Positions 1 to 64,000 of a stretch of DNA of 64,000 bases are shown piece by piece (position 1 is the stretch's first letter; each line of letters begins with the position of its first letter). Made by a program: the position numbers and the translations under genes. The DNA comes from Candidatus Giovannonibacteria bacterium (GTDB taxonomy: Bacteria; Patescibacteriota; Minisyncoccia; UBA11713; 2-01-FULL-45-33). Under the pieces are notes generated by a model. That model had not been told where the DNA came from. It saw only the letters and a program-made list of their open reading frames with translations, and did no database searches. Where the stretch lies: contig JACOXN010000004.1 in the NCBI GenBank assembly GCA_016176295.1, positions 6,655 through 70,654 of the forward strand. Direction: 5' to 3'.

Positions 1-1477
<1,477 letters not shown>

Positions 1478-1574
1478 TCAAGAAGAAAACACAAACGCTT
1501 TCTCCCGGAGCGTTTAAAAAAAAGCCCCCAAATGGAGCTTCAATATTTGACAATTCATGCGAATCCCTTGATTT

Positions 1575-1865
1575 TTAAGCGCTAACACCTAGGGACGCCA
1601 CGAAAGTGTGGAATTTGGTTAAGCATTTTTCGTAATGCTTGCCAAACTCCAAAACAGGAACTCTTTTCATGCAAATTCCGCAAAGTTTTTTTTCTTCTCC
1701 TTCTTTCGCTTCCGCCGCTAACGCCGTAGATTCTCTATCCGTCATATGTAACCCTCCTAAAAAAAATTCGCAGAAATAACATGTTCCGCAAAGATCATAG
1801 CATACACCTGCATTAAGAATAAATGAAATACACAAGAAAATCCACTTTATCTGCGGATGGATCAC
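1575..1865 (-). CDS. small Cys-rich (CGTCYFC ... CGIC ... C) zinc-ribbon-like hypothetical protein, overlaps the argS stop by 4 nt
   Basis: ORF track. Paired CxxC-type motifs. The 4-nt overlap with the upstream argS suggests translational coupling. Confidence 0.35.
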   Translation of the reverse strand: MIHPQIKWIFLCISFILNAGVCYDLCGTCYFCEFFLGGLHMTDRESTALAAEAKEGEEKKLCGICMKRVPVLEFGKHYEKCLTKFHTFVASLGVSA

Positions 1866-3595
1866 ATCTTTTCCGGAGAGGATATGCCTAACAGACTAAG
1901 TCCTTTTGAAAGAGTTAAGGCCACGCCGTTAATTAAATTGACTCGAAACATCTTTTTTGACACGTTGTTTTCCTGCGTTACCGGATGTGAATGGTAAAAG
2001 TTGTTGGCTAACTGCGCTAATTGGTTTAAATAGTTGGCAAGAATATTAGGCATGAAATCATTCAGGGCATCTTCTATAACTTCCGGAAAACACAATACGG
2101 AAGCAATTAAATTCTTTTCCACCTGATCCAGCTCGACGTCTTCAACCATAAAGCCTGACTTTCCTTCCAGTTTACGCAATATACTCTTCAATCTCGCATA
2201 TGTGTACTGCAAATACGGACCGGAATTACCCGCAAAAGACAACGCTTCATCCCATTTAAAAACTATATCAGAATGCCGGTTATGAGAAAGATCAAAGTAT
2301 TTTAGGGCACCCAAACCGACCTGCTTCGCTATTTCTTCTTTATTTTCCAATTCAGGATTTTTTTCCTCAATTATCTGAAGAGCTCTTTTTTCTGACTCAT
2401 CCAAGACAGCATCCAAAGAAATGACAGTGCCTTTTCGCGTGCTGATTGTGCCTTCAGGTAAAGACATGAACCCATAAGAAATATGATCACTCTCGCCCAC
2501 TCCTTCAAACCCGAGCAGCTCGGCAACTTTAAAAACCTGTTTAAAATGATGTTCCTGTCTAACATCGACAACGTAGAGATTTTTATAAAAATCCCATTCT
2601 TTTTTTCTATATTTAATAGTTGCGAGGTCGCGCAAAAGATATGTTGATGCTCCGTCAGTCTTAATAAGTATGGCTTCGTCCAAATTATAACTAATCAGAT
2701 CTACTATTATTGCTCCGTCTTTATTTATTGCAATTCCTTTTTCAAGAGCCTCTTTAACAATAAGCGGCATCATATCGTTATATTCACTTTCACCTCTTTC
2801 TTCTTCAAACTGTAGAAGGTCAAAACGATTTATAATTCTTTGAATTTCATTTTCTGTTCCTACCTTAAGCCATTCCCAGATTACTCGGTTTTCTGAATCA
2901 CCGTTTTCGAGTTTAGCGAACTCTTCTTTAGCTTTTTCGCGTAAAATAGGTTCTTTTTCAATTCTTTCGTTTTCTTCAACATAAAGACGTTCGAGTAGCT
3001 TTATTGTCGGGTCCGCAGTAATCGCATATGACTTTGACGTTCGGGGCAGTTGTTTAGTTAAAGAAATTTCGTTTCTTTTAAATGCCTGAATCAAAATGCC
3101 AAACTGTGTTCCCCAATCTCCGATATGAGTATCAGAAATAGTTTTATATCCTTGTGTTTTTAAAATTCGTTTCAAGGCATCGCCAATAACTGCCGAACGC
3201 AGATGTCCCACATGAGACGGTTTTCCTACATTCAATTGAAAATATTCAACAATTATCTTTTTACCTATTCCTACAGGTCTATCACCCCATTTTTTCTGTT
3301 TTTTTAAAACTTCTCGAAGCCCCCCAATCAGCGATTCTTTTGAAATATAAAAATTCAAAAAACCGGGTCCGGCTATCTCAATCTTTTCCAGCCGCTTGGC
3401 AATCGGATTGCCAAGGAGTTTCTTCTTTATCTCCTCTGCCGTCTCTTTGGGATTCCGGCCTTCTTTCTTTTCCAGGATTAATGCGATATTTGTGGAATAG
3501 TCGCCGTACTCCGGCTTTTCGGTGGCAGAAACGGAAAAAACCGTCCCTGCCGGCGCCAATTTTTCAAGCTCTTTTTTTATAATTTGCCTGAACAC
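1862..3595 (-). CDS. argS: arginine--tRNA ligase
   Basis: 577 aa. HVGH class-I HIGH motif (PSHVGHLRSAV). C-terminal DALR anticodon-binding region (DALNDFMPNILANYLNQLAQ). Confidence 0.85.
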   Translation of the reverse strand: MFRQIIKKELEKLAPAGTVFSVSATEKPEYGDYSTNIALILEKKEGRNPKETAEEIKKKLLGNPIAKRLEKIEIAGPGFLNFYISKESLIGGLREVLKKQKKWGDRPVGIGKKIIVEYFQLNVGKPSHVGHLRSAVIGDALKRILKTQGYKTISDTHIGDWGTQFGILIQAFKRNEISLTKQLPRTSKSYAITADPTIKLLERLYVEENERIEKEPILREKAKEEFAKLENGDSENRVIWEWLKVGTENEIQRIINRFDLLQFEEERGESEYNDMMPLIVKEALEKGIAINKDGAIIVDLISYNLDEAILIKTDGASTYLLRDLATIKYRKKEWDFYKNLYVVDVRQEHHFKQVFKVAELLGFEGVGESDHISYGFMSLPEGTISTRKGTVISLDAVLDESEKRALQIIEEKNPELENKEEIAKQVGLGALKYFDLSHNRHSDIVFKWDEALSFAGNSGPYLQYTYARLKSILRKLEGKSGFMVEDVELDQVEKNLIASVLCFPEVIEDALNDFMPNILANYLNQLAQLANNFYHSHPVTQENNVSKKMFRVNLINGVALTLSKGLSLLGISSPEKM

Positions 3596-3645
3596 AATGA
3601 CTTATTTTATCGCAAAATTAGCATAAAAAAAAGCCCTTTGGACTT

Positions 3646-4308
3646 TTATATCGCGATCTTATGCCTGTCGTACCGTGCCGGGTCCATGCCCAGACTTCTC
3701 GGTCCGAAACCGCAGGGAAACAGATATTGAAGCGTAGTTATCAAAACTTCACCCGTGTCTCGCGCTATTATCACGAGGCATGGATTCGCTTCGAATTCAT
3801 TGGTAACCTGCCGGCAGGCGCCGCACGGAGTGATGTATTCTTTCTGCGCTGCCCTCCTTATATCTTTCGAAATGGAATCGTCGAATCCGCCCACAACGGC
3901 AAACGCGTGGAACTTGCGGAACCCCTCGCTTACCGCTTTAAAAGCCGCAACGCGCTCCGCGCATTTGGTTTCTCCGTAAGACGCGTTTTCCACATTGCAT
4001 CCGCCAATGCGGGCAAATAAGCCCGACTTATTCTCGGCAAAAATGGATGCGCCGACATTGAAGTGCGAATACGGAGCGTATGAAAACTCCCGGGCTTTTC
4101 TAGCACCTGCCACTAGCTCCGAAATTTCACCATAAGTGACGCGGTACGAATTTACCTCAAGAATTTTATCCGGCATTTTCCGCAGATGAGGAAGAGCTAT
4201 TTCCAAGCCTTTTCCCGCTCCGATAACGAGTTCCATCGCCGTTTTTGAAGCTTTGAGATCGGCCAAAATGTTATCAGTGGAAGCCATGTGGTCAAATCTG
4301 AAATCCAT
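3646..4308 (-). CDS. cdd: cytidine/deoxycytidylate deaminase family protein with ~90-aa N-terminal extension
   Basis: CAERVA ... PCGACRQ zinc-binding deaminase signature in the C-terminal 130 aa. Confidence 0.55.
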   Translation of the reverse strand: MDFRFDHMASTDNILADLKASKTAMELVIGAGKGLEIALPHLRKMPDKILEVNSYRVTYGEISELVAGARKAREFSYAPYSHFNVGASIFAENKSGLFARIGGCNVENASYGETKCAERVAAFKAVSEGFRKFHAFAVVGGFDDSISKDIRRAAQKEYITPCGACRQVTNEFEANPCLVIIARDTGEVLITTLQYLFPCGFGPRSLGMDPARYDRHKIAI

Positions 4309-4327
4309 ATTATTTCCTCCGTGTACT

Positions 4328-4780
4328 TTACCGGCTCATACGGCCTGAAACTTTTCCCAGCGAAAATATTTCTTGTGTCGTTTTCTCAACCGCTTCTTTG
4401 AACCAGGTTTCTTCCGCGTCCTTCACGACCCGGCGGCCTCTTTTTAACTGCTTTTTGTAGAGTCTGTGCGCCGGGGATAAAAAATGTCTATCGTACATTA
4501 TCGGGCCGCCGACCGCGGCAACCGGGTAGACATCGATTATTTTCCCGGAAGGCAGCGTGACCCAGCTGTGCTCGTAAGCGGTTAAAAAATGTCCATCGAC
4601 AAAATCAAGACCGAATACACGGGCTATCGCTCTCGCCAAAATGTGACACGAGAGCACGATGTCCTTGCCATCATCATCCTTTCCAAGATGAAGCCCCGGC
4701 ATCGCTTCGACAATTTTTTTTATCTGCAAATAAGTTTTCATTTCTTCCAAAGAAACGAATTCGGAAGCATAAGAAATCAT
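4328..4780 (-). CDS. hypothetical protein (conserved Cys...His pair, possible papain-like fold)
   Basis: ORF track. No recognisable family. Confidence 0.3.
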   Translation of the reverse strand: MISYASEFVSLEEMKTYLQIKKIVEAMPGLHLGKDDDGKDIVLSCHILARAIARVFGLDFVDGHFLTAYEHSWVTLPSGKIIDVYPVAAVGGPIMYDRHFLSPAHRLYKKQLKRGRRVVKDAEETWFKEAVEKTTQEIFSLGKVSGRMSR

Positions 4781-4942
4781 AAATGCTCCTTTTTTATTAT
4801 CAAGAAATAATAACCAGCTGAAATAAAACTAGCATTTATTTTAAAAAAAGACCAATAGCCCGGAAAAAATAGGATTGACTAATTTCAACAAATAATTTAT
4901 TGTAGGCAACAATAAGTAAAGTACGTTGAGAATAGAAAGGAC

Positions 4943-6331
4943 TTGAAAGTGAAGAAATTGACGTTTGACGGCAAAGGCGAAATCGGGGGTTCCAATTACT
5001 GTTACAACGGTACTATCGGCGTCGACCACGGTGCTATCCAAGGAAAGAAGAAAATTTCATATCCCGCGCCAAACGGAGTGTCCCCGCTCGTTGTCATAGC
5101 CTCCCATTCTCACATTGATCACATCGGAGGATTCGCGTGCCTAGCAAAGCATCGTCCGGAAGCCAAATTCTTCATGACACAGACGACTCTGGACGGAATG
5201 ATATTGTTACTCAACGATTCTCTGAAGATCGCGCGTAGCCAGGCCGAGTTCAATTCACTGAAAGGGCTCCCGTCGGAGCCGCCGGCATTCGAAGAAGAAG
5301 ATATCAGTCACGTTGAAAGCCAAACCGAAATAATAAAAAATATCGGTTGGTTCGAACCCGTGAAAGGATATCATCTTTCACTCCGCTCCGCCGGCCACAT
5401 GCGCGGAGCATCCATTGAGCTCATGGTTACGCCGGACGGAACGAGAGTGGTTCACGCGGCGGATATCTCGGTGGAAGAGAGGGCTTTGGTAAGAGGGGCC
5501 GCGGTCCCGAAAGATTTCCTTAACCCGGATGTCCTGGTCATCGAATCAACTTACGGCTCGAAAGAACTCCCGGACCTAAAAGGAGAAAAAGATAAGTTGA
5601 TCTCCGTCACAAAGGAAACGCTCAAAAAAGGCGGGAGCGTCCTCGTCGGACATTTTGCCTCGATGCTGGACAACATAGTGATCCCTTTAGCTGAAGCTAA
5701 AATACAAGTTTATGTTGACGGCATGGGCAGACAATTTCTGAGAATTTACGCGGCGGCAAAAAACTGGTGCCCCGAAGACAGGCCGTTCTCGCTTTCCGGT
5801 TACGATAATGTACATTTCATCGATCCTGACCGCGGTACAGCGACAGCGCAGAGAAAAAAGCTGTTGAGTGGTAAGCTAAAAGGGGCCATTGTGTGTCCTT
5901 CCGGAATGTACGAAGGAGGACATTCGGTCACATACATCAAGCAATTAATGGAATCCCGCAAAAATACAATCATCATGCCGGGATTCCAGGCTGACGAAAC
6001 TCAAGGTCGGGAGATTCAGGAAGCTGAGTCCGGAGACCTGATCGATTTCAAATGCGAGCGCGTGATGAAAATAAACGAGAAAAAAGAGGCGAAAGAATGG
6101 CATGAGTACCGAAGGCTAAACGCGCCTGTCGTACAAATAAAATACTCCGGCCATTCAGGCGGCGATAAAATGGCCAAGTGGGTCGCCGAGCTCAACCCCA
6201 AAAAAGTGGTAACTGTGCACGGCGATCCGGAGGGACATGAGGGGCTAAAAGACCGGATCCATCGCCTGAACAGAAATATCGATGTCGTGCGGGCAACCGG
6301 CGAGACAATCAAGTTCTCTTTTCGCAGTTAA
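4943..6331 (+). CDS. MBL-fold metallo-hydrolase, beta-CASP RNA-metabolising family (RNase J/CPSF-like), paralog 1
   Basis: HSHIDHIGG (HxHxDH) motif. 462 aa. A terminator hairpin follows. Confidence 0.6.
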   Translation: MKVKKLTFDGKGEIGGSNYCYNGTIGVDHGAIQGKKKISYPAPNGVSPLVVIASHSHIDHIGGFACLAKHRPEAKFFMTQTTLDGMILLLNDSLKIARSQAEFNSLKGLPSEPPAFEEEDISHVESQTEIIKNIGWFEPVKGYHLSLRSAGHMRGASIELMVTPDGTRVVHAADISVEERALVRGAAVPKDFLNPDVLVIESTYGSKELPDLKGEKDKLISVTKETLKKGGSVLVGHFASMLDNIVIPLAEAKIQVYVDGMGRQFLRIYAAAKNWCPEDRPFSLSGYDNVHFIDPDRGTATAQRKKLLSGKLKGAIVCPSGMYEGGHSVTYIKQLMESRKNTIIMPGFQADETQGREIQEAESGDLIDFKCERVMKINEKKEAKEWHEYRRLNAPVVQIKYSGHSGGDKMAKWVAELNPKKVVTVHGDPEGHEGLKDRIHRLNRNIDVVRATGETIKFSFRS

Positions 6332-6334
6332 AAA

Positions 6335-6362
6335 CCTCCCCTCAGAGGTTTTTTCTTTTGAT
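6335..6362 (+). terminator. rho-independent terminator (aacctc-cccctcag-gaggtt + T-run)
   Basis: Hairpin plus ttttctttt directly after the stop at 6331. Confidence 0.5.
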
Positions 6363-6417
6363 TAAAAATATAAACTCTGATTTAATGGAACAAGTTTGAA
6401 AACAAAAAGAGCCCCAA

Positions 6418-7607
6418 ATGGCAATAACAAAAATTGGGTTCTTGGGTCATTTCTACCAACCGCCGACACAGCCGTGGGAAATTATATTGCAAATCTATCG
6501 GGAGTGCTACAAAAAGGTTTTTGACTCTGCCTCGCGGCTGGATGGGTTTGCTTTCTCAATGGACCTCGCAAAAAGTCTCGGCGAAAGAATGCCGCCGGAA
6601 TGCATCGCGGCGATGTCCGAACTTTTTAAAAAAAGGCGGCTTGAGCTTGTAAACACCTCCGCTTATCATTATCTTCTCCCGCTAGTCCCGACTGCCGTTG
6701 CCGAACGCCAGCTAGAGCTCAACCGCGATTTTTACCGGAGCACTTTCGGGCCCGTAACCCACCCTGAAGGCTTTTTCCCTCCGGAACTTGCCACTTTTCA
6801 CTGGTTGTGGAATACAGTTTCCGATCAAAGGTACGACTGGTGCGTCGCCGACGACGAACTATTTAATTATACCCGCCCGCAATTCCCAGAGCACGAAAAG
6901 GTGCCGCAAAACTGGATACCGGAAATAGACTAATGCGGAATTCTTTTGAGATCGAGACACTGGTCCAACGTAATTTCGCGCATGCGGTACCCCGACGATC
7001 GGGAAGTTTCTTCCGGCGGAGAATTTCTCCGTGAAATGCTAGCCGGGCAAAGAGAATGGCGCGCGAAATGTGGAAACAACGGAAACAGCTATATTATTCT
7101 GGCTCTGGACATCGAAACCTTCGGCCACCACCACAAAGGAGCTGTGGAAAAATTTCTCATCCCCTTCTGGGAAGAAACTCGCCGTTTGAAAAACGAGTGC
7201 GAAATAGTCCCGCTTCGGTACATATTTGAGGAATTTTCCAAGATAGTTCTGGGCCGGGATGATATTTATCCTGGCTCGTAGTCGACTTCCAAAGAAGACC
7301 TGGCCCGCAACGATCTCTGGCCACTGTGGTGCAATCGGAAGAACACTTTCCACGGAGCCTGGAACGAATTCATCCGGCTCGTATATTTTCTCTCTCCAAA
7401 AAATCCACCCCAAGAACTTCAGAACCTGCTCGACAAAGCCTTTTACAGTTGTTCTCCCTGGTGGGCTATCCGCGAAAAAGGCGACCGTGGCTTCGCCGGG
7501 GCTTGTCTCCCAATGTTCAGGGAAATAATAAGGACACTCCACGACCATTCGCCGATAATGCGCCAGAATTTGGAGACCCTCGTACAAACGATGGAAAATT
7601 TTATCTA
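6418..7607 (+). pseudogene. GH57-family glycoside hydrolase gene interrupted by two in-frame stop codons (TAA 6931-6933, TAG 7279-7281)
   Basis: Same frame across the ORFs 6418-6933 and 6946-7281 and a further 108 sense codons to a TAA near 7605. GH57 conserved regions appear in order: HFYQP (region 1), LELVNTSAYHYLLPL (region 2), ALDIETFGHH (region 4), AFYSCSPWW (region 5-like). The minus ORF 7039-7587 is the antisense shadow. Confidence 0.55.
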
Positions 7608-7697
7608 ACCCTCGCCCACTATAAGCGGACCGAGGGCTTTTTTAACCTTAAATTTAAAACTAAACCATTCTACGATTCGCGCGAATTAGAGACAAAA

Positions 7698-7732
7698 AAA
7701 CGGCCGAGGCCGTTGGTTTTTTATTGTTTAGG
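7698..7732. terminator. bidirectional rho-independent terminator (aacggcc-gag-gccgtt flanked by A-run and T-run)
   Basis: Hairpin with a U-run on both strands, between convergent genes. Confidence 0.5.
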
Positions 7733-8069
7733 GCGCTGCTTCGGAATGCTCGTAGGAAATGCCGGAATTGGCGGCAATGTCGAAAATGTCCGGTCTTTCG
7801 ATGGTCCACGGCAGGAAAATTATCCGCCATTTGAGCCAGGGGTCCTTGATTAGTCTTTGCTCGAGACAGTAATTCCTGGAGAATTTGTCGTCCATGAAAA
7901 TCTGCACAGTCTTTACAAACCCCATTAAAAACAGGCGTTCACGATAAACATCATCGTGCTGATAATATTCCCACGCTGTGTAAAACTTCGCCAAGGTCCA
8001 GGGCCCGCATACAAATGCGCAGCACGCGGCCAGATAATTTAAAAAACGCGCTTTTATCCGACGATACAT
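7728..8069 (-). CDS. hypothetical protein
   Basis: ORF with AAGGAG Shine-Dalgarno 7 nt upstream of the ATG (revcomp of 8070-8085). Confidence 0.45.
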   Translation of the reverse strand: MYRRIKARFLNYLAACCAFVCGPWTLAKFYTAWEYYQHDDVYRERLFLMGFVKTVQIFMDDKFSRNYCLEQRLIKDPWLKWRIIFLPWTIERPDIFDIAANSGISYEHSEAAP

Positions 8070-8190
8070 ATTCGCTCCTTAAAGTGCTTTTGCTTATTAC
8101 AAAATGCCATAATCGGCACTGTTTTGTCAAGCCGTGCGTACGCAAGTTCAGCAAGTAAGTGTAAAGAAACCTGGAAACCTGAGGAAAATA

Positions 8191-8652
8191 ATGCCAAAAT
8201 GTCGTATGGAGAATTTCGCCGAAAACAGGAAAGCCCATTTTGATTTCGAGCTTTTGGAGACCTACGAAGCGGGAGTGGAGCTTTTGGGCATCGAGGTAAA
8301 AGCAATAAAAACCAACAAAATGAGCTTGGAGGGTTCTTATGTGTTCCCCAGATTGGGCGAGTTCTGGCTGGTGGGCGCTTATGTTGCTCCCTACCAGCCC
8401 AATAACACCCCGGGCGATTACAATCCTTACAGAGACAGGAAACTTCTGTTAAAAAAGGAGGAAATAGATTATCTTTTGGGCAAGGTCTCCACCAGAGGCT
8501 TGACAATCCTCCCGGTTAGGGTTTATAATAAAAAGAATCGGATAAAGCTTGAGATAGCGGTGGCAAGGCGCCGCAAGAAACACGATAAGCGCGAGAGGAT
8601 AAAAGAGCGAGAGAGTAAAAGAAAGATAGACAGATCATTGAAAGAAATCTAG
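8191..8652 (+). CDS. smpB: SsrA-binding protein SmpB
   Basis: ENRKAHFDFELLETYEAGVELLGIEVKAIK ... LLLKKEEI ... GLTILPVRVYNKKNRIKLEIAVARRRKKHDKRE matches SmpB throughout. GAGGA RBS before the ATG at 8191 (alternative start at 8206). Confidence 0.85.
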   Translation: MPKCRMENFAENRKAHFDFELLETYEAGVELLGIEVKAIKTNKMSLEGSYVFPRLGEFWLVGAYVAPYQPNNTPGDYNPYRDRKLLLKKEEIDYLLGKVSTRGLTILPVRVYNKKNRIKLEIAVARRRKKHDKRERIKERESKRKIDRSLKEI

Positions 8653-8777
8653 CCGTTCAAAATTGCGGATAAAAATTCCAGGTGGGGGCGCGCCGTCCCG
8701 CAATTCAATTCCGACTTTGTGCGGGATGGAGCTAAGGAATTTTTAGACGAAATTTTGGGCGGTTAGATCCAAATAAT

Positions 8778-9165
8778 GGGGATGATTGGCCTCGAGGAGA
8801 GACGAATTTCATGCGCTCAGGCAGAGGATGTACGGTCACCTCTTTAAACATCCATACAAATCAATAAGTGCAAACTTATTTTCAAAGGCTAGGAACGTTG
8901 TTGCTTCCCTCTTCGGAGGTGTAGGCACGGCTGCTCTTCAACCTTCTTACGCTTTGGCGTAAGCATCTGACTTTCCGATTCTCGCTGAGAGATGTTCAGG
9001 TGTAATATAGCGAGACAGCATTGAGGAAAAGCTTCCCGATTCAGTGCTCGCAAATAGGGAGCAAAATCCCCGCCAAAAGCTAATAAGCATTTAGGCGGGC
9101 AAGTAAGCTTGTCAACCGCATTTTAGGAACCTTTCCCACCCGGGTTCGATTCCCGGCATCTCCAC
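8778..9165 (+). ncRNA. ssrA: tmRNA (ssrA), CCA not encoded
   Basis: 5' GGGGATGATTGG... resembles the tmRNA 5' end. The 5' strand GGGGATG pairs with the 3' strand CATCTCC (one G-U) to close an acceptor stem. Tag reading frame begins GCA AAC 93 nt from the 5' end (8870) and ends ...CCT TCT TAC GCT TTG GCG TAA (tag ending PSYALA). The 3' tRNA-like T-arm is CCGGG-TTCGATT-CCCGG. Lies directly downstream of smpB. Confidence 0.75.
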
Positions 9166-9171
9166 AAATTA

Positions 9172-9204
9172 AAAATACCCAACATAAAGAGTCGGGTATT
9201 TTTA
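9172..9204 (+). terminator. terminator after tmRNA (aaataccc ... gggtattt + T-run)
   Basis: Hairpin plus ttttt. Confidence 0.45.
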
Positions 9205-9276
9205 ATTTGAATATTTACACAAACTTTTAGTATGCTATCCTGTCTTCAGGAAAATAGACGGAAAAAAGAAAAGGGG

Positions 9277-9927
9277 ATGAAAATGGCTCGGGTAGGAAAA
9301 AATGTTTTTGAAGTTGCCTCTTTGGAAAGCGCGCAAAAAATTATTTTAACCCCGGAAAAAGGTTACAAAACCGAAGAGAGATGGCAGGTAGAAACTCCGG
9401 AACACGCCGCATTAATCAAAGGTCTAACCGCTTCAGATGCCACGGTGCTTGATTTCGGAATCGGCATAGGCAGAATCGCCAAAGAACTTCTGCTCGGAAC
9501 AAGGAACTTAAACATTGTTGGAGTTGATGCCTCTAGAACCATGATCCGCCTTTGTCGGGAATATATGCCGCAGTATGTTCACAACAGGCTGACACTTTAT
9601 GCGTCCGACGAAATCAGCCGGATACCGGATAAATCGGTCGATCTCATTTACGCGATTTACGTGCTACAGCACGTTGAAGCCCGGATTCTTGAAAAAACTA
9701 TCGATGAGCTCTTCAGGATCCTGAAACCCTCCGGCAAATTTTACGTTTTTAATTTATTCAAAAGAAGCGCGATAGATAAAAACGGAAAGTTTTATGACGA
9801 TAAAATCGATCTGCTTTCTATTCTGGGAGTTCGCTTCGGGGAGGCGGAAGATCTGAATCTTAACTCACCGTACATGCAAAGTTTTTTGGAAGACCACTTC
9901 AGTAAGCTTTTTACAAAACAAGTTTAA
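9277..9927 (+). CDS. class I SAM-dependent methyltransferase
   Basis: VLDFGIGIGRIA (motif I) ... DLIYAIYVLQH ... LKPSGKFYVF. AAGGGG RBS before the ATG at 9277. Confidence 0.6.
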   Translation: MKMARVGKNVFEVASLESAQKIILTPEKGYKTEERWQVETPEHAALIKGLTASDATVLDFGIGIGRIAKELLLGTRNLNIVGVDASRTMIRLCREYMPQYVHNRLTLYASDEISRIPDKSVDLIYAIYVLQHVEARILEKTIDELFRILKPSGKFYVFNLFKRSAIDKNGKFYDDKIDLLSILGVRFGEAEDLNLNSPYMQSFLEDHFSKLFTKQV

Positions 9928-10605
9928 AGGCTGTTCATCAAAAACAGCTTTTTTTCTTGAGCTGCAAAAAGCTTTTTTTGCAGAGCGGTGCTTTTGCGAT
10001 AATACTCCCAAAACCGCGAGAGATAAGTCTTCATTAAGTTCAACTTTTTCCCAGCCATCTCCACAAGACGAGATTTTTCATCAAGAGAAGTCCCAAAAAA
10101 CGTTATAGGAAGCGAAAAAGCGGCGGTTTCAAAGCCGCTTTTTCTGTTGTAGACCAGATGCTGTGAGAAAACCATTCTTAATACTAATCTCTTGTCTTCA
10201 AAAATCCCATTTGTCCAGATTTCATAAGGGTTTTTTATGTATCCAACGGGAATATCTTTTTAAATCCGCGCGCAACCAGTGGTTATTCGTCGGAATTTAC
10301 TGTTTTACCTGTCTCAAAGCTGAGCGTAATAGCAGGCGAGAAGCCGGTGACGGCAAATGATATTGTGTCGGGCAACAATACATTCACCGAAAATAATTTT
10401 GTCCCGGAATTGCTCCTCTCCTATTGCCTTTGTCTTTTGCAGTAAACGGAGGGGGAAATATTTGCGGCGAACCTCAGGACAAACCATACCCGCTCAACTG
10501 CCAATAAACGTCTCAAGCTTTTATTGGTGGTTATAGTTCTGCCTATTCGGGGATGTTTAGTTCAAGACCGAGTGATGAGCTTCAGGATTAAATTTTAGAA
10601 TAGAA

Positions 10606-10803
10606 CTACACGCTCGCAGTTTCTTCCGTCATAAATTCTTCTATCTGTTTTCTAAATTCCGGTGTATCTTGATGACCGTGAGATCCGACAGCATGCTCAA
10701 CCGCGGCTTCAAGTACATGTTCTTTGCTGCCTGACATATAAACATCGCAGTTTTTTTCGCTGGGAAATTTGCGGCAGTCGGCCGCCATTCTTTTTTCCGC
10801 CAT
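10606..10803 (-). CDS. DUF1059-family small metal-binding protein
   Basis: 65 aa. AADCRKFPSEKNCDV ... HVLEAAVEHAVGSHGH resembles DUF1059. Confidence 0.5.
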   Translation of the reverse strand: MAEKRMAADCRKFPSEKNCDVYMSGSKEHVLEAAVEHAVGSHGHQDTPEFRKQIEEFMTEETASV

Positions 10804-11009
10804 AAATTGTTATATTATATTTTTTATTCTGTTAAAGACATCGACCAAGTATATATATGTACATCATAAATGCTACATCATTAAATCTTTGTGAATTAAA
10901 GGACAAGTGATTGTACGAGACGAAAAATATCAAAGTATTTTAGTGACCTACCGTCGCAAAATTAAAGCGCGAAGTGCACCACTCGTTTTAAACTAAACAT
11001 ACCCGCAGG

Positions 11010-11980
11010 CCTGCCTACCGGCAGGCAGGTACGCTAGAAGTATTAGCAGCTAACAGTACCAAACGGGTATGTACACACATCTTAAGCGCGATCAACGTAT
11101 CGCGCTAGCCGCTCTCCTGCGGTCCGGATATTCACGGCGGCAAGCGGCAAAAGAAATCGGCGTAGATCACACAACGGTCGGCAGAGAAGTTACGCGCAAC
11201 CCGATAACTCTCGGGCGGTACCATGCCGGACACGCCGACGTTCTGGCGCGAATGAGAAGGAAAAGGTCGAGAATGGCTTATCGGACCATAGAAAACAATC
11301 CTGAGCTTGTATTGCGTATCGAAAAGCGCCTTCATCCGCTGGTTTCTCCCGAGGTCATCGCGCATGATGAAAGCATCAGTCATGTCACTGTTTATGCCTG
11401 GATTTACCGTTCCCGCCCGGATTTGCTTTTGCGTCTCCCACAGAGAGGAAAGAAACGCAGGCGTTACGGGTCAAAAAGAGCCGGAAAACAGGGCTGGACA
11501 ACAAAAGTTCGCCCCATTGATGCACGGCCCGCAATCATCGATCAACGATTACGTGTGGGAGATTTTGAGGGTGATACCGTCAGAGGTAAGAACGGATCTT
11601 TGCTTACCCTCACGGACAGGAAAAGCCGTTTTGAAGTTGTCGTAAAAATGCCCGGCGACTATTGCGACCTGGTGCATGCCGCCATTGTGAAGATCCAGCG
11701 CAAGGTTTTTGCCAAATCTTATACTTTCGACAGGGGTTCTTGTTTTTCTCTTTGGCCTATGATTGAGCGGGATGCAGGAGTGCGAGTATATTTTGCTCAT
11801 CCGCGTTCACCTTGGGACCTGTCGTGGCATGGCCGCAATAATTATTACGCTCCCGATAGCGGCAGCTCCACGACCACATTTTCTGAAATACTAAAATCCT
11901 ATGCCTACGAAGGCAGCGGAAAAAATTATACTTTCCTGACAATTACCCGCGAGCTGAAGCCTGAGGAGGCACAAAAATGA
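11010..11980 (+). mobile_element. IS30-family insertion sequence, probably degenerate (no right inverted repeat found)
   Basis: Transposase gene plus an upstream 20-nt near-palindrome (11010-11029). The downstream ORF overlaps the transposase stop, and no inverted copy of the left-end sequence was seen within 450 bp downstream. Confidence 0.35.
11069..11980 (+). CDS. IS30-family transposase (DDE region partly diverged)
   Basis: N-terminal HTH (LKRDQRIALAALLRSGYSRRQAAKEIGVDHTTVGRE). IS30 signature VGDFEGDTVRGKNGSLLTLTDRKSRF. C-terminal YFAHPRSPW matches IS30 YFAxPYSPW, but the second D/E region reads FDRGSCF and the NENTNG region is degraded. Confidence 0.75.
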   Translation: MYTHLKRDQRIALAALLRSGYSRRQAAKEIGVDHTTVGREVTRNPITLGRYHAGHADVLARMRRKRSRMAYRTIENNPELVLRIEKRLHPLVSPEVIAHDESISHVTVYAWIYRSRPDLLLRLPQRGKKRRRYGSKRAGKQGWTTKVRPIDARPAIIDQRLRVGDFEGDTVRGKNGSLLTLTDRKSRFEVVVKMPGDYCDLVHAAIVKIQRKVFAKSYTFDRGSCFSLWPMIERDAGVRVYFAHPRSPWDLSWHGRNNYYAPDSGSSTTTFSEILKSYAYEGSGKNYTFLTITRELKPEEAQK

Positions 11981-12423
11981 ATAAACCGGCAATTGCAGGC
12001 TTAATCTGCCTTGCTGTGCTGGGCATATTCTATCTTGCCTGCGTCCATTATCTTGAGCCAAACCAAGTCGGGATTGTCCGGAACAGGTTCACCGGCGAAG
12101 TCCGATTAGATGATCAGGCCAGTTTTGATATTACGCCTCCGTGGATAGCGGTGTCGCGAATTGACATTCGTCCGATGCGAGTGTGCATAACATCGGCCAG
12201 CCGCGGATTTAACTGCAAACTGATCCAGTTCGCGCCTGCGCACTTCAAGGAATTTGTGCTAGTACAAGGGTTTCATTACTACTGGTGGGCCAACCGCATA
12301 TCCTTCAACTTTGGTTACAACGAAGAGTACCGCGGCATGAAAGATCTGCTCAGAGGTTATGCCTACGGCACAAAACAATATCCTTTCGTGAAAATTTTGC
12401 GTGACTACAAGGAAGAAGAATAA
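11977..12423 (+). CDS. hypothetical membrane-anchored protein, N-terminal region weakly SPFH/band-7-like
   Basis: N-terminal TM helix, then EPNQVGIVRNRFTGEV resembling the SPFH start. ATGA overlap with the transposase stop. Confidence 0.35.
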   Translation: MNKPAIAGLICLAVLGIFYLACVHYLEPNQVGIVRNRFTGEVRLDDQASFDITPPWIAVSRIDIRPMRVCITSASRGFNCKLIQFAPAHFKEFVLVQGFHYYWWANRISFNFGYNEEYRGMKDLLRGYAYGTKQYPFVKILRDYKEEE

Positions 12424-12434
12424 TACATTATCCG

Positions 12435-13925
12435 CTACAGCTCGGCTGGGGCGGATTTTTCTTTAGGCTGGTAATCCTTAAATTGTTCAAGCTCCCCCAT
12501 TTTTGGAAGGAGCATTTTAACGGCGCGCCGCCGCGCGATATTCCATGACTGCCATTTTGCGAATGATTCCGAACCGCCCCTCTGATAAAGTTCTTTTCCA
12601 AGATAATTCCTGAACTCCCGGTCATTTGTATTTAAAGCTCCAACGAGCTCCGGCATGGCGTCATCCGAGAGCCCGCTCAAATACCGGACATCGATTTTGC
12701 CGGTGGTTTCGAAACGCTCCAGATTACGCCGGGCAATGAAGGAGTCCGGATCCATCATGTTCATGCCAAAAACAAACAAGTTGAATGTAACGAAAACTCC
12801 GAGAGCAAAATAATTCTCTCTGCCATTCCGCAATGTCTTCCAAGCGAGGAGACAGAATATAATCCCCAGTAAAATAATGAAAGAATGGCTGAATAATCTC
12901 TGGACGGTAAATCCATATGCTTCTTCATAGAGCGAAAGCCTGGCATACGCCGAAAACATGATAACCAATACCTCTGCAATCAGCGCGGCACACAGGAATT
13001 TGAATTCCACAGCATGTCCGCCATTTTCTTTGTAAACCAGCTGATCCGCTGCAAGAAGCAGGAACAAAGAAATTAGCGCCACTACGATGAGTTCGAAAAA
13101 CCCGCGTCTTGCATATTCAGCGTAAGTGAACCCCGCTGAAATGATGTTGCTTTCGCCTCCGAAAAAGTAGGCAACCTGAATGATGATAAATATCAGAAAA
13201 AGAACGTCTACGGACCCGAACAGAATGTAACTTTCTATTCTGCCGAGAGGCCCGCCGGGCCTTACGTTTTCTCCTTCTTTTGCTTCCGCACTTTTTTTCT
13301 TTTCCCTTTCCCCTAAAATGTAGGAATAAGCGCCGGTAAACGCCAGGAAGACGGCGAGTATAAGTATCGTTCTTACGACTATTTCCCCATTTATCTCAAT
13401 GGAAACGAGGTTCGAAATGTATTTTTCAAAAACAAGATCTGCCGAGGAAAAAAGCAAAAGAAAAACAAAAAGAAAAGGGGCAGCAATAAGGATGCCTTTT
13501 AGTACGTGCGAAACGGTTTTTTCTTTTCGGGGGCGCGGGGCGGCAAGTTTCGAGAGAGTTTTCCAAAGCGGAGCCAAAAATTTAAAAGGGAGCAGCACTA
13601 TCTTAAGGTAATCAAGCATAAAAAAACTGCGGAGCCTGTCTCCGAAAGAAACCTCGGCGATAAGCAGCAGCAACCCCAATGAAGCGGCAATGTTCAAAAG
13701 CATAAGCTCCGGGCTCGCTCGTACTGACAGCATCGCGCTAAAGAAGAATAACGGAGCCATGAGCCACAATGCTTCGCGGCTAAGGGACCTGCCGAAAAAT
13801 TTTACGATAAGAAATAGCCCACCGACCACAAAAAGATTAAAGATTAAAAAAGAAAGACCGGGAATCTTATCGAAGAACAAATAGTTGAATAATATGCCCA
13901 AAAACAGGGAAAAACCCGGAATCAT
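12435..13925 (-). CDS. polytopic integral membrane protein (about 10 or more TM helices, family uncertain, DUF4173-like)
   Basis: 496 aa, many hydrophobic segments, cytoplasmic charged C-terminus. Same strand and directly downstream of the Cys-rich secreted protein. Confidence 0.5.
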   Translation of the reverse strand: MIPGFSLFLGILFNYLFFDKIPGLSFLIFNLFVVGGLFLIVKFFGRSLSREALWLMAPLFFFSAMLSVRASPELMLLNIAASLGLLLLIAEVSFGDRLRSFFMLDYLKIVLLPFKFLAPLWKTLSKLAAPRPRKEKTVSHVLKGILIAAPFLFVFLLLFSSADLVFEKYISNLVSIEINGEIVVRTILILAVFLAFTGAYSYILGEREKKKSAEAKEGENVRPGGPLGRIESYILFGSVDVLFLIFIIIQVAYFFGGESNIISAGFTYAEYARRGFFELIVVALISLFLLLAADQLVYKENGGHAVEFKFLCAALIAEVLVIMFSAYARLSLYEEAYGFTVQRLFSHSFIILLGIIFCLLAWKTLRNGRENYFALGVFVTFNLFVFGMNMMDPDSFIARRNLERFETTGKIDVRYLSGLSDDAMPELVGALNTNDREFRNYLGKELYQRGGSESFAKWQSWNIARRRAVKMLLPKMGELEQFKDYQPKEKSAPAEL

Positions 13926-13962
13926 ATACTTATTTAACGCGTCCGCCTTTCGGATGTTACTC

Positions 13963-15582
13963 TTACCGATTACCCCACCAATTGAGGATGGAGTGGTAGA
14001 CGGAGCTCAACAATAATTTGGGGTTTAAGAGGGAGATTGGGCTTGAAGTCTCGAACGGAAGCGGCGTTGGCTCGGTCGCGGGAGGCGGAGTTTGGTAATC
14101 TCCCTGTGGAGGCGTCTGAAAGTCCCCGGGAGGAGGAGCGTAACTTCCCGATGGCGGCTGCTGATAGCCAGCAGGAGGCTGCTGAAAGCCATCGGAAGGC
14201 GGCCTCTGAAAGTCGCCCGGAGGTGGAATTAACGAACCGCCGCCTGAAGGAGGGACTCCGCATTCATTGGGGTGAGAGCTGCAGTAAGCCTGACATTCTT
14301 CTGGAGTTGAACATCCTCCCGGACCGCTGAACTGACCGGAACCGGAAAAACCTCCCTCCGAATCGCCACGAGGAGGAGCAAATGAACCGCCACCTGAAGG
14401 AGGGGCTCCGCATTCATTGGGGTGAGAGCTGCAGTAGGCCTGGCATTCCTCAGGGCTAGTGCATCCGCCAGGACCACCAAATTGGCCAGAACCTCTAAAC
14501 TCGTCCGAGCCCGCTCCCGGTCCGCCAAATCCGCCGGGCCCACCGGAACCCGGACCGTCCTGCCCGCCCATCGAGCCGAATTTCTCAAAACAACTCTTCA
14601 TTTTTTCTCCGGCCTCGCGGGAAGGTTTCACTTGGGATAAATCGCCTAAGATTTCAACCAGGCAAGCCTTTACCGCTTCGGGAGCATTATTGATATTTTC
14701 CATAAACATCTTTGACCCTTCCTCCATTTTTTTTATTTCTTCTTCCGATATAAGCCCGTTCTCTTTTCCGAACTGGAAACAAGCTTCCTGGTTGTCCGGG
14801 TTTCCGCAGAACGCTTCGCATTCTTCTTTACCTTTGCAACCTCCGGGACCGCGCCCTTTCGTTTTTTTCATCATTTCAAATTGTTTTTGGTCAATGAACC
14901 CGGCCGCAACCGCGAAATTGGCGCACTCTTCGATATTTTTTTCATCGGAACAATAGGCATCGCATTCTTCTTTGCCGCGACAGTTCGGCGGTTTTACTCC
15001 GTTTCTCACAGCCGCCAGCATTTTTTCGGCGTCCGCGCGTTCCTGTTCGTCCATTAGGCCGGCTTTCAAGGCAAAATTCATACATTCCTCCATGTGCTCT
15101 CCCGCACCGCAATAGCTGTCGCAAGCGGCTTTGTTATTGCATGCCGGAGGCTTAATACCCTGCCTGATGGCAGCCGCCACTTTTTTTGCCTCGGCTAAGT
15201 CCTTTTGCGGCATAATATTATTTTCTTCGGCAAAGGCGACGCATTCTTCTATGTGACTGATGTCATTGCAGAAATTTTCGCATTTATCTTTCGTGGTACA
15301 CCCGCCGGGGCCCTTCATCTCTCCCGCCGTAATTTTCCGCGCGAGCGCGGCTTCTTCCCGCGACATCAAATTATTCTTTTCGGCGAAACTTATGCAGGCA
15401 GGCGCATTATCGGGAACATCACAGTAGGTTTTGCATGCTTCTTTATCGGCGCAATTTCCAAGCTCTGCAACAGGAAACTGAATATTGTCGGCCTGGGCTA
15501 GAGCATAACCTATCATAAGCAAAGACGCGGCCACACTTAAAGCCAATGCTAAAAAAGAAGAATATTTTTTCATGTTATTCAA
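13963..15582 (-). CDS. secreted modular Cys-rich repeat protein (seven C-x5-C-x3-C-x7/8-C modules, RGD, Pro/Gln-rich tail), putative surface adhesin
   Basis: Signal peptide MNNMKKYSSFLALALSVAASLLMIGYALAQA. Modules: CADKEACKTYCDVPDNAPAC, CTTKDKCENFCNDISHIEEC, CNNKAACDSYCGAGEHMEEC, CRGKEECDAYCSDEKNIEEC, CKGKEECEAFCGNPDNQEAC, CTSPEECQAYCSSHPNEC (x2), each followed by FA..G(L/F). Gly-rich linkers. APPRGDSEGG. PPxGD(F/Y)QxPP repeats. Confidence 0.7.
   Translation of the reverse strand: MNNMKKYSSFLALALSVAASLLMIGYALAQADNIQFPVAELGNCADKEACKTYCDVPDNAPACISFAEKNNLMSREEAALARKITAGEMKGPGGCTTKDKCENFCNDISHIEECVAFAEENNIMPQKDLAEAKKVAAAIRQGIKPPACNNKAACDSYCGAGEHMEECMNFALKAGLMDEQERADAEKMLAAVRNGVKPPNCRGKEECDAYCSDEKNIEECANFAVAAGFIDQKQFEMMKKTKGRGPGGCKGKEECEAFCGNPDNQEACFQFGKENGLISEEEIKKMEEGSKMFMENINNAPEAVKACLVEILGDLSQVKPSREAGEKMKSCFEKFGSMGGQDGPGSGGPGGFGGPGAGSDEFRGSGQFGGPGGCTSPEECQAYCSSHPNECGAPPSGGGSFAPPRGDSEGGFSGSGQFSGPGGCSTPEECQAYCSSHPNECGVPPSGGGSLIPPPGDFQRPPSDGFQQPPAGYQQPPSGSYAPPPGDFQTPPQGDYQTPPPATEPTPLPFETSSPISLLNPKLLLSSVYHSILNWWGNR
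14222..14469. repeat. ~148-bp tandem duplication inside the Cys-rich gene (near-identical ~70-bp cores at 14232-14301 and 14380-14449)
   Basis: gaaccgcc(g/a)cctgaaggagg..ctccgcattcattggggtgagagctgcagta(a/g)gcctg..cattc occurs twice, encoding the two GC(T/S)(S/T)PEECQAYCSSHPNECG modules. Confidence 0.6.
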
Positions 15583-15805
15583 AAGGGTTAGTTTTAACTG
15601 ATTTAAAAGGGTTGGCTTTGTTTACCGGATTCAAGTCCGGAGCATTTTCCAGAGGCTTATCATTTACGCTGGAACCCGCATTTTGCACGACTACGGTCTC
15701 CAGCGCGGGCGCCGGAATAGGCTTACTGGAATAAGTTAGATAAACGTAATAACCGGCTACTAAAATTATGACCGCGCCGAGCGCGATGGCTGCTTTTTTA
15801 TTCAT
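15575..15805 (-). CDS. small single-pass membrane protein (N-terminal TM, NPF-repeat tail), overlaps the Cys-rich gene start by 8 nt
   Basis: MNKKAAIALGAVIILVAGYYVYL ... NPFKSVKTNPFE. Confidence 0.4.
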   Translation of the reverse strand: MNKKAAIALGAVIILVAGYYVYLTYSSKPIPAPALETVVVQNAGSSVNDKPLENAPDLNPVNKANPFKSVKTNPFE

Positions 15806-15830
15806 AACTAAATTATGGCATCTGGAGAAA

Positions 15831-16394
15831 ATGTGTCGAGAGCCAAATGTGCACTGCTTGTTTTATGGCTTATTTTCTGATAACATATATTCGTTGCTGA
15901 AAATAAATAATTTCATACGGGCTTCTGAAGTGAGGGTCATCGACGAGGAAGGCAAGAACCTCGGAGTTTTGCCTTTGGAAAAAGCCCTGCAAGTAGCCCG
16001 CGAAGCCGGACTCGACCTCATTGAAGTTTCCTCCAATGTGGTTCCCCCCATCACTAAAATAATGGATAAAGGGAAATATCTTTACGAACAGGATAAAAAA
16101 AAGCGCCAAGCGGCCAAAAACCGTAAGGAAGTCGAAATAAAGAACGTCCGCATCGGCATCGGAACAGGCGCGCATGACCTCGAATTAAAAGCCCGCCAAA
16201 TAGATGAATTTCTGAAAGAAGGAAACCGCGCGCAGGTGGAACTCCGATTGAAAGGCAGGGAAAAATATCTGAAAAAAGAGTTTCTGGAAGAGCGTATCCA
16301 GCGGGTTCTCAATATGGTTTCACAGCCATTCTCGATCGAACCCGTCAAAAAAGGCCCGAGGGGTCTGATGCTCACTATCGCACCCAAAAAGTAG
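15831..16394 (+). CDS. infC: translation initiation factor IF-3 (start uncertain: ATG 15831, or non-AUG TTG 15894 / ATA 15903)
   Basis: INNFIRASEVRVIDEEGKNLGVLPLEKALQVAREAGLDLIEV ... NVRIGIGTGAHDLELKARQIDEFLKEGNRAQVELRLKGRE matches IF-3. infC classically uses an unusual start codon. Confidence 0.8.
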   Translation: MCREPNVHCLFYGLFSDNIYSLLKINNFIRASEVRVIDEEGKNLGVLPLEKALQVAREAGLDLIEVSSNVVPPITKIMDKGKYLYEQDKKKRQAAKNRKEVEIKNVRIGIGTGAHDLELKARQIDEFLKEGNRAQVELRLKGREKYLKKEFLEERIQRVLNMVSQPFSIEPVKKGPRGLMLTIAPKK

Positions 16395-16467
16395 CAAGAT
16401 AGATGAATTGTTTTTAAGCTCAATCTCTACCTTGCAAAATTATGAATAATAGATTAAACTTCGTAAA

Positions 16468-16668
16468 ATGAAGTCAAAAACGGCCAAATCCATACTGAAA
16501 AGAATACGCGTAACCAAGCACGGTAAAATGGTGCGCTCCGGCAGCGGGCTCAACCATTTTTTGTCCAAAAAAAAGAGCTCCAAGAAAATGGATAACCGCC
16601 GGTCCGTCAATATGGATAAAATAAGAAGCCGGATGTTAGCAACATATTTGCATCACACAAAGGTATGA
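16468..16668 (+). CDS. rpmI: 50S ribosomal protein L35
   Basis: MKSKTAKSILKRIRVTKHGKMVRSGSGLNHFLSKKKSSKK has the L35 pattern. Position between infC and rplT. Confidence 0.75.
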   Translation: MKSKTAKSILKRIRVTKHGKMVRSGSGLNHFLSKKKSSKKMDNRRSVNMDKIRSRMLATYLHHTKV

Positions 16669-17009
16669 CAAGAGTAAAAAGAGCGAAGATCGCCATCAAA
16701 CGAAGAAGGAAGATCCTGGGGCAAACCAAGGGTTTTAGGTGGCAGAGGAAATCAAAAGAGCGCGCCGCCCGCGAAGCTCTGCTTCACGCCGGAGTCCACG
16801 CCTTCCAGGATAGGCGAAAAAAGAAAAGGAATATGCGAAAGCTCTGGAATATAAAAATAAACGCCGCCGCCCGCGCCGGGGGAATTTCTTACAGCAAGCT
16901 CATCGGCCAGCTGAAAAAGACGAACATAGAACTCAACCGCAAAGTCCTCTCGGAACTCGCGGAACACCACCCGGAAGTTTTCGAAAAAGTACTTCAGACA
17001 GTAAAATAA
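16665..17009 (+). CDS. rplT: 50S ribosomal protein L20
   Basis: MTRVKRAKIAIKRRRKILGQTKGF ... FQDRRKKKRNMRKLWNIKINAAARAGGISYSKLI. Confidence 0.9.
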   Translation: MTRVKRAKIAIKRRRKILGQTKGFRWQRKSKERAAREALLHAGVHAFQDRRKKKRNMRKLWNIKINAAARAGGISYSKLIGQLKKTNIELNRKVLSELAEHHPEVFEKVLQTVK

Positions 17010-17025
17010 ACTTCAAACAAAAAAA

Positions 17026-17056
17026 CCCGTCCGCCAGTTGGCGGACGGGTTTTTTG
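17026..17056. terminator. bidirectional terminator (cccgtccgcca-gttg-gcggacggg with A/T runs)
   Basis: Perfect 11-bp stem between the convergent rplT and permease genes. Confidence 0.6.
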
Positions 17057-17068
17057 TTTTTAATCAGA

Positions 17069-17836
17069 TCATTTTTCTTTCAAAAAAACGGAAACGAAGA
17101 AAAATATCCCGGCAAAGATAACAAAGACCGGGCCCGGAGAAAGACCGTAATATTTTGCGGCCAGCATGCCGAAAACCGCTTCCAAAACTCCCAAAAACGC
17201 GGAGAGCCACAGATAGCTTTTCATACTACCGGCCAGATTCCTTGCCGTGGCGGCGGGTATTATTATCAAAGAACCCATAAGCAGCGCACCGGTAAATTTT
17301 ATACCCGCAGCTACTGCCAAAGCAAAGATGGTAAGGAACAAAAGTTCTAGGAGATGCGGCTTATATCCTATAGAAAGGGCGAGATCCGGAGACATCATTG
17401 TGAGGGAAAATTTCTTGTAATAAATTACTACCAACGAAATGATGAAAGCCGAGCTCAATATGGCGAGAACAAAATCCAATCGGCTAAGCTTTGTGATATC
17501 CCCGAAAAGCGCCTCCAATATTTCTTCCTGGGTGGCAAGCAGAGCCCCTACGGATAAAGCCAGGGTGAATACAACGCCAACCAGAGCTTCAACGGGGAGT
17601 TTGGTCTTGTGTTCCACGGCCCAAATTATCAGCACTCCGAGGAGCAAAAAAGCGAAAGCGCCGATAAAAGGATTAAAATGTAACAAAAGACCCAGCGCGA
17701 TGCCCGGGAGCGCCACATGGGAAAGAGCATCTCCCACCAGAGCCATACGGCGCAAAAGCGCGAAAGAGCCCACAAGCCCGCCTGCCGCAGCGATGGCGGA
17801 GCCGGCGATCAATGTATAGAGTAAACTGGTTTCCAT
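17069..17836 (-). CDS. metal (Zn/Mn) ABC transporter permease, ABC-3/ZnuB family
   Basis: 255 aa, multi-TM, ...MALVGDALSHVALPGIALG... typical of ZnuB/MntB. Confidence 0.75.
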   Translation of the reverse strand: METSLLYTLIAGSAIAAAGGLVGSFALLRRMALVGDALSHVALPGIALGLLLHFNPFIGAFAFLLLGVLIIWAVEHKTKLPVEALVGVVFTLALSVGALLATQEEILEALFGDITKLSRLDFVLAILSSAFIISLVVIYYKKFSLTMMSPDLALSIGYKPHLLELLFLTIFALAVAAGIKFTGALLMGSLIIIPAATARNLAGSMKSYLWLSAFLGVLEAVFGMLAAKYYGLSPGPVFVIFAGIFFFVSVFLKEK

Positions 17837-17845
17837 AAAATAAGA

Positions 17846-18562
17846 TTAATGCAGATGGTGATAAAGCTTCCTTTCCCCGCCATAAAGCTTCTGAAGCTCA
17901 TCGGGCGTCAAAACATCCAAAGGAGAACCGAAACAAATCTGCACTTTATTTAAGCAGAGTACTTTGTTCGCGTATTTGTAGACCACGGAGAGATCGTGCG
18001 AAATGAGGGCAAGGGTGAGACTGTATTCATCCTGCAGCTTGTGCAAAAGCTCGTAAACGGTTTCCTGACCGGCCACATCCACGCTAGCCGTTGGCTCGTC
18101 GAATAGCAACAAGTCCGGATGCCCGATTATCGCCCAGGCGATAAGTATCCTCTGAAGCTCCCCCGAAGAGAGTTCGCCGATCTTTTTTGAAAGATACTCC
18201 TCCCCCAACCCCACCATTTTAAGCACTTTCGCCGGCGAATGCTCATCATCCTCCGAAGGGTGGATTCTCAATTTCAAGAATTCTTCGGCCGTCATCGGAA
18301 TATCGCGCTCCAGATCTATTTTTTGCGGCACGTATCCTATCTTTATATTTTTTTCTTTTTTAAGCTCCCCCTCATGAGGAATAGAGCCCAATATAGCCCG
18401 GAAAAGCGTGGTCTTCCCGGAGCCGTTGGGGCCGATAACCGCAAGGGTATCCCCGCGGTCCAATGAGAACGAAACATCCGATACTCCCTCGAATGTTTTA
18501 TCCTTGCCGTATCCGGCTTTCAGGTCATTTAACTCTAAAATCGGCATAAGAAATTCTATCAC
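17846..18562 (-). CDS. metal ABC transporter ATP-binding protein (ZnuC-like)
   Basis: Walker A GPNGSGKTT. ABC signature LSSGELQR. Walker B LLLFDEPTASVD. Confidence 0.8.
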   Translation of the reverse strand: MIEFLMPILELNDLKAGYGKDKTFEGVSDVSFSLDRGDTLAVIGPNGSGKTTLFRAILGSIPHEGELKKEKNIKIGYVPQKIDLERDIPMTAEEFLKLRIHPSEDDEHSPAKVLKMVGLGEEYLSKKIGELSSGELQRILIAWAIIGHPDLLLFDEPTASVDVAGQETVYELLHKLQDEYSLTLALISHDLSVVYKYANKVLCLNKVQICFGSPLDVLTPDELQKLYGGERKLYHHLH

Positions 18563-20391
18563 TTTTTAAGACATTTAAGAAAATCTCCCAAAGGCAGCGT
18601 GTTTATTATGTCGCTTTTTTCGGCCCACCCGCGCCTCGCCTGGGCAATGCCGTATTCCAGGTAAGAAAGCTCATGCACCGAATGAGCATCTGTGTCTATA
18701 ACCATCTTAACTCCGGCTTCTTTTGCCATCCTGATATGCTCATCGGAAAGATCCAGCCGCCAGGGATGGCCGTCTATTTCCAAAATTGTCCCGGTACGCT
18801 TAGCCGCTTTTATTATGGCTTCGATATCCACGTCGTAAGGTTTGCGGCGGTTGATTATCCGGCCGGTCGGATGGAAAATAATATCCACGTTCCGATTTCC
18901 CATCGCCTTTATTATCCTTGCTGTCTGGTCCTCGCGAGAAAGATTAAAAAACGAATGCACGGCGGCCCCGACGACGTCAAGCTTGGCCAAAGTCTTATCG
19001 TCAATATCCAGAGAACCGTCCTTCAATATATTTACTTCGGCCCCTTTCAGTATCTTGAATTTTGACTTTTGTCCGCCGGATCGCGGATTAAATTTTAAAT
19101 TAAGTTTGTCTATCTCAGACATTTGGCGCAAAAGTTTTTTTTCATCAGCACCGCCCGTCATGGCAAGAGACCTCGTATGGTCCGTTACCGCCATGTATTC
19201 GTGCCCGAGTCTCATGGCTTCCTCCGCCATTTCCGAAATCGAGTTTGCGCCGTCCGTCCAATCTGTTTGCGTCTGCAAATCCCCCTTCAGATCTCCATAG
19301 CCCACGAGCTTTGGAAGCCGGTGTTTTAAAGCTGCTTCTATTTCCCCGCGGTTCAACCTCATTTCCGGAGGAGGGGTATCCATTCCCAATTTTTTGTAGA
19401 CCTCTTCTTCAGTATGCGCCGCAACCAATGTTTCTTTCTGCGTAGTTCTGCGTTTCTTTCCGCGTGTATCTGCGCTTTTGAAAAGCCCGTACTCGTTAAG
19501 TTTGTACCCTTTCTTGATAGCAATCTTCCGCACCTCGACATTGTGGTCTTTCGAACCGGTAAAATATTGGAGAGCCGCGCCGAATGAAACCTTGGGAAGA
19601 ACGCGCAGATCCGCGTCTAATCCCTGCTTCAGTCTGACAAGAACCTTGGTGGGGCCTTTCGCGAAAACATGACTCACTTCAGGCATTTTTGAAAAAAATT
19701 CGCAGATCATTTCCGGGTTTTCCGAAACAGCTAGAAAATCCAGGTCGCCGATAGTTTCCTGCCGTCTTCGCAACGATCCGGCTATTTCAATCGCTTCGAC
19801 GCCTTTTACTTTTTCAAGCCGCGACTTCATCGCGCGCGCCAAAGGAAGCAGCTTCCCTATTTCCACCCTTCCTCCGCCGCTTTTTTTATATTCGATACCT
19901 TTCAAAATTTTCTGCTCCATCTTTTCACGGATGTGCGGGATTGCGCGGAGTTCCCCGGAAGCGGCGGCCTTTTCAAGATCGGAAATATTTTTTATTTTTA
20001 GCTGATTGTAAAGCAGCTTTATCATTTTCGGACCCACCCCTTCAATCGAAGAAAGAGAAGCAATATCCACCGGAAATTTTTTCTTAAGACGATCGTACTC
20101 TTTAAAATGACCGTCGGAAAAAAGTTGCTTAAGATGCTCCGCAATCCCCCGGCCCACGCCGGGAATTTTCATGAGCCCCTTTATCCCGTCTTTTTTATAG
20201 ACACTCTCCACTTCCTCTTGCAGCCCGGCTACCCCGTCCGAGGCTCGCTCATACGCCCGGGGCTTGAACTCCACGCTCTCCATTTCGTAAAGCACAGCCA
20301 TCTCGGCCAAAATTTTTGATATCTCTTCATTGGTCATTATTCTTATATTATCATCCCCTAAAAGTGAAGTCGAAATTAGCATGCATAGCAT
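18559..20391 (-). CDS. polX: DNA polymerase X family protein with C-terminal PHP domain (PolX)
   Basis: HhH motifs (GVGPKMIKLL). Nucleotidyltransferase GSLRRRQETIGDLDFLAVS. PHP domain (MAVTDHT..., HSFFNLS..., IIFHPTGR). Confidence 0.8.
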   Translation of the reverse strand: MLCMLISTSLLGDDNIRIMTNEEISKILAEMAVLYEMESVEFKPRAYERASDGVAGLQEEVESVYKKDGIKGLMKIPGVGRGIAEHLKQLFSDGHFKEYDRLKKKFPVDIASLSSIEGVGPKMIKLLYNQLKIKNISDLEKAAASGELRAIPHIREKMEQKILKGIEYKKSGGGRVEIGKLLPLARAMKSRLEKVKGVEAIEIAGSLRRRQETIGDLDFLAVSENPEMICEFFSKMPEVSHVFAKGPTKVLVRLKQGLDADLRVLPKVSFGAALQYFTGSKDHNVEVRKIAIKKGYKLNEYGLFKSADTRGKKRRTTQKETLVAAHTEEEVYKKLGMDTPPPEMRLNRGEIEAALKHRLPKLVGYGDLKGDLQTQTDWTDGANSISEMAEEAMRLGHEYMAVTDHTRSLAMTGGADEKKLLRQMSEIDKLNLKFNPRSGGQKSKFKILKGAEVNILKDGSLDIDDKTLAKLDVVGAAVHSFFNLSREDQTARIIKAMGNRNVDIIFHPTGRIINRRKPYDVDIEAIIKAAKRTGTILEIDGHPWRLDLSDEHIRMAKEAGVKMVIDTDAHSVHELSYLEYGIAQARRGWAEKSDIINTLPLGDFLKCLKK

Positions 20392-20423
20392 TGACTATGC
20401 CTATTTTTTTCGTATAATTGAAT

Positions 20424-20638
20424 TTGGGAGAAGTGGACTATAAGGGTGCTCTACGCGTAAGAGCAGGATTCCAACCCTTACTCCGGAGCGTTTCCTCGAG
20501 GGCTTCCACGAAGCGCAAGCTTCCTCTGAGAAGCGGCTAACAACGTAATAAGACTAAGAGGAACAATGCCAAAGCAATGAACGCTGAGGCAAAAGCGGCC
20601 CCGGGATCATGATTCCGGCTGTCGGCGCTCCCTCCCAA
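20424..20638 (+). ncRNA. candidate structured ncRNA with RNase P RNA-like conserved blocks in canonical order (minimal rnpB-like?)
   Basis: GC-rich island in an AT-rich intergenic region. Terminal helix TTGGGAG (20424-20430) / CTCCCAA (20632-20638). Blocks in M1 order: GGAGAAGTGGACTATAAGGGTG ~ GGAAAGTCCGGGCTCCATAGGGCAG; GGGTGC...GTAAGAGC ~ CR-IV; CTCCGGAGCG ~ CCCGGAGCAAGG; GATTCCGGCTGTCGG ~ GAACCCGGCTTATCGG. Only ~215 nt, well short of a full type-A RNA. Confidence 0.4.
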
Positions 20639-20670
20639 CTATTCCTTGAAAAGTTATCCACATATATTAT

Positions 20671-20699
20671 TTGCAGGATAATAATATCTTGCATATACT
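20671..20699 (+). promoter_or_regulatory. sigma70-like promoter (TTGCAG - 17 bp - TATACT)
   Basis: Good -35/-10 spacing in the intergenic region. No downstream plus-strand CDS before a terminator at 20868-20898. Confidence 0.3.
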
Positions 20700-20867
20700 T
20701 AAAATAGGTTAGCAGTGTATGGATATTTTCCAAGTGAAAGCAAAGAGCGCATTTAATACCGGATTCAACAATCCACCGACTATCTAAGTCACCAACCCAC
20801 GCTCTTTACTCACACTTCCCACTGCCACCGCTCTTTTTACAACTCAATACCAACAACTCTTCTTAAG

Positions 20868-20898
20868 CCCCGGTCCTAGTACCGGGTGCTCTTTTTTT
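20868..20898 (+). terminator. plus-strand rho-independent terminator (cccggt-cctagt-accggg + TTTTTTT)
   Basis: Hairpin plus T-run oriented for the plus strand, abutting the stop of the convergent minus gene. Together with the promoter it bounds a ~190-nt non-coding transcript. Confidence 0.45.
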
Positions 20899-20900
20899 AT

Positions 20901-21749
20901 TTAACTCATCACCTGGGCGGCAGCGATCGAAAGAAGCACGACCAGAAACGCTATGGTTTTTTTCCAGTGAAAAGGCTCTTTTAATATCAGAACCGCCGAA
21001 GCGTAAACCAAAAAAGGCTGAAGAGAAAAGAGCAGAGCGGTGTGAACTATGCCCAGCCGTTGGTAACTGAAATAAAACAGCAGCCAGGCGACCGTCGTAA
21101 AAATATTCGTAAGGAAAAGCAATGAAAAATTCCGGATAGAAACCCTTTTGGCCGCCTTTGCGAACATAAGCCAAATGGCGAGAGCGGTAATCCCGGAGCG
21201 CACAACCTCAAGCGAAATGGGGTTCCAGGAGATAAGCAGCACTTTGGAGAGCGCGGCGGAAAGCGGCGCCGCCGAAAAAGCCCAGATAAAAAATGGCAGT
21301 GTTTTTTTAGCTATCTTAAAATGTCTTTTTTCCCAATGCGACCAGAGAATGGCCAAAGAAGAAACTAAAGCGGGTATGAGAATATAGTAATTCCTTTCAT
21401 CGGGAAAAATAAAGCTTGAAAAAATAATCGCCGGAATGGCTGTGAGAAGCCCCAAGGTTTCCATCTCGGAGAGATCCTCGAAAGAAAGCGCGCGGTAATA
21501 GAGAACGTTCGTGATAATCGTTATGGCGCAGGAAAGAAGTATCAGCCCCAGGCTCCAGCCGAAAAAAAGCTCGACCGATAACGGCGGACGGAAAAGTATA
21601 AAAATGAAAAGTGTGATGAAAAAAGACAGAGGAAAACTGACGCCGACATAGGTTCTAAAATCGAACTTCTTGAACGACAAAATGGTCTTGTCCAAAACCA
21701 CGGAACCGGTTTGCAGGAACGCCGCCAAAATTGGGAAAAGGAAATTCAT
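20901..21749 (-). CDS. EamA/DMT-superfamily-like membrane transporter (about 10 TM)
   Basis: 282 aa, two halves of five hydrophobic helices each. Confidence 0.45.
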   Translation of the reverse strand: MNFLFPILAAFLQTGSVVLDKTILSFKKFDFRTYVGVSFPLSFFITLFIFILFRPPLSVELFFGWSLGLILLSCAITIITNVLYYRALSFEDLSEMETLGLLTAIPAIIFSSFIFPDERNYYILIPALVSSLAILWSHWEKRHFKIAKKTLPFFIWAFSAAPLSAALSKVLLISWNPISLEVVRSGITALAIWLMFAKAAKRVSIRNFSLLFLTNIFTTVAWLLFYFSYQRLGIVHTALLFSLQPFLVYASAVLILKEPFHWKKTIAFLVVLLSIAAAQVMS

Positions 21750-22321
21750 GCTTTGGTCTTCAAATTAAGCAGCGCCGGCAATTTTTTAAAATCTTTTTCA
21801 AGCTCTTTTAATACATTAGTCGAACGGAGCGCGGCAGCCGGATGGTAAAGCGGCAGGATAAGCACGCTTTTTTCTTTGGTTTTTACGATTACGGGCTTTC
21901 CATGGTCCAGCGATATCTTTGCATTGGGCAAAAAATAGTTCATGGAAAAACGCCCAAGGGTGGCAATCACTTTCGGATCGATTATCTTTATCTGTTTCTT
22001 TAAATAAGGCTTATACGCCTCTATCTCTTCCGGCAGCGGATCGCGGTTTTCCGGGGGACGCCTTTTTACGATATTTGAAATATAAACCGATCCCCTCGGC
22101 CAGCCAATATCCGCCAAGAGCTTACCCAAAAGTTTTCCGGCGCGTCCGACGAACGGCCGTCCAACCTTATCTTCAAAAAAACCGGGCGCCTCGCCGATAA
22201 ACATAACACGAGCCTCGGGGTCTCCCTCTCCGAAAACCAGAGTGGCCGAGCCGAAGAGTGGCAAGCCTTCGTCGGTTTCCATGTTCTTTTTTAACTCATC
22301 CAAGAGGATTTTTTTATTCAT
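21746..22321 (-). CDS. uracil-DNA glycosylase, family 4
   Basis: [35 protein letters not shown] ... HPAA. Confidence 0.75.
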
Positions 22322-22322
22322 T

Positions 22323-22937
22323 TTATTTTTTAACTGAATTTCTGTTTTTTATTAAATGAATGACGGGCGGAATAAAAGAAACAACGACTATGCCGAGAAT
22401 TATGGGAATTATGTATTTATCAACTCCCGGAATAACACTCCCTAAAAAATAACCGAGCAAAGTCATCCCGAATGACCAAATAAGAGCACCCAAAATATTG
22501 TAATAAATAAACGTAGAATAGCTCATCCGGCCAATACCGGCCACTATCGGAGCAAAAGTTCTGATCACTGGAAGAAAACGCGCCAAGACGATTGTCATAG
22601 GCCCCTTTTTTTCGAAATAAGATCTTGCCCTTTCCAAATGATCTTTATGGAATAGAACAGAATCTTCTTTTTTAAAGAGCGCCGGTCCTACTTTGGCGCC
22701 AAAAGCATAGCCGAAATTATCCCCCAGCACGGCCGCAATGAACGTGATAAGGCACAATAGCCAGATGTTCAGGATGCCCTGCGAAGCCAGAAAACCTGCC
22801 GTAAAAAGCAAAGAGTCCCCGGGAAGAAAAAAACCGAGAAAAAGCCCGGATTCCGCGAATACAATAAAAAAAAGCCCGAAATACCCGGCCGTTCGGACCA
22901 GCAGCTCCAGATCTAACCCCAAAATCGAGTCCAACAT
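22323..22937 (-). CDS. DedA/VTT-domain membrane protein
   Basis: [13 protein letters not shown] ... [20 protein letters not shown]. Confidence 0.7.
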
Positions 22938-22943
22938 AATAAA

Positions 22944-24080
22944 TTAAAAAACTTGATAAAGCAATTCATATATTATGCTAGCCCCAAAAATGATTGAAAG
23001 CAAAATCTGGCTTACTAGGCCAAAAGAAAGAAATCTTTCGGTACGCCCGAACCGCTTTCTGAGGCTGCGCAAAATAAAGATAACAAAAAGACCGTCAAAA
23101 GCTATGAAGAGACCCCCGACTATGGAAATGAGTTTTACGAAATCATCGGCCCCCAGAAGAAACACGGCCAGAGGCACAAGCACGGTAAAAAGCCAAGCCA
23201 TAAGTTCTTTCATACCAATATCCAGCCGATATATCTCTTTTAGATCGAATCCGAGCGCCAAATAAGACGTGAACATAGCAAGAACACCGATAAAAGCTCC
23301 GAGTGATATGACCCACGCTCCGCCCATTTGGGAAGCAAGTCCTGCGAGTGACTCAATTGAAGGCATGCCTGACGCCATCAAAACAGAAACTATAAATATC
23401 AAATATAGCGCAGCGGGAACTACCGTCCCCAAAAGGATGGCTTTTTTAAAAAGACCATCCTTCTTGCCCGGAAACAAGTTTCTGGCGTCGGCGATTACCG
23501 AAAGCCCCGTTAAAGAGAATAAAAAAATACCGAAGACAAAAAACGGGTCTGAACCCAGAAAAATGACATCGTTTTTGCCAAAACCGCTCTTTGCAGCGAG
23601 ACCGGATATGACCAAAATCGCCAATATCAAAAATATGGTAAGGACCAAATTAAGAAAACCTATATTCTCAATGTTCCATGATAATAAAATAACGCCGCCC
23701 GCCGCGAAAAATACCACGGTCCAAAAGAGAGGCGAAAATCCGAAAAGCATTGAAAGGAAAGAGCCGCCCAGCGCGCCGTAAATAAGAAGTGCCGCGCTGA
23801 ACCCGAATATACCGGTGAATTTCTCAAAATGCCCAGCCCAATTCCCAAGATAGATGCGCGCATAACCGGGAAGCCTGTGGGAACCCGAGGTGTTGGAGAT
23901 TATTTCTCCGTACGCCAGATGTACGGATAGCACAGCGAAAAGCGCAAGAACCGCAGCGGCCAACGAACTCCAGAAACCTGAAACGCTGATTGCATAGGGC
24001 AGCGCGAACATTCCGGAGCCGATTATCATTCCGCCGATCAAGCCAACAGCTTCCCAGAATGACGATTTAAAAACGCGCAT
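22944..24080 (-). CDS. amino-acid permease-like transporter (HAAAP / Trp-Tyr permease-like)
   Basis: 378 aa, ~11 TM, N-terminal GSGMFALPYA similar to GAGxLxLP of aromatic amino-acid permeases. Confidence 0.45.
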   Translation of the reverse strand: MRVFKSSFWEAVGLIGGMIIGSGMFALPYAISVSGFWSSLAAAVLALFAVLSVHLAYGEIISNTSGSHRLPGYARIYLGNWAGHFEKFTGIFGFSAALLIYGALGGSFLSMLFGFSPLFWTVVFFAAGGVILLSWNIENIGFLNLVLTIFLILAILVISGLAAKSGFGKNDVIFLGSDPFFVFGIFLFSLTGLSVIADARNLFPGKKDGLFKKAILLGTVVPAALYLIFIVSVLMASGMPSIESLAGLASQMGGAWVISLGAFIGVLAMFTSYLALGFDLKEIYRLDIGMKELMAWLFTVLVPLAVFLLGADDFVKLISIVGGLFIAFDGLFVIFILRSLRKRFGRTERFLSFGLVSQILLSIIFGASIIYELLYQVF

Positions 24081-24083
24081 TGA

Positions 24084-24563
24084 TCATTTTTCCGCCCGTG
24101 GTATCTGTTTTTCCAGACGCCTTAAGGCCCAAAATACGAGAAGTACGAGCACCGTCGAAAAAATAGCGACAGAATTGAAACCCATGCCGGCGGCGATTCC
24201 TATAGCCGCGGTCACCCACATTCCTGCGGCGGTAGTGAGGCCCAGAACCTTGTTTTCTTTAAAAACAATGAGCCCCGCGCCCAAAAAACCGATACCGACC
24301 ACAATATTCGCGATCAAATGATAATCATAGCCCGGAACCCCGTTCACAGACGGATATGCGCTGTATGCTTGAATCGAAATAACGGTAAAAAGCGCTGCCC
24401 CCAAAGAGACCAGCGTATAGGTACGGAGTCCGGCAGCTTTTCCTTTGTGTTCCCTTTCCGCGCCGATCAACATACCCAATACTATGGCTAAAACAAGCCT
24501 CAACGACATTTCGAAAGTTTCGGACTGGATCAGAAAATGTTTTATGATAACGGGATCAATCAT
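24084..24563 (-). CDS. MgtC/SapB family membrane protein
   Basis: LRLVLAIVLGMLIGAEREHKGKAAGLRTYTLVSLGAALF ... GIGFLGAGLI ... GLTTAAGMWVTAAIGIAAG. Confidence 0.7.
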   Translation of the reverse strand: MIDPVIIKHFLIQSETFEMSLRLVLAIVLGMLIGAEREHKGKAAGLRTYTLVSLGAALFTVISIQAYSAYPSVNGVPGYDYHLIANIVVGIGFLGAGLIVFKENKVLGLTTAAGMWVTAAIGIAAGMGFNSVAIFSTVLVLLVFWALRRLEKQIPRAEK

Positions 24564-24578
24564 ATCTTTCCGATAAAA

Positions 24579-25172
24579 TTAATAATACCTGGAACTTTTT
24601 TCCTTTTTTATCAATTCCAAAACTTTAGCAACAAGCGACTTCGGATCGGCATCGTAAACAATATTTCCGGGGCCTCTATTGGATTTTTCGATAATATCCC
24701 GAACCACCTCGGTAGAGCCTCCCGCTCCATCCAAAACTCCGATGGGCTTTCCGTCTTCCAGAGCGATGGTAAATTCGTTCAAAGTGCCCCATCTTCCGCA
24801 GCCCACGATTATAGCATCCGCGGCACGGGTTAAAAGCAGATTCCTGCCGGAATAGCCGAAGCCGGTGTAGATAATGACATCCATGTAGTCCAGTGGAAGA
24901 TTGTATTTTTCTACATGATCCTTCTCCGAGGTGGCGGGAGAAAGACCGATAGAAAACCCGTTGGCTTCCTTAGCTCCCATGGCTGACCACATCGGAAACC
25001 CGGTGGTGGCGCCCGTAACTAAAACCGCGCCTTCCTCGACGATGGCCCGTCCGATAATCTTCGCTTTTTCCAGAGTATCCGGAGCGCAGTGGCCGGTCTC
25101 AGCCGCCCCAGACACACATATTTTGTATTTAAGATGTATATGCTTCTCATCCATTCCTGAATTATACCTCAC
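24579..25172 (-). CDS. TIGR00725/LOG-like Rossmann-fold protein
   Basis: VTGATTGFPMWSAMGA ... GCGRWGTLNEF pattern of the LOG/SLOG family. Confidence 0.55.
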   Translation of the reverse strand: MRYNSGMDEKHIHLKYKICVSGAAETGHCAPDTLEKAKIIGRAIVEEGAVLVTGATTGFPMWSAMGAKEANGFSIGLSPATSEKDHVEKYNLPLDYMDVIIYTGFGYSGRNLLLTRAADAIIVGCGRWGTLNEFTIALEDGKPIGVLDGAGGSTEVVRDIIEKSNRGPGNIVYDADPKSLVAKVLELIKKEKSSRYY

Positions 25173-25208
25173 CCGCTAAAATTTTCATCCACAACTTATA
25201 GCAAAAAA

Positions 25209-26564
25209 CTACAACTCAACACTCTCGCCGTATTTTGGCGCATAGGCTTCGATGCCCATATAATCGCGGATGGTTTGCACCAGATTGAACGAAGACCGCG
25301 GCTCGCCGTGCACCAGAAAAACTTTTTTTAAAGTGTCGGCTTTTCCCTGCACAAAATTGAAAAGATCTTCTTTGTCGGGGTGCGCCGAATATCCGTTTAT
25401 TTCTTCAATATGGCAATTGACCGGGACTTCATCTCCGAAAAGTGTTACAGTCTTTGCGCCGTCCCTGATGCGGCGGCCCAGAGTTCCCGGAGCCTGGTAA
25501 CCGACAAAAAGTATGGTATTTCTCGAGTCTTTCAGATACCGGCGCTCGTGGTGAAGTATCCTTCCGCCCGTAGACATCCCGGAACCGGCAATTATTATTT
25601 TGGGCGCGGAGACATTATTTATTTCCTTGGATTCTTCGGTGGTCAATGTGAATTTAACGTCGGGAACGCTAAAAAAAGAAAATGAGCCCGTCTGCCCGAA
25701 AGCTTTTTTCAGGTGGGTATCGTAATATTTTTGATAAATTTTTGTGGCTTTTATGGCAAGCGGACTATCGAGAAAAATGGGGATCTCTGGTATCTGTTTT
25801 TCTTTGAGCATGCCGGATATTTCCCAAAGCAGCTGCTGCGTCCTCTCTAGTGAAAAAGCCGGGATCATCAAAACTCCTCCCCGCCCGACACTTTTTTCTA
25901 TAACTCGCTCCAATTTGAGCCTCCTCTCCGCTTCGCCTTCGTGGTCGGTATCGCCATATGTCGATTCAGCCACCAAGAACTGCGGGCCAAGCGGAGTTTC
26001 TTTCACTTCTATCAATGGATTGCTAGGGTTCCCGAGGTCGCCCGTGAAAAGCGCCTTTGTCGCCCCTTCTTCGACAAGCAACATTGAAGAGCCCAGAATA
26101 TGCCCGGCATTGTAAAGCGTCACCGTAAAACTCCCCGCGGCTATTTTTTCCATGTAATTTTTCCCCTCCCACATACCGATCGCGCGCGACACATCCTCCT
26201 CGGAATAAAAGACCTCCTCCTTTTCGCGCGAGGCTTCTTTAGTCATTACGCCCAGGCTGTCGGAAAGCATCAGCTCGCCCAGATCTTTTGTGGGAAGCGA
26301 GGAATAAATTTTCCCCATGAAACCGTCTTTAACAAGCTTGGGGATCCTTCCGGTGTGGTCCAAATGCGCGTGAGTTATGAAAAGCGCTTCAATGCCCGCG
26401 GGGTCGAACGGAAACTTTTCACGGTTGCGGTCATCGCAAAATTTATGGCCGCCCTGGAAAAGACCGCAATCTATTAGTATTTTATCTTTCGCCGGAGATC
26501 CTGATTCAAGAAGAAAACAGCTTCCGGTCACTTCCTCCGCCGCGCCATAAAATGTAAGTTTCAT
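25209..26564 (-). CDS. MBL-fold metallo-hydrolase, beta-CASP RNA-metabolising family, paralog 2
   Basis: HAHLDHTGRIP HxHxDH motif, 451 aa. Same architecture as the gene at 4943-6331. Confidence 0.65.
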   Translation of the reverse strand: MKLTFYGAAEEVTGSCFLLESGSPAKDKILIDCGLFQGGHKFCDDRNREKFPFDPAGIEALFITHAHLDHTGRIPKLVKDGFMGKIYSSLPTKDLGELMLSDSLGVMTKEASREKEEVFYSEEDVSRAIGMWEGKNYMEKIAAGSFTVTLYNAGHILGSSMLLVEEGATKALFTGDLGNPSNPLIEVKETPLGPQFLVAESTYGDTDHEGEAERRLKLERVIEKSVGRGGVLMIPAFSLERTQQLLWEISGMLKEKQIPEIPIFLDSPLAIKATKIYQKYYDTHLKKAFGQTGSFSFFSVPDVKFTLTTEESKEINNVSAPKIIIAGSGMSTGGRILHHERRYLKDSRNTILFVGYQAPGTLGRRIRDGAKTVTLFGDEVPVNCHIEEINGYSAHPDKEDLFNFVQGKADTLKKVFLVHGEPRSSFNLVQTIRDYMGIEAYAPKYGESVEL

Positions 26565-26977
26565 AATTTAATTCGAATACATTTGTAATAAATAATACCA
26601 AACAGACCGCCCAAAAGATCCATGAGAAGGTCGGCCAAAGTATCTTCGTAGACTTTGGGCAGCTTGGTGTATCCGCTCATCAATATATACCTGTCTGAGA
26701 CGAATTCCCCCATTTCCCAGATGGCTCCCACCAAAACCACTATTCCAAGGAGCCCAAGCACAAGGGCCGTGGCCGAATGCCGGCCGGAAAGTTCCCAGTT
26801 GAAGTTCGCCTTTGCGGACCTCGCTAAAATAAGGACCCAAAAACCTCCGATAAAATGGAGCAATACGTCGTACCACCAAAAAACAAAGTATAAACGGTAA
26901 AAAAGCCCGACCGCCCAGAGAACAAAGAGAACGACCAGCACGAGCGCCACTAAACCGAACGAAGTATGCGGCTTCAT
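26561..26977 (-). CDS. hypothetical membrane protein (4 TM)
   Basis: ORF track, hydrophobic. Confidence 0.4.
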   Translation of the reverse strand: MKPHTSFGLVALVLVVLFVLWAVGLFYRLYFVFWWYDVLLHFIGGFWVLILARSAKANFNWELSGRHSATALVLGLLGIVVLVGAIWEMGEFVSDRYILMSGYTKLPKVYEDTLADLLMDLLGGLFGIIYYKCIRIKL

Positions 26978-26983
26978 GTAACT

Positions 26984-27574
26984 TTAGAACATTATATCCT
27001 CCTCCGCCCGTTTATAGTCGTGGATCTCTTCCGGCGAGAACCAGTGTTCGATTTCATGCGAAGATTCTTCCTGATTTCCGGAAGCATGCACAATATTTTT
27101 TACAACACGCTTCTCTACATTGGCTGCAGAGGGAGTATCTACTGAGTAATCTCCGCGAATCGTGCCTGGCAAAGCTTCAATTGGATAAGTATGTCCGACT
27201 ATTTTGCGCACGGTACTAATAGCATGCATTCCTTCAATAACCATAGCCACAACCGGACCGGCGGTTAGATAGTCTGCAAGCCAACTTTTAACCTGTTTTC
27301 CTATCTCAACTACATCGTCAGTGCCAAAATGTTCGTTAACGTTTATTTTTTTACCATCAAAAAATTCTTTGGTCCGGGAACCAACGGACTTAAACCATTC
27401 ATCGTGAGATGGGTAGTGCTTATTAATGTGTTCGGCAGTAGGCCAAACCATTTTTAATGCAATAATCTTGAGACCTCGTTTCTCAAAACGAGTTAATACT
27501 TCCCCTACTAAACCCCTCATTACTCCGTCAGGCTTTACTAAAACGAATGTTCTTTCTTCTTTAGGATGTGTCAT
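26984..27574 (-). CDS. ndk: nucleoside-diphosphate kinase with ~50-aa C-terminal extension
   Basis: ERTFVLVKPDGVMRGLVGEVLTRFEKRGLKIIALKM ... NIVHASG. Confidence 0.85.
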   Translation of the reverse strand: MTHPKEERTFVLVKPDGVMRGLVGEVLTRFEKRGLKIIALKMVWPTAEHINKHYPSHDEWFKSVGSRTKEFFDGKKINVNEHFGTDDVVEIGKQVKSWLADYLTAGPVVAMVIEGMHAISTVRKIVGHTYPIEALPGTIRGDYSVDTPSAANVEKRVVKNIVHASGNQEESSHEIEHWFSPEEIHDYKRAEEDIMF

Positions 27575-27596
27575 ATTTAATTATATTACTATTTTT

Positions 27597-28472
27597 TTAT
27601 TCGAAATACCAGGAGATAGCTCCGCCGGTAATTTCAAAAATAACCGTCCCGTCGCGGTCCGTGCGGAAAATTTTTGAGCCGACTGAAGCCAGGCGCGTCA
27701 TCGCTTCGCTTGTCGGATGACCATAATTATTTTTACCGACGGAGATAACGGAATATTCCGGCTTAACCTTCCGCAAAAACACGTCCGAGCTTGAATTCTT
27801 AGAGCCATGGTGCCCGACCTTGAGCACATCCACGTCGTCAATAAGCCCCCGCCACGATAAGGCGGCCTCAAGGCCTTTCTCGGCGTCTCCCATAAACATG
27901 ATCTTTTTGCTCTCGAAAATAAGTTCCGCGACCAACATTGCATCGTGAGCGTTCTTTAAGGATCTCCCTTCGAATGAAACATCCGGATAAAGGAATTTAA
28001 TTTCACCTCCGTTAAAGAAAGAAAGTTTGGTCGGCCCTTTCACGTCGATCTTTTTTACTCCTTTAGAAAAAATAAGTCTTTCAAATTCACCGGCTTCGGA
28101 GGTATTATATTCCATCCCGCTTTCAAAAACAGCGCCGACCTCATAACGCTTCAGAACTTCAATCAATCCGGAGACATGGTCTTTATGCGGATGAGTTAAG
28201 ATTACCGCGTCAATGGAACGGTCGTAATAAGGCATGACTGATCCAAGTTTCGAAAGCACCTGCGAATTGGGCCCGCCGTCTATCAAGACCTGAGTGCCGT
28301 CGCGCGCCTGGATAAAAATAGAATCCCCCTGTCCGACGTTCAGAAAATAAACGGCAAGGTCGGGTTCACTCTCTTTTTCAAATACCGCCTGCCAAATAAT
28401 AAGGTTCGACGCGGCCAAAACAAAAAATAATATCCAGAGCCCTTTTTTGTAATAACTTTTAAACACGCTCAT
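27597..28472 (-). CDS. ComEC C-terminal MBL-domain protein (separate ORF with its own TM anchor)
   Basis: LTHPHKDHVSGL, GDSIF, VGHHG. ATGA-type 4-nt overlap with the upstream ComEC membrane-domain ORF. Confidence 0.7.
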   Translation of the reverse strand: MSVFKSYYKKGLWILFFVLAASNLIIWQAVFEKESEPDLAVYFLNVGQGDSIFIQARDGTQVLIDGGPNSQVLSKLGSVMPYYDRSIDAVILTHPHKDHVSGLIEVLKRYEVGAVFESGMEYNTSEAGEFERLIFSKGVKKIDVKGPTKLSFFNGGEIKFLYPDVSFEGRSLKNAHDAMLVAELIFESKKIMFMGDAEKGLEAALSWRGLIDDVDVLKVGHHGSKNSSSDVFLRKVKPEYSVISVGKNNYGHPTSEAMTRLASVGSKIFRTDRDGTVIFEITGGAISWYFE

Positions 28473-30145
28473 GTTTGCAACCGGTTAGAACTCCTGAAAC
28501 GGATCCATGACCAATAAAAAAGCGCGGCATAAATAAAAAGAAGAAGGGATATGGGTAAAAAGCCGAACTTAATCATGCTGAATGAAAGACCCCCGAAAAA
28601 ATTAACCAGATATATCTGATAAGCAATCAGTATATACGCCGCGCCCGCAATTATTTTACCCAACCCGAGCGAGAAAAAAGAGAAAATACCCCCCAAAAAA
28701 CCAAAAAGCATTACCAAAGGCACGACACTGGCGATGAGTATATTCGCCAGGGGAGAAAGCCAAGAAATTTCCCCGCCCCAGGAAAGGAGAAGCGGCAAAA
28801 CGAATATCTGCGCCGCGAATGACGCGGCGGCGTTTTCCCTTAGCCCCAAAGTTTTTGGAATGAAAGAGAATATTTTTTGGAAAAAAGAAGAAGCGATAAT
28901 AAGCCCCAAAGTCGCCAGGAACGAAAGCTGGAAACCCCGGTCAAACCGCATGAGGAGCGGATTCCAAAGAACCATGAACATTGCGGCCCACATGAGCGCG
29001 AGAAGCGCGGTGTTTTTTCTGCCTGCGCGAAAAGCCAAAAGGCCGATAACAGCCATGAGGGCGGACCGCACCGCCGCGGCCTCGGCTCCCGACATCAATG
29101 TAAAAGCCGATATCGCGGCCACGGCCAAAAGCCAGGCAACGCTTTCCGGAAATATCATGCCGAAAAGCGCCATGGTGAAAATACCCACGATGGTTATGTT
29201 GTAGCCGGAAAGAACAAGTATGTGAATAGTTCCGCTTTTCCGGAAATTATCTACGAGCCCTTTTTCCAAAAAACCCTGATTTCCCAAAAGCATGCCGTCG
29301 GCCAAAGAGGCATGCGGTTCCGGCAAAATCAGGCGCAATTTTTTCTCAAAACCGTCTTTGACCATGAAAAGAAAACTGAAAAATTTGATTTTTAGAGAAG
29401 AAAACCTTGCAGTTGAATTTTCAGATGCGAGATTTTCTTTTTTCTCGATTTCCGGAAAGATCATTTCTGAATAAACTAAGTCTTTTGCGAGAAGTTTTTT
29501 ATTGTCTATAGCGCCGAAAACCTCGGGCTCTTCGATTTTGCCCGATATTTTGAGGGTGTCCCCGTATTTATACTGTGGATAGACCGCTTTCACCACCCGG
29601 AGCTTCCCCAGACCGGTTTCCACTATCAGTTGCTCGCTGTTCGGTTTGGGGATGCTTTTTAAAACTGCTCCGTCCAAAACCATTTCTTCTCCATAATGGA
29701 GATGAAGAAAATCATCTTGGATATTGTTTTCGTAAAGATCGAAGCGAAGAATGCCCAGGAAAAAAAGAAACACGACAAGCGACATTTTTTTTAGAAAAAA
29801 TTTTCCTGAAAATTCATTGCCCGCAACTTCCGTTTCGCTCGGTCTTAACCCTCCCTCGCCAGCTCGGGGGGCTCCGACCTGCCTACCGGCAGGCAGGCGC
29901 GCCTCGCACTCCGAAAGTTGCGGGCAATTTGTTAAATTTCCAGGAGAAATCGACGGTTGAGACTTGGCTCTTTCCAGAATAAATGAAAATAACAAAATAC
30001 CGCCGGTTAGTCCGATGCCAAGGTAAACCCATTCACTCGGAATGTTGAAAAAAGACCGGGAAAATACTCCGGCGAGAAAAGATATCAGAAATAATGCGAT
30101 GCGCGCCACGGGCGAATCGTAGCAAAGTCCTTCATTTAATTCCAC
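28469..30145 (-). CDS. comEC: DNA internalisation-related competence protein ComEC/Rec2 (membrane + competence domains)
   Basis: 558 aa, N-terminal DUF4131-like region and a polytopic competence domain. Contains a low-complexity in-frame insert ARLPAGRQVGAPRAGEGG encoded over the 20-nt repeat. Confidence 0.75.
   Translation of the reverse strand: MELNEGLCYDSPVARIALFLISFLAGVFSRSFFNIPSEWVYLGIGLTGGILLFSFILERAKSQPSISPGNLTNCPQLSECEARLPAGRQVGAPRAGEGGLRPSETEVAGNEFSGKFFLKKMSLVVFLFFLGILRFDLYENNIQDDFLHLHYGEEMVLDGAVLKSIPKPNSEQLIVETGLGKLRVVKAVYPQYKYGDTLKISGKIEEPEVFGAIDNKKLLAKDLVYSEMIFPEIEKKENLASENSTARFSSLKIKFFSFLFMVKDGFEKKLRLILPEPHASLADGMLLGNQGFLEKGLVDNFRKSGTIHILVLSGYNITIVGIFTMALFGMIFPESVAWLLAVAAISAFTLMSGAEAAAVRSALMAVIGLLAFRAGRKNTALLALMWAAMFMVLWNPLLMRFDRGFQLSFLATLGLIIASSFFQKIFSFIPKTLGLRENAAASFAAQIFVLPLLLSWGGEISWLSPLANILIASVVPLVMLFGFLGGIFSFFSLGLGKIIAGAAYILIAYQIYLVNFFGGLSFSMIKFGFLPISLLLFIYAALFYWSWIRFRSSNRLQT
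29878..29897. repeat. 20-nt near-palindrome CCTGCCTACCGGCAGGCAGG, second exact copy at 11010-11029
   Basis: Exact 20-mer occurs twice in the window: once ~40 bp upstream of the IS30 transposase gene and once in-frame inside comEC. Confidence 0.5.
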
Positions 30146-30155
30146 TGCCGCCTAT

Positions 30156-31154
30156 TCAGGCGTGTTCATTTAAATATTTAAGAAGATCGGGCAGAGCCTT
30201 CCGAGCCTGCTCTTCGGAACCGAAGGGCGCAGAGCCGACGTACGCATGCCCTCCGCCTCCGTAATTTTTTTCGAGGAACCAGCCGATCTCCGCCGGTTTT
30301 TTCGGGCTGTTCCACGGATTCACGCCGACAGCCAAGATAAAATTTTTCCCGTGGCGGACGAGCCTGACCGAGTAATTGGCTTTGGTATAAAAATAGTACG
30401 GCGCGAAGCGGATGCCTATCAATTTTCTTTCCAAATTTTCAATGAAAATAGTATTACCTCTGATTTCCAGTTTTTCTTTCATCTTCTGCAGAGATTCATC
30501 GAACTTTTTTTTGCATGTTAGAAAACCTTTTTTAACCCAGGGCAGGTCCACGGCATCCGCCAGCGATTTTTTGCTCAATGTATTGATAAGCTGTTTTTGC
30601 CGGCTGCGGGATATATTGTTTTCATTATCGAGAAAAAAGCCGATCTTTAAAGCCGGATATTTTAATTCAAGCAGATCCTTTACGGAAATTTGCTTCGGGT
30701 TGACGCGGTCCAGAATATCGCTCCACTTGGTCATTTCCCGAAGCCGAGCCGGTATCTTGGACCTTGCGGCCCCCGAAAGCGAGCTTAAGATAAGCCCCGC
30801 GCATGACGGCCTTGCCGGGTCGAACACATGCAGCTTTGCATCATCCAAATTTTTTCCGGCGGGTTTATATGAACCGGCCCATTCGCTGTCGATGAACGTA
30901 GTATCGTGATGGTCGAACCAGATCTTCGCCCCGGGATGATAAAGAATATCCACGATGGCAGATGTTTTTTTTAATTTCTCGCCTTTCCACCAGTTCTTAT
31001 CAACGGGGTGCTGGAGTGGAATGTAACGGGCGAAATCATCTCCCCGCAAATTTAAAAAATATTTAAGAACAGCCGCCGATACGGTCCCATCCAAGCAATT
31101 TTCATGATAATAAATGTCGTATTTCATATTAAGTAGCCGATCTGCCGCAGCCAA
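30156..31154 (-). CDS. DHH-DHHA1 family phosphoesterase (NrnA/RecJ-like)
   Basis: HENCLDGTVSAAVL (motif I), WFDHHDT (DHH), NYGGGGHAYVG (DHHA1 GGGH). Confidence 0.7.
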   Translation of the reverse strand: MAAADRLLNMKYDIYYHENCLDGTVSAAVLKYFLNLRGDDFARYIPLQHPVDKNWWKGEKLKKTSAIVDILYHPGAKIWFDHHDTTFIDSEWAGSYKPAGKNLDDAKLHVFDPARPSCAGLILSSLSGAARSKIPARLREMTKWSDILDRVNPKQISVKDLLELKYPALKIGFFLDNENNISRSRQKQLINTLSKKSLADAVDLPWVKKGFLTCKKKFDESLQKMKEKLEIRGNTIFIENLERKLIGIRFAPYYFYTKANYSVRLVRHGKNFILAVGVNPWNSPKKPAEIGWFLEKNYGGGGHAYVGSAPFGSEEQARKALPDLLKYLNEHA

Positions 31155-31936
31155 TAATCATTTTCCCATTCCCAGAGAGTTTTTGCCGCGAGAAAAGCCT
31201 TAATGTCGCGGTACGGGTAAGGAAACTCTCGAAGCTCAACCACGCCTTTCGTCGGGCCCCAGAAGTGGTCCCCGTGCGCCGACCCGCAATTTTTGGCCGG
31301 AGCCGCATTCCTTCCCTGCCAGGCCGTCCTCACCTTATTGCGGCCGCCTTTTTCCCGCAGAGTGGAGCCGCACCGCATACAATTTTTAACCTGGTCTACC
31401 CTCAAGATCCAGCGAGTCTGGATATCTTTGGGAAGAGCAAGAGAGTTTTTTACTTCGCGCTCCTGCAAAGCCAGAACGTAAGCCGCCGTCTGCAGATTGT
31501 AGTCGGAATAAAACCCCGTAGAGGTCTTGATATCCAGCACGCCGAACTTTCCGTCTATTGAAGCGAGAGCGTCCACCGTGCCGGAATATTTGTGGATACC
31601 TGACCAAATAGAGCGCTCCACGAATTCAGGATGAAAAAAAATATTCCTAGTTTTGTTAAATTCCTCGAAAGCCTCCACCACGGGCCGCATTTCTTCAGTA
31701 ACCATGTAGGGCTCCCCCACGGCGGTCTTCTGGATAGCTTCGTGGACTCTTGTCCCTTCTTCCGCCGAGCGCATTTTGACCTCTTCCGCGGCGGCGTAGG
31801 ACTCCATCTCTTTCATAAACATATCAATGGCCGGTTTTGATTTTATGGACAAAATTTTCGTGACACGCGGAAACCACTGGCCATTTACATTGTGCCCCGA
31901 TTCTTTCATAAATTGTTCAGCGTCCCTGTACCACAT
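31124..31936 (-). CDS. PD-(D/E)XK (RecB/Cas4-like) nuclease-fold protein with C-terminal Cys cluster
   Basis: GTVDALASIDGKFGVLDIKTS ... QTAAYVLAL ... CMRCGS ... NCGSAH. Confidence 0.5.
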   Translation of the reverse strand: MWYRDAEQFMKESGHNVNGQWFPRVTKILSIKSKPAIDMFMKEMESYAAAEEVKMRSAEEGTRVHEAIQKTAVGEPYMVTEEMRPVVEAFEEFNKTRNIFFHPEFVERSIWSGIHKYSGTVDALASIDGKFGVLDIKTSTGFYSDYNLQTAAYVLALQEREVKNSLALPKDIQTRWILRVDQVKNCMRCGSTLREKGGRNKVRTAWQGRNAAPAKNCGSAHGDHFWGPTKGVVELREFPYPYRDIKAFLAAKTLWEWENDYWLRQIGYLI

Positions 31937-32003
31937 GAAGAATATATTAGCTTAAAAATCTTCTATACACAAATAAAAAAGCGGCGATTATGCCGCTTGT
32001 GTT

Positions 32004-33011
32004 TCATGCGCCTGAATTATTTGACCGGATGCGTCTTTGTTCTTTCATGAGTTTGTTCTCGGCAATCGCCAAAGTCCAATAAAGTTTTGACTCTTCCGGC
32101 GAGAGCCTTTTTTCTTCCAAAAACAGTAAGGCGTCATCGACCCCGTAACAATTAAAAATATTCTCTGTGTCGAGCAACACGGAAATTTCATTTGGGAACA
32201 GATGACGCTCATGGCAAGCAGGGAAATTACCGACAAAAAACTTTTTTTTCTCCGCCTGGGCAGCGTGGATGACATAGTGCGGATATGGCGCTTCAGAACT
32301 GGCGAACTGCTCAGCACTAACGGCATATCGCCAGTGTGACGCTTCGGACCTGTTCACGAAGAACCTAAAGCCTTTTTGATATAAATCACTCAACTTATGC
32401 ATATCTCCATGGGTAAACCCAAAAACAGTTTCGTCCTCGGGTCTAAAAAGACTTACATGGGTTGCCCCAACTTCTGGCGCTCCTGAAACCTGAAATCTAT
32501 ATTTTTCGTCCGAATATTTGACCACAAAGAGCCCGGTTCCGGTATACGCATAGTCCGTTTTGGAACAATCCGCCAACCCGACATATTCGGTATTTCGGTC
32601 ATCGTCCAGTTTACGCAAAAGACCTTTGGTTTGGGTGTATTTTGAAGCCAGTATTGAAGTGGTTGTATTGAACAGTAAGATTTTTACTCCCAGCATTCCG
32701 GACAGTATATCGCGTTGCGCCATTATGCGGTGGATCACTTTTTCCTGGTTTTCAGAAAGCTCATTTACTGGAATATTGCGAGCCCCCGAATGGCCGCCTC
32801 TGCGACGAAGCGTATACCCCCAACTACCCGGCGCAAAAACTTCAAGCTCGACATCTCTTTTGTTGTTATCTCCGCCGTCCTCGAGCCTGTGGCCAAAAAT
32901 ATGACCATTGGAAGCAATAGTAAACACTAAAGTTCCTTTTTCCGTTTGTAGATATGGAATATTCTCCACTTCCACAACGGCTTTTGCCTGTAAAACTCCT
33001 GTAAACTCCAT
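32004..33011 (-). CDS. hypothetical protein, 335 aa, no recognisable family
   Basis: Long ORF with normal composition, co-directional with the nuclease/DHH/comEC block. No motif I can name. Confidence 0.5.
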   Translation of the reverse strand: MEFTGVLQAKAVVEVENIPYLQTEKGTLVFTIASNGHIFGHRLEDGGDNNKRDVELEVFAPGSWGYTLRRRGGHSGARNIPVNELSENQEKVIHRIMAQRDILSGMLGVKILLFNTTTSILASKYTQTKGLLRKLDDDRNTEYVGLADCSKTDYAYTGTGLFVVKYSDEKYRFQVSGAPEVGATHVSLFRPEDETVFGFTHGDMHKLSDLYQKGFRFFVNRSEASHWRYAVSAEQFASSEAPYPHYVIHAAQAEKKKFFVGNFPACHERHLFPNEISVLLDTENIFNCYGVDDALLFLEEKRLSPEESKLYWTLAIAENKLMKEQRRIRSNNSGA

Positions 33012-33313
33012 AAAACACCTCTTTCTACAGTAAGGTGGTTACTGTCGGTTGAGAGCCTGCGGTTACCCGCAAACTAACATATTCCTTTGCTTCTACAGAG
33101 AAAGGATTTATCTGTCAAACCCGCCCAAGATCACTGCACACAACTTTCTCGAAACGGGGTACTGCACATAAATTAGTAACAAAATAACATTGATTAGTCA
33201 ACGCCTTCACCTCACCCCTCGCTGAAGCGAGACCCTCTCCTTTGCAAGGAGAGGTTAGATTGTGTTGATATGTTCCCTTCTCCTTACGAAGGAGAAGAGA
33301 TAGGGAAGAGGTT

Positions 33314-34417
33314 TTATTTTCTTTTCCTCAACGCTTCGATGCCGGGAAGAGTGCCTTTGGCCAAAAATTCCAGCATCGCGCCCCCGCCCGTGGAAATAAA
33401 ATCAAAGTTTTTTTCGAGCCCAAGCCGGAAGAGCGCGGCCACGGTATCGCCGCCGCCGGCAATGCGATACGCGCGCGAGTTTCCCAGGGCTTTTGCGAAT
33501 TCTTTCGTACCAAAGTCAAAACCGCCCTCGCAGAAACCCAGCGTGCCGTTCCAGAGAATAAATTTAGCGGAAAGTGCTTTTTCGGCAAGTTTCTTTAGGG
33601 TTTCCGGCCCGGCGTCATATATCAGGTCGCCGTTCTTTACATACTCGAGCCGCGAAGAAAATTTATCTTTACCCCTCAAAACATAGACATCCATAGGAAG
33701 CAATGTTTTTTTATTGTTCAGGATGTTTTCAGGTATCTTAACGTTCTCGGTTTCGGAATTGCCCACGTAAAAACCCCTCTGCTTCAAAAAGGTGTTGGCC
33801 AAAGCCCCCCCCACAAAAACCGTATCGGCTTTTTTTAAAAATTTAACTATCAGCGGCTCTTTGGTCTCAAATTTTTTCCCGGCCAGAACAAAAAGGAAAG
33901 GCTTTGCGGGGCGGAACGATTTGGAAAGGTTCTTCACTTCCTTTTCCATCACAGGCCCCATGAAAGAAGGGAGAAATTTGGTAATGCCGACAATCGAAGC
34001 ATGGCTTCTGTGCGCGGCGGAAAAAGCGTCATTTACAAATACATCCCCCCATTCCGACAACTTTTTCGCAAAGCCCGAATCATTCTTCTCTTCCCCCTCG
34101 TTCAGCCTTATATTGTCGAATAAAATTATTTTTTCCTTATGCGAAAGTGACGGGCTGGCAAGCTCGCCTTTCAAAAATTTTACTTTTATTCCCAGCTCTT
34201 TTGTCAGTTTTTTATGCAAAACATCGAGATGGGGTACTTCGTCATCCTTTTGCAGATGCGATATCAAAAATATTTGAGCACGCGCTTTTAAAAGCGACTT
34301 TATAGTCGGAATATGCGCCCGCACGCGAAAATCATCGGCAATCTTTCCGTTCTTTAAGGGCACATTGAAATCAACTCTCAAGAGCACCCTCTTTCCTTTG
34401 AATCTGCGAAAGTCCAT
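33314..34417 (-). CDS. pgk: phosphoglycerate kinase
   Basis: RVDFNVP, NDAFSAAHR, GGGDT, STGGGAMLEFL. Confidence 0.9.
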   Translation of the reverse strand: MDFRRFKGKRVLLRVDFNVPLKNGKIADDFRVRAHIPTIKSLLKARAQIFLISHLQKDDEVPHLDVLHKKLTKELGIKVKFLKGELASPSLSHKEKIILFDNIRLNEGEEKNDSGFAKKLSEWGDVFVNDAFSAAHRSHASIVGITKFLPSFMGPVMEKEVKNLSKSFRPAKPFLFVLAGKKFETKEPLIVKFLKKADTVFVGGALANTFLKQRGFYVGNSETENVKIPENILNNKKTLLPMDVYVLRGKDKFSSRLEYVKNGDLIYDAGPETLKKLAEKALSAKFILWNGTLGFCEGGFDFGTKEFAKALGNSRAYRIAGGGDTVAALFRLGLEKNFDFISTGGGAMLEFLAKGTLPGIEALRKRK

Positions 34418-34418
34418 T

Positions 34419-35168
34419 TTATATATCGTTCACTTTTTTGATAATAGAGGCGAATTTAACCGTGTTCAGGCTTGCTCCGCCGACCAAAAGGCCGTCCACG
34501 CGTCCGTGGCTGACAAAATCAGCCGCGTTTTTTTCGTCCACCGATCCGCCGTAAAGGACCGGAATTTGCGATGATATTTTTTTCCCGAACATGCCGAAGA
34601 GTTCCCTCCTGATGAGCGTGGACATTTCAAATACGTTTTGCGGGCTCTCCGGTTTGCCTGTGCCTACTGCCCAGACAGGCTCATAAGCGATGACTACTTT
34701 CCCCAGCAATTTCCTGGAAATCCCTTTCAACGCCGAGCCAAGTTCCTCTCTCACGGAAGGAGGAAAAGCTACTTCTTTTGCGCGATCCTTTTCGCCGACG
34801 CAAAGCACCGCGCAAAGCCCCTCGGACAAAACGGATTTAAACTTTTTTCGAACTATTTCATTGGTATCCCCCAGCGCGCGCCTTTCGGAATGCCCGACAA
34901 TGACGTATTTCACTCCTATGGATTTTAATTGGACCGCGGATATCTCGCCGGTGCTCTTCCCGGCACGCTCCCAAAAAGCATCCTGCGCGCCGAGCTTCGC
35001 TTTTTCGATGAGGCGGTTTACGGAATCTAAAAACACGAATGGCGGAGTCAGCACAACTTCCACGTTTCTTGCGGTCGAAGCGCTTTTATCCTCTTCTTTT
35101 GTTATACGCACAGCCTCGCGAAACGAACCAGGATTCATTTTCCAATTGGCGATAATCAGCTTTTTCAT
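34419..35168 (-). CDS. tpiA: triose-phosphate isomerase
   Basis: IIANWKMN, VGHSERR, YEPVWAVGTGK. Confidence 0.9.
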   Translation of the reverse strand: MKKLIIANWKMNPGSFREAVRITKEEDKSASTARNVEVVLTPPFVFLDSVNRLIEKAKLGAQDAFWERAGKSTGEISAVQLKSIGVKYVIVGHSERRALGDTNEIVRKKFKSVLSEGLCAVLCVGEKDRAKEVAFPPSVREELGSALKGISRKLLGKVVIAYEPVWAVGTGKPESPQNVFEMSTLIRRELFGMFGKKISSQIPVLYGGSVDEKNAADFVSHGRVDGLLVGGASLNTVKFASIIKKVNDI

Positions 35169-35228
35169 GTGATTATTTTAGCACAAACAAAAAAGCCGAT
35201 GAAGCGGTATAGCTCCATCGGCTTTTTC

Positions 35229-36377
35229 TTATTGAACAGCTGCGAAAGCATTCATTAATCCCCAGCCGTAGAGGCTGTCGAACCCAGCGTCTCCCAAATC
35301 AAGAGCAGTTGATTGAATTTTAGTTTTCACTTCTTCCGGATCCCATTTGCCGTTCGCGTTGGCATCATTTACCCCCACGAGAGAACTCAAAACCAAAGCA
35401 ACAGAGCCTGTGACATGCGGGGTCGCCATGGACGTACCGGACAATGTCGCATAACCTGTTCCTTTGTAAGTGGAATAAATTCCGACACCGGGAGCGGCAA
35501 TATCTACTTCGGGCCCGCGGGAAGACCAGCCGGCCAAAATATTATTTTGGTCGGTTGCCGAAACCGCGATTACTTCCGGATAAGCGGCCGGATAAATTAC
35601 CGAACCGCCGGAGTTTCCGGCCGCAGCCACTATCACGACGCCGGCATTATACGCGTTCGTCACGGCGGTATGCATAGCCGAAATATCCGATGTTGAACCC
35701 AAACTTAGGTTTATGACATTCATCCCGTTGGTTCTCGCCCAATCAATGCCTTCAATTACGTCCGAAATATATCCGGAACCGTTCGCATTCAGAACTTTTA
35801 TAGCGTAAAGGTCCGCGAAGGGAGCGGCTCCCACCACTCCGTAAGCGTCATTTATCGCGGCAATGATCCCCGCGACATGCGAACCGTGGCCGTTGTCGTC
35901 ATTCCAGCTTTTTTTACGATTGATGGCGTTGTATCCTCCTTTGATATTGGCTTTAAGTTCCGGATGCGATGAAGAGATGCCCGTGTCTATAACTCCGACT
36001 TTGACCGTGTCGCCGGTGTTCCCCAGGGACCAGACATTTTCAGCGTCCACGCGGTCAATACCCCAAGGCAAAACCTGCAGAGCGGCAGCGCGCAACGCCT
36101 GCGTCGTAACTATGGCATCATCCTCAACGCTCAAAACTCCCGGTTCATTTTTTAAAGCCTCCGCGTCTTTCTTTGAAAGATTCGCGACCTTCCCGTTTAC
36201 AATATTTAGATCTTTAACTGAAACACCATTATGCATCCGCAATATTTTTTCAGATTGGGAATAATGGCCTTTATCAAAAACGACTATTTTTCTCTCGGAC
36301 TTGTCCGAAGCGACGGCCGTAAAAGCGGCCAAAGCCACTAAACTTGCGAGCACCACTGTCCATGTATTTTTTTTCAT
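35229..36377 (-). CDS. secreted subtilisin-like serine peptidase (S8) with N-terminal propeptide
   Basis: Signal peptide. VIDTGI (Asp), GHGSHVAGIIAA (His), GTSMATPHVTG (Ser). Confidence 0.8.
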   Translation of the reverse strand: MKKNTWTVVLASLVALAAFTAVASDKSERKIVVFDKGHYSQSEKILRMHNGVSVKDLNIVNGKVANLSKKDAEALKNEPGVLSVEDDAIVTTQALRAAALQVLPWGIDRVDAENVWSLGNTGDTVKVGVIDTGISSSHPELKANIKGGYNAINRKKSWNDDNGHGSHVAGIIAAINDAYGVVGAAPFADLYAIKVLNANGSGYISDVIEGIDWARTNGMNVINLSLGSTSDISAMHTAVTNAYNAGVVIVAAAGNSGGSVIYPAAYPEVIAVSATDQNNILAGWSSRGPEVDIAAPGVGIYSTYKGTGYATLSGTSMATPHVTGSVALVLSSLVGVNDANANGKWDPEEVKTKIQSTALDLGDAGFDSLYGWGLMNAFAAVQ

Positions 36378-36441
36378 ACTTACTTTTTTTATTTTATTAA
36401 TAATTATTTTTAAACCTTATTTCATTAAAATACAGTGAAAC

Positions 36442-37293
36442 CTATACCTTTGTCAATACCTCCGAACCATTTTTTGTTACCACCAGTGTGTGCTCGAAAT
36501 GCGCGGCAATTGAACCGTCGAAAGTAAGCCAAGTCCAACCGTCGGGGGCAAGCTTCACTCTGTAATGTCCCTGGGCGGCCATTGGCTCAATGGCTATCAC
36601 AAGACCCTCCTGAAGCTTAACACCGCTTCCGCGGTTCCCCCAATTCGGGATTTCAGGCTCTTCATGCACAGCTTTCCCTACACCATGACCCACAAGCTCC
36701 CGTACCACACCGAAACCTTCCTTTTCCAGATGACTCTGCACCGCAAAACCGATATCGCCGGTTTTAACTCCGGCTTTAACTTCGCGAATGCCGAGTTCGA
36801 GAGCTTTTTTGGTGGCAGCAACAAGTCTGAGAGCGGAATCTTTTGGATGAAAATTCTGGGTGGGGGCGGCCGCCGCGGAATTCAATTCAGACTTATTCCG
36901 CGGTGGGGCTAAAGAATTTTCAGACAAAAGATTCCATTCTCCAACAATCACGGTTTTAGCCGTATCCGTACAATATCCGTCGAACCACATGCCGATATCC
37001 AAACCAACAACGTCCCCTTTGCCTAAAATTCTTACGGAAGGAATACCGTGGACCACTTCGTCGTTCACTGAAACGCACAAAGAGGCGGGATATTTGGAAG
37101 AAGCCATATAAGCTTTGTATCCTTTGAAAGATGGCGTGCCGCCGGAGCGCAAGATAAGACACTCGGCCAGCTCGTCCAGTTCCATGGTTCTGACACCGGG
37201 CTTCACCGTCTTCACCACATCATTCAAAACGGCGGCCAGTTTTCTGCCGCCCTCCCGTAAAATATGGAGTTCTTTGTCGTTCTTTATTATCAC
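36442..37293 (-). CDS. map: type I methionyl aminopeptidase with internal insertion
   Basis: DIGMWFDGYCTDTAKT, HGVGK, HEEPEIP, EPM. Confidence 0.85.
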   Translation of the reverse strand: MIIKNDKELHILREGGRKLAAVLNDVVKTVKPGVRTMELDELAECLILRSGGTPSFKGYKAYMASSKYPASLCVSVNDEVVHGIPSVRILGKGDVVGLDIGMWFDGYCTDTAKTVIVGEWNLLSENSLAPPRNKSELNSAAAAPTQNFHPKDSALRLVAATKKALELGIREVKAGVKTGDIGFAVQSHLEKEGFGVVRELVGHGVGKAVHEEPEIPNWGNRGSGVKLQEGLVIAIEPMAAQGHYRVKLAPDGWTWLTFDGSIAAHFEHTLVVTKNGSEVLTKV

Positions 37294-37961
37294 AAACCCA
37301 AAGCTTTTATGATGTCTTTGTGGACATCTTCGATCGGCTGCTCTCCGTTGATTGTAACAATATTGTGCAGCCCCTCGATAAATTTAACAGCCGGCATTGT
37401 TTTATTGGCGTATTCATCGGTCCTCATTTGAAGCACTTCTTTATTGTCGAGATCCCGCGGCTCCAAAACACCGTCGCCCTCGGGGCAAGGGGTTCCGGGC
37501 ATAAAAGATTCGGAGCGCACATAAATATGTCTGCTGTCAAAATTGCAGGTGAGCCGTTTTTCGACTCTTTTTTTGAACTCGCCTTCGCTGATATCTATTA
37601 AAAATACGTAAATATTTTCTTTACCCAAAAATTTGACGACTTCGGGGAAAACAGCCTGGGCTTCGCACAACGTTCGCGGCGTGCCGTCGTATATAATACC
37701 TTTGGCTGTTTTGATGATTTCTCCGGTCTTTTCCAAAACCATGTGCGACGTCCATTCGGCTTCAAAAAGTTTTCCGGACTTGTAAAGCTCCACTTGCCGC
37801 TTCGTATCTGCGTCGTCGTGTGTTTTTATGTACTCCTTGCCTTCCCGGCTCGTGGTGAAATGATAAAAGCCGACCTTATCCGCCAAAAGCTTGGCCTGCG
37901 TTCCTTTGCCTGAAGCCGGCCGCCCAAAAAGAAAAATAGCGACTTTTTTATCCGTAGTCAT
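37290..37961 (-). CDS. adk: adenylate kinase
   Basis: GRPASGKGTQA P-loop, LID region with Cys. Confidence 0.85.
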   Translation of the reverse strand: MTTDKKVAIFLFGRPASGKGTQAKLLADKVGFYHFTTSREGKEYIKTHDDADTKRQVELYKSGKLFEAEWTSHMVLEKTGEIIKTAKGIIYDGTPRTLCEAQAVFPEVVKFLGKENIYVFLIDISEGEFKKRVEKRLTCNFDSRHIYVRSESFMPGTPCPEGDGVLEPRDLDNKEVLQMRTDEYANKTMPAVKFIEGLHNIVTINGEQPIEDVHKDIIKALGL

Positions 37962-37995
37962 ACTTTATTATACTCAGGCAGAAAAATTTTTCAAA

Positions 37996-39258
37996 TTAGC
38001 TGTAGGTGCGGAGGGAAAGCTGGGCTTCCACTTGTTTCGCGGTTTCCAAAACTACGGATACGACGATGAGGAGCGCGGTGCCTCCGATGGTCAGAGCAGA
38101 GAGACCGCTCAACGCCTGAATTATGAGCGGCAAGACGGCGATGATGCCGAGAAAAATAGCTCCGATGAGGACAATATGGCTTACTATTTTGTGGAGATAC
38201 ATCGAAGTAGAAGGGCCCGGACGAACACCGGGGATGAATGCGCCTGATTTTTGCAGATTATTCGAAATAGCTTCCGGATCGAAAGTAACCGCAGTATAAA
38301 AATACGTAAAAAGCACGACAAGAATGAAATACGCCGAAGCATACGCCCAGGAGTTGCCGAGGAAATTAAGTACAATAGAAGAAACCCCCTGCAAAAATGT
38401 GTTCGCAGAAGTGGCAAAATAACTCGCTATCATCTGCGGAAACAACAAAATGGAAAGCGCGAAAATTATAGGGATAACGCCAGCCTGGTTGACCCTCAAA
38501 GGAAGATACGTGGATGAACCGCCGTACATGCGCATCCCCCGCACGCGCTTGGCGTAATAGACCGGAATGGGACGCTCTCCTTCGCTGATTATTACCACCG
38601 CCGCAACCGTAATAAGCGCCACCACCACGAAGGAAATGATGCTTGGAAGCTGTGAAGGGTCGTAGGAAATGATTGTTTGTCGGACTGTCGTCGGAAACCG
38701 GGAAACTATACCTGCGAATATCATGACGGATACGCCATTGCCTATGCCATATTCGGAAATAAGCTCACCAAGCCACATGAGAAAGACAGAGCCTGCCGCC
38801 ACAATAATGACGTCCCCTATTTTCTCCGAAAAAGTAAGACTCAAAATACCCTGCCTTTCCAAAATGGTAAGCAGACCGAAACCCTGAAGAAGCGCGAGAG
38901 GCACCGTAAGCAATCGGGAAAACTGGTTAAATTTCTGCCGTCCCGCTTCGCCCTCCTCTTGATACATTTCTTTAAGCGCCGGGAAAATCATGGTCAAAAG
39001 CTGCATGATAATAGAGCCCGTAATGTACGGCCCCACTCCCAACATAACAATAGAAAGATTGTCCAAAACTCCTCCCGAAAACAGGTTGAGCAATCCGAAA
39101 ATCTGGTTTTGCGCGAAAAATTCGCGAAGTTTGGCGGCATCTATGCCCGGAACCGGAATTGCGGCGGTCAATCTGAAAATCGCAAGGAACGCAAAAAGGA
39201 ACAGAACTTTTTTTCTCAAATCCGGGTCGCTATAGAAAAGTTTTATTTTCCCCCACAT
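37996..39258 (-). CDS. secY: preprotein translocase subunit SecY
   Basis: 420 aa, 10 TM, position after rplO. Confidence 0.9.
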   Translation of the reverse strand: MWGKIKLFYSDPDLRKKVLFLFAFLAIFRLTAAIPVPGIDAAKLREFFAQNQIFGLLNLFSGGVLDNLSIVMLGVGPYITGSIIMQLLTMIFPALKEMYQEEGEAGRQKFNQFSRLLTVPLALLQGFGLLTILERQGILSLTFSEKIGDVIIVAAGSVFLMWLGELISEYGIGNGVSVMIFAGIVSRFPTTVRQTIISYDPSQLPSIISFVVVALITVAAVVIISEGERPIPVYYAKRVRGMRMYGGSSTYLPLRVNQAGVIPIIFALSILLFPQMIASYFATSANTFLQGVSSIVLNFLGNSWAYASAYFILVVLFTYFYTAVTFDPEAISNNLQKSGAFIPGVRPGPSTSMYLHKIVSHIVLIGAIFLGIIAVLPLIIQALSGLSALTIGGTALLIVVSVVLETAKQVEAQLSLRTYS

Positions 39259-39696
39259 TTATTTTGTTTTTTCTATTTTACTTTTGGCAGTCTGAGAAAC
39301 AAGAAAATCTTTATCGAAAGAAAGTTTTTTCGTAAGCTCGCCTCCGCCTAATATCTTAACTTTGATGTTCTTTCCCTTGGGAACCACGATGAGGCCGGCT
39401 CGGCCCAGACTTTCGGGCGTAACTTTCTCGCCCGCGTTGAATTTTTTCTCTATATCCGCAAGATTAACCACCAATGGCTTTACGCGGTATGCGGCCGAGG
39501 AAGCGCTCACGTTCCTTCCATGCCCCCTTCTCTTGTGTATCTTTTTGATGATATCACGGATCTGCGGGCGAATCCTGTGCCCGGAGCGCGCCTTCTGCCC
39601 TTTAATGCCGTGCCCCGAATAAGAGCCGCGTTTGCCTCCCCGGCCGACGCGCCTTTTTGTTCTTCCTATTGATTTCGGTAGATCGTGAACCTGCAT
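39259..39696 (-). CDS. rplO: 50S ribosomal protein L15
   Basis: RRVGRGGKRGSYSGHGIKGQKARSG. Confidence 0.85.
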   Translation of the reverse strand: MQVHDLPKSIGRTKRRVGRGGKRGSYSGHGIKGQKARSGHRIRPQIRDIIKKIHKRRGHGRNVSASSAAYRVKPLVVNLADIEKKFNAGEKVTPESLGRAGLIVVPKGKNIKVKILGGGELTKKLSFDKDFLVSQTAKSKIEKTK

Positions 39697-39701
39697 ATTT
39701 T

Positions 39702-40184
39702 TTATTTATTAGTTTCTACGCGCTTAAGGGTAAGTTTTTTTAAAGCGTCCATGGTAGCCCTGGCATTGTTTACTTTGTTCTTGGTCCTCGAAAGCGCTTT
39801 GGCGCTCGCATTCTCTACTCCGGCCAGCATCAGAACCGACCTGGAAGCTCCCCCGGCCACGAGACCTTTTCCCGCCTTGGCCGGCTTTAAAATAATGGAA
39901 GCGCTGCCGAATTTCGCGCTGACCTCATGCGGAATGGATTTGAATTTGTTCAAAGGAACCATGATGGCTTCTTTGCGCGCCGCGCGAAAAGCCTTCTCGA
40001 TGGACTGGGCTGTATCGGAAGCTTTGCCCAAACCCACACCCACTTCCCCCTTCCTGTTGCCCACGACCAAAGTCGCACGGAATGAAAAGCGCCTGCCTCC
40101 CGCCACTACTCTCGCTACGCGCCTAAGATCGATCAGTTTCTGGTCGTACTCGCTTTTTGGTCTAGGTTGTCTTTGTGGTCTCAT
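39702..40184 (-). CDS. rpsE: 30S ribosomal protein S5 (followed directly by rplO, no L30 gene)
   Basis: LIDLRRVARVVAGGRRFSFRATLVVGNRKGEVGVGLGKA. Confidence 0.9.
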   Translation of the reverse strand: MRPQRQPRPKSEYDQKLIDLRRVARVVAGGRRFSFRATLVVGNRKGEVGVGLGKASDTAQSIEKAFRAARKEAIMVPLNKFKSIPHEVSAKFGSASIILKPAKAGKGLVAGGASRSVLMLAGVENASAKALSRTKNKVNNARATMDALKKLTLKRVETNK

Positions 40185-40201
40185 AAAATATTTTTATAAA
40201 A

Positions 40202-40552
40202 TTAAAACTCTAGCCCTCCCTCCCTGGCTCCATCGGCCGCTTTTTTGATCCGGCCGTGATATTTGTATCCTCCGCGGTCAAAAACGACTTTCTTGATGCC
40301 TTTTTCTTTTGAAACGCCGGCTATAAGCTTACCGACCTCGAATGCGCGGTCGCTTTTCGTAAGCTTGTCCTTTTTTACTGCTTTATCGGAAAGACCTATC
40401 ACTGTTTTCCCGGAAACATCATCTATAACCTGCAAAAAAACATGTTTCGAGGACCGATAAACCGAAAGCCGCGGACGGGCCACCGTGCCCGTTATCTTCG
40501 CTCTTACGCGGTTATGCCTGATTTTACGTTTTATTCTTTTTATTTTTGCCAT
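40202..40552 (-). CDS. rplR: 50S ribosomal protein L18
   Basis: Pattern and position. Confidence 0.85.
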   Translation of the reverse strand: MAKIKRIKRKIRHNRVRAKITGTVARPRLSVYRSSKHVFLQVIDDVSGKTVIGLSDKAVKKDKLTKSDRAFEVGKLIAGVSKEKGIKKVVFDRGGYKYHGRIKKAADGAREGGLEF

Positions 40553-40557
40553 ATTGT

Positions 40558-41124
40558 TTACGCTGTGGCTACGGCTTTCTTGCCCGCCTTTCTTCTGATA
40601 ACTTCCCCCTGGTAGAAAATTCCTTTCCCTTTGTAAGGCTCAACCGGTTTTTTGGAACGTATCCTCGCGGCCAGCAAACCCACCATTTCTTTGTCCGCTC
40701 CGCTCACCAAAATCGAGTTCTTCTCAACTTTAAATGTTACTCCGCCCTCCGCTTTTATCTTGACCGGATGGGTAAAACCGAGAGATAGCGTGAGGTCTGC
40801 TCCGTCAAGCGCAGCTTTGAAACCCACTCCTTCGATCATAAGCTTTTTTTCGTAACCTTTCGTTACTCCGAGTACCGCCCCTCTTACTAAAGAGGCTCCC
40901 GTTCCCAAAATGGCCGACGAATTCTTCAGCCCGCGAACGTCTTTTTTCAGCGAAACGAAAACTCCTTTGGCTCCGGCATCCAGTTCCTTTTCTTCAATTG
41001 AAATGGCCGCCGGCAGACGCTTTTTTACCTCGCCCATCGGGCCTTTGAATATAAAAAGCTCGCCGTCTATCCGGACAGTCACGTCTTTCCCCAAAATTAT
41101 CGGTTTTTTTGCTAATCTGCTCAT
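40558..41124 (-). CDS. rplF: 50S ribosomal protein L6
   Basis: Pattern and position. Confidence 0.85.
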   Translation of the reverse strand: MSRLAKKPIILGKDVTVRIDGELFIFKGPMGEVKKRLPAAISIEEKELDAGAKGVFVSLKKDVRGLKNSSAILGTGASLVRGAVLGVTKGYEKKLMIEGVGFKAALDGADLTLSLGFTHPVKIKAEGGVTFKVEKNSILVSGADKEMVGLLAARIRSKKPVEPYKGKGIFYQGEVIRRKAGKKAVATA

Positions 41125-41133
41125 TTTATAAAA

Positions 41134-41523
41134 TTACCAAATCTCAAATAATAATTCTCCTCCGACTTTGTTTTTTCTCGCCGCTTCATCGGTAAGCAAT
41201 CCGCTGGGAGTGGAATAAACGCCTGTGCCGTACTTGTTCTTGACCGGAAATATTTCACGGTATCCCTTGTACACCCTTTTGGACGGCTTCGAAACCCGCT
41301 TCGCCCCGGAAATTCTGGGAGCCCCGTCGGTGTAATTGAGTTTTATCTCGATGAACTTTTTGCTCTTTTTTCCTTTTTTCGCGAGCACGCCGACATACCT
41401 GGATTCCTCCAGTATCTTTGCGATATCCCATTTCAAATTGGAATAGGGAATAGAAACGGTTTCTTTTTTCACCGCCTGCGCATTCCTTAGCCTTATTAAC
41501 ATGTCTGCTATTGGGTCAGTCAT
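41134..41523 (-). CDS. rpsH: 30S ribosomal protein S8
   Basis: MTDPIADMLIRLRNAQ. Confidence 0.9.
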   Translation of the reverse strand: MTDPIADMLIRLRNAQAVKKETVSIPYSNLKWDIAKILEESRYVGVLAKKGKKSKKFIEIKLNYTDGAPRISGAKRVSKPSKRVYKGYREIFPVKNKYGTGVYSTPSGLLTDEAARKNKVGGELLFEIW

Positions 41524-41547
41524 ATTGGTTGAATAGTTAAATTACGA

Positions 41548-41733
41548 TTACCAGCTTGATTTTCTTATCCCCGGTATTAATCCCTCATTTGCGAGCTCCC
41601 GGAAGCAGATGCGGCAAAGATCGAAATCCCTCATGTATCCGCGTTTTCTTCCGCAGCGAAAACAGCGGCGCACAACGCGGCTTTTGAATTTCGGCGGTTT
41701 TAATGATCTGACGTATGTTGATGTTTTTGACAT
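41548..41733 (-). CDS. rpsN: 30S ribosomal protein S14 type Z (zinc-binding)
   Basis: 61 aa, [25 protein letters not shown]. Confidence 0.9.
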
Positions 41734-41736
41734 AAA

Positions 41737-42285
41737 TTAGTTATTTGTTTTTTGCAACGGAAAACCCATTCTTCTAAAAAGTTCCACCGCCTCATCCCGG
41801 CTTTTAGAATTGGAGACAACGGTGATCTCAAAGCCAAAAATATCCTTGATGTTCTCCGACATGACTTCAGGAAATACAATATGTTCGCGAATGCCCAAAG
41901 TCAAGCTGCCGCCCTGGTCCACAGACTTCAATCCTATACCGCGAAAGTCGCGCATACGCGGGATAGCGAGGTTTATCAGCCTGTCCAAAAAGTCATACAT
42001 TCTTTTCCCGCGCAAAGTGACTTTGTATCCGACTATCATGCCTTCCCTCGTTTTGAACGACGAAATAGCTTTTTTGGTGGGCCGGGGCGATAATTTCTGT
42101 CCGGTTATCATGGTCAAATGTTTTTGAGCCGCTTCCACGGATTCTTTCTTCTCGCGGAGGCGCCCCGTGCCGATGTTCACCACAACCTTGGTAACTTTGG
42201 GGACGGCCATTACCGAAGAATACTTGCCGTGCTTCTGCAGTTCGGGAACTATCTCTTTATTATATTTTTCTTTTAGTCCTTTCAT
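41737..42285 (-). CDS. rplE: 50S ribosomal protein L5
   Basis: Pattern and position. Confidence 0.9.
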   Translation of the reverse strand: MKGLKEKYNKEIVPELQKHGKYSSVMAVPKVTKVVVNIGTGRLREKKESVEAAQKHLTMITGQKLSPRPTKKAISSFKTREGMIVGYKVTLRGKRMYDFLDRLINLAIPRMRDFRGIGLKSVDQGGSLTLGIREHIVFPEVMSENIKDIFGFEITVVSNSKSRDEAVELFRRMGFPLQKTNN

Positions 42286-42287
42286 AT

Positions 42288-42593
42288 TTAAATTTCATTT
42301 TTACATTTTTTGCAGACCCTGGTTTTCTTTCCTTCCGTAAGTTCGTATCCCACACTCACACCTTTGCCGCAATTCTTGCAAAAAAGCATGGCGTTGGACG
42401 CATCAATCGGAGCCGGCATAGAAATTACCTGGCCCTTCTGACCTTCCTTTCTCGGCCGCTGATGTTTTTTTCTGAGAGCCACGCCTTCCACCACTATCTT
42501 CCCGATGCGGGGGAACGAATCCAAAACTTTCCCGCTCTTTCCGCGGTCTTTCCCTGCTATCACCACTACATTGTCATTTTTTTTGATCTTCAT
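42288..42593 (-). CDS. rplX: 50S ribosomal protein L24 with CxxC...CxxC in the C-terminal region
   Basis: [26 protein letters not shown] motif. C-terminus [28 protein letters not shown]. Confidence 0.85.
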
Positions 42594-42955
42594 ATGATTT
42601 CCTCAGCCAGGGAGGTTATTTCAGTAAAACCTTTCTCTTTGATCTCTCTCGGTATCGGGCCGAATATGCGCCCTCCTTTCGGGGACTCGCCGTCTAAAAT
42701 AACCACCGAATTGTCATCAAAACGAATATAGGAACCGTCGGGCCTCCGCAGAGGATATTTCTGCCGCACTACCAAAGCTTTGTGGACTTCTTTTCTCTTC
42801 ACGGCTTTCCTGGGCTCGGCCGCTTTTACGGCCACGACGATAATATCGCCTATAGAAGCATATCTCCTTCTCGTGCCTCCCAATACCTTAATACATTGGA
42901 CCAGTTTCGCTCCGCTGTTGTCGGCCACGTTTAACATTGTGCGATGCTGTATCAT
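42590..42955 (-). CDS. rplN: 50S ribosomal protein L14
   Basis: [17 protein letters not shown]. Confidence 0.9.
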
Positions 42956-43173
42956 AAAATTTCCTTAATTTTCCATCTCTTATCCTTCGACAAAGGACGG
43001 ACCGACTCGATAACCACGGTTTTTCCTTCTTCCACAGGCTCTTCGGAATGCGCTTTGTAGCGGTTGGAAATTTTCATATATTTTCCGTAAAGGGCGTGTT
43101 TTTTCAGCCTTGTCACTTCCACGACAACCGTTTTGGCCAGCTTATTCGATACTATTTTTCCTTTAAGTTCCAT
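42952..43173 (-). CDS. rpsQ: 30S ribosomal protein S17
   Basis: Pattern and position. Confidence 0.85.
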
Positions 43174-43175
43174 AT

Positions 43176-43376
43176 TTATTTATTAGCTCTGTAAACTGTC
43201 AATATCCGCGCGATGGTTTTTCGGATCTCCTTCTGTTCTTTCACGTTCTTTAATGACGTACCCTCCCTTCTCATGCGGATTCCCAAAAGCTTTTCGCGCT
43301 CGTCCGAAAGCATAGACAAAAGCTCGGCTTCGCTCTTTTCCTTTATTTCCTTTGATTTTGTCTTTGCCTTCGACAT
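43176..43376 (-). CDS. rpmC: 50S ribosomal protein L29
   Basis: Pattern and position. Confidence 0.8.
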   Translation of the reverse strand: MSKAKTKSKEIKEKSEAELLSMLSDEREKLLGIRMRREGTSLKNVKEQKEIRKTIARILTVYRANK

Positions 43377-43393
43377 GATATTTTATTAAATAA

Positions 43394-43807
43394 TTAATCC
43401 CTGAAAACAAATTTTGTCCTTATGGATAATTTCGCTCCGGCGCGGCGCAAAGCCTCTTCGGCGATGCTGCGCTCGATGCCGTCCATTTCAAAAACTATCC
43501 TGCCCGGCTTTGTCGGAAAAACATATCCCACCGGCTCTCCTTTTCCTCCACCCATCGTAACTTCCGGCGGTTTGTGGGTAATGGGCTTATCGGGAAACAC
43601 GCGTATCCAGAGCTTGCCCCCTCTTTGAATATAGCGCACCATGGCTTTTCTGGCGGCTTCCAGCTGTTTGGAATTGATGAGACCCGCTTCTTCGGCTTTC
43701 AAACCAAAGGCCCCGAAAGCGAGGGTATAGCCTCTCGTCTCTTTCAGTTTCCTTTTGGTAGACAATCTCTGCCACTTTCTGTGTTTTACTTTCTTGGGAA
43801 ACAGCAT
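43394..43807 (-). CDS. rplP: 50S ribosomal protein L16
   Basis: MLFPKKVKHRKWQR. Confidence 0.9.
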   Translation of the reverse strand: MLFPKKVKHRKWQRLSTKRKLKETRGYTLAFGAFGLKAEEAGLINSKQLEAARKAMVRYIQRGGKLWIRVFPDKPITHKPPEVTMGGGKGEPVGYVFPTKPGRIVFEMDGIERSIAEEALRRAGAKLSIRTKFVFRD

Positions 43808-44484
43808 TATTGTTCGTTCTTATTTTTGTTAAACACTTCTCCCCTATAAATCCATACCTTAATACCAATATCACCGTATGGCAAATGGGCCCGGAAACGC
43901 GCAAAATCTATATCCGCGCGAAGCGTCTGCAAAGGAATTCGTCCGCCGCGCAGCCATTCATAGCGCGCCATCTCGGCGCCGTCCAACCGGCCGGACAAAG
44001 CAACCTTGGCTCCCTTAACTTCGCGGGATGCCATCATTTTTGCGAGATTCAATTTCATCACCCTTCTGAAAGGAAGCCTTTTTTCAAGGTCGAGAGCGAT
44101 TTGCTCCACCATCACGCGCGCGTGAGCCTCCGGGTTCTTTACTTCCTCGACGGTAAGCTTGATATTTTTTGTCCCTACTTTGGAACCGACATCCAATTTC
44201 TTGATGTGAGCGGTCAAAAGAGCCTTAAGCTTTTCAATACCCTCCCCTCCGCGGCCGATTATCAAACCGGGCCTCGTGGTCTTAATTATTATCGTAAGCG
44301 AGTCCGGCGAGCGCTCGATGTCGATGGCGTCTACGAACATGCCTCTTAATTTTTCATCCAAAAATTCGCGCAAATTCAAGTCTTCGCGCAAAAGGTATCT
44401 GAATTTGCGCAAATTGAACCAGCGGGATTTCCACGGACGGATCACGCTTATTCTCATTGAATATGGATGCGAAGAATGCGACAT
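43807..44484 (-). CDS. rpsC: 30S ribosomal protein S3
   Basis: KH domain pattern, position. Confidence 0.9.
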   Translation of the reverse strand: MSHSSHPYSMRISVIRPWKSRWFNLRKFRYLLREDLNLREFLDEKLRGMFVDAIDIERSPDSLTIIIKTTRPGLIIGRGGEGIEKLKALLTAHIKKLDVGSKVGTKNIKLTVEEVKNPEAHARVMVEQIALDLEKRLPFRRVMKLNLAKMMASREVKGAKVALSGRLDGAEMARYEWLRGGRIPLQTLRADIDFARFRAHLPYGDIGIKVWIYRGEVFNKNKNEQ

Positions 44485-44485
44485 A

Positions 44486-44818
44486 TTATTTGATATCTAA
44501 AATAATGGTAATGTGGCTGGTTCTCTTGTTGATGGGGGAAGCGGAACCGCGGGCGCGCGGCATAAAACGCTTTAAAGTGGGGCCTTTGTCCACGCGAATG
44601 CTTTTTACGAAAAGTTTATCCCGCTCCGCGCTGAAATTGTGGCGCGCGTTGGCCACAGCTGAATTTAAAAGCTTTTTTATCGGAGTTTTGGCGCCCCGCT
44701 CAAGGAACTTCAAAGCGGTTTCGGCTTCACCCACCATTTTACCTCTGATGGTATCGGCCACAACCCTGACCTTCCTGGGAGCTATGCGCAAATAATTCAG
44801 TTGTGCTTTTATCTCCAT
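44486..44818 (-). CDS. rplV: 50S ribosomal protein L22
   Basis: Pattern and position. Confidence 0.85.
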   Translation of the reverse strand: MEIKAQLNYLRIAPRKVRVVADTIRGKMVGEAETALKFLERGAKTPIKKLLNSAVANARHNFSAERDKLFVKSIRVDKGPTLKRFMPRARGSASPINKRTSHITIILDIK

Positions 44819-44822
44819 ATTT

Positions 44823-45152
44823 TTATTTCTTAGGTGCGGGGGCCGCCTCTTTGGCTTTAGCTGCTTCGGCGGCTTTCTGCTCTATCTCTTTCTGCATCTT
44901 GCCGCCGTGCCTGATAAATTTCCTGGTCGGGGAAAATTCACCCAATTTGTGCCCCACCATTTCCTCCGAGACACTTACTTTGATAAAATCCCTCCCATTG
45001 TGCACGCCGAAAGTATAACCCACCATTTCCGGGCTGATGGTCGAGCGCCTGGACCAAGTTTTAATGATCGTGCCGGAATTAGCCCTGACCTTGGTCATTT
45101 TCTTCAGCAGTCTTTCTTCTATATATGGGCCTTTTTTTAAACTTCTTGGCAT
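44823..45152 (-). CDS. rpsS: 30S ribosomal protein S19 with A/K/E-rich C-terminal tail
   Basis: [19 protein letters not shown] ... [10 protein letters not shown]. Confidence 0.9.
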
Positions 45153-45165
45153 AAATAGTTATACT

Positions 45166-45996
45166 TTAGTTCTTAGTGCGGCGGCTGATAATCAATTTGT
45201 TGGAATATTTCTTCGGATTTCTGGTTTTGACGCCGCGGGTGCCTCGCCCCCACTTGTTCTTGGGACGGCGGGTTCCTCGAAGCTGTCTTCCTTCTCCTCC
45301 TCCGTACGGGTGGTCAACCGGATTCATCGCCGAACCTCTTACCGTGGGGCGTATACCCATCAGACGCGAGCGGCCGGCTTTGCCGATAACTACAAGATTG
45401 TTCTCATCATTTGAAACCTGTCCGATGCTGGCCCAGGCTGCGGCCAGAACTTTTCTGACCTCTCCGGAGGGAAGCTTTATCAAAGCGTACCCGCTGTCAT
45501 GTGCCAAAAGCTCGGCAAAGGAACCGGCAGAGCGTACCAAAGCGGCTTTTCCTTCGGGGGCCAAAGCGATGTTGTATATAAAAGTTCCGACGGGGATGTT
45601 TTTCAAAGGAAGCCTGTTCCCGGCAAGAAGCGGAGCGGATTCGGAAACAATGATTTCCCGGCCCGGAGCCACGTCTTTCGGTATCACAATGTAGCGCTTT
45701 TCGCCGTCTTTATACATAAGAAGCCCCAGAAAAGCAGTCCTCCCAGGATCATATTCCACGGCAAGCAGCCTGGCCGGAATATTTTTTTTATCAAAGCGAA
45801 AATCCACCAGGCGTATCAGCCTTTTTGCTCCTCCTCCTTTGTGGCGGGTAGTGATGCGGCCGCGGTTGTTCCTGCCCACCGCGCGATGCAAGCCCAAAAC
45901 CAGGGATTTTTCCGGGTCTTTCTTCGTGATGAAATCCCGGTACTTGATACCGCTCATTTGGCGCCTGGATGGTGATGTGGGTCTGTACGTTTTCAT
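45166..45996 (-). CDS. rplB: 50S ribosomal protein L2
   Basis: 276 aa, GRNNRGRITTRHKGGGAKR ... HPYGGGEG. Confidence 0.9.
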   Translation of the reverse strand: MKTYRPTSPSRRQMSGIKYRDFITKKDPEKSLVLGLHRAVGRNNRGRITTRHKGGGAKRLIRLVDFRFDKKNIPARLLAVEYDPGRTAFLGLLMYKDGEKRYIVIPKDVAPGREIIVSESAPLLAGNRLPLKNIPVGTFIYNIALAPEGKAALVRSAGSFAELLAHDSGYALIKLPSGEVRKVLAAAWASIGQVSNDENNLVVIGKAGRSRLMGIRPTVRGSAMNPVDHPYGGGEGRQLRGTRRPKNKWGRGTRGVKTRNPKKYSNKLIISRRTKN

Positions 45997-46001
45997 ATTA
46001 T

Positions 46002-46424
46002 TTAAAACGCGTCTATTACGCCTCCTTCTTTCAGCGTTACGATAGCCTTTTTAAAACCGGACTTTGTTCCTTCAATCCTGCCGACGCGTCTTTTTTTCTC
46101 AGGCATGTTCATAACATGCACGGAGCCGACTTTGACATGATATCTGTCTTCAACGGCTTTTTTTACCATTATTTTGTTGGCTTTCGGCATTACTTTAAAT
46201 ATATATTTGGTTTCCCCTTCCGACGACATCATTCCGCCGGCTTTTTCCGAAATATGCGGGGCCAAAAAAACACGCGGGCCCATTTCGCTTTTCCCTCTTG
46301 CCTTCAGATCGGCTTTCTTTTCCTCAACCGGAGTTTCCGAAGGTTTCTCGGCCTTCAAAGCCCGCTTTTGGGCGGTTTTCTCAGCTTCCTTTTTTTGAAA
46401 TCTTTGTAGAAAATCAAATGCCAT
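46002..46424 (-). CDS. rplW: 50S ribosomal protein L23 (with ~47-aa basic N-terminal extension, or internal start at MGPRV)
   Basis: C-terminal 90 aa matches L23. N-terminal K/A/E-rich extension overlaps the rplD stop. Confidence 0.8.
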   Translation of the reverse strand: MAFDFLQRFQKKEAEKTAQKRALKAEKPSETPVEEKKADLKARGKSEMGPRVFLAPHISEKAGGMMSSEGETKYIFKVMPKANKIMVKKAVEDRYHVKVGSVHVMNMPEKKRRVGRIEGTKSGFKKAIVTLKEGGVIDAF

Positions 46425-47067
46425 ATGTTTTTTTGAGTTCGTCTATCGAAGCTTCGTCTAATACCAAATATTTGTGGTTCAATATCAAATTTGTGTTCAA
46501 ATTCCTGGGCTCTTTGGCCTGAACGAAAGGCAAGTTTTTTATGGAACGCACAATATCGTTCTCTTTGGGGATAGCCACAAGAGATTTTCCTCCGACAACG
46601 CCCAAATATTTAAATCCTCCTTTTTCACGTAAATTCTTGAAGATCCGGAACGCTTCTTTGGTTTTGGGCGCCGGTACGCTGAACTTGTCCAAAAGGACGA
46701 TTTCATTGTCCTTTAATTTTTTTGAAAGAAGGGAAAACAAGGCTCCGCGCTTCATTTTTTTGTTTATCTTCACCTGATAATTCCGTTCTTTGAGCGGCCC
46801 GTGCGTAACTCCTCCGCCTCTCCATATCGGAGAACGGATGGAACCGTGCCTCGCTCTTCCCAAATGTTTCTGTTTCCAGGGCTTCTTGCCTCCTCCTCTG
46901 ACCTGGCTACGGTCTTTGGAGTCAGCCCAGGGCATACGGGCGTTCGCCCTTTCCCCGTCGTAGACCTGCTTTACCAATGCGGGCCGCCAGTCAACGCCAA
47001 AAATACCTTCCGGTACTTCCGCCGCCCCGACTTTCTGCCCTTTTACATTATAAGTATCGATTTTCAT
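46414..47067 (-). CDS. rplD: 50S ribosomal protein L4
   Basis: Pattern and position. Confidence 0.9.
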   Translation of the reverse strand: MKIDTYNVKGQKVGAAEVPEGIFGVDWRPALVKQVYDGERANARMPWADSKDRSQVRGGGKKPWKQKHLGRARHGSIRSPIWRGGGVTHGPLKERNYQVKINKKMKRGALFSLLSKKLKDNEIVLLDKFSVPAPKTKEAFRIFKNLREKGGFKYLGVVGGKSLVAIPKENDIVRSIKNLPFVQAKEPRNLNTNLILNHKYLVLDEASIDELKKTYGI

Positions 47068-47252
47068 TTGGTTCTTTAAAACAAAACGAGCGGGTCAACC
47101 CCGCCCGGTAATACAACCAAAAATACGGAATTTAAACCTTTACCCGCCTAATTTTGCTCCGCAATATTGGCGGGTCCTTTTATGGATTTTTCGTTCATTT
47201 CTCACAAGTAATAAGATACTAGCACATTGATTTTCGGAGCGCAAGAGTGCGC

Positions 47253-47489
47253 TTATTTATAGGTATTATCGTTTCTGCGTTCGATTGCCAGCAAGAATAT
47301 CTTTTTATTAGCGATGCGATAAATAATCCGAATATTTCCTTTACGAATCCGAAAAATATCATTTCTACCCTTAAGTTTTTTAATATCCAGATCATCCAGC
47401 CGATCTTTTTTGATCCGCATCAAAATATCTCTTACCCATTCCCTCTCCTTGGGTGACAACCGAGCGAGAGCTTTATCGATGCGGTCCAT
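47253..47489 (-). CDS. RelE/ParE-superfamily type II toxin
   Basis: 78 aa, C-terminal GNIRIIYRIANKKIFLLAIERRNDNTYK (RIIY...IL.I.HR..Y signature). 3-nt gap after the upstream antitoxin. Confidence 0.65.
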   Translation of the reverse strand: MDRIDKALARLSPKEREWVRDILMRIKKDRLDDLDIKKLKGRNDIFRIRKGNIRIIYRIANKKIFLLAIERRNDNTYK

Positions 47490-47492
47490 AAT

Positions 47493-47735
47493 TTAGAGGC
47501 GTGACAAAATTTGGCTCAATTCCACACCTCCTTTTTTAAATTTAGTGAAATCAACGGCGGTCTCCCACACACCTTCCCCTTCATCAACCGGAGTGATATT
47601 AAACACCGGCTCCGAACGACGAATCACGGTAAATGATTTGCCTTTGTTGATTTCGGAAATATAACTCTCCATGTGTTCTCTTAACTCTTTTAGCCCAACA
47701 AACTTATCTTTGGTATTGATTTTGTTCATACGCAT
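47493..47735 (-). CDS. Phd/YefM-like antitoxin (true start possibly the second ATG at 47729)
   Basis: 80 aa, VGLKELREHMESYISEINKGKSFTVIRRSEPVFNITPVDE pattern. Sits immediately upstream of the toxin. Confidence 0.5.
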   Translation of the reverse strand: MRMNKINTKDKFVGLKELREHMESYISEINKGKSFTVIRRSEPVFNITPVDEGEGVWETAVDFTKFKKGGVELSQILSRL

Positions 47736-47765
47736 AAGTTTATCTTAAGATAAACTTCGTGTCAA
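47736..47765 (-). promoter_or_regulatory. perfect 22-bp palindrome AAGTTTATCTT|AAGATAAACTT (47736-47757) overlapping a TTGACA-17-TAAACT promoter: putative TA operator, leaderless start
   Basis: The palindrome abuts the antitoxin ATG. On the minus strand -35 TTGACA is at 47760-47765 and -10 TAAACT at 47737-47742, which puts the transcription start at the second ATG (47729). Confidence 0.5.
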
Positions 47766-47782
47766 ATTTATGAAAACTTTTT

Positions 47783-48373
47783 TTACCCCCTCACTTCGAG
47801 CAGGGTTCCGCGGTTGCCGGGAACGGCACCTTCAACGGCCATCATGTTCCGGTCGGGAATGATTTTTATTACCTTGAGATTTTTTACCGTTATCCTGTCG
47901 CCTCCCATTCTTCCCGCCATGCGCTTCCCTTTCAAAACCCTCTGCGGCCAGACTGCTCCGATAGAACCCGGCTCACGCTCCGAGTGCTTTTGGCCGTGAG
48001 TGCGTCGGCCTCCTTTAAATCCGTGCCTTTTTACCACACCCTGAAATCCTTTTCCCTTGGTTATGCCGGAAATATTTACCTTCTCTCCTTCCTTGAAAGT
48101 TTCAACTGTAATTTTGTCCCCCACATTGAGGTCGGAAACATCCCGGGCTTCCCTGAAATATCTGTAATTTCCAAGCTTTTTCTGGGGCTTTTTGGCTCTC
48201 TTATCTTTTTTGGAGCCAAACCCAATCTGCACGGCGATATATCCGTCCTTTTCCTTAGTTTTAGGCTGTGTCACAAATATCGGACCGGCCTCAAGCCAGG
48301 TAACGGGGTGTATCTTCCCGACATCGTCGAATATCTGGGACATTTCTATTTTTTTAGCGAGAATGAATTTCAT
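47783..48373 (-). CDS. rplC: 50S ribosomal protein L3
   Basis: MKFILAKKIEMSQIFDDVGKIHPVTWLEAGP. Confidence 0.9.
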   Translation of the reverse strand: MKFILAKKIEMSQIFDDVGKIHPVTWLEAGPIFVTQPKTKEKDGYIAVQIGFGSKKDKRAKKPQKKLGNYRYFREARDVSDLNVGDKITVETFKEGEKVNISGITKGKGFQGVVKRHGFKGGRRTHGQKHSEREPGSIGAVWPQRVLKGKRMAGRMGGDRITVKNLKVIKIIPDRNMMAVEGAVPGNRGTLLEVRG

Positions 48374-48497
48374 AGCAATTGAAGAATATCATATTATAAA
48401 CCTTGCAAAAAAGCAAACAATACGCTAATAAAAGTGAGGCGGAGCAGGAAGCACATTAACAACCCACATGCTGCCCAGGCGGCAGCTAGGAGGAAAT

Positions 48498-49676
48498 ATG
48501 GAACATTCCCAGGCGGAATTGTTGAGAAAGTTAAGCAAAATATACGACGAGCCGGAATTGATTTCAATTGTAAATCTTTGCGGCACCCCGTCATTAGCTG
48601 AGGAGATAGCGGAAAGGCTTGAATACCCGACCTCGCTGCTTCGAGAAACACGCTACGCCGGCATTCTAAAGAAAGACTTTCCAGAAATTTACGCGAAGAC
48701 AGTCCAAAAGATCATGCCACTCTGCTTTAATATGAACAAAAAAGACAGGACAAAAACCAAACATTTTTCCTGTAATTGGACCTCTCGTGAAAAAACTAAC
48801 GAATTTGAACTGGCAGGCACCATGCTAATAACTCCACATGCATTTCTCCCGCCGGTTTTTTGGGATTATGAATTGTTTTTTGAAAAAAACAACGAACTTG
48901 TTTTTTCGTCTAAAACCGCAATTCCGGCACACAAGAGAACAGACGTAAGATGCATCTTTACCGAAGGTTCTCGATCAATTCCTGTCGGCCTGCTGCTGGT
49001 CTGCAACAAACACAGTAACGAATTCACATTTCGCAGAACAATAAAAGACGACGAAACGTACTGGTGGAGCAGAACTAATCCGGTGGGCAATAGGCTTACG
49101 CTTGGGCTAAAGGGCGAAATATTTGGGGCAGGAATTGAAAAAAAGTCCTATAACAATGTGCATCGGCAAGTTACGCTTCGTACCCTTGGCGACACTGAGA
49201 AAAAGTTACTTGAACCGTGGGACACTACATACTTACCAAGATGTGTTATCTATCATCTTGTTCTGGAGGAACAGCTATGGTATCCGGACGGCCAGGGTGG
49301 AAGCCTACGGTATTCGCTAGAAATGAGATATAAGCCGCATGCAGACAACTTGCAAGAAAAAAAAGATACACTGGCCTCTCGAGTAATATTCCATATGCCT
49401 TTTAATCACTATGCGTATAATACCGGGCCAGACTACAAAATCTTAACTTCCGTATTCCAAATAGACCGCGCACCGGAGCCTACAAGCAATAGGGAGAAGT
49501 TTGCCGACCGCGTGGCAAAAATGCTCAAAGGCACGCCAGAACAAATAGAATTCCTGCCAACTCTCCAAAATTTTTTTTCTTTTAAACGAAATAGTGATTT
49601 TTTTGAAATTTATAACGAGGGAGCACATTGGGATCCTCTTGTGCTTCCTAAAACAAAAGAAGCTAAAGCCGAATAA
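48498..49676 (+). CDS. hypothetical protein (~392 aa), opposite strand, inserted between rpsJ and rplC
   Basis: AGGAGG RBS 4 nt before the ATG at 48498. Lower-GC coding sequence. Bounded downstream by stacked hairpin terminators. No family recognised. Confidence 0.55.
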   Translation: MEHSQAELLRKLSKIYDEPELISIVNLCGTPSLAEEIAERLEYPTSLLRETRYAGILKKDFPEIYAKTVQKIMPLCFNMNKKDRTKTKHFSCNWTSREKTNEFELAGTMLITPHAFLPPVFWDYELFFEKNNELVFSSKTAIPAHKRTDVRCIFTEGSRSIPVGLLLVCNKHSNEFTFRRTIKDDETYWWSRTNPVGNRLTLGLKGEIFGAGIEKKSYNNVHRQVTLRTLGDTEKKLLEPWDTTYLPRCVIYHLVLEEQLWYPDGQGGSLRYSLEMRYKPHADNLQEKKDTLASRVIFHMPFNHYAYNTGPDYKILTSVFQIDRAPEPTSNREKFADRVAKMLKGTPEQIEFLPTLQNFFSFKRNSDFFEIYNEGAHWDPLVLPKTKEAKAE

Positions 49677-49774
49677 TCAAAAGCCACCCCGACAAATCGG
49701 GACGGCTTTTTTTGTTTGTTCCAGTTCTTTAGGTAATCCCGACGTAAAGTCGGGATGAAGGTTTGACCGTCAAA

Positions 49775-49807
49775 AAACCAACCTGCATCCGCAGGTTGGT
49801 TTTTTGA
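49775..49807. terminator. bidirectional terminator (ccaacctgc-atcc-gcaggttgg with A-run/T-run), preceded by further hairpins at 49737-49760
   Basis: Perfect 9-bp stem flanked by aaaaaa and tttttt. Confidence 0.6.
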
Positions 49808-49817
49808 GTCAATTCCT

Positions 49818-50225
49818 TCACATCTTCACCTCAATGTCCACTCCGGCGGGGAGGCTGAGGTTAGTCAGCGCGTCCACTATTTTGGGAACCGGGTTTAAAA
49901 TATCGATAACGCGCTTGTGAACCCGCATTTCGAACTGTTCTCTCGCGTTTTTGTGGACGAAAGAGGAGCGATTGACGGTATATTTCTTTATCTCTGTAGG
50001 CAGAGGTATGGGGCCCACGATGACGGCGCCGTACCGCAAGGCGGTATCCACAATCTGCTTGATGGATGCATCCAGTATTTTGTGATCATAAGCCCGCACA
50101 CGTATCCGCAGCTTCGCTTCAGCGCCTGCTTCTTGCTTTTCCACCTTTTTGGAATGGGCCTGCCTTGAATCTGGGCGGGTTTTTGAAACTTTCGGCGCTG
50201 ATTTAGTTTTTGGTTTGGTTGCCAT
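49818..50225 (-). CDS. rpsJ: 30S ribosomal protein S10 with ~38-aa basic N-terminal extension
   Basis: [70 protein letters not shown]. Confidence 0.85.
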
Positions 50226-50232
50226 ATAGACG

Positions 50233-50299
50233 ATGCTAATTATGCTAATTTCATGCTTATAATGCTAATTGCAAATATTCGCAATTCGAAGATTAGCAT
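50233..50299. repeat. short repeat array in the tuf–rpsJ intergenic region: ATGCTAATT x3 direct (50233, 50242, 50262) + 1 inverted (50291-50299), plus ATTCGCAA x2
   Basis: Seen directly in the sequence: gatgctaattatgctaatttcatgcttataatgctaattgcaaatattcgcaattcgaagattagcattaaattcgcaaatttgcat. Confidence 0.45.
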
Positions 50300-50319
50300 T
50301 AAATTCGCAAATTTGCATC

Positions 50320-51513
50320 TTATTTAAGAATTTTGGTTACCACTCCCGCGCCAACGGTCTTTCCTCCTTCGCGGATGGCAAAGCGCTGCTTTTCTTCCAA
50401 CGCCACCGGTGCTATCAACTTAACGTTGAATTTGACGGTGTCTCCCGGCATAACCATTTCGGTGCCCTCCGGAAGAGTTACTTCACCGGTCACATCCGTC
50501 GTCCTGATGTAGAACTGGGGCTTGTAGCCTGCGAAGAACGGCGTGTGCCGGCCTCCTTCTTCTTTTGTCAAAACGTATATTTCCGACTCGAATTCAGTGT
50601 GGGGAGTGACGGAATTGGGCTTGGACAAAACCTGCCCGCGCTCAACATCCTCTTTTTTCAATCCGCGGAGCAAGATTCCCGCATTGTCTCCCGCCATGCC
50701 TTTGTCCAGTTGCTTGTTGAACATTTCGATGCCGGTAACGGTAGTCTTTTGGGTATCTTTCAAGCCGACAACACTTACTTCCTCTCCGACTTTGACCTCA
50801 CCTCTCTCGATCCTTCCGGTCACGACCGTTCCTCTGCCTTCAATGGAGAATATGTCCTCGATGGGCATGAGGAAAGGCTTTTCAATGTCTCTTACGGGTT
50901 CGGGGATGTATTCGTCCAGGGTTTTTGCCAGTTCCAATATAGACTTTACCCACTCATCATCTTTGGAAGTAGCTGCCAGCGCTTTTAACGCCGAGCCCTT
51001 GATTATCGGAGTTGTGTCGCCCGGATAGTGGTATTTGGAAAGAAGCTCCCTTACTTCGGTTTCGACAAGGTCAATCAACTCTTTGTCGTCCACCATATCA
51101 ACCTTGTTCAAAAAAACGATTATGTTGGGCACTCCAACCTGGTGAGCGAGCAAAATGTGCTCTCTCGTTTGAGGCATTGGGCCGTCTGCAGCGGACACGA
51201 CCAAAATTGCGCCATCCATCTGAGCGGCTCCGGTGATCATGTTCTTGATGTAGTCAGCGTGCCCCGGAGCATCGATGTGCGCATAGTGGCGCTTTTCGGT
51301 TTCATACTCGGAGTGGTGAAGAGCGATAGTGATACCGCGCTGTCTTTCTTCCGGAGCTTTGTCTATATCATCAACTTTTTCAAGCTTTACTTTGAAACCC
51401 GCCAAATTTAGAGAATGCAAAATAGCGGCTGTTAAAGTAGTCTTGCCGTGGTCTACGTGACCAATAGTGCCCACGTTGAGGTGCGGCTTTGTCCGTTCAA
51501 ATTTCTCTGCCAT
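50320..51513 (-). CDS. tuf: elongation factor Tu
   Basis: [31 protein letters not shown] ... full-length EF-Tu. Confidence 0.95.
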
Positions 51514-51653
51514 ATATTTACAATATAAAATTGCCAATAAAAGACGCCCGAAAGCGTATGGCTATATATTACAGGCTGTAAAAATACTGTCAACCCCAGA
51601 GAAAGCAAAACATGGGAATAAAAAAAGCGGCATAGATACCGCCTGCAACTCGC

Positions 51654-52016
51654 TTATTTTGTCTGCAAAATGTCGCAAATCCCTCCGCCTATTCCCAATA
51701 CTGGGTACTTTGCCGTAAAGGCCCGGATATTCTCGAAATAGTTATTTTTGTCGATTTTACCGTCCAATTTCGGGATAAACCAAAACTTCATTTCTTCCTT
51801 GTCGGCGATGAGAGCCCATTTGCCGTTTATTGTCCAAATGTCCCAACGCTCATAGGCATAAAGGACCAGCTCGCCGCAAAGAACCTCATTAGTTTCAATT
51901 TGGCCCGCAGTTTCTCCGACTGGAAGCCGGGGCATTGGAACGGGTCCGGCCAGAGCGAGTCTTGTAAGAACCAGCAGTAAAAACATTCCGACCAAAATTA
52001 GAACTGCCTTTTTCAT
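51654..52016 (-). CDS. small secreted hypothetical protein (signal peptide)
   Basis: MKKAVLILVGMFLLLVLTRLALA signal. Confidence 0.4.
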   Translation of the reverse strand: MKKAVLILVGMFLLLVLTRLALAGPVPMPRLPVGETAGQIETNEVLCGELVLYAYERWDIWTINGKWALIADKEEMKFWFIPKLDGKIDKNNYFENIRAFTAKYPVLGIGGGICDILQTK

Positions 52017-52116
52017 TTTTTTCTCCTCCTTCGTCTAAACAAAGTAAAGCGTATAAACAGGTCTTTGACAAGTCCAGCCGACTTAAACATAAAAAATAAC
52101 CCCGTTCGCATTTTTT

Positions 52117-52752
52117 TTAATTTGCGCCGGGGTCTATGCCTAAAAAATCGGCAATACGTTTAAGGTGCCAGTTGTAATCGTCGTTCACAAACTTTTTTTG
52201 CTCTCTGGAAACAGGGTTCCATTGGCCTTTCGTGGATTCCCAATCCCCATCCGTGTAATACTCGATTACGCCAAATCCGGGATCATCGCGCTGGGCGCGG
52301 GTGAACGGCTCAAGACTGGTAAGGCCGGGTTTCATAAACTTCTGGTATTTGTTGAACTCGGCGTCGACGGAGTCATCCGAAATATGCTGTTCGAGCAGAG
52401 TCAAAAAATTTTGGCCGAAAGGATCGTGCGCATTTTCCGGTTTGGAAAAGTCACGGTTCGTGTAGAAAAAATCTATTGTGAGGGTTTTCTTCCCCCTGTT
52501 GTAGACTTCCACGCCAACCTCATAGAGGTCAAAATGACTGACAAAGCGATATAGATACCTTTTTCTTTCATAAGACGTGCCCGCGCCCAACACACTTACC
52601 ACATCGGCTTTTTTGACCGCCTCATTAGCAACCTTTTGCGCAATATTATGAGGCGTCGGAAAAGGCGCGCGCCGAAAGAGTGGAGAACCCATCGCATAAC
52701 TGCAACCGGACAAAATAAAAAAGAGAAACGGGGCCAAAAAGAGTTTTTTCAC
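52117..52752 (-). CDS. hypothetical lipoprotein (lipobox LSGC)
   Basis: MKKLFLAPFLFFILSGCS. Confidence 0.45.
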   Translation of the reverse strand: MKKLFLAPFLFFILSGCSYAMGSPLFRRAPFPTPHNIAQKVANEAVKKADVVSVLGAGTSYERKRYLYRFVSHFDLYEVGVEVYNRGKKTLTIDFFYTNRDFSKPENAHDPFGQNFLTLLEQHISDDSVDAEFNKYQKFMKPGLTSLEPFTRAQRDDPGFGVIEYYTDGDWESTKGQWNPVSREQKKFVNDDYNWHLKRIADFLGIDPGAN

Positions 52753-52827
52753 AGTACCTCCTCAAAAGACGTAAATCTTTTATTTTTATACGCCTTTTTT
52801 AGCAAAAGTCAAGTTTTTGCTGCGCAC

Positions 52828-53190
52828 CTACTCTTTATCGTGCGCAACGCATGTTCTGGCCGCGGGGTTCGCCCTAAGCCTGGCCTCGCCTATTTCCTCT
52901 CCGCCGGCCGCGCATGTGCCGAATTTACCGTGATTCGCACGTTCCAAGGCCTCATTTATTTCCCGGAGCCGCGACTCAAGACCCAGTTCAACCGGGGCGC
53001 GATTCTCATACTCCGCTTCTTGGTCAGCTATTTCTTCTTTCGCCGCGTTCATTACGTTCAAGTTCGGATATTTTACGTTCCAATCCTCCGGAGCTTCCGG
53101 ATTCCTTTCCGCAATAGATTTCAAGTCCTCTTCTATCTCAAGTTTTTCTTCCTCTAATTTTTTTCTGTAGTAGTCTAAATCTAAGGTCAT
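52828..53190 (-). CDS. DksA/TraR-family protein (only two of the four zinc-finger Cys retained)
   Basis: Coiled-coil N-terminus. C-terminal ERANHGKFGTCAAGGEEIGEARLRANPAARTCVAHDKE. Confidence 0.6.
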   Translation of the reverse strand: MTLDLDYYRKKLEEEKLEIEEDLKSIAERNPEAPEDWNVKYPNLNVMNAAKEEIADQEAEYENRAPVELGLESRLREINEALERANHGKFGTCAAGGEEIGEARLRANPAARTCVAHDKE

Positions 53191-53231
53191 AAAAAAATTT
53201 TACTAAACTATATCTTTGCGGTCAATGGATG

Positions 53232-54143
53232 CTATTGGCGCGGCGGAATCAGGATCAAAAGCTCCAAAATGCGTCCTAGCGCGTTCTCTGAATTTGAAAC
53301 AACCACGAACTGTTTAGAAAAAATACTGTAACCCATAACTATACCCCCGTCTTTGTTTCTTAAAACTCTTGCGTCGTTATTTTTTATTACAAAATCTTCA
53401 AAAGGCCTGTCCTGGAGATACGCGTAATCCTGATTGCCCAAAAACGGCTTCCAATCCGACCACATTGTTTTTTCCCAGCCCAGCATGGCTTCAAAAGCGC
53501 GCGAAAAATCATTTACTTTGAATGCCGCCGCGAAATCGCTCGAACGCTCACCGTAAACTATGTAAGCGTTGAACTCTGGGTAAAGCGAAGCGGTGAGCAG
53601 CGGCGGAGGCACCCAGCTCATCAGCTTTATGAACTCTACGGAATCGGTGTATTTCGCCGTTCCCGAACTTTCCGTCTTGATGGGAAAATAGATAACTGTG
53701 TTATAGCGGAGGCTTTTCCCAAGCTCGCTTTGGATAGCCCTTAAAAGCTCTCCGGAATTGAAATTCGCGGAATAAGGAAGAACGGAAATTTCTTTTTCTC
53801 CGTCCACGGCCACGAAATTCTTAAAAGCCTGCGGGGGCTTTTCAATGCTATTTTTTATGGCAAGCCTGGGCAGAATAATATACTCAACGGACACATACCC
53901 CAAGCCGCCGATAACGGCTGCGGCCGCGAGGGTTATCATCGCGTATTTTAAAATGTGGCTGTTAACAATAGATGAAGCAAGGGATTTTTTCTCCCCCGCC
54001 ATGTAAGATTTCGTCGCGATGTCCAAAGTCGAGAGCCCTTTGTCGCGCATATAGATCTCGGCATCAGTCTTGAAGGTCCTGATATTGGGAAGCTTATCCT
54101 TATCCGCGGCATCGGCTGTTTTTTTCTCATCCTCCATAACCAC
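53232..54143 (-). CDS. hypothetical membrane-anchored protein
   Basis: N-terminal TM, ORF track. Confidence 0.4.
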   Translation of the reverse strand: MVMEDEKKTADAADKDKLPNIRTFKTDAEIYMRDKGLSTLDIATKSYMAGEKKSLASSIVNSHILKYAMITLAAAAVIGGLGYVSVEYIILPRLAIKNSIEKPPQAFKNFVAVDGEKEISVLPYSANFNSGELLRAIQSELGKSLRYNTVIYFPIKTESSGTAKYTDSVEFIKLMSWVPPPLLTASLYPEFNAYIVYGERSSDFAAAFKVNDFSRAFEAMLGWEKTMWSDWKPFLGNQDYAYLQDRPFEDFVIKNNDARVLRNKDGGIVMGYSIFSKQFVVVSNSENALGRILELLILIPPRQ

Positions 54144-54263
54144 ATCTTAGCACGAAAAAATTGTAATTTTGGCCAAACAAAAAAACCGCAGGCAATGCCT
54201 TGCGATTAATGTTGATATGAATAATCCGGTGGTATTTTGTCAATGATTTTCGAAGAGAATACT

Positions 54264-54665
54264 TTAACCCTGAACCGCTATTTCGACGCCGAATTTTTCT
54301 TTGATGAAAGATTTTATTTTATCTACTTCGCTTTTGAGAATAATAAATTCCTCCTCGCGGTCGGTCAGACGTTTAAGAAATTTATCCAGCGTGACAGTTA
54401 AAGATTGGATTTGTTCTCTTAAACCATTTAAATCTTGTTTGATTTCTGTAATATCTTGCCTGACTAAAGCCATATCAACCTTAAGATTACCGACATCCTT
54501 CTTGACCAAGACCATATCAGACTTAAGTTCGCTGACATCTTTCTTCACCAGGGACATATCACCCTTAAGTTCGCTGACGTCTTTAACTAAAGGTGCCACT
54601 CGCGCATCTAAAGTTTCATCAACAATTTGCTTTATGCCATCTAAATCCTTCTTGGTTAATACCAT
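54264..54665 (-). CDS. coiled-coil protein with 4 x 14-aa tandem repeats (LVKKDVSELKxDMx), paralog of 58161-58460
   Basis: 42-bp DNA tandem repeat at ~54471-54600. C-terminus similar to the ORF at 58161. Confidence 0.45.
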   Translation of the reverse strand: MVLTKKDLDGIKQIVDETLDARVAPLVKDVSELKGDMSLVKKDVSELKSDMVLVKKDVGNLKVDMALVRQDITEIKQDLNGLREQIQSLTVTLDKFLKRLTDREEEFIILKSEVDKIKSFIKEKFGVEIAVQG

Positions 54666-54705
54666 AAATTAATGATACTACACTGAAACTGCAAGTAAAT
54701 TGGAA

Positions 54706-56919
54706 TCATCTGCGTCCGCCGCCTCCTCTGCGTGGCGGCCCGCCTCGGCCTCTTTCCTGGCGTTCTCTTTCTTCCATTTGTCTCCGCGCTACGGCCTCGC
54801 CGCTCCTCCTGTCGTCTTCGGACTTAAGTTCTAAGCTGGTCACCGCTTTAATGGACAAATTGAGCCTTCCTTTTTCGTCCACACCGATTATTTTGACCGG
54901 CACTTCGTCGCCAGGGGAAACCACATCCGTCACCTGGTTGACCCTGAAATTAGCCAGTTCCGAAACGTGTACCAGCCCCTCCTGATGCGGAGCGATCTCA
55001 ACCATTGCTCCGAACGGGAAAATTCTGGTCACGATGCCTCGCGTCTCTTCTCCAGGCACAAATTCTTTAGTCAGTGAAATTATCTGCTCTTCCGCGGCTT
55101 TCAGATTCTCCACGCGCGGCGCCGTAATAAACACGGTACCGTCCTGCTCGATATCTATTTCACATCCAGTGCTTTCAATTATCGAATTAATGACTTTGCC
55201 TCCCGCTCCGATAACGTCGCGAATTTTATCGGGGTTTATCTGCATCTTCAAAATGCGCGGAGCGAATTCTGAAAGTTCGGGCCGAGGAGCCGCAAGTTCA
55301 CTTTTTATGACTTCCAATATCTCAAGACGGGCTTCTTTGGCCTGAATAAATGCTTCTTTCATTATCTTCAAGGGAATACCTGCTACTTTAACGTCCATCT
55401 GCACCGCGGTAATGCCGTTCTTCGTACCGGCAACTTTGAAATCCATATCGCCGTGGTGGTCTTCCGGGCCCTGGATATCGGTGAGAACTTTGTAATGCTT
55501 TTCATCGTGCATCATAAGACCCATGGCGATACCGGCCGCGATATCCTTTATCGGAACACCCGCATCCATAAGCGCGAGAGAAGAAGCGCAAACCGAACCC
55601 ATCGAAGAAGAACCGTTGGAAGACAGTGTCTCCGACACGACTCTTATCGTGTATGGAAAACTTTCCGGATCGGGAATGATAGCGGAAAGCGCGCGCTCGG
55701 CAAGATGCCCATGGCCGATATCGCGCCTAGCAGGCCCCCTCATCGGTTTTATTTCTCCCACCGAAAAAGGAGGAAAATTGTAGTGGTGCATGAAACGCTT
55801 TTTTGCGCGTATTTCCATCCCTTCTATCAGCTGCACGTCTCGCGGCGCTCCCAAAGTAGCGGCGGAAAGAATATGGGTTTCTCCTCTGTAAAACACGGCC
55901 GAGCCGTGCACGCGCGGCAAAATGTGAGCCTTGGCGGAAAGCGGCCTGATTTGTTTTGATCCTCTGCCGTCCGGACGTTTTTCGGATTCGATTATGTTCT
56001 TATGGACTATCTCATCTATCGTGTCCTCAAAAAGCGTGGCCGCGACATGCGGCGAAAAATCCGGAAATTCTTCCACGCAGATGCCGAGCCATTCGGTTTT
56101 CAGCTCGTTCATCGCTTCGTAACGGTTTAATTTTTCTTTGATATAAATCGATTCCTCGAGTTTCGCCATGATCCGCTTTCTGAAAACCTGCGCAATGTCG
56201 GACGGAACCGACACGATGTGCGGCTCGACTTTTTTTTGTCCCATTTTTTTTATAATGTCTGCCTGCCACGCGGTAAGCTTGTCTATTTCTGAAACGGCGA
56301 GCTCCAATGCCTCCTGCATATCGGCCTCGGTTATTTCCTTGGCGCCCGCCTCAATCATATTAACTTTTCCGTCCTTGCCGCAGATTATGGTATCGAGCTC
56401 AGCTTCTTCTATTTCTTTGTAAGTGGGATTTATAATATATTTCTGGCCGATCTTTGAAACCCGCACGGCGCCGATGGGACCATCCCATAAAATATCGGAA
56501 GTTCCCAAAGAAAGCGACGTTGCAATGATAGCCGGGATATCGGGCTCGTTTTCTTCATCCACGGAAAGTGCCAGTACTATCACTTGCACTTCGTTTCTGG
56601 TTTTGGAATTAAAAAGCGGACGTATAGAACGGTCGATAAGACGCGATGTAAGAACAGCTTCGTCCGAAGCTTTTCCTTCTCTCCTCACGAAACGGGAACC
56701 CAAAATTCTTCCGGCAGCATAGAACTTTTCCTCAAAATCCACCGTAAGCGGAAAAAAATCAATCCCCTCGCGCGCGCTTTTGGCCTGCACTGCCGTCGCC
56801 AAAACTATCGTCCCGCCGTAAGTAACAAGGCAAGAGCCGTTGGCTTGATGGGCCAGGTCAGTAAACTCGGCGGTTAATGTGCGGCCGCCGACTTCCGTAG
56901 TAAATTTTTTACTGGTCAT
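54706..56919 (-). CDS. pnp: polyribonucleotide nucleotidyltransferase (PNPase) with RG-rich C-terminal tail
   Basis: 737 aa, two RNase PH domains, KH and S1. Tail RRQMEERERQERGRGGPPRRGGGGRR. Confidence 0.9.
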   Translation of the reverse strand: MTSKKFTTEVGGRTLTAEFTDLAHQANGSCLVTYGGTIVLATAVQAKSAREGIDFFPLTVDFEEKFYAAGRILGSRFVRREGKASDEAVLTSRLIDRSIRPLFNSKTRNEVQVIVLALSVDEENEPDIPAIIATSLSLGTSDILWDGPIGAVRVSKIGQKYIINPTYKEIEEAELDTIICGKDGKVNMIEAGAKEITEADMQEALELAVSEIDKLTAWQADIIKKMGQKKVEPHIVSVPSDIAQVFRKRIMAKLEESIYIKEKLNRYEAMNELKTEWLGICVEEFPDFSPHVAATLFEDTIDEIVHKNIIESEKRPDGRGSKQIRPLSAKAHILPRVHGSAVFYRGETHILSAATLGAPRDVQLIEGMEIRAKKRFMHHYNFPPFSVGEIKPMRGPARRDIGHGHLAERALSAIIPDPESFPYTIRVVSETLSSNGSSSMGSVCASSLALMDAGVPIKDIAAGIAMGLMMHDEKHYKVLTDIQGPEDHHGDMDFKVAGTKNGITAVQMDVKVAGIPLKIMKEAFIQAKEARLEILEVIKSELAAPRPELSEFAPRILKMQINPDKIRDVIGAGGKVINSIIESTGCEIDIEQDGTVFITAPRVENLKAAEEQIISLTKEFVPGEETRGIVTRIFPFGAMVEIAPHQEGLVHVSELANFRVNQVTDVVSPGDEVPVKIIGVDEKGRLNLSIKAVTSLELKSEDDRRSGEAVARRQMEERERQERGRGGPPRRGGGGRR

Positions 56920-57236
56920 TCTTTTTTATTTTTTAAGCCCGCCTTTGCCCGAAGACTTTGGCGCGGCGAAGTGATCTTCAGATTTTAGGGCCTTCCTTCG
57001 ACAGAGGCTCTACCTATCCAAAGACCACTTACCATTAATTTCTAATATTCCCAAAATAGCGCGAACCGCGGAAAAAGTCAAAATTTTGCTTGACATAATA
57101 ATGATTTCGTGCTTTTCTGTTGAAAGACGAAAGGTTTTGATAACTGAAGTCGTTATAACGCAAGGGATAATAAAAATCGGCCCGAATATGATTGTGATTG
57201 CGGGTAGGAAAAAAACCAACCCAGAAAGGAAAAAAA

Positions 57237-57497
57237 ATGGACAGAGAGGGAAAAAATTACTTCATTGCCCAAGTGACGTTTATCAATCAGTTGGTCGAGC
57301 TTGAAATTGTACATTCAAGCGGAAAGCCGGAAGAAGTGCTGGAGAAATTCGCCAACGCCAAAGGATACAGCATCAAGAAATTTATCTTTAAGAGCGACAT
57401 TTTGGCCTCAGCTGGAGCACACGTTGTCCAATTATCCGAACCGGGAAAGATGCTGCTACTGAGCGTAAATTATAGACAACTTACCGAATTGGAATAA
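57237..57497 (+). CDS. small hypothetical protein
   Basis: AAAGGA RBS before the ATG at 57237. ~140-nt leader after a TTGACA box. Confidence 0.35.
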   Translation: MDREGKNYFIAQVTFINQLVELEIVHSSGKPEEVLEKFANAKGYSIKKFIFKSDILASAGAHVVQLSEPGKMLLLSVNYRQLTELE

Positions 57498-57576
57498 AGA
57501 ATAATCCGGGGAGGAAAAAAATAATGTCTAGTTGGAATCGACGTAATCGAATCATAAAAACCACCTCGCGGGGTGG

Positions 57577-58035
57577 TTATTTTTTTTGTTTCCAGCCGAT
57601 GACGGAATACCACAGGGCTGCCGGTTCGAAATAGAATCCTCTCAAAAAATACATGAACAACGGATTCAGCCTGTTTTTTTCGTCGAAATCTATATGGCCG
57701 GCTGCAATATGATAGAGTTCGTGCCGGATGCAAATGTCGGTCACAAAATATTTGGATAGCTCTACTAAGTAGCGTCCGGGTTCGATCAAAGCCGAGCGGC
57801 AATAGAGTGGCTTATCTTCGTAAGGAATTTCGTTATCGTCCACGTCGATAATGTTAAGCACGACAGTAGAGTTTATTTTGAGGCGTTTCATCTCTGCGAC
57901 AGTAAAATTTTTCAAATCTGATTCTAGAACGTCTGCGGCAAGAAATTCCTGAATAAACGTTCCGATTACCGGCAGTATTAAGAAAAGCCAAAGCGCGATT
58001 CCGGCTGACAAAAGAACAATAATTTTATTCTTCAA
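57577..58035 (-). CDS. membrane-anchored putative zinc metallopeptidase (HExxH: IRHELYHIAAGH)
   Basis: N-terminal TM. HELYH motif. Confidence 0.45.
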   Translation of the reverse strand: MKNKIIVLLSAGIALWLFLILPVIGTFIQEFLAADVLESDLKNFTVAEMKRLKINSTVVLNIIDVDDNEIPYEDKPLYCRSALIEPGRYLVELSKYFVTDICIRHELYHIAAGHIDFDEKNRLNPLFMYFLRGFYFEPAALWYSVIGWKQKK

Positions 58036-58160
58036 TTTCCTGCCCTCCTACGCCATGTTAAAGGACGAAAATGTATTTCGTATGAGTTGAAAAAAACCGC
58101 CTGGGGCGGTTTTTTTACCTCTTTATGATATATTTTGTTCTAGTAGTTACCAAGCAATTA

Positions 58161-58460
58161 TTATGCCCGCCTCTCAAGCAAAAGCACCCTTTTTTCCAAG
58201 GCGCTAAATTCATCAACGCTGACTTTTTGTTTCAATTCCTGTTTTATGAATTGAATGTCGGACTTCATGATAGTTATGTCCTCGGAATTTTGCGCTACCA
58301 TTTCCTGAATACTTTTCAATGTTTGACTGAGAGTTATCAATGGTTCAAATCCGGTCGCCAGCTTGGATTGGAAATCTTCGGCAAGGGCGGTTATATGCGT
58401 TTGGTAATCCTCTCTCTGTTCTTTAAGGATTTCTTTAAGTTTCGCCTCCGTGATTTCCAT
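58161..58460 (-). CDS. coiled-coil protein, paralog of 54264-54665
   Basis: SEDITIMKSDIQFIKQELKQK resembles IILKSEVDKIKSFIKEK. Confidence 0.4.
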   Translation of the reverse strand: MEITEAKLKEILKEQREDYQTHITALAEDFQSKLATGFEPLITLSQTLKSIQEMVAQNSEDITIMKSDIQFIKQELKQKVSVDEFSALEKRVLLLERRA

Positions 58461-58499
58461 ATATAAAGTTTAATTTATTAACTATATTCGGTAAACCGC

Positions 58500-59036
58500 T
58501 TACCTCTTTATGATGTATTTTCCGGGTTCTTCGCCCAAGTCTATAAATTCGTCCACGATCTCTTTCAGTTTGCCGGAGCTGGAACGTCCGAAAGCAATGA
58601 CTTCCACGCGGCGGCCCTGGTTTTTCAAATATTCTACCAGTGGAATAAAATCCCCGTCCCCGGAGCCGATGACAATGGTATCCACGATCTCTGCCGTGCG
58701 GATGGCGTCCACCGCCATGCCGACATCCCAGTCGGCTTTTTTGGCGCCGCCGAAAAATTCCTGAAGTTCTTTTTCGCGTGTCTCGATGCCGAGCTTGGTC
58801 AAAGCCTCAAAGAAAGGTTTTTCCTCGCCCGTTTTTGTGCTGATGACATACCCGAATGCGCGGATCAGCTGCCGCCCGGCCACAGCCGACTGGAGTAAAC
58901 TCTTGAAGTTCACCCTCCCGCCAAAAAGGCTTCTGGCGGAATGATAAAGATTCTGCGCGTCTATAAAAATCGCCACACGCTGGTTCTTGTGCTTGAGTAT
59001 TTGGGTATTAATATTACCAGGTTTTGCTTCGCTCAT
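58500..59036 (-). CDS. NYN-domain (LabA-like) protein
   Basis: [15 protein letters not shown] ... [12 protein letters not shown] ... [29 protein letters not shown]. Confidence 0.65.
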
Positions 59037-59299
59037 TTTCTTAATCCTAATTTTTTGATTGTTTTTTCATACTTTTCAGGATCTTTTTTTGAAAAGTAGG
59101 AAAGAAGCTTCCTTCTCTTGGAAACCATCCGCAAAAGGCCGGTCCTTGAATGGTTGTCTTTCGGGTGCTTTTTTAGATGCGAGGTCAGAGTATTTATCTG
59201 TTCGGAAAGCAAAGCCACCTGCACCGGAGACGATCCCGTATCTTTATCGTGAACTTTATGTTCACCCACTATTTTTTGTTTTATTTTTGTTTTTAACAT
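59033..59299 (-). CDS. rpsO: 30S ribosomal protein S15
   Basis: [37 protein letters not shown]. Confidence 0.8.
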
Positions 59300-59500
59300 C
59301 GTAAATGAAGTTTAACACATTAGTTGATAAAAAGCAATTTTCCAGAAACCAATGCAGCTCCTTCACTCATTCTCGCTCGCCCAGCGGCTCGCTCCGAGGA
59401 TCGCTAGTCTTTTTGCTCTTGATTCGCAAGAGACCATGCCAAAAAGACAGCGAAATCCGTTCAGGAGCCAATTGGTTTCTGATTAATGCTAAAATGAAGC

Positions 59501-60436
59501 ATGGCAAGCTTGGAAAAATTAAAACGCGAATTCCTGGAATATCTTGAGATAGAAAAAGGAAGGTCGCTAAAAACAATTGAGAATTATGACCGCTATTTAA
59601 AGCGTTTTTTTGAGTTTTCAAAAGTTTCTTCCCCCTCTCAAATTTCAGAGGACCTGGTGCGAGAATATCGAATGTTTCTAAACCGAACCAAATCCGCCCA
59701 AGGCGGATCGGTTTTGAGCCGACAAACGCAAAATTTTTATATAATAGCCCTCCGGATGTTCCTCAAATTCCTGGCAAAGCGCGATATCGATTCTCTTGAA
59801 GCAGAAAAAATAGAACTCGCCAAGCTTCCTGCGCGCGACCTCGATCTACTGGATACAGCCGACTTGGAAAGACTCCTTGCCGCCCCCCTCGACTCTCCAA
59901 CTCGGACCAAGCCTTTGAAAAACTCCGTCACGGTTCTCCGCGATAAAGCTATCCTTGAACTTTTTTTCTCGACTGGTCTCCGTATTTCAGAGCTCTGTTC
60001 GCTCAACACCGACCACGTAAATTTAAAGCGGGATGAATTTTCCGTCCGCGGAAAAGGCGGAAAGATACGCGTTGTATTTCTTTCCGAATCCGCAAAAAAA
60101 GCCATAAGTAACTATCTGGACAAGGCAACCGGGGTTGAAATCCGCCCAAGGCGGACCAGCCTCGGGCTGGAAAAATTATTTCCTGTAACGCCCCGTTCAA
60201 TACAAAGAATGATAAAAAAATACGCCATCAAGGCCGGAATTTCAAAAAAAGTGACGCCGCATGTTTTACGGCATGCCTTCGCGACCGACCTTCTGCAAAA
60301 CGGCGCGGACCTCCGCTCCGTTCAGGCCATGCTCGGCCACGCCAACATTTCAACTACTCAAATTTATACGCACTTTACCGATAGACAGCTAGGCGAAGTG
60401 CACAAAGCTTTTCATGGACGAAAAAGACCGAACTGA
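59501..60436 (+). CDS. xerD: tyrosine site-specific recombinase, XerC/XerD family
   Basis: C-terminal HVLRHAFATDLLQNGADLRSVQAMLGHANISTTQIYTH. Confidence 0.8.
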   Translation: MASLEKLKREFLEYLEIEKGRSLKTIENYDRYLKRFFEFSKVSSPSQISEDLVREYRMFLNRTKSAQGGSVLSRQTQNFYIIALRMFLKFLAKRDIDSLEAEKIELAKLPARDLDLLDTADLERLLAAPLDSPTRTKPLKNSVTVLRDKAILELFFSTGLRISELCSLNTDHVNLKRDEFSVRGKGGKIRVVFLSESAKKAISNYLDKATGVEIRPRRTSLGLEKLFPVTPRSIQRMIKKYAIKAGISKKVTPHVLRHAFATDLLQNGADLRSVQAMLGHANISTTQIYTHFTDRQLGEVHKAFHGRKRPN

Positions 60437-60635
60437 AAGAAAGCTGATGATTTTCTGAACGGATTTTTCGCCATTTTTGGCCGGTCCTGAACGAAGTGAG
60501 GGCAAAAATGAGCGAAACCCTCGGAGCCCGCGCTGGCGGGCGAGAATGAGTGAAGAAATTCATCAGCTTTCTCCAAGAGACAGAAACCCCACCAGTGTGA
60601 TGGTGGGGCCGGCTTGTCGCCGTTAAACAGGAGGG

Positions 60636-60860
60636 TTACGAGTTTGTGGCTGGTTTTTTGACCGGCCATACCGGCGGATCCAAGTAAAACTCTGTCGCCG
60701 TTTCATCGCGGTCGCCAGACCCGACGACCAGCGCATCAAACTTGCGGGCTACATACATCGCCCGCCGCTGCCGATCCTCCCGCTTGCGGTCATCCTTCAA
60801 CTTTTTCTTGGCCATCCTTTTTCTCCTCGTCCGATTGCGCCCGTTTATTTTTTTAACCAA
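60636..60860 (-). CDS. small basic hypothetical protein
   Basis: ORF track. Followed by hairpin ccccacca-gtgtga-tggtgggg at 60587-60611. Confidence 0.3.
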   Translation of the reverse strand: MVKKINGRNRTRRKRMAKKKLKDDRKREDRQRRAMYVARKFDALVVGSGDRDETATEFYLDPPVWPVKKPATNS

Positions 60861-61043
60861 CTACTCCTGTACGATCTCGTGCGGAAAAAGATATTCTTCT
60901 CCCGCCGAACCGAAACTTACAAGAATGAGCTCGCGGCCCATGTTTTCGATGGCACGTACGAACGTGCCTTCGCGGGGGAGCATCATCCCCGTCTTTTGGG
61001 ACCGGATGGGCTTCGAGGTTTTCAAAGTATCGCCGATTTTCAT
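60861..61043 (-). CDS. small hypothetical protein
   Basis: ORF abutting the previous one. Confidence 0.3.
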   Translation of the reverse strand: MKIGDTLKTSKPIRSQKTGMMLPREGTFVRAIENMGRELILVSFGSAGEEYLFPHEIVQE

Positions 61044-61067
61044 AGTTAAGCCCTCCTTTCATGGACT

Positions 61068-61340
61068 TTAATTCCAGGCCGTAGACAAAATGTTTACATC
61101 TTCCGGCCATTGCTGGCCAGTGTCTTCTTGAGCCATTATAACAATGTTGTCCGCCTCCATAGTAAAGACTACGGAGTGGTTTCCTTCTCCAACACGCACC
61201 ACAACCCGCTCCTCCTCGGCGAGCTCACCCATGAACTCAACAAGAGTGTTCGCAGGAACAAAAAAAGTTCTGCGCAAATCCTCAATGCCCAAAGGAGATA
61301 CCCTTGGGCATTGAGCGCCAGCCAATGTTTTAAAATACAT
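61068..61340 (-). CDS. small hypothetical protein
   Basis: ORF with AGGAGG-like RBS (revcomp of 61341-61352). Confidence 0.35.
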   Translation of the reverse strand: MYFKTLAGAQCPRVSPLGIEDLRRTFFVPANTLVEFMGELAEEERVVVRVGEGNHSVVFTMEADNIVIMAQEDTGQQWPEDVNILSTAWN

Positions 61341-61449
61341 AGATACCTCCTTTATCCTTCATTTTTTTATCAAGAAAACTTGCCTTTATTTCTTCATACA
61401 ACCAAGACACATGAATGTCAAGATTTTATGAAGTTTGAGCATACCGCTC

Positions 61450-61530
61450 CCATTAGGGCGCAGGTGCCGATGTGAGTGCTATGTCTTTAAAAAATGACTA
61501 AATGCACTCTGGCGCCCACTGCCCTAATGG
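61450..61530. promoter_or_regulatory. nested inverted repeat: outer CCATTAGGGC...GCCCTAATGG (10 bp perfect, extendable), inner GAGTGC...GCACTC
   Basis: Read directly from the sequence. Intergenic between two minus-strand genes. Confidence 0.4.
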
Positions 61531-61600
61531 AAGCAGTACTTTTTATGAATCCTTTGCTATTATACTACTTTATAGCTCTGTTGTCAATAGCAAGCAAAAT

Positions 61601-62872
61601 TTAGCTGCCCGAAAGCATGTGAAGAATGGACGCCGCAGACCAGGCCTGGGTTCTGCATGAGGTTTGTCCCGAGGGGGATCTGTATTCCATATAACTATCG
61701 CTGTTCCTCAGATAGAGTTCTATGGGAGAGCCGAAGTACTTTATCGGCTTTAAAGAGGCTTTTTTAAGCTTAAAAGCTTCCAATACATATCCGAAATTGA
61801 GCAAGCCTTCATAGACGAGCCCGTTCAACATCGGCCAGAAACTGCCGTTGTGGTATGAATCCGCTCCGGAATTGTAGGTTTTGGATCTATTGCTCATGGT
61901 GCGAATGCCCGCTTCTTCATCAAAAAAATCTTCTTTGAATACGCGGAGAACCACGTCGTTCACCGTTTCGTCGCTAAAGATGCATTCAATCTTCCCGTTC
62001 TTTCTCCGATGGGCGGACCAAAGGGCCAGCAGAGGGTTTGCGGTAAGGGTATTTATCCGGATTTTGTTTCCATCTAAAGCTTGGGCTGCGAAACACAGGC
62101 CGTCGTCTTCGATCAAAAATTTTTCATTAAAAGCGCTCTTCATTTCGTCAGCCTTTTTTCCGATCATTTCGGCGAATGCGGGTTTTTTATTCTTGAAATA
62201 ACCCGCCCATTCCGTGAGTGCGAGCCATGCGAAAGCTTGTGTTTCCACGGGGGCTATCGGGTATTTTGGGAAAACCCCGTCTTGGTTTCTTAAAGATTCG
62301 TTGGAATCGGTCCATGACTGTACAGCAAGCCCGCCGAAAGTCCTTTTCGGGTCGAGTTCATACTCGACGATCCCGTCATGGTCCATGTCTCCGTAGGTCG
62401 TTATCCAGCTGATGCCTTTTTCCACAGCGGGCTCCGCGAGACGCATAAACTCTTCGTCTTTGGTGAGATTCCAGTACGTCCAGATGGCGTTCAAGGCGAG
62501 AGGTGTCGAATCCACGGAGTCGTAGTTTCTTAAAATATTGTCCGGATAGACGAACCATGGTTTTTCAAGTTTTACTAGGCGTTCGTAGCCGTCTTTCCGC
62601 AGTTCATGAATGAATTTTCCCGGCTGCTCGCCAGACTCGATATTGAATTCCTGTCCTTGGCACGAAACGAGGGCTTTCAATCCTTTTTTTGAAATATCAA
62701 AAAGTTTCGGGTCGCCGGATCTTTCGGCAACCTTCAAAAGCTTGAGAACGGTTATGGCGGTGTCCCTTCCAAAGAGACACCCGTAGACCTCTTCTTTGCC
62801 GGACGCATATATCCCTTCATCGTTGGAAAGAGAGAGGAGTGATTCGTACATTTTTGTTTTCAGTTCGTTCAT
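61601..62872 (-). CDS. six-hairpin (alpha/alpha)6 glycosidase, amylo-alpha-1,6-glucosidase / GDE C-terminal-like
   Basis: 423 aa. GRDTAI, DSTPLAL, YGDMDHDGIVEY, QSWTDSNE motifs reminiscent of GH15/GDE_C enzymes. Confidence 0.45.
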   Translation of the reverse strand: MNELKTKMYESLLSLSNDEGIYASGKEEVYGCLFGRDTAITVLKLLKVAERSGDPKLFDISKKGLKALVSCQGQEFNIESGEQPGKFIHELRKDGYERLVKLEKPWFVYPDNILRNYDSVDSTPLALNAIWTYWNLTKDEEFMRLAEPAVEKGISWITTYGDMDHDGIVEYELDPKRTFGGLAVQSWTDSNESLRNQDGVFPKYPIAPVETQAFAWLALTEWAGYFKNKKPAFAEMIGKKADEMKSAFNEKFLIEDDGLCFAAQALDGNKIRINTLTANPLLALWSAHRRKNGKIECIFSDETVNDVVLRVFKEDFFDEEAGIRTMSNRSKTYNSGADSYHNGSFWPMLNGLVYEGLLNFGYVLEAFKLKKASLKPIKYFGSPIELYLRNSDSYMEYRSPSGQTSCRTQAWSAASILHMLSGS

Positions 62873-62911
62873 TTATTTTTCATTATTATTTTACCATACT
62901 TTCATAAACAA

Positions 62912-63997
62912 TCAAGTGCCGTTCCTTAATTTAAGCATTTGATAGTATATCTTTTCATATTTGTCAGCCATTTTTTGTGCGCTGAAGTTTTCTAAAGCGT
63001 GTCTTCGGCACTCTGACCGGCTTATTCTATCAACTTTCCCGACGGCGTCAATCATCCCGTCAACATCGCTGACGAGAAATCCGGTTTTTCCGTTCACTAT
63101 GAGTTCGGGCGCGGAACCGTTGGCGAACGCGATGACCGGGCAGCCACAGGCCTGAGCTTCTATCATCGTGAGTCCGAACGGTTCTCTCCAGATTATGGGG
63201 TTTAAAAGGCACTTTGCTCTCATCATCAGGCGGTTCCGCTCCTCCTCACTCACTTCGCCGACCCATTTTATCAGATTGTCCGACAATTTCGGCCCGACGT
63301 ATTCCTGAAAGTATTTTAAATCCGCCTCATCCAGCTTGGCCGCGATAATTAGCGGCATGTTTAGGTATTGTGCAACCTCGATGGCGAGGTGCGTACCTTT
63401 TTCCATTGATATTCTGCCGACCCACAAGAGATAGCCGTCGTGCCTTGCGGCGAACGGGTAGGATTCCATGAGGAGCCCGTTGTGGACTATGCCCGCATAA
63501 TTCAAATTAGGCGCGGAATTGTATTGTGAATAAGAAATTGCCGCCAGTTTCGGACGGTTCAGCGCGGAAAAAAGTTTTTTAACGTATGTAGTGAACGGCC
63601 CGTGCAGAGTGATGAGAGCCGGTTTGCTTGCGAGATTTGCGGTAGGCAAACTGATATGGGAGTTGTGGTCGTGAATTATGTCGAACTCGTTTTGGTTATT
63701 GTATGCCAGGCCGATGTTTAGAAGTGTGAGTTCGCCGGTTTCGAAAAGCGTCGTCAATTTCGCTTCCCGCAAAGCTCTCGGATAGACCGAGACAAGTTTT
63801 GCCGAAGTGATTGAATCGCCGGAGGCGAAGAGCGTGACTTCATGGCCTTTTCTTACCAATTCTTCCGTTAAAGCATAAACCACCCTTTCGGTGCCGCCGT
63901 AATTTTTCGGAGGGACCCTTTCAGTTATAGGAGCCACCTGTGCAATCCGTAGCTTCGGGCGCTTAAGAACTGCCCGCTTATTGGGGATTTTCTGCAT
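62912..63997 (-). CDS. GT4-family (GT-B) glycosyltransferase
   Basis: N-terminal GGTERVVYALTEELVRKGHEVTLFASG, 361 aa. Confidence 0.7.
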   Translation of the reverse strand: MQKIPNKRAVLKRPKLRIAQVAPITERVPPKNYGGTERVVYALTEELVRKGHEVTLFASGDSITSAKLVSVYPRALREAKLTTLFETGELTLLNIGLAYNNQNEFDIIHDHNSHISLPTANLASKPALITLHGPFTTYVKKLFSALNRPKLAAISYSQYNSAPNLNYAGIVHNGLLMESYPFAARHDGYLLWVGRISMEKGTHLAIEVAQYLNMPLIIAAKLDEADLKYFQEYVGPKLSDNLIKWVGEVSEEERNRLMMRAKCLLNPIIWREPFGLTMIEAQACGCPVIAFANGSAPELIVNGKTGFLVSDVDGMIDAVGKVDRISRSECRRHALENFSAQKMADKYEKIYYQMLKLRNGT

Positions 63998-64000
63998 AAG

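Follow-up and report, generated by a model that had tools for sequence, protein, structure and literature searches.

In the canonical bacterial S10 operon, rpsJ, rplC, rplD, rplW, rplB and the genes that follow are carried on one transcript, under L4-mediated control in E. coli, and few bacterial gene pairs are as stable as rpsJ-rplC. Bacterial chromosomes also contain integration 'hotspots', in which accessory genes are flanked by core genes, and in T-even phages free-standing homing endonuclease genes lie between conserved genes ('intronless homing').

In the 64,000-nt stretch of Candidatus Giovannonibacteria DNA analyzed here (hereafter the window), the stable rpsJ-rplC pair is interrupted by a conserved gene that is insulated and faces backwards; contiguous rpsJ-rplC on one strand, present in most relatives, is absent. 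The interval between the two genes (48374-49817) measures 1444 nt, and the genes downstream of rplC follow the canonical order (L4, L23, L2, S19, L22, S3). The genes concerned, including a toxin-antitoxin (TA) pair, are listed below.

47253-47489, minus strand: ParE-like toxin (ParE_toxin, 20.4 bits against a cut-off of 23, a sub-threshold Pfam match)
47493-47735, minus strand: Phd-like antitoxin (PhdYeFM, 18.7 bits against a cut-off of 29.8, a sub-threshold Pfam match)
47783-48373, minus strand: rplC, ribosomal protein L3, 196 aa (Pfam Ribosomal_L3, E 1.7e-16), divergent from the inserted ORF
48488-48493, plus strand: Shine-Dalgarno AGGAGG of the inserted ORF (sequence; invariant in an alignment of four loci)
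48498-49676, plus strand: inserted ORF encoding a 392-aa protein (ORF list, homologs, constraint and predicted structure)
49818-50225, minus strand: rpsJ, ribosomal protein S10, 135 aa (Pfam Ribosomal_S10, E 1.2e-32), convergent with the inserted ORF

The original prediction, made from the sequence, had captured this layout correctly. The S10-L3 separation of about 1.4 kb, the plus-strand ORF of about 392 aa with a strong AGGAGG ribosome-binding site, a GC content below that of the flanking r-protein genes, stacked hairpins downstream (three, within 49679-49807) and the absence of a recognizable family (in Pfam, PADLOC, NCBIfam, PHROGs and PDB sequences) were all borne out. AGGAGG lies 4 nt from the ATG, and the start at 48498 agrees with homologs and with the NCBI protein (100% identity and coverage), while an upstream ATG at 48468 does not. 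GC content of the ORF was 42.7%, compared with 48.6% for rplC, 50.5% for rpsJ and 46.4% for the window, and its GC3 was the third lowest among 49 window genes.

Across three pairwise comparisons, pN of the ORF was 0.18 and pS 0.70 to 0.72, similar to rplC and rpsJ, with pN/pS about 0.25 and dN/dS about 0.1. Between the window and a second Giovannonibacteria locus, L001, the protein is 69% identical at the amino acid level, while L3 is 72% and L4 64% identical in the same pair; between lineages, identity is 67 to 69%, comparable to L3 and L4. These substitution patterns mark the ORF as a real gene kept by selection, old where present and under purifying selection. The suggestion of recent acquisition was not borne out, given that protein identity matches that of L3 and L4 and that dN/dS is low. 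The lower GC content does hold for the window, but as a sign of recent transfer it was rejected: the deviation is modest and disappears in L001, L005 and the distant members, where the gene has the GC of its neighbors. The copy in L005 is only ~40 to 44% identical to the window ORF whereas its flanks are 77 to 95% identical, and a simple vertical history does not explain that divergence. It is the beta-rich body of the L005 protein that has diverged strongly, with the leader and the N-terminal domain retained.

The 392-aa protein is predicted to be soluble, with no signal peptide and no membrane segment, and consists of an N-terminal helical domain (about residues 1 to 70) and a beta-rich body. 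Proteins of the family are mildly acidic (pI mostly 5.3 to 6.8). Structure prediction, put forward as a check in the original prediction, gave a confident model (pLDDT 84.8, pTM 0.86), an earlier attempt from four sequences having been too poor for use (pLDDT 47). The predicted fold had no structural relative in the PDB or in a viral set. PDB sequence-profile searches returned no match, and neither the query nor any of 26 family members had a match in Pfam, NCBIfam, PHROGs or PADLOC. Two readings of the fold were rejected, namely an internal duplication of the beta body (hhalign probability 0.2%) and a helix-turn-helix (HTH) in the N-terminal domain, as the profile of residues 1 to 72 found no HTH match in PDB sequences or Pfam. 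An exhaustive search of 1.84 billion proteins recovered 30 representatives at E <= 1e-3, with P0029 (2337 aa) rejected as a spurious match from a repeat protein, and homology extended over the full length in 26 sequences. With about 30 divergent clusters found, the label 'orphan' was too strong. A word-indexed search with the 26-sequence profile gained nothing further. The family is very rare, and nearly all its clusters are singletons. Organism names are attached to two members, one from a Giovannonibacteria bacterium and the other from a Parcubacteria group bacterium, and on these few named records the small family is attributed to Parcubacteria.

To place the gene in its wider context, the rpsJ-rplC junction was compared among relatives. 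Homologs lie at the same junction in the same orientation in L001, L003, L004 and L005 (three or four other lineages), and in L002 rplC is divergent and upstream of the homolog; in each of the four Giovannonibacteria lineages, the gene and its upstream neighbor, either rplC or a TA-rplC unit, are divergent. The rpsJ-rplC gap has a median of ~120 nt in the 74 related Parcubacteria species having both genes and is 1 to 40 nt in most of the closest Giovannonibacteria, including sister species of the carriers. The family was present at one of 80 related GTDB species loci. A GTDB scan with family motifs found nothing, but it also missed the L005 copy (~40% identical) and hence excludes close relatives only. 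Carriers are not monophyletic, being nested among non-carriers with 84 to 100% bootstrap in a tuf+S10+L3 tree. The proposed synteny comparison thus confirmed an insert against tight junctions, in carriers scattered over the tree, and supports the reading of the gene as an insert relative to the usual state of this junction. Since it is present in some species only and its carriers are not a clade, the gene would be accessory.

Other cargo occurs at the same place. Gaps of 415 to 1607 nt separate rpsJ from rplC in 9 of the 74 loci (~12%), and in relatives these long gaps contain HicA/HicB, RelB/YafQ, Methyltransf_11 and orphans; the neighboring rplC-rplD gap is 150 to 2352 nt in Giovannonibacteria versus 1 to 19 nt in more distant relatives. 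Taken together, patchy carriage and varied cargo point to an insulated accessory cassette that has long resided, where present, at a site of repeated insertion. Distant members of the family are located at secY-adk, where a promoter-like site and a strong terminator accompany the gene, and directly upstream of rpmF-nusB-rnc; others adjoin uvrC, guaB or an AMP-binding gene. No recombination footprint or co-transferred tract was found in the flanks of the carriers, which follow the species tree. The patchiness could also reflect a single ancestral insertion followed by many clean losses, with flanks that track the species tree. A repeat search of the window detected no terminal inverted repeats or target duplications around the cassette, only repeats at chance level; Pfam matched no transposase family, and the cassette is not recognizable as an insertion sequence or transposon. 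The L002 cassette has, on its far side, a fragment from the 5' end of rplC (nt 18 to 62, 39 of 44 identical to L001 rplC, followed by a stop); this contig is 1.4 kb long and the duplicated end may be an assembly loop. A candidate rplC remnant in the window ORF-rpsJ spacer was rejected, its score lying within the shuffled null. A literature search for insertions in the r-protein operons of CPR bacteria, or between rpsJ and rplC, returned nothing relevant.

The Phd/ParE-like pair at the rplC-rplD junction (47253-47735, minus strand; Pfam and NCBIfam matches sub-threshold) also occurs in L005, with 95% and 82% amino acid identity, and is missing from 13 other Giovannonibacteria loci. TA pairs are adjacent to the homolog or one gene off in the window, L001 and L005. 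The original prediction had joined ORF and TA pair into one island; the genes are there and the rplC-rplD junction is indeed variable too, but with rplC between them they represent two separate insertions. As TA pairs are found at these junctions also in species without the ORF, their proximity reflects the site, not a system.

Several elements around the ORF bear on its transcription and on that of the operon.

48374-48497, unstranded: divergent rplC-ORF spacer, 124 nt (sequence and identities; putative promoter role)
48403-48431, plus strand: putative ORF promoter TTGCAA, 17 nt, TAATAA (sequence and alignments; absent from the consensus-scan output)
48470-48486, plus strand: leader hairpin GCTGCC-CAGGC-GGCAGC, directly upstream of the Shine-Dalgarno sequence (fold and alignment of four loci)
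49679-49710, unstranded: hairpin T1, immediately 3' of the ORF stop, AAAAGCC..GGCTTTTTTT, terminator-like for the ORF (terminator scan, repeat search, alignment)
49736-49756, unstranded: hairpin T2, ATCCCGAC-GTAAA-GTCGGGAT, no T-run beside it, unique in the window (fold)
49770-49807, unstranded: hairpin T3, perfect 17-nt arms TCAAAAAACCAACCTGC / GCAGGTTGGTTTTTTGA, unique in the window (inverted-repeat search, fold)

The 141-nt spacer between the ORF and rpsJ has a folding energy of -65 kcal/mol on each strand (z-scores of -8.2 and -8.6), and none of 200 shuffles was as stable. T1 is kept in L002 with compensatory changes, and L001 and L005 carry a different hairpin at the same place. T3, the first of the three hairpins that the rpsJ transcript would meet, is bordered by an A-run and, at its opposite end, by a T-run and hence resembles a terminator on both strands; at the sequence level, both T1 and T3 show the hairpin and T-run of an intrinsic terminator in either direction. 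The convergent orientation and these two-strand elements make a split transcript of the S10 operon plausible. If rpsJ transcription terminates here, the 124-nt spacer must hold a promoter for rplC and the downstream genes. This spacer contains a perfect TATAAT on the minus strand (48398-48393) and is 83% identical at the nucleotide level between the window and L005, above the rplC coding sequence (68%). Where the putative ORF promoter aligns in L001 and L002, the sequence reads TTGACG, 18 nt, TAACAA/TAATAA. None of the proposed promoters was picked up by the consensus scan. The leader hairpin is retained in four loci with two of its six pairs altered on both sides; 95.8% of cells are paired, a modest signal from four sequences that 21 of 500 shuffles equal. 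Rfam at the gathering threshold found tmRNA only in the whole window, a permissive scan of both spacers gave hairpin matches far below threshold only, and no known r-protein leader RNA was found in the window or its spacers.

We consider it somewhat probable that the ORF is a maintained gene of a small Parcubacteria-attributed family, carried as an insulated accessory cassette at a recurrent junction where it would split the operon, and possibly encoding a translation-linked binding protein. In this scheme, the ORF would give rise to a soluble cytoplasmic protein with a fold unmatched in the PDB and the viral set, produced from a self-contained transcription unit composed of its own putative promoter, leader hairpin, strong Shine-Dalgarno sequence, coding sequence and terminator. 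The cassette would sit reversed at rpsJ-rplC, which together with rplC-rplD would serve as a recurrent harbor for TA pairs, a methyltransferase and small orphans in Giovannonibacteria. The convergent gene and the two-way hairpin and T-run elements would terminate the tuf-rpsJ transcript, leaving rplC and the later genes to rely on a promoter within the conserved 124-nt divergent spacer. With low confidence, the protein is proposed to act by binding or as a scaffold rather than as an enzyme, perhaps in connection with translation or RNA metabolism, the link to translation stemming from the independent members at secY-adk and upstream of rpmF-nusB-rnc. Translation genes account for three of ~7 independent contexts, in small genomes, and could instead mark where insertions survive.

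A related but rather unlikely explanation is that the protein is a lineage-specific housekeeping factor of the ribosome or translation, inserted once beside rpsJ in the Giovannonibacteria ancestor and lost several times since. It would bind ribosomes, r-proteins or nascent rRNA, and co-regulation would keep its gene close to those for r-proteins. Constraint comparable to that on r-proteins, the strong Shine-Dalgarno sequence, three independent placements by translation genes (rpsJ-rplC, secY-adk and upstream of rpmF-nusB-rnc) and flanks that track the species tree, as vertical descent predicts, all agree with it. However, the gene is missing from most close relatives, whose tight junctions would call for five or more clean deletions, the family is very rare, with nearly all clusters being singletons, and other members lie by uvrC, guaB or an AMP-binding gene. 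The mostly acidic pI is also unlike that of most RNA binders, and the window gene reads against the operon and is insulated from it.

The original prediction had raised a defense or Abi role, that is, a single-gene anti-phage or abortive-infection module in an accessory island with nearby TA pairs. This now appears distinctly unlikely, and the ORF is not a recognizable defense system. Patchy carriage among close relatives, the somewhat low GC of the window ORF and TA pairs beside or one gene away from it in the window, L001 and L005 are what such a module might show, and the diverged L005 body behind a retained leader and N-terminal domain could reflect diversifying selection. Against this, PADLOC-DB v2 returned no match to the query (E <= 1) or to the 26 members (E <= 0.1), Pfam found no Abi, nuclease, NTPase, TIR or similar domain among the 26, and the predicted structure matched no effector (nuclease, kinase or membrane pore) and has no membrane segment. 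No copies were found on phages, plasmids or viral contigs. None of seven independent contexts was a defense-gene neighborhood, even for the distant members; the neighbors are housekeeping genes (r-protein, secY/adk, rpmF/nusB/rnc, uvrC, guaB and AMP-binding) with TA pairs only, and these pairs sit at both junctions in species without the ORF. GC equal to that of the neighbors in L001, L005 and the distant loci, and purifying selection overall as strong as on r-proteins, also argue against defense.

It is very unlikely that the gene belongs to a selfish cassette spreading into essential-operon junctions, whether through homing-like cleavage and repair or through Campbell-type integration of a target-carrying circle, with the protein promoting its own spread. 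One site filled patchily among related species, and members that autonomously bring a promoter and a terminator of their own to conserved-operon junctions that are normally tight, would fit such an element, as would the L002 rplC fragment, which a single crossover in rplC would leave. Yet neither motif nor fold suggests a nuclease or recombinase; the window has no terminal inverted repeats, target duplications or rplC remnant in its spacer; the flanks lack co-transferred tracts; phage, plasmid and viral-contig copies are absent; each locus has a single copy; and the L002 pattern is possibly an assembly loop in a 1.4-kb contig. The duplicated rplC end of L002 does hint at integration of a circular intermediate. 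A new kind of self-propagating single-gene cassette is a very faint prospect; its novel-fold protein would drive insertion into rpsJ-rplC, secY-adk and upstream of rpmF, e.g., via a target-carrying circular intermediate, with the flanking essential genes sheltering the cassette from deletion. Least credible is a divergently transcribed regulator of the rplC operon whose N-terminal helical domain binds the 124-nt spacer while the beta-rich body senses a ligand, as divergence from rplC or TA-rplC in four of four Giovannonibacteria lineages, spacer conservation above that of the flanking coding sequences and a superficial HTH resemblance of the N-terminal segment are set against an N-terminal profile with no HTH protein in the PDB, no HTH family in Pfam and distant members that are not divergent from any conserved partner.

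The favored reading of a maintained, insulated accessory gene bears on operon transcription in the very small genomes of CPR bacteria and on the persistence of accessory genes under strong genome reduction. The protein is a compact case, combining a well-conserved family and a confident predicted structure with no detectable relative, and is a reasonable target for structural and interaction studies; without a function, its family stays one among many CPR families of that kind.

Compared with the canonical S10 operon, the window retains the gene order after rplC, but rpsJ and rplC are parted by a convergent gene and three hairpins, and rplC and rplD by a TA pair. As at integration hotspots, the rpsJ-rplC interval is empty in most relatives and holds differing cargo elsewhere (the ORF family, TA pairs, a methyltransferase and orphans). 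Unlike hotspots, this site lies inside the S10 operon at a normally adjacent pair, its cargo is one or two genes with no large island, and it has no integrase, tRNA or repeat. The ORF resembles free-standing homing endonuclease genes in being a lone autonomous gene in a conserved junction, sporadic among relatives, with empty junctions in the sisters of the carriers, but its family lacks GIY-YIG, HNH, LAGLIDADG and PD-(D/E)xK (Pfam for 26 members, and fold), and its setting is cellular rather than phage, with flanks that show no co-conversion. The family is as patchy as type II TA modules (Phd/ParE, HicAB and RelB/YafQ) at the same two junctions of the clade; in contrast to these modules, which mostly point the same way as the operon, it encodes one large protein that matches no TA family, and it runs opposite to the operon.

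The rpsJ-rplC junction in this Candidatus Giovannonibacteria contig (CPR/Parcubacteria) is broken by one gene read against the operon:

50320-51537, - strand, tuf, first in the listed gene order
49818-50225, - strand, rpsJ, after tuf and before the gap, convergent with the ORF
48498-49676, + strand, inserted ORF (392 aa), the single gene in the gap
47783-48373, - strand, rplC, beyond the gap, divergent from the ORF
47493-47735, - strand, Phd-like gene, after rplC
47253-47489, - strand, ParE-like gene, after the Phd-like gene
46414-47067, - strand, rplD, after the ParE-like gene, then L23, L2, S19, L22, and S3

The ORF product is identical to NCBI protein HYT01_01005. The layout is as first noted: rpsJ and rplC lie ~1.4 kb apart (1444 nt), the + strand ORF has a strong ribosome-binding site (AGGAGG, 4 nt ahead of the ATG), its GC content is below that of the flanking r-protein genes (42.7% vs. 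48.6 to 50.5%), and stacked hairpins lie 3' of it. Spacers of 124 nt and 141 nt separate the ORF from rplC and rpsJ, respectively. Three hairpins occupy the 141-nt spacer, whose folding energy is -65 kcal/mol for both strands (z = -8.2 and -8.6) and was matched by 0 of 200 shuffles. Two of them, 49679-49710 and 49770-49807, lie between an A-run and a T-run and thus resemble intrinsic terminators in both directions. With its own Shine-Dalgarno sequence and terminator-like hairpins, the cassette is an autonomous unit. Elsewhere in the locus, S10 (49818-50225; 135 aa) carries a 35-residue Lys-rich N-terminal extension; the S10 proteins of relatives, at 118 to 119 aa, have shorter ones. No fusA lies ahead of tuf, where genes are found (51654-56919) for a 120-aa protein whose N terminus has a hydrophobic segment, a putative lipoprotein of 211 aa, a DksA/TraR zinc-finger protein (52828-53190), an unknown protein of 303 aa, and PNPase (54706-56919), hence the canonical str operon arrangement is absent in the window. 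A tmRNA gene (8778-9167; RF00023, 85.6 bits) was the sole Rfam family reaching its gathering score in the window.

Judged by sequence comparison, the ORF is a real gene under purifying selection. Over three pairs, pN was 0.17 to 0.18 against a saturated pS of 0.67 to 0.72 (Nei-Gojobori), with pN values of 0.19 for rplC and 0.16 for rpsJ. Between the window and locus L001, from another lineage, amino acid identity was 69% for the ORF, 86% for tuf, 76% for S10, 72% for L3, and 64% for L4; for locus L005 it was 44% for the ORF, 84% for tuf and S10, 77% for L3, and 95% for Phd. The start codon, Shine-Dalgarno sequence, and a 6-bp hairpin directly 5' of it were kept in four loci, and changes on both sides of two of the six pairs (21 of 500 shuffles as good; four sequences) lend the leader hairpin modest support. 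The L005 copy (L005:1476-2603) keeps the promoter and leader (83% nucleotide identity) and, in its N-terminal domain, 67 to 80% amino acid identity, whereas the beta-rich body retains only 10 to 47%, with flanking genes at 77 to 95%; relaxed constraint, diversifying selection, or partial gene replacement could account for this divergence.

A word-indexed search of 5.8 billion proteins recovered three relatives at 53 to 67% identity and no others, while an HMM search run exhaustively over 1.84 billion representatives returned 30 at E <= 1e-3, one a spurious repeat protein. Twenty-six sequences aligned full-length (18 to 69% identity to the query), conserving mainly Trp, Pro, Gly, and Tyr, with an obvious catalytic pattern absent. 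Nearly all family clusters were singletons, the two with named organisms coming from a Giovannonibacteria bacterium and a 'Parcubacteria group bacterium'. Family members are soluble, Trp- and Cys-rich, and for the most part mildly acidic, with neither signal peptide nor membrane segment. Using the 26-sequence alignment, AlphaFold gave a confident model (pLDDT 84.8, pTM 0.86) of five helices at the N terminus (about residues 1-70), then ~14 beta strands and three later helices, for which Foldseek found no structural relative in PDB or the viral BFVD (best E 0.08, TM <= 0.2). No known family, defence model, RNA family, or fold (PDB, BFVD) was matched, and the protein is outside every described family. 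Searches with the N-terminal domain did not support a helix-turn-helix reading, and internal duplication of the beta body was ruled out. Tentatively, we take it to be a non-enzymatic binding protein, perhaps tied to translation or RNA metabolism.

Distant family members occupy varied places. P0022 (L011:1170-2339) lies between secY and adk, co-oriented with them, and has a promoter-like site of its own and a strong terminator; P0026 (L092:6001-7179) immediately precedes rpmF, which is followed by nusB-NUDIX and rnc; P0011 is convergent with uvrC, P0016 is upstream of guaB, and P0007 adjoins an AMP-binding enzyme gene. The leader of the secY|adk member holds the motif CCCGGTTGGCT twice (L011:1063-1079 and 1141-1157, ~78 nt apart, 5' of the start codon); the window's own secY (37996-39258) and adk (37290-37961) are adjacent. 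Translation genes adjoin three of ~7 independent placements, which in genomes of fewer than ~1000 genes is suggestive but weak. The pattern may just as well mark the sites at which an inserted single gene can persist, since a deletion that extends into an essential neighbour is lethal. A vertically inherited translation factor would fit this adjacency and the purifying selection; the placements vary and occupancy is patchy, and we consider it unlikely. The defence or Abi role first proposed from the synteny is more doubtful still, as no family member matched PADLOC or Pfam.

Several other lineages have a homolog at the rpsJ|rplC junction, likewise reversed. L001, L003, and L004, a single species in three samples, read tuf, rpsJ, ORF, two small genes (112 and 97 aa), rplC; L005 (= L016) reads tuf, rpsJ, a 74-aa gene, ORF, rplC, Phd, ParE; and in L002, rplC lies upstream of and divergent from the ORF. 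On the far side of this 1.4-kb contig's cassette, in the expected rpsJ place (L002:1340-1439), the - strand encodes KKIEMSQVFDDKGRVANLM*, corresponding to rplC nt 18-62 (39 of 44 identical to L001 rplC) and then a stop, while the near side (L002:1-29) begins at the true rplC start. The contig breaks off at the same A/T homopolymer on each side (7 vs. 8 bases), and the fragment reflects either duplication of the rplC 5' end, as a scar of insertion, or an assembly loop.

The rplC loci of the 80 GTDB species with the greatest similarity were compared. In 74 of them rpsJ lay upstream, with a median gap of ~120 nt (1 to 40 nt in six of the nearest Giovannonibacteria), and L016 alone carried the family. 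In a neighbour-joining tuf+S10+L3 tree the three carriers were not a clade: L005 clustered with L013 and L015 (94%) and L019 (100%), L001 with L020 (84%) and L012, L017, and L018 (97%), and the window branch fell outside both groups (80%). Sister species had an empty junction or other cargo. Occupancy of this recurrently used junction is patchy, reflecting either a single old insertion followed by several clean losses or several gains. The carriers' flanking genes, including the rplC 5' end and rpsJ 3' end, agreed with the species tree and held no recent recombination tract. The scattered carriers might suggest a selfish homing-type cassette; no repeats flank the window copy, no family copies were found on phages, plasmids, or viral contigs, and the idea is improbable.

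Transcripts from rpsJ would end at the 49770-49807 hairpin, with rplC and downstream genes transcribed from the 124-nt spacer, whose identity between the window and L005 is 83%, compared with 68% for the rplC coding sequence. A perfect - strand TATAAT (48398-48393) precedes the rplC ATG by 22 nt. This position would mean a very short leader and overlaps a + strand TATTAT; rplC is without a recognisable Shine-Dalgarno sequence (48374-48400). The ORF would use a putative promoter TTGCAA-17-TAATAA (48403-48431), aligned with TTGACG-18-TAACAA/TAATAA in L001 and L002. The orientation recalls a divergent regulator of rplC, a highly improbable role for a family whose distant members adjoin other genes.

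Gaps of 415 to 1607 nt marked nine of the 74 rpsJ|rplC junctions, with cargo comprising HicA/HicB, RelB/YafQ, a Methyltransf_11 protein, orphans, and a 61-74-aa protein common to L005, L013, and L017. The latter (L005:2686-2910, L013:2848-3051, L017:3240-3425; MASK..D.LAGM.KRGFD...LEDMLA.P.KK; no Pfam match) directly follows rpsJ on the operon strand in three species of two subclades, with different cargo behind each. The rplC|rplD gap was 150 to 2352 nt in Giovannonibacteria (L012-L021) vs. 1 to 19 nt in more distant Parcubacteria, its cargo varying by species, including a 234-aa opposite-strand protein in L015 (L015:4606-5870) and about six genes in L017 (L017:4600-6956). Between window 47253-47735 and L005:182-664, the Phd-like antitoxin is 95% identical, above EF-Tu (84%) and L3 (77%), and the ParE-like protein 82%; 13 further Giovannonibacteria loci, those of L005's sister species among them, do not have the pair, a pattern suggestive of lateral exchange or of unusual constraint on it. 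Taken together, both junctions look permissive, with cargo gained and lost repeatedly.

Although unknown families are numerous in CPR genomes, a broken rpsJ-rplC pair and a porous ribosomal operon in the Giovannonibacteria clade are noteworthy. The nearest known systems are accessory-gene hotspots flanked by core genes, as is the insert here; unlike the usual hotspots, it lies inside the S10 operon, reversed and insulated.
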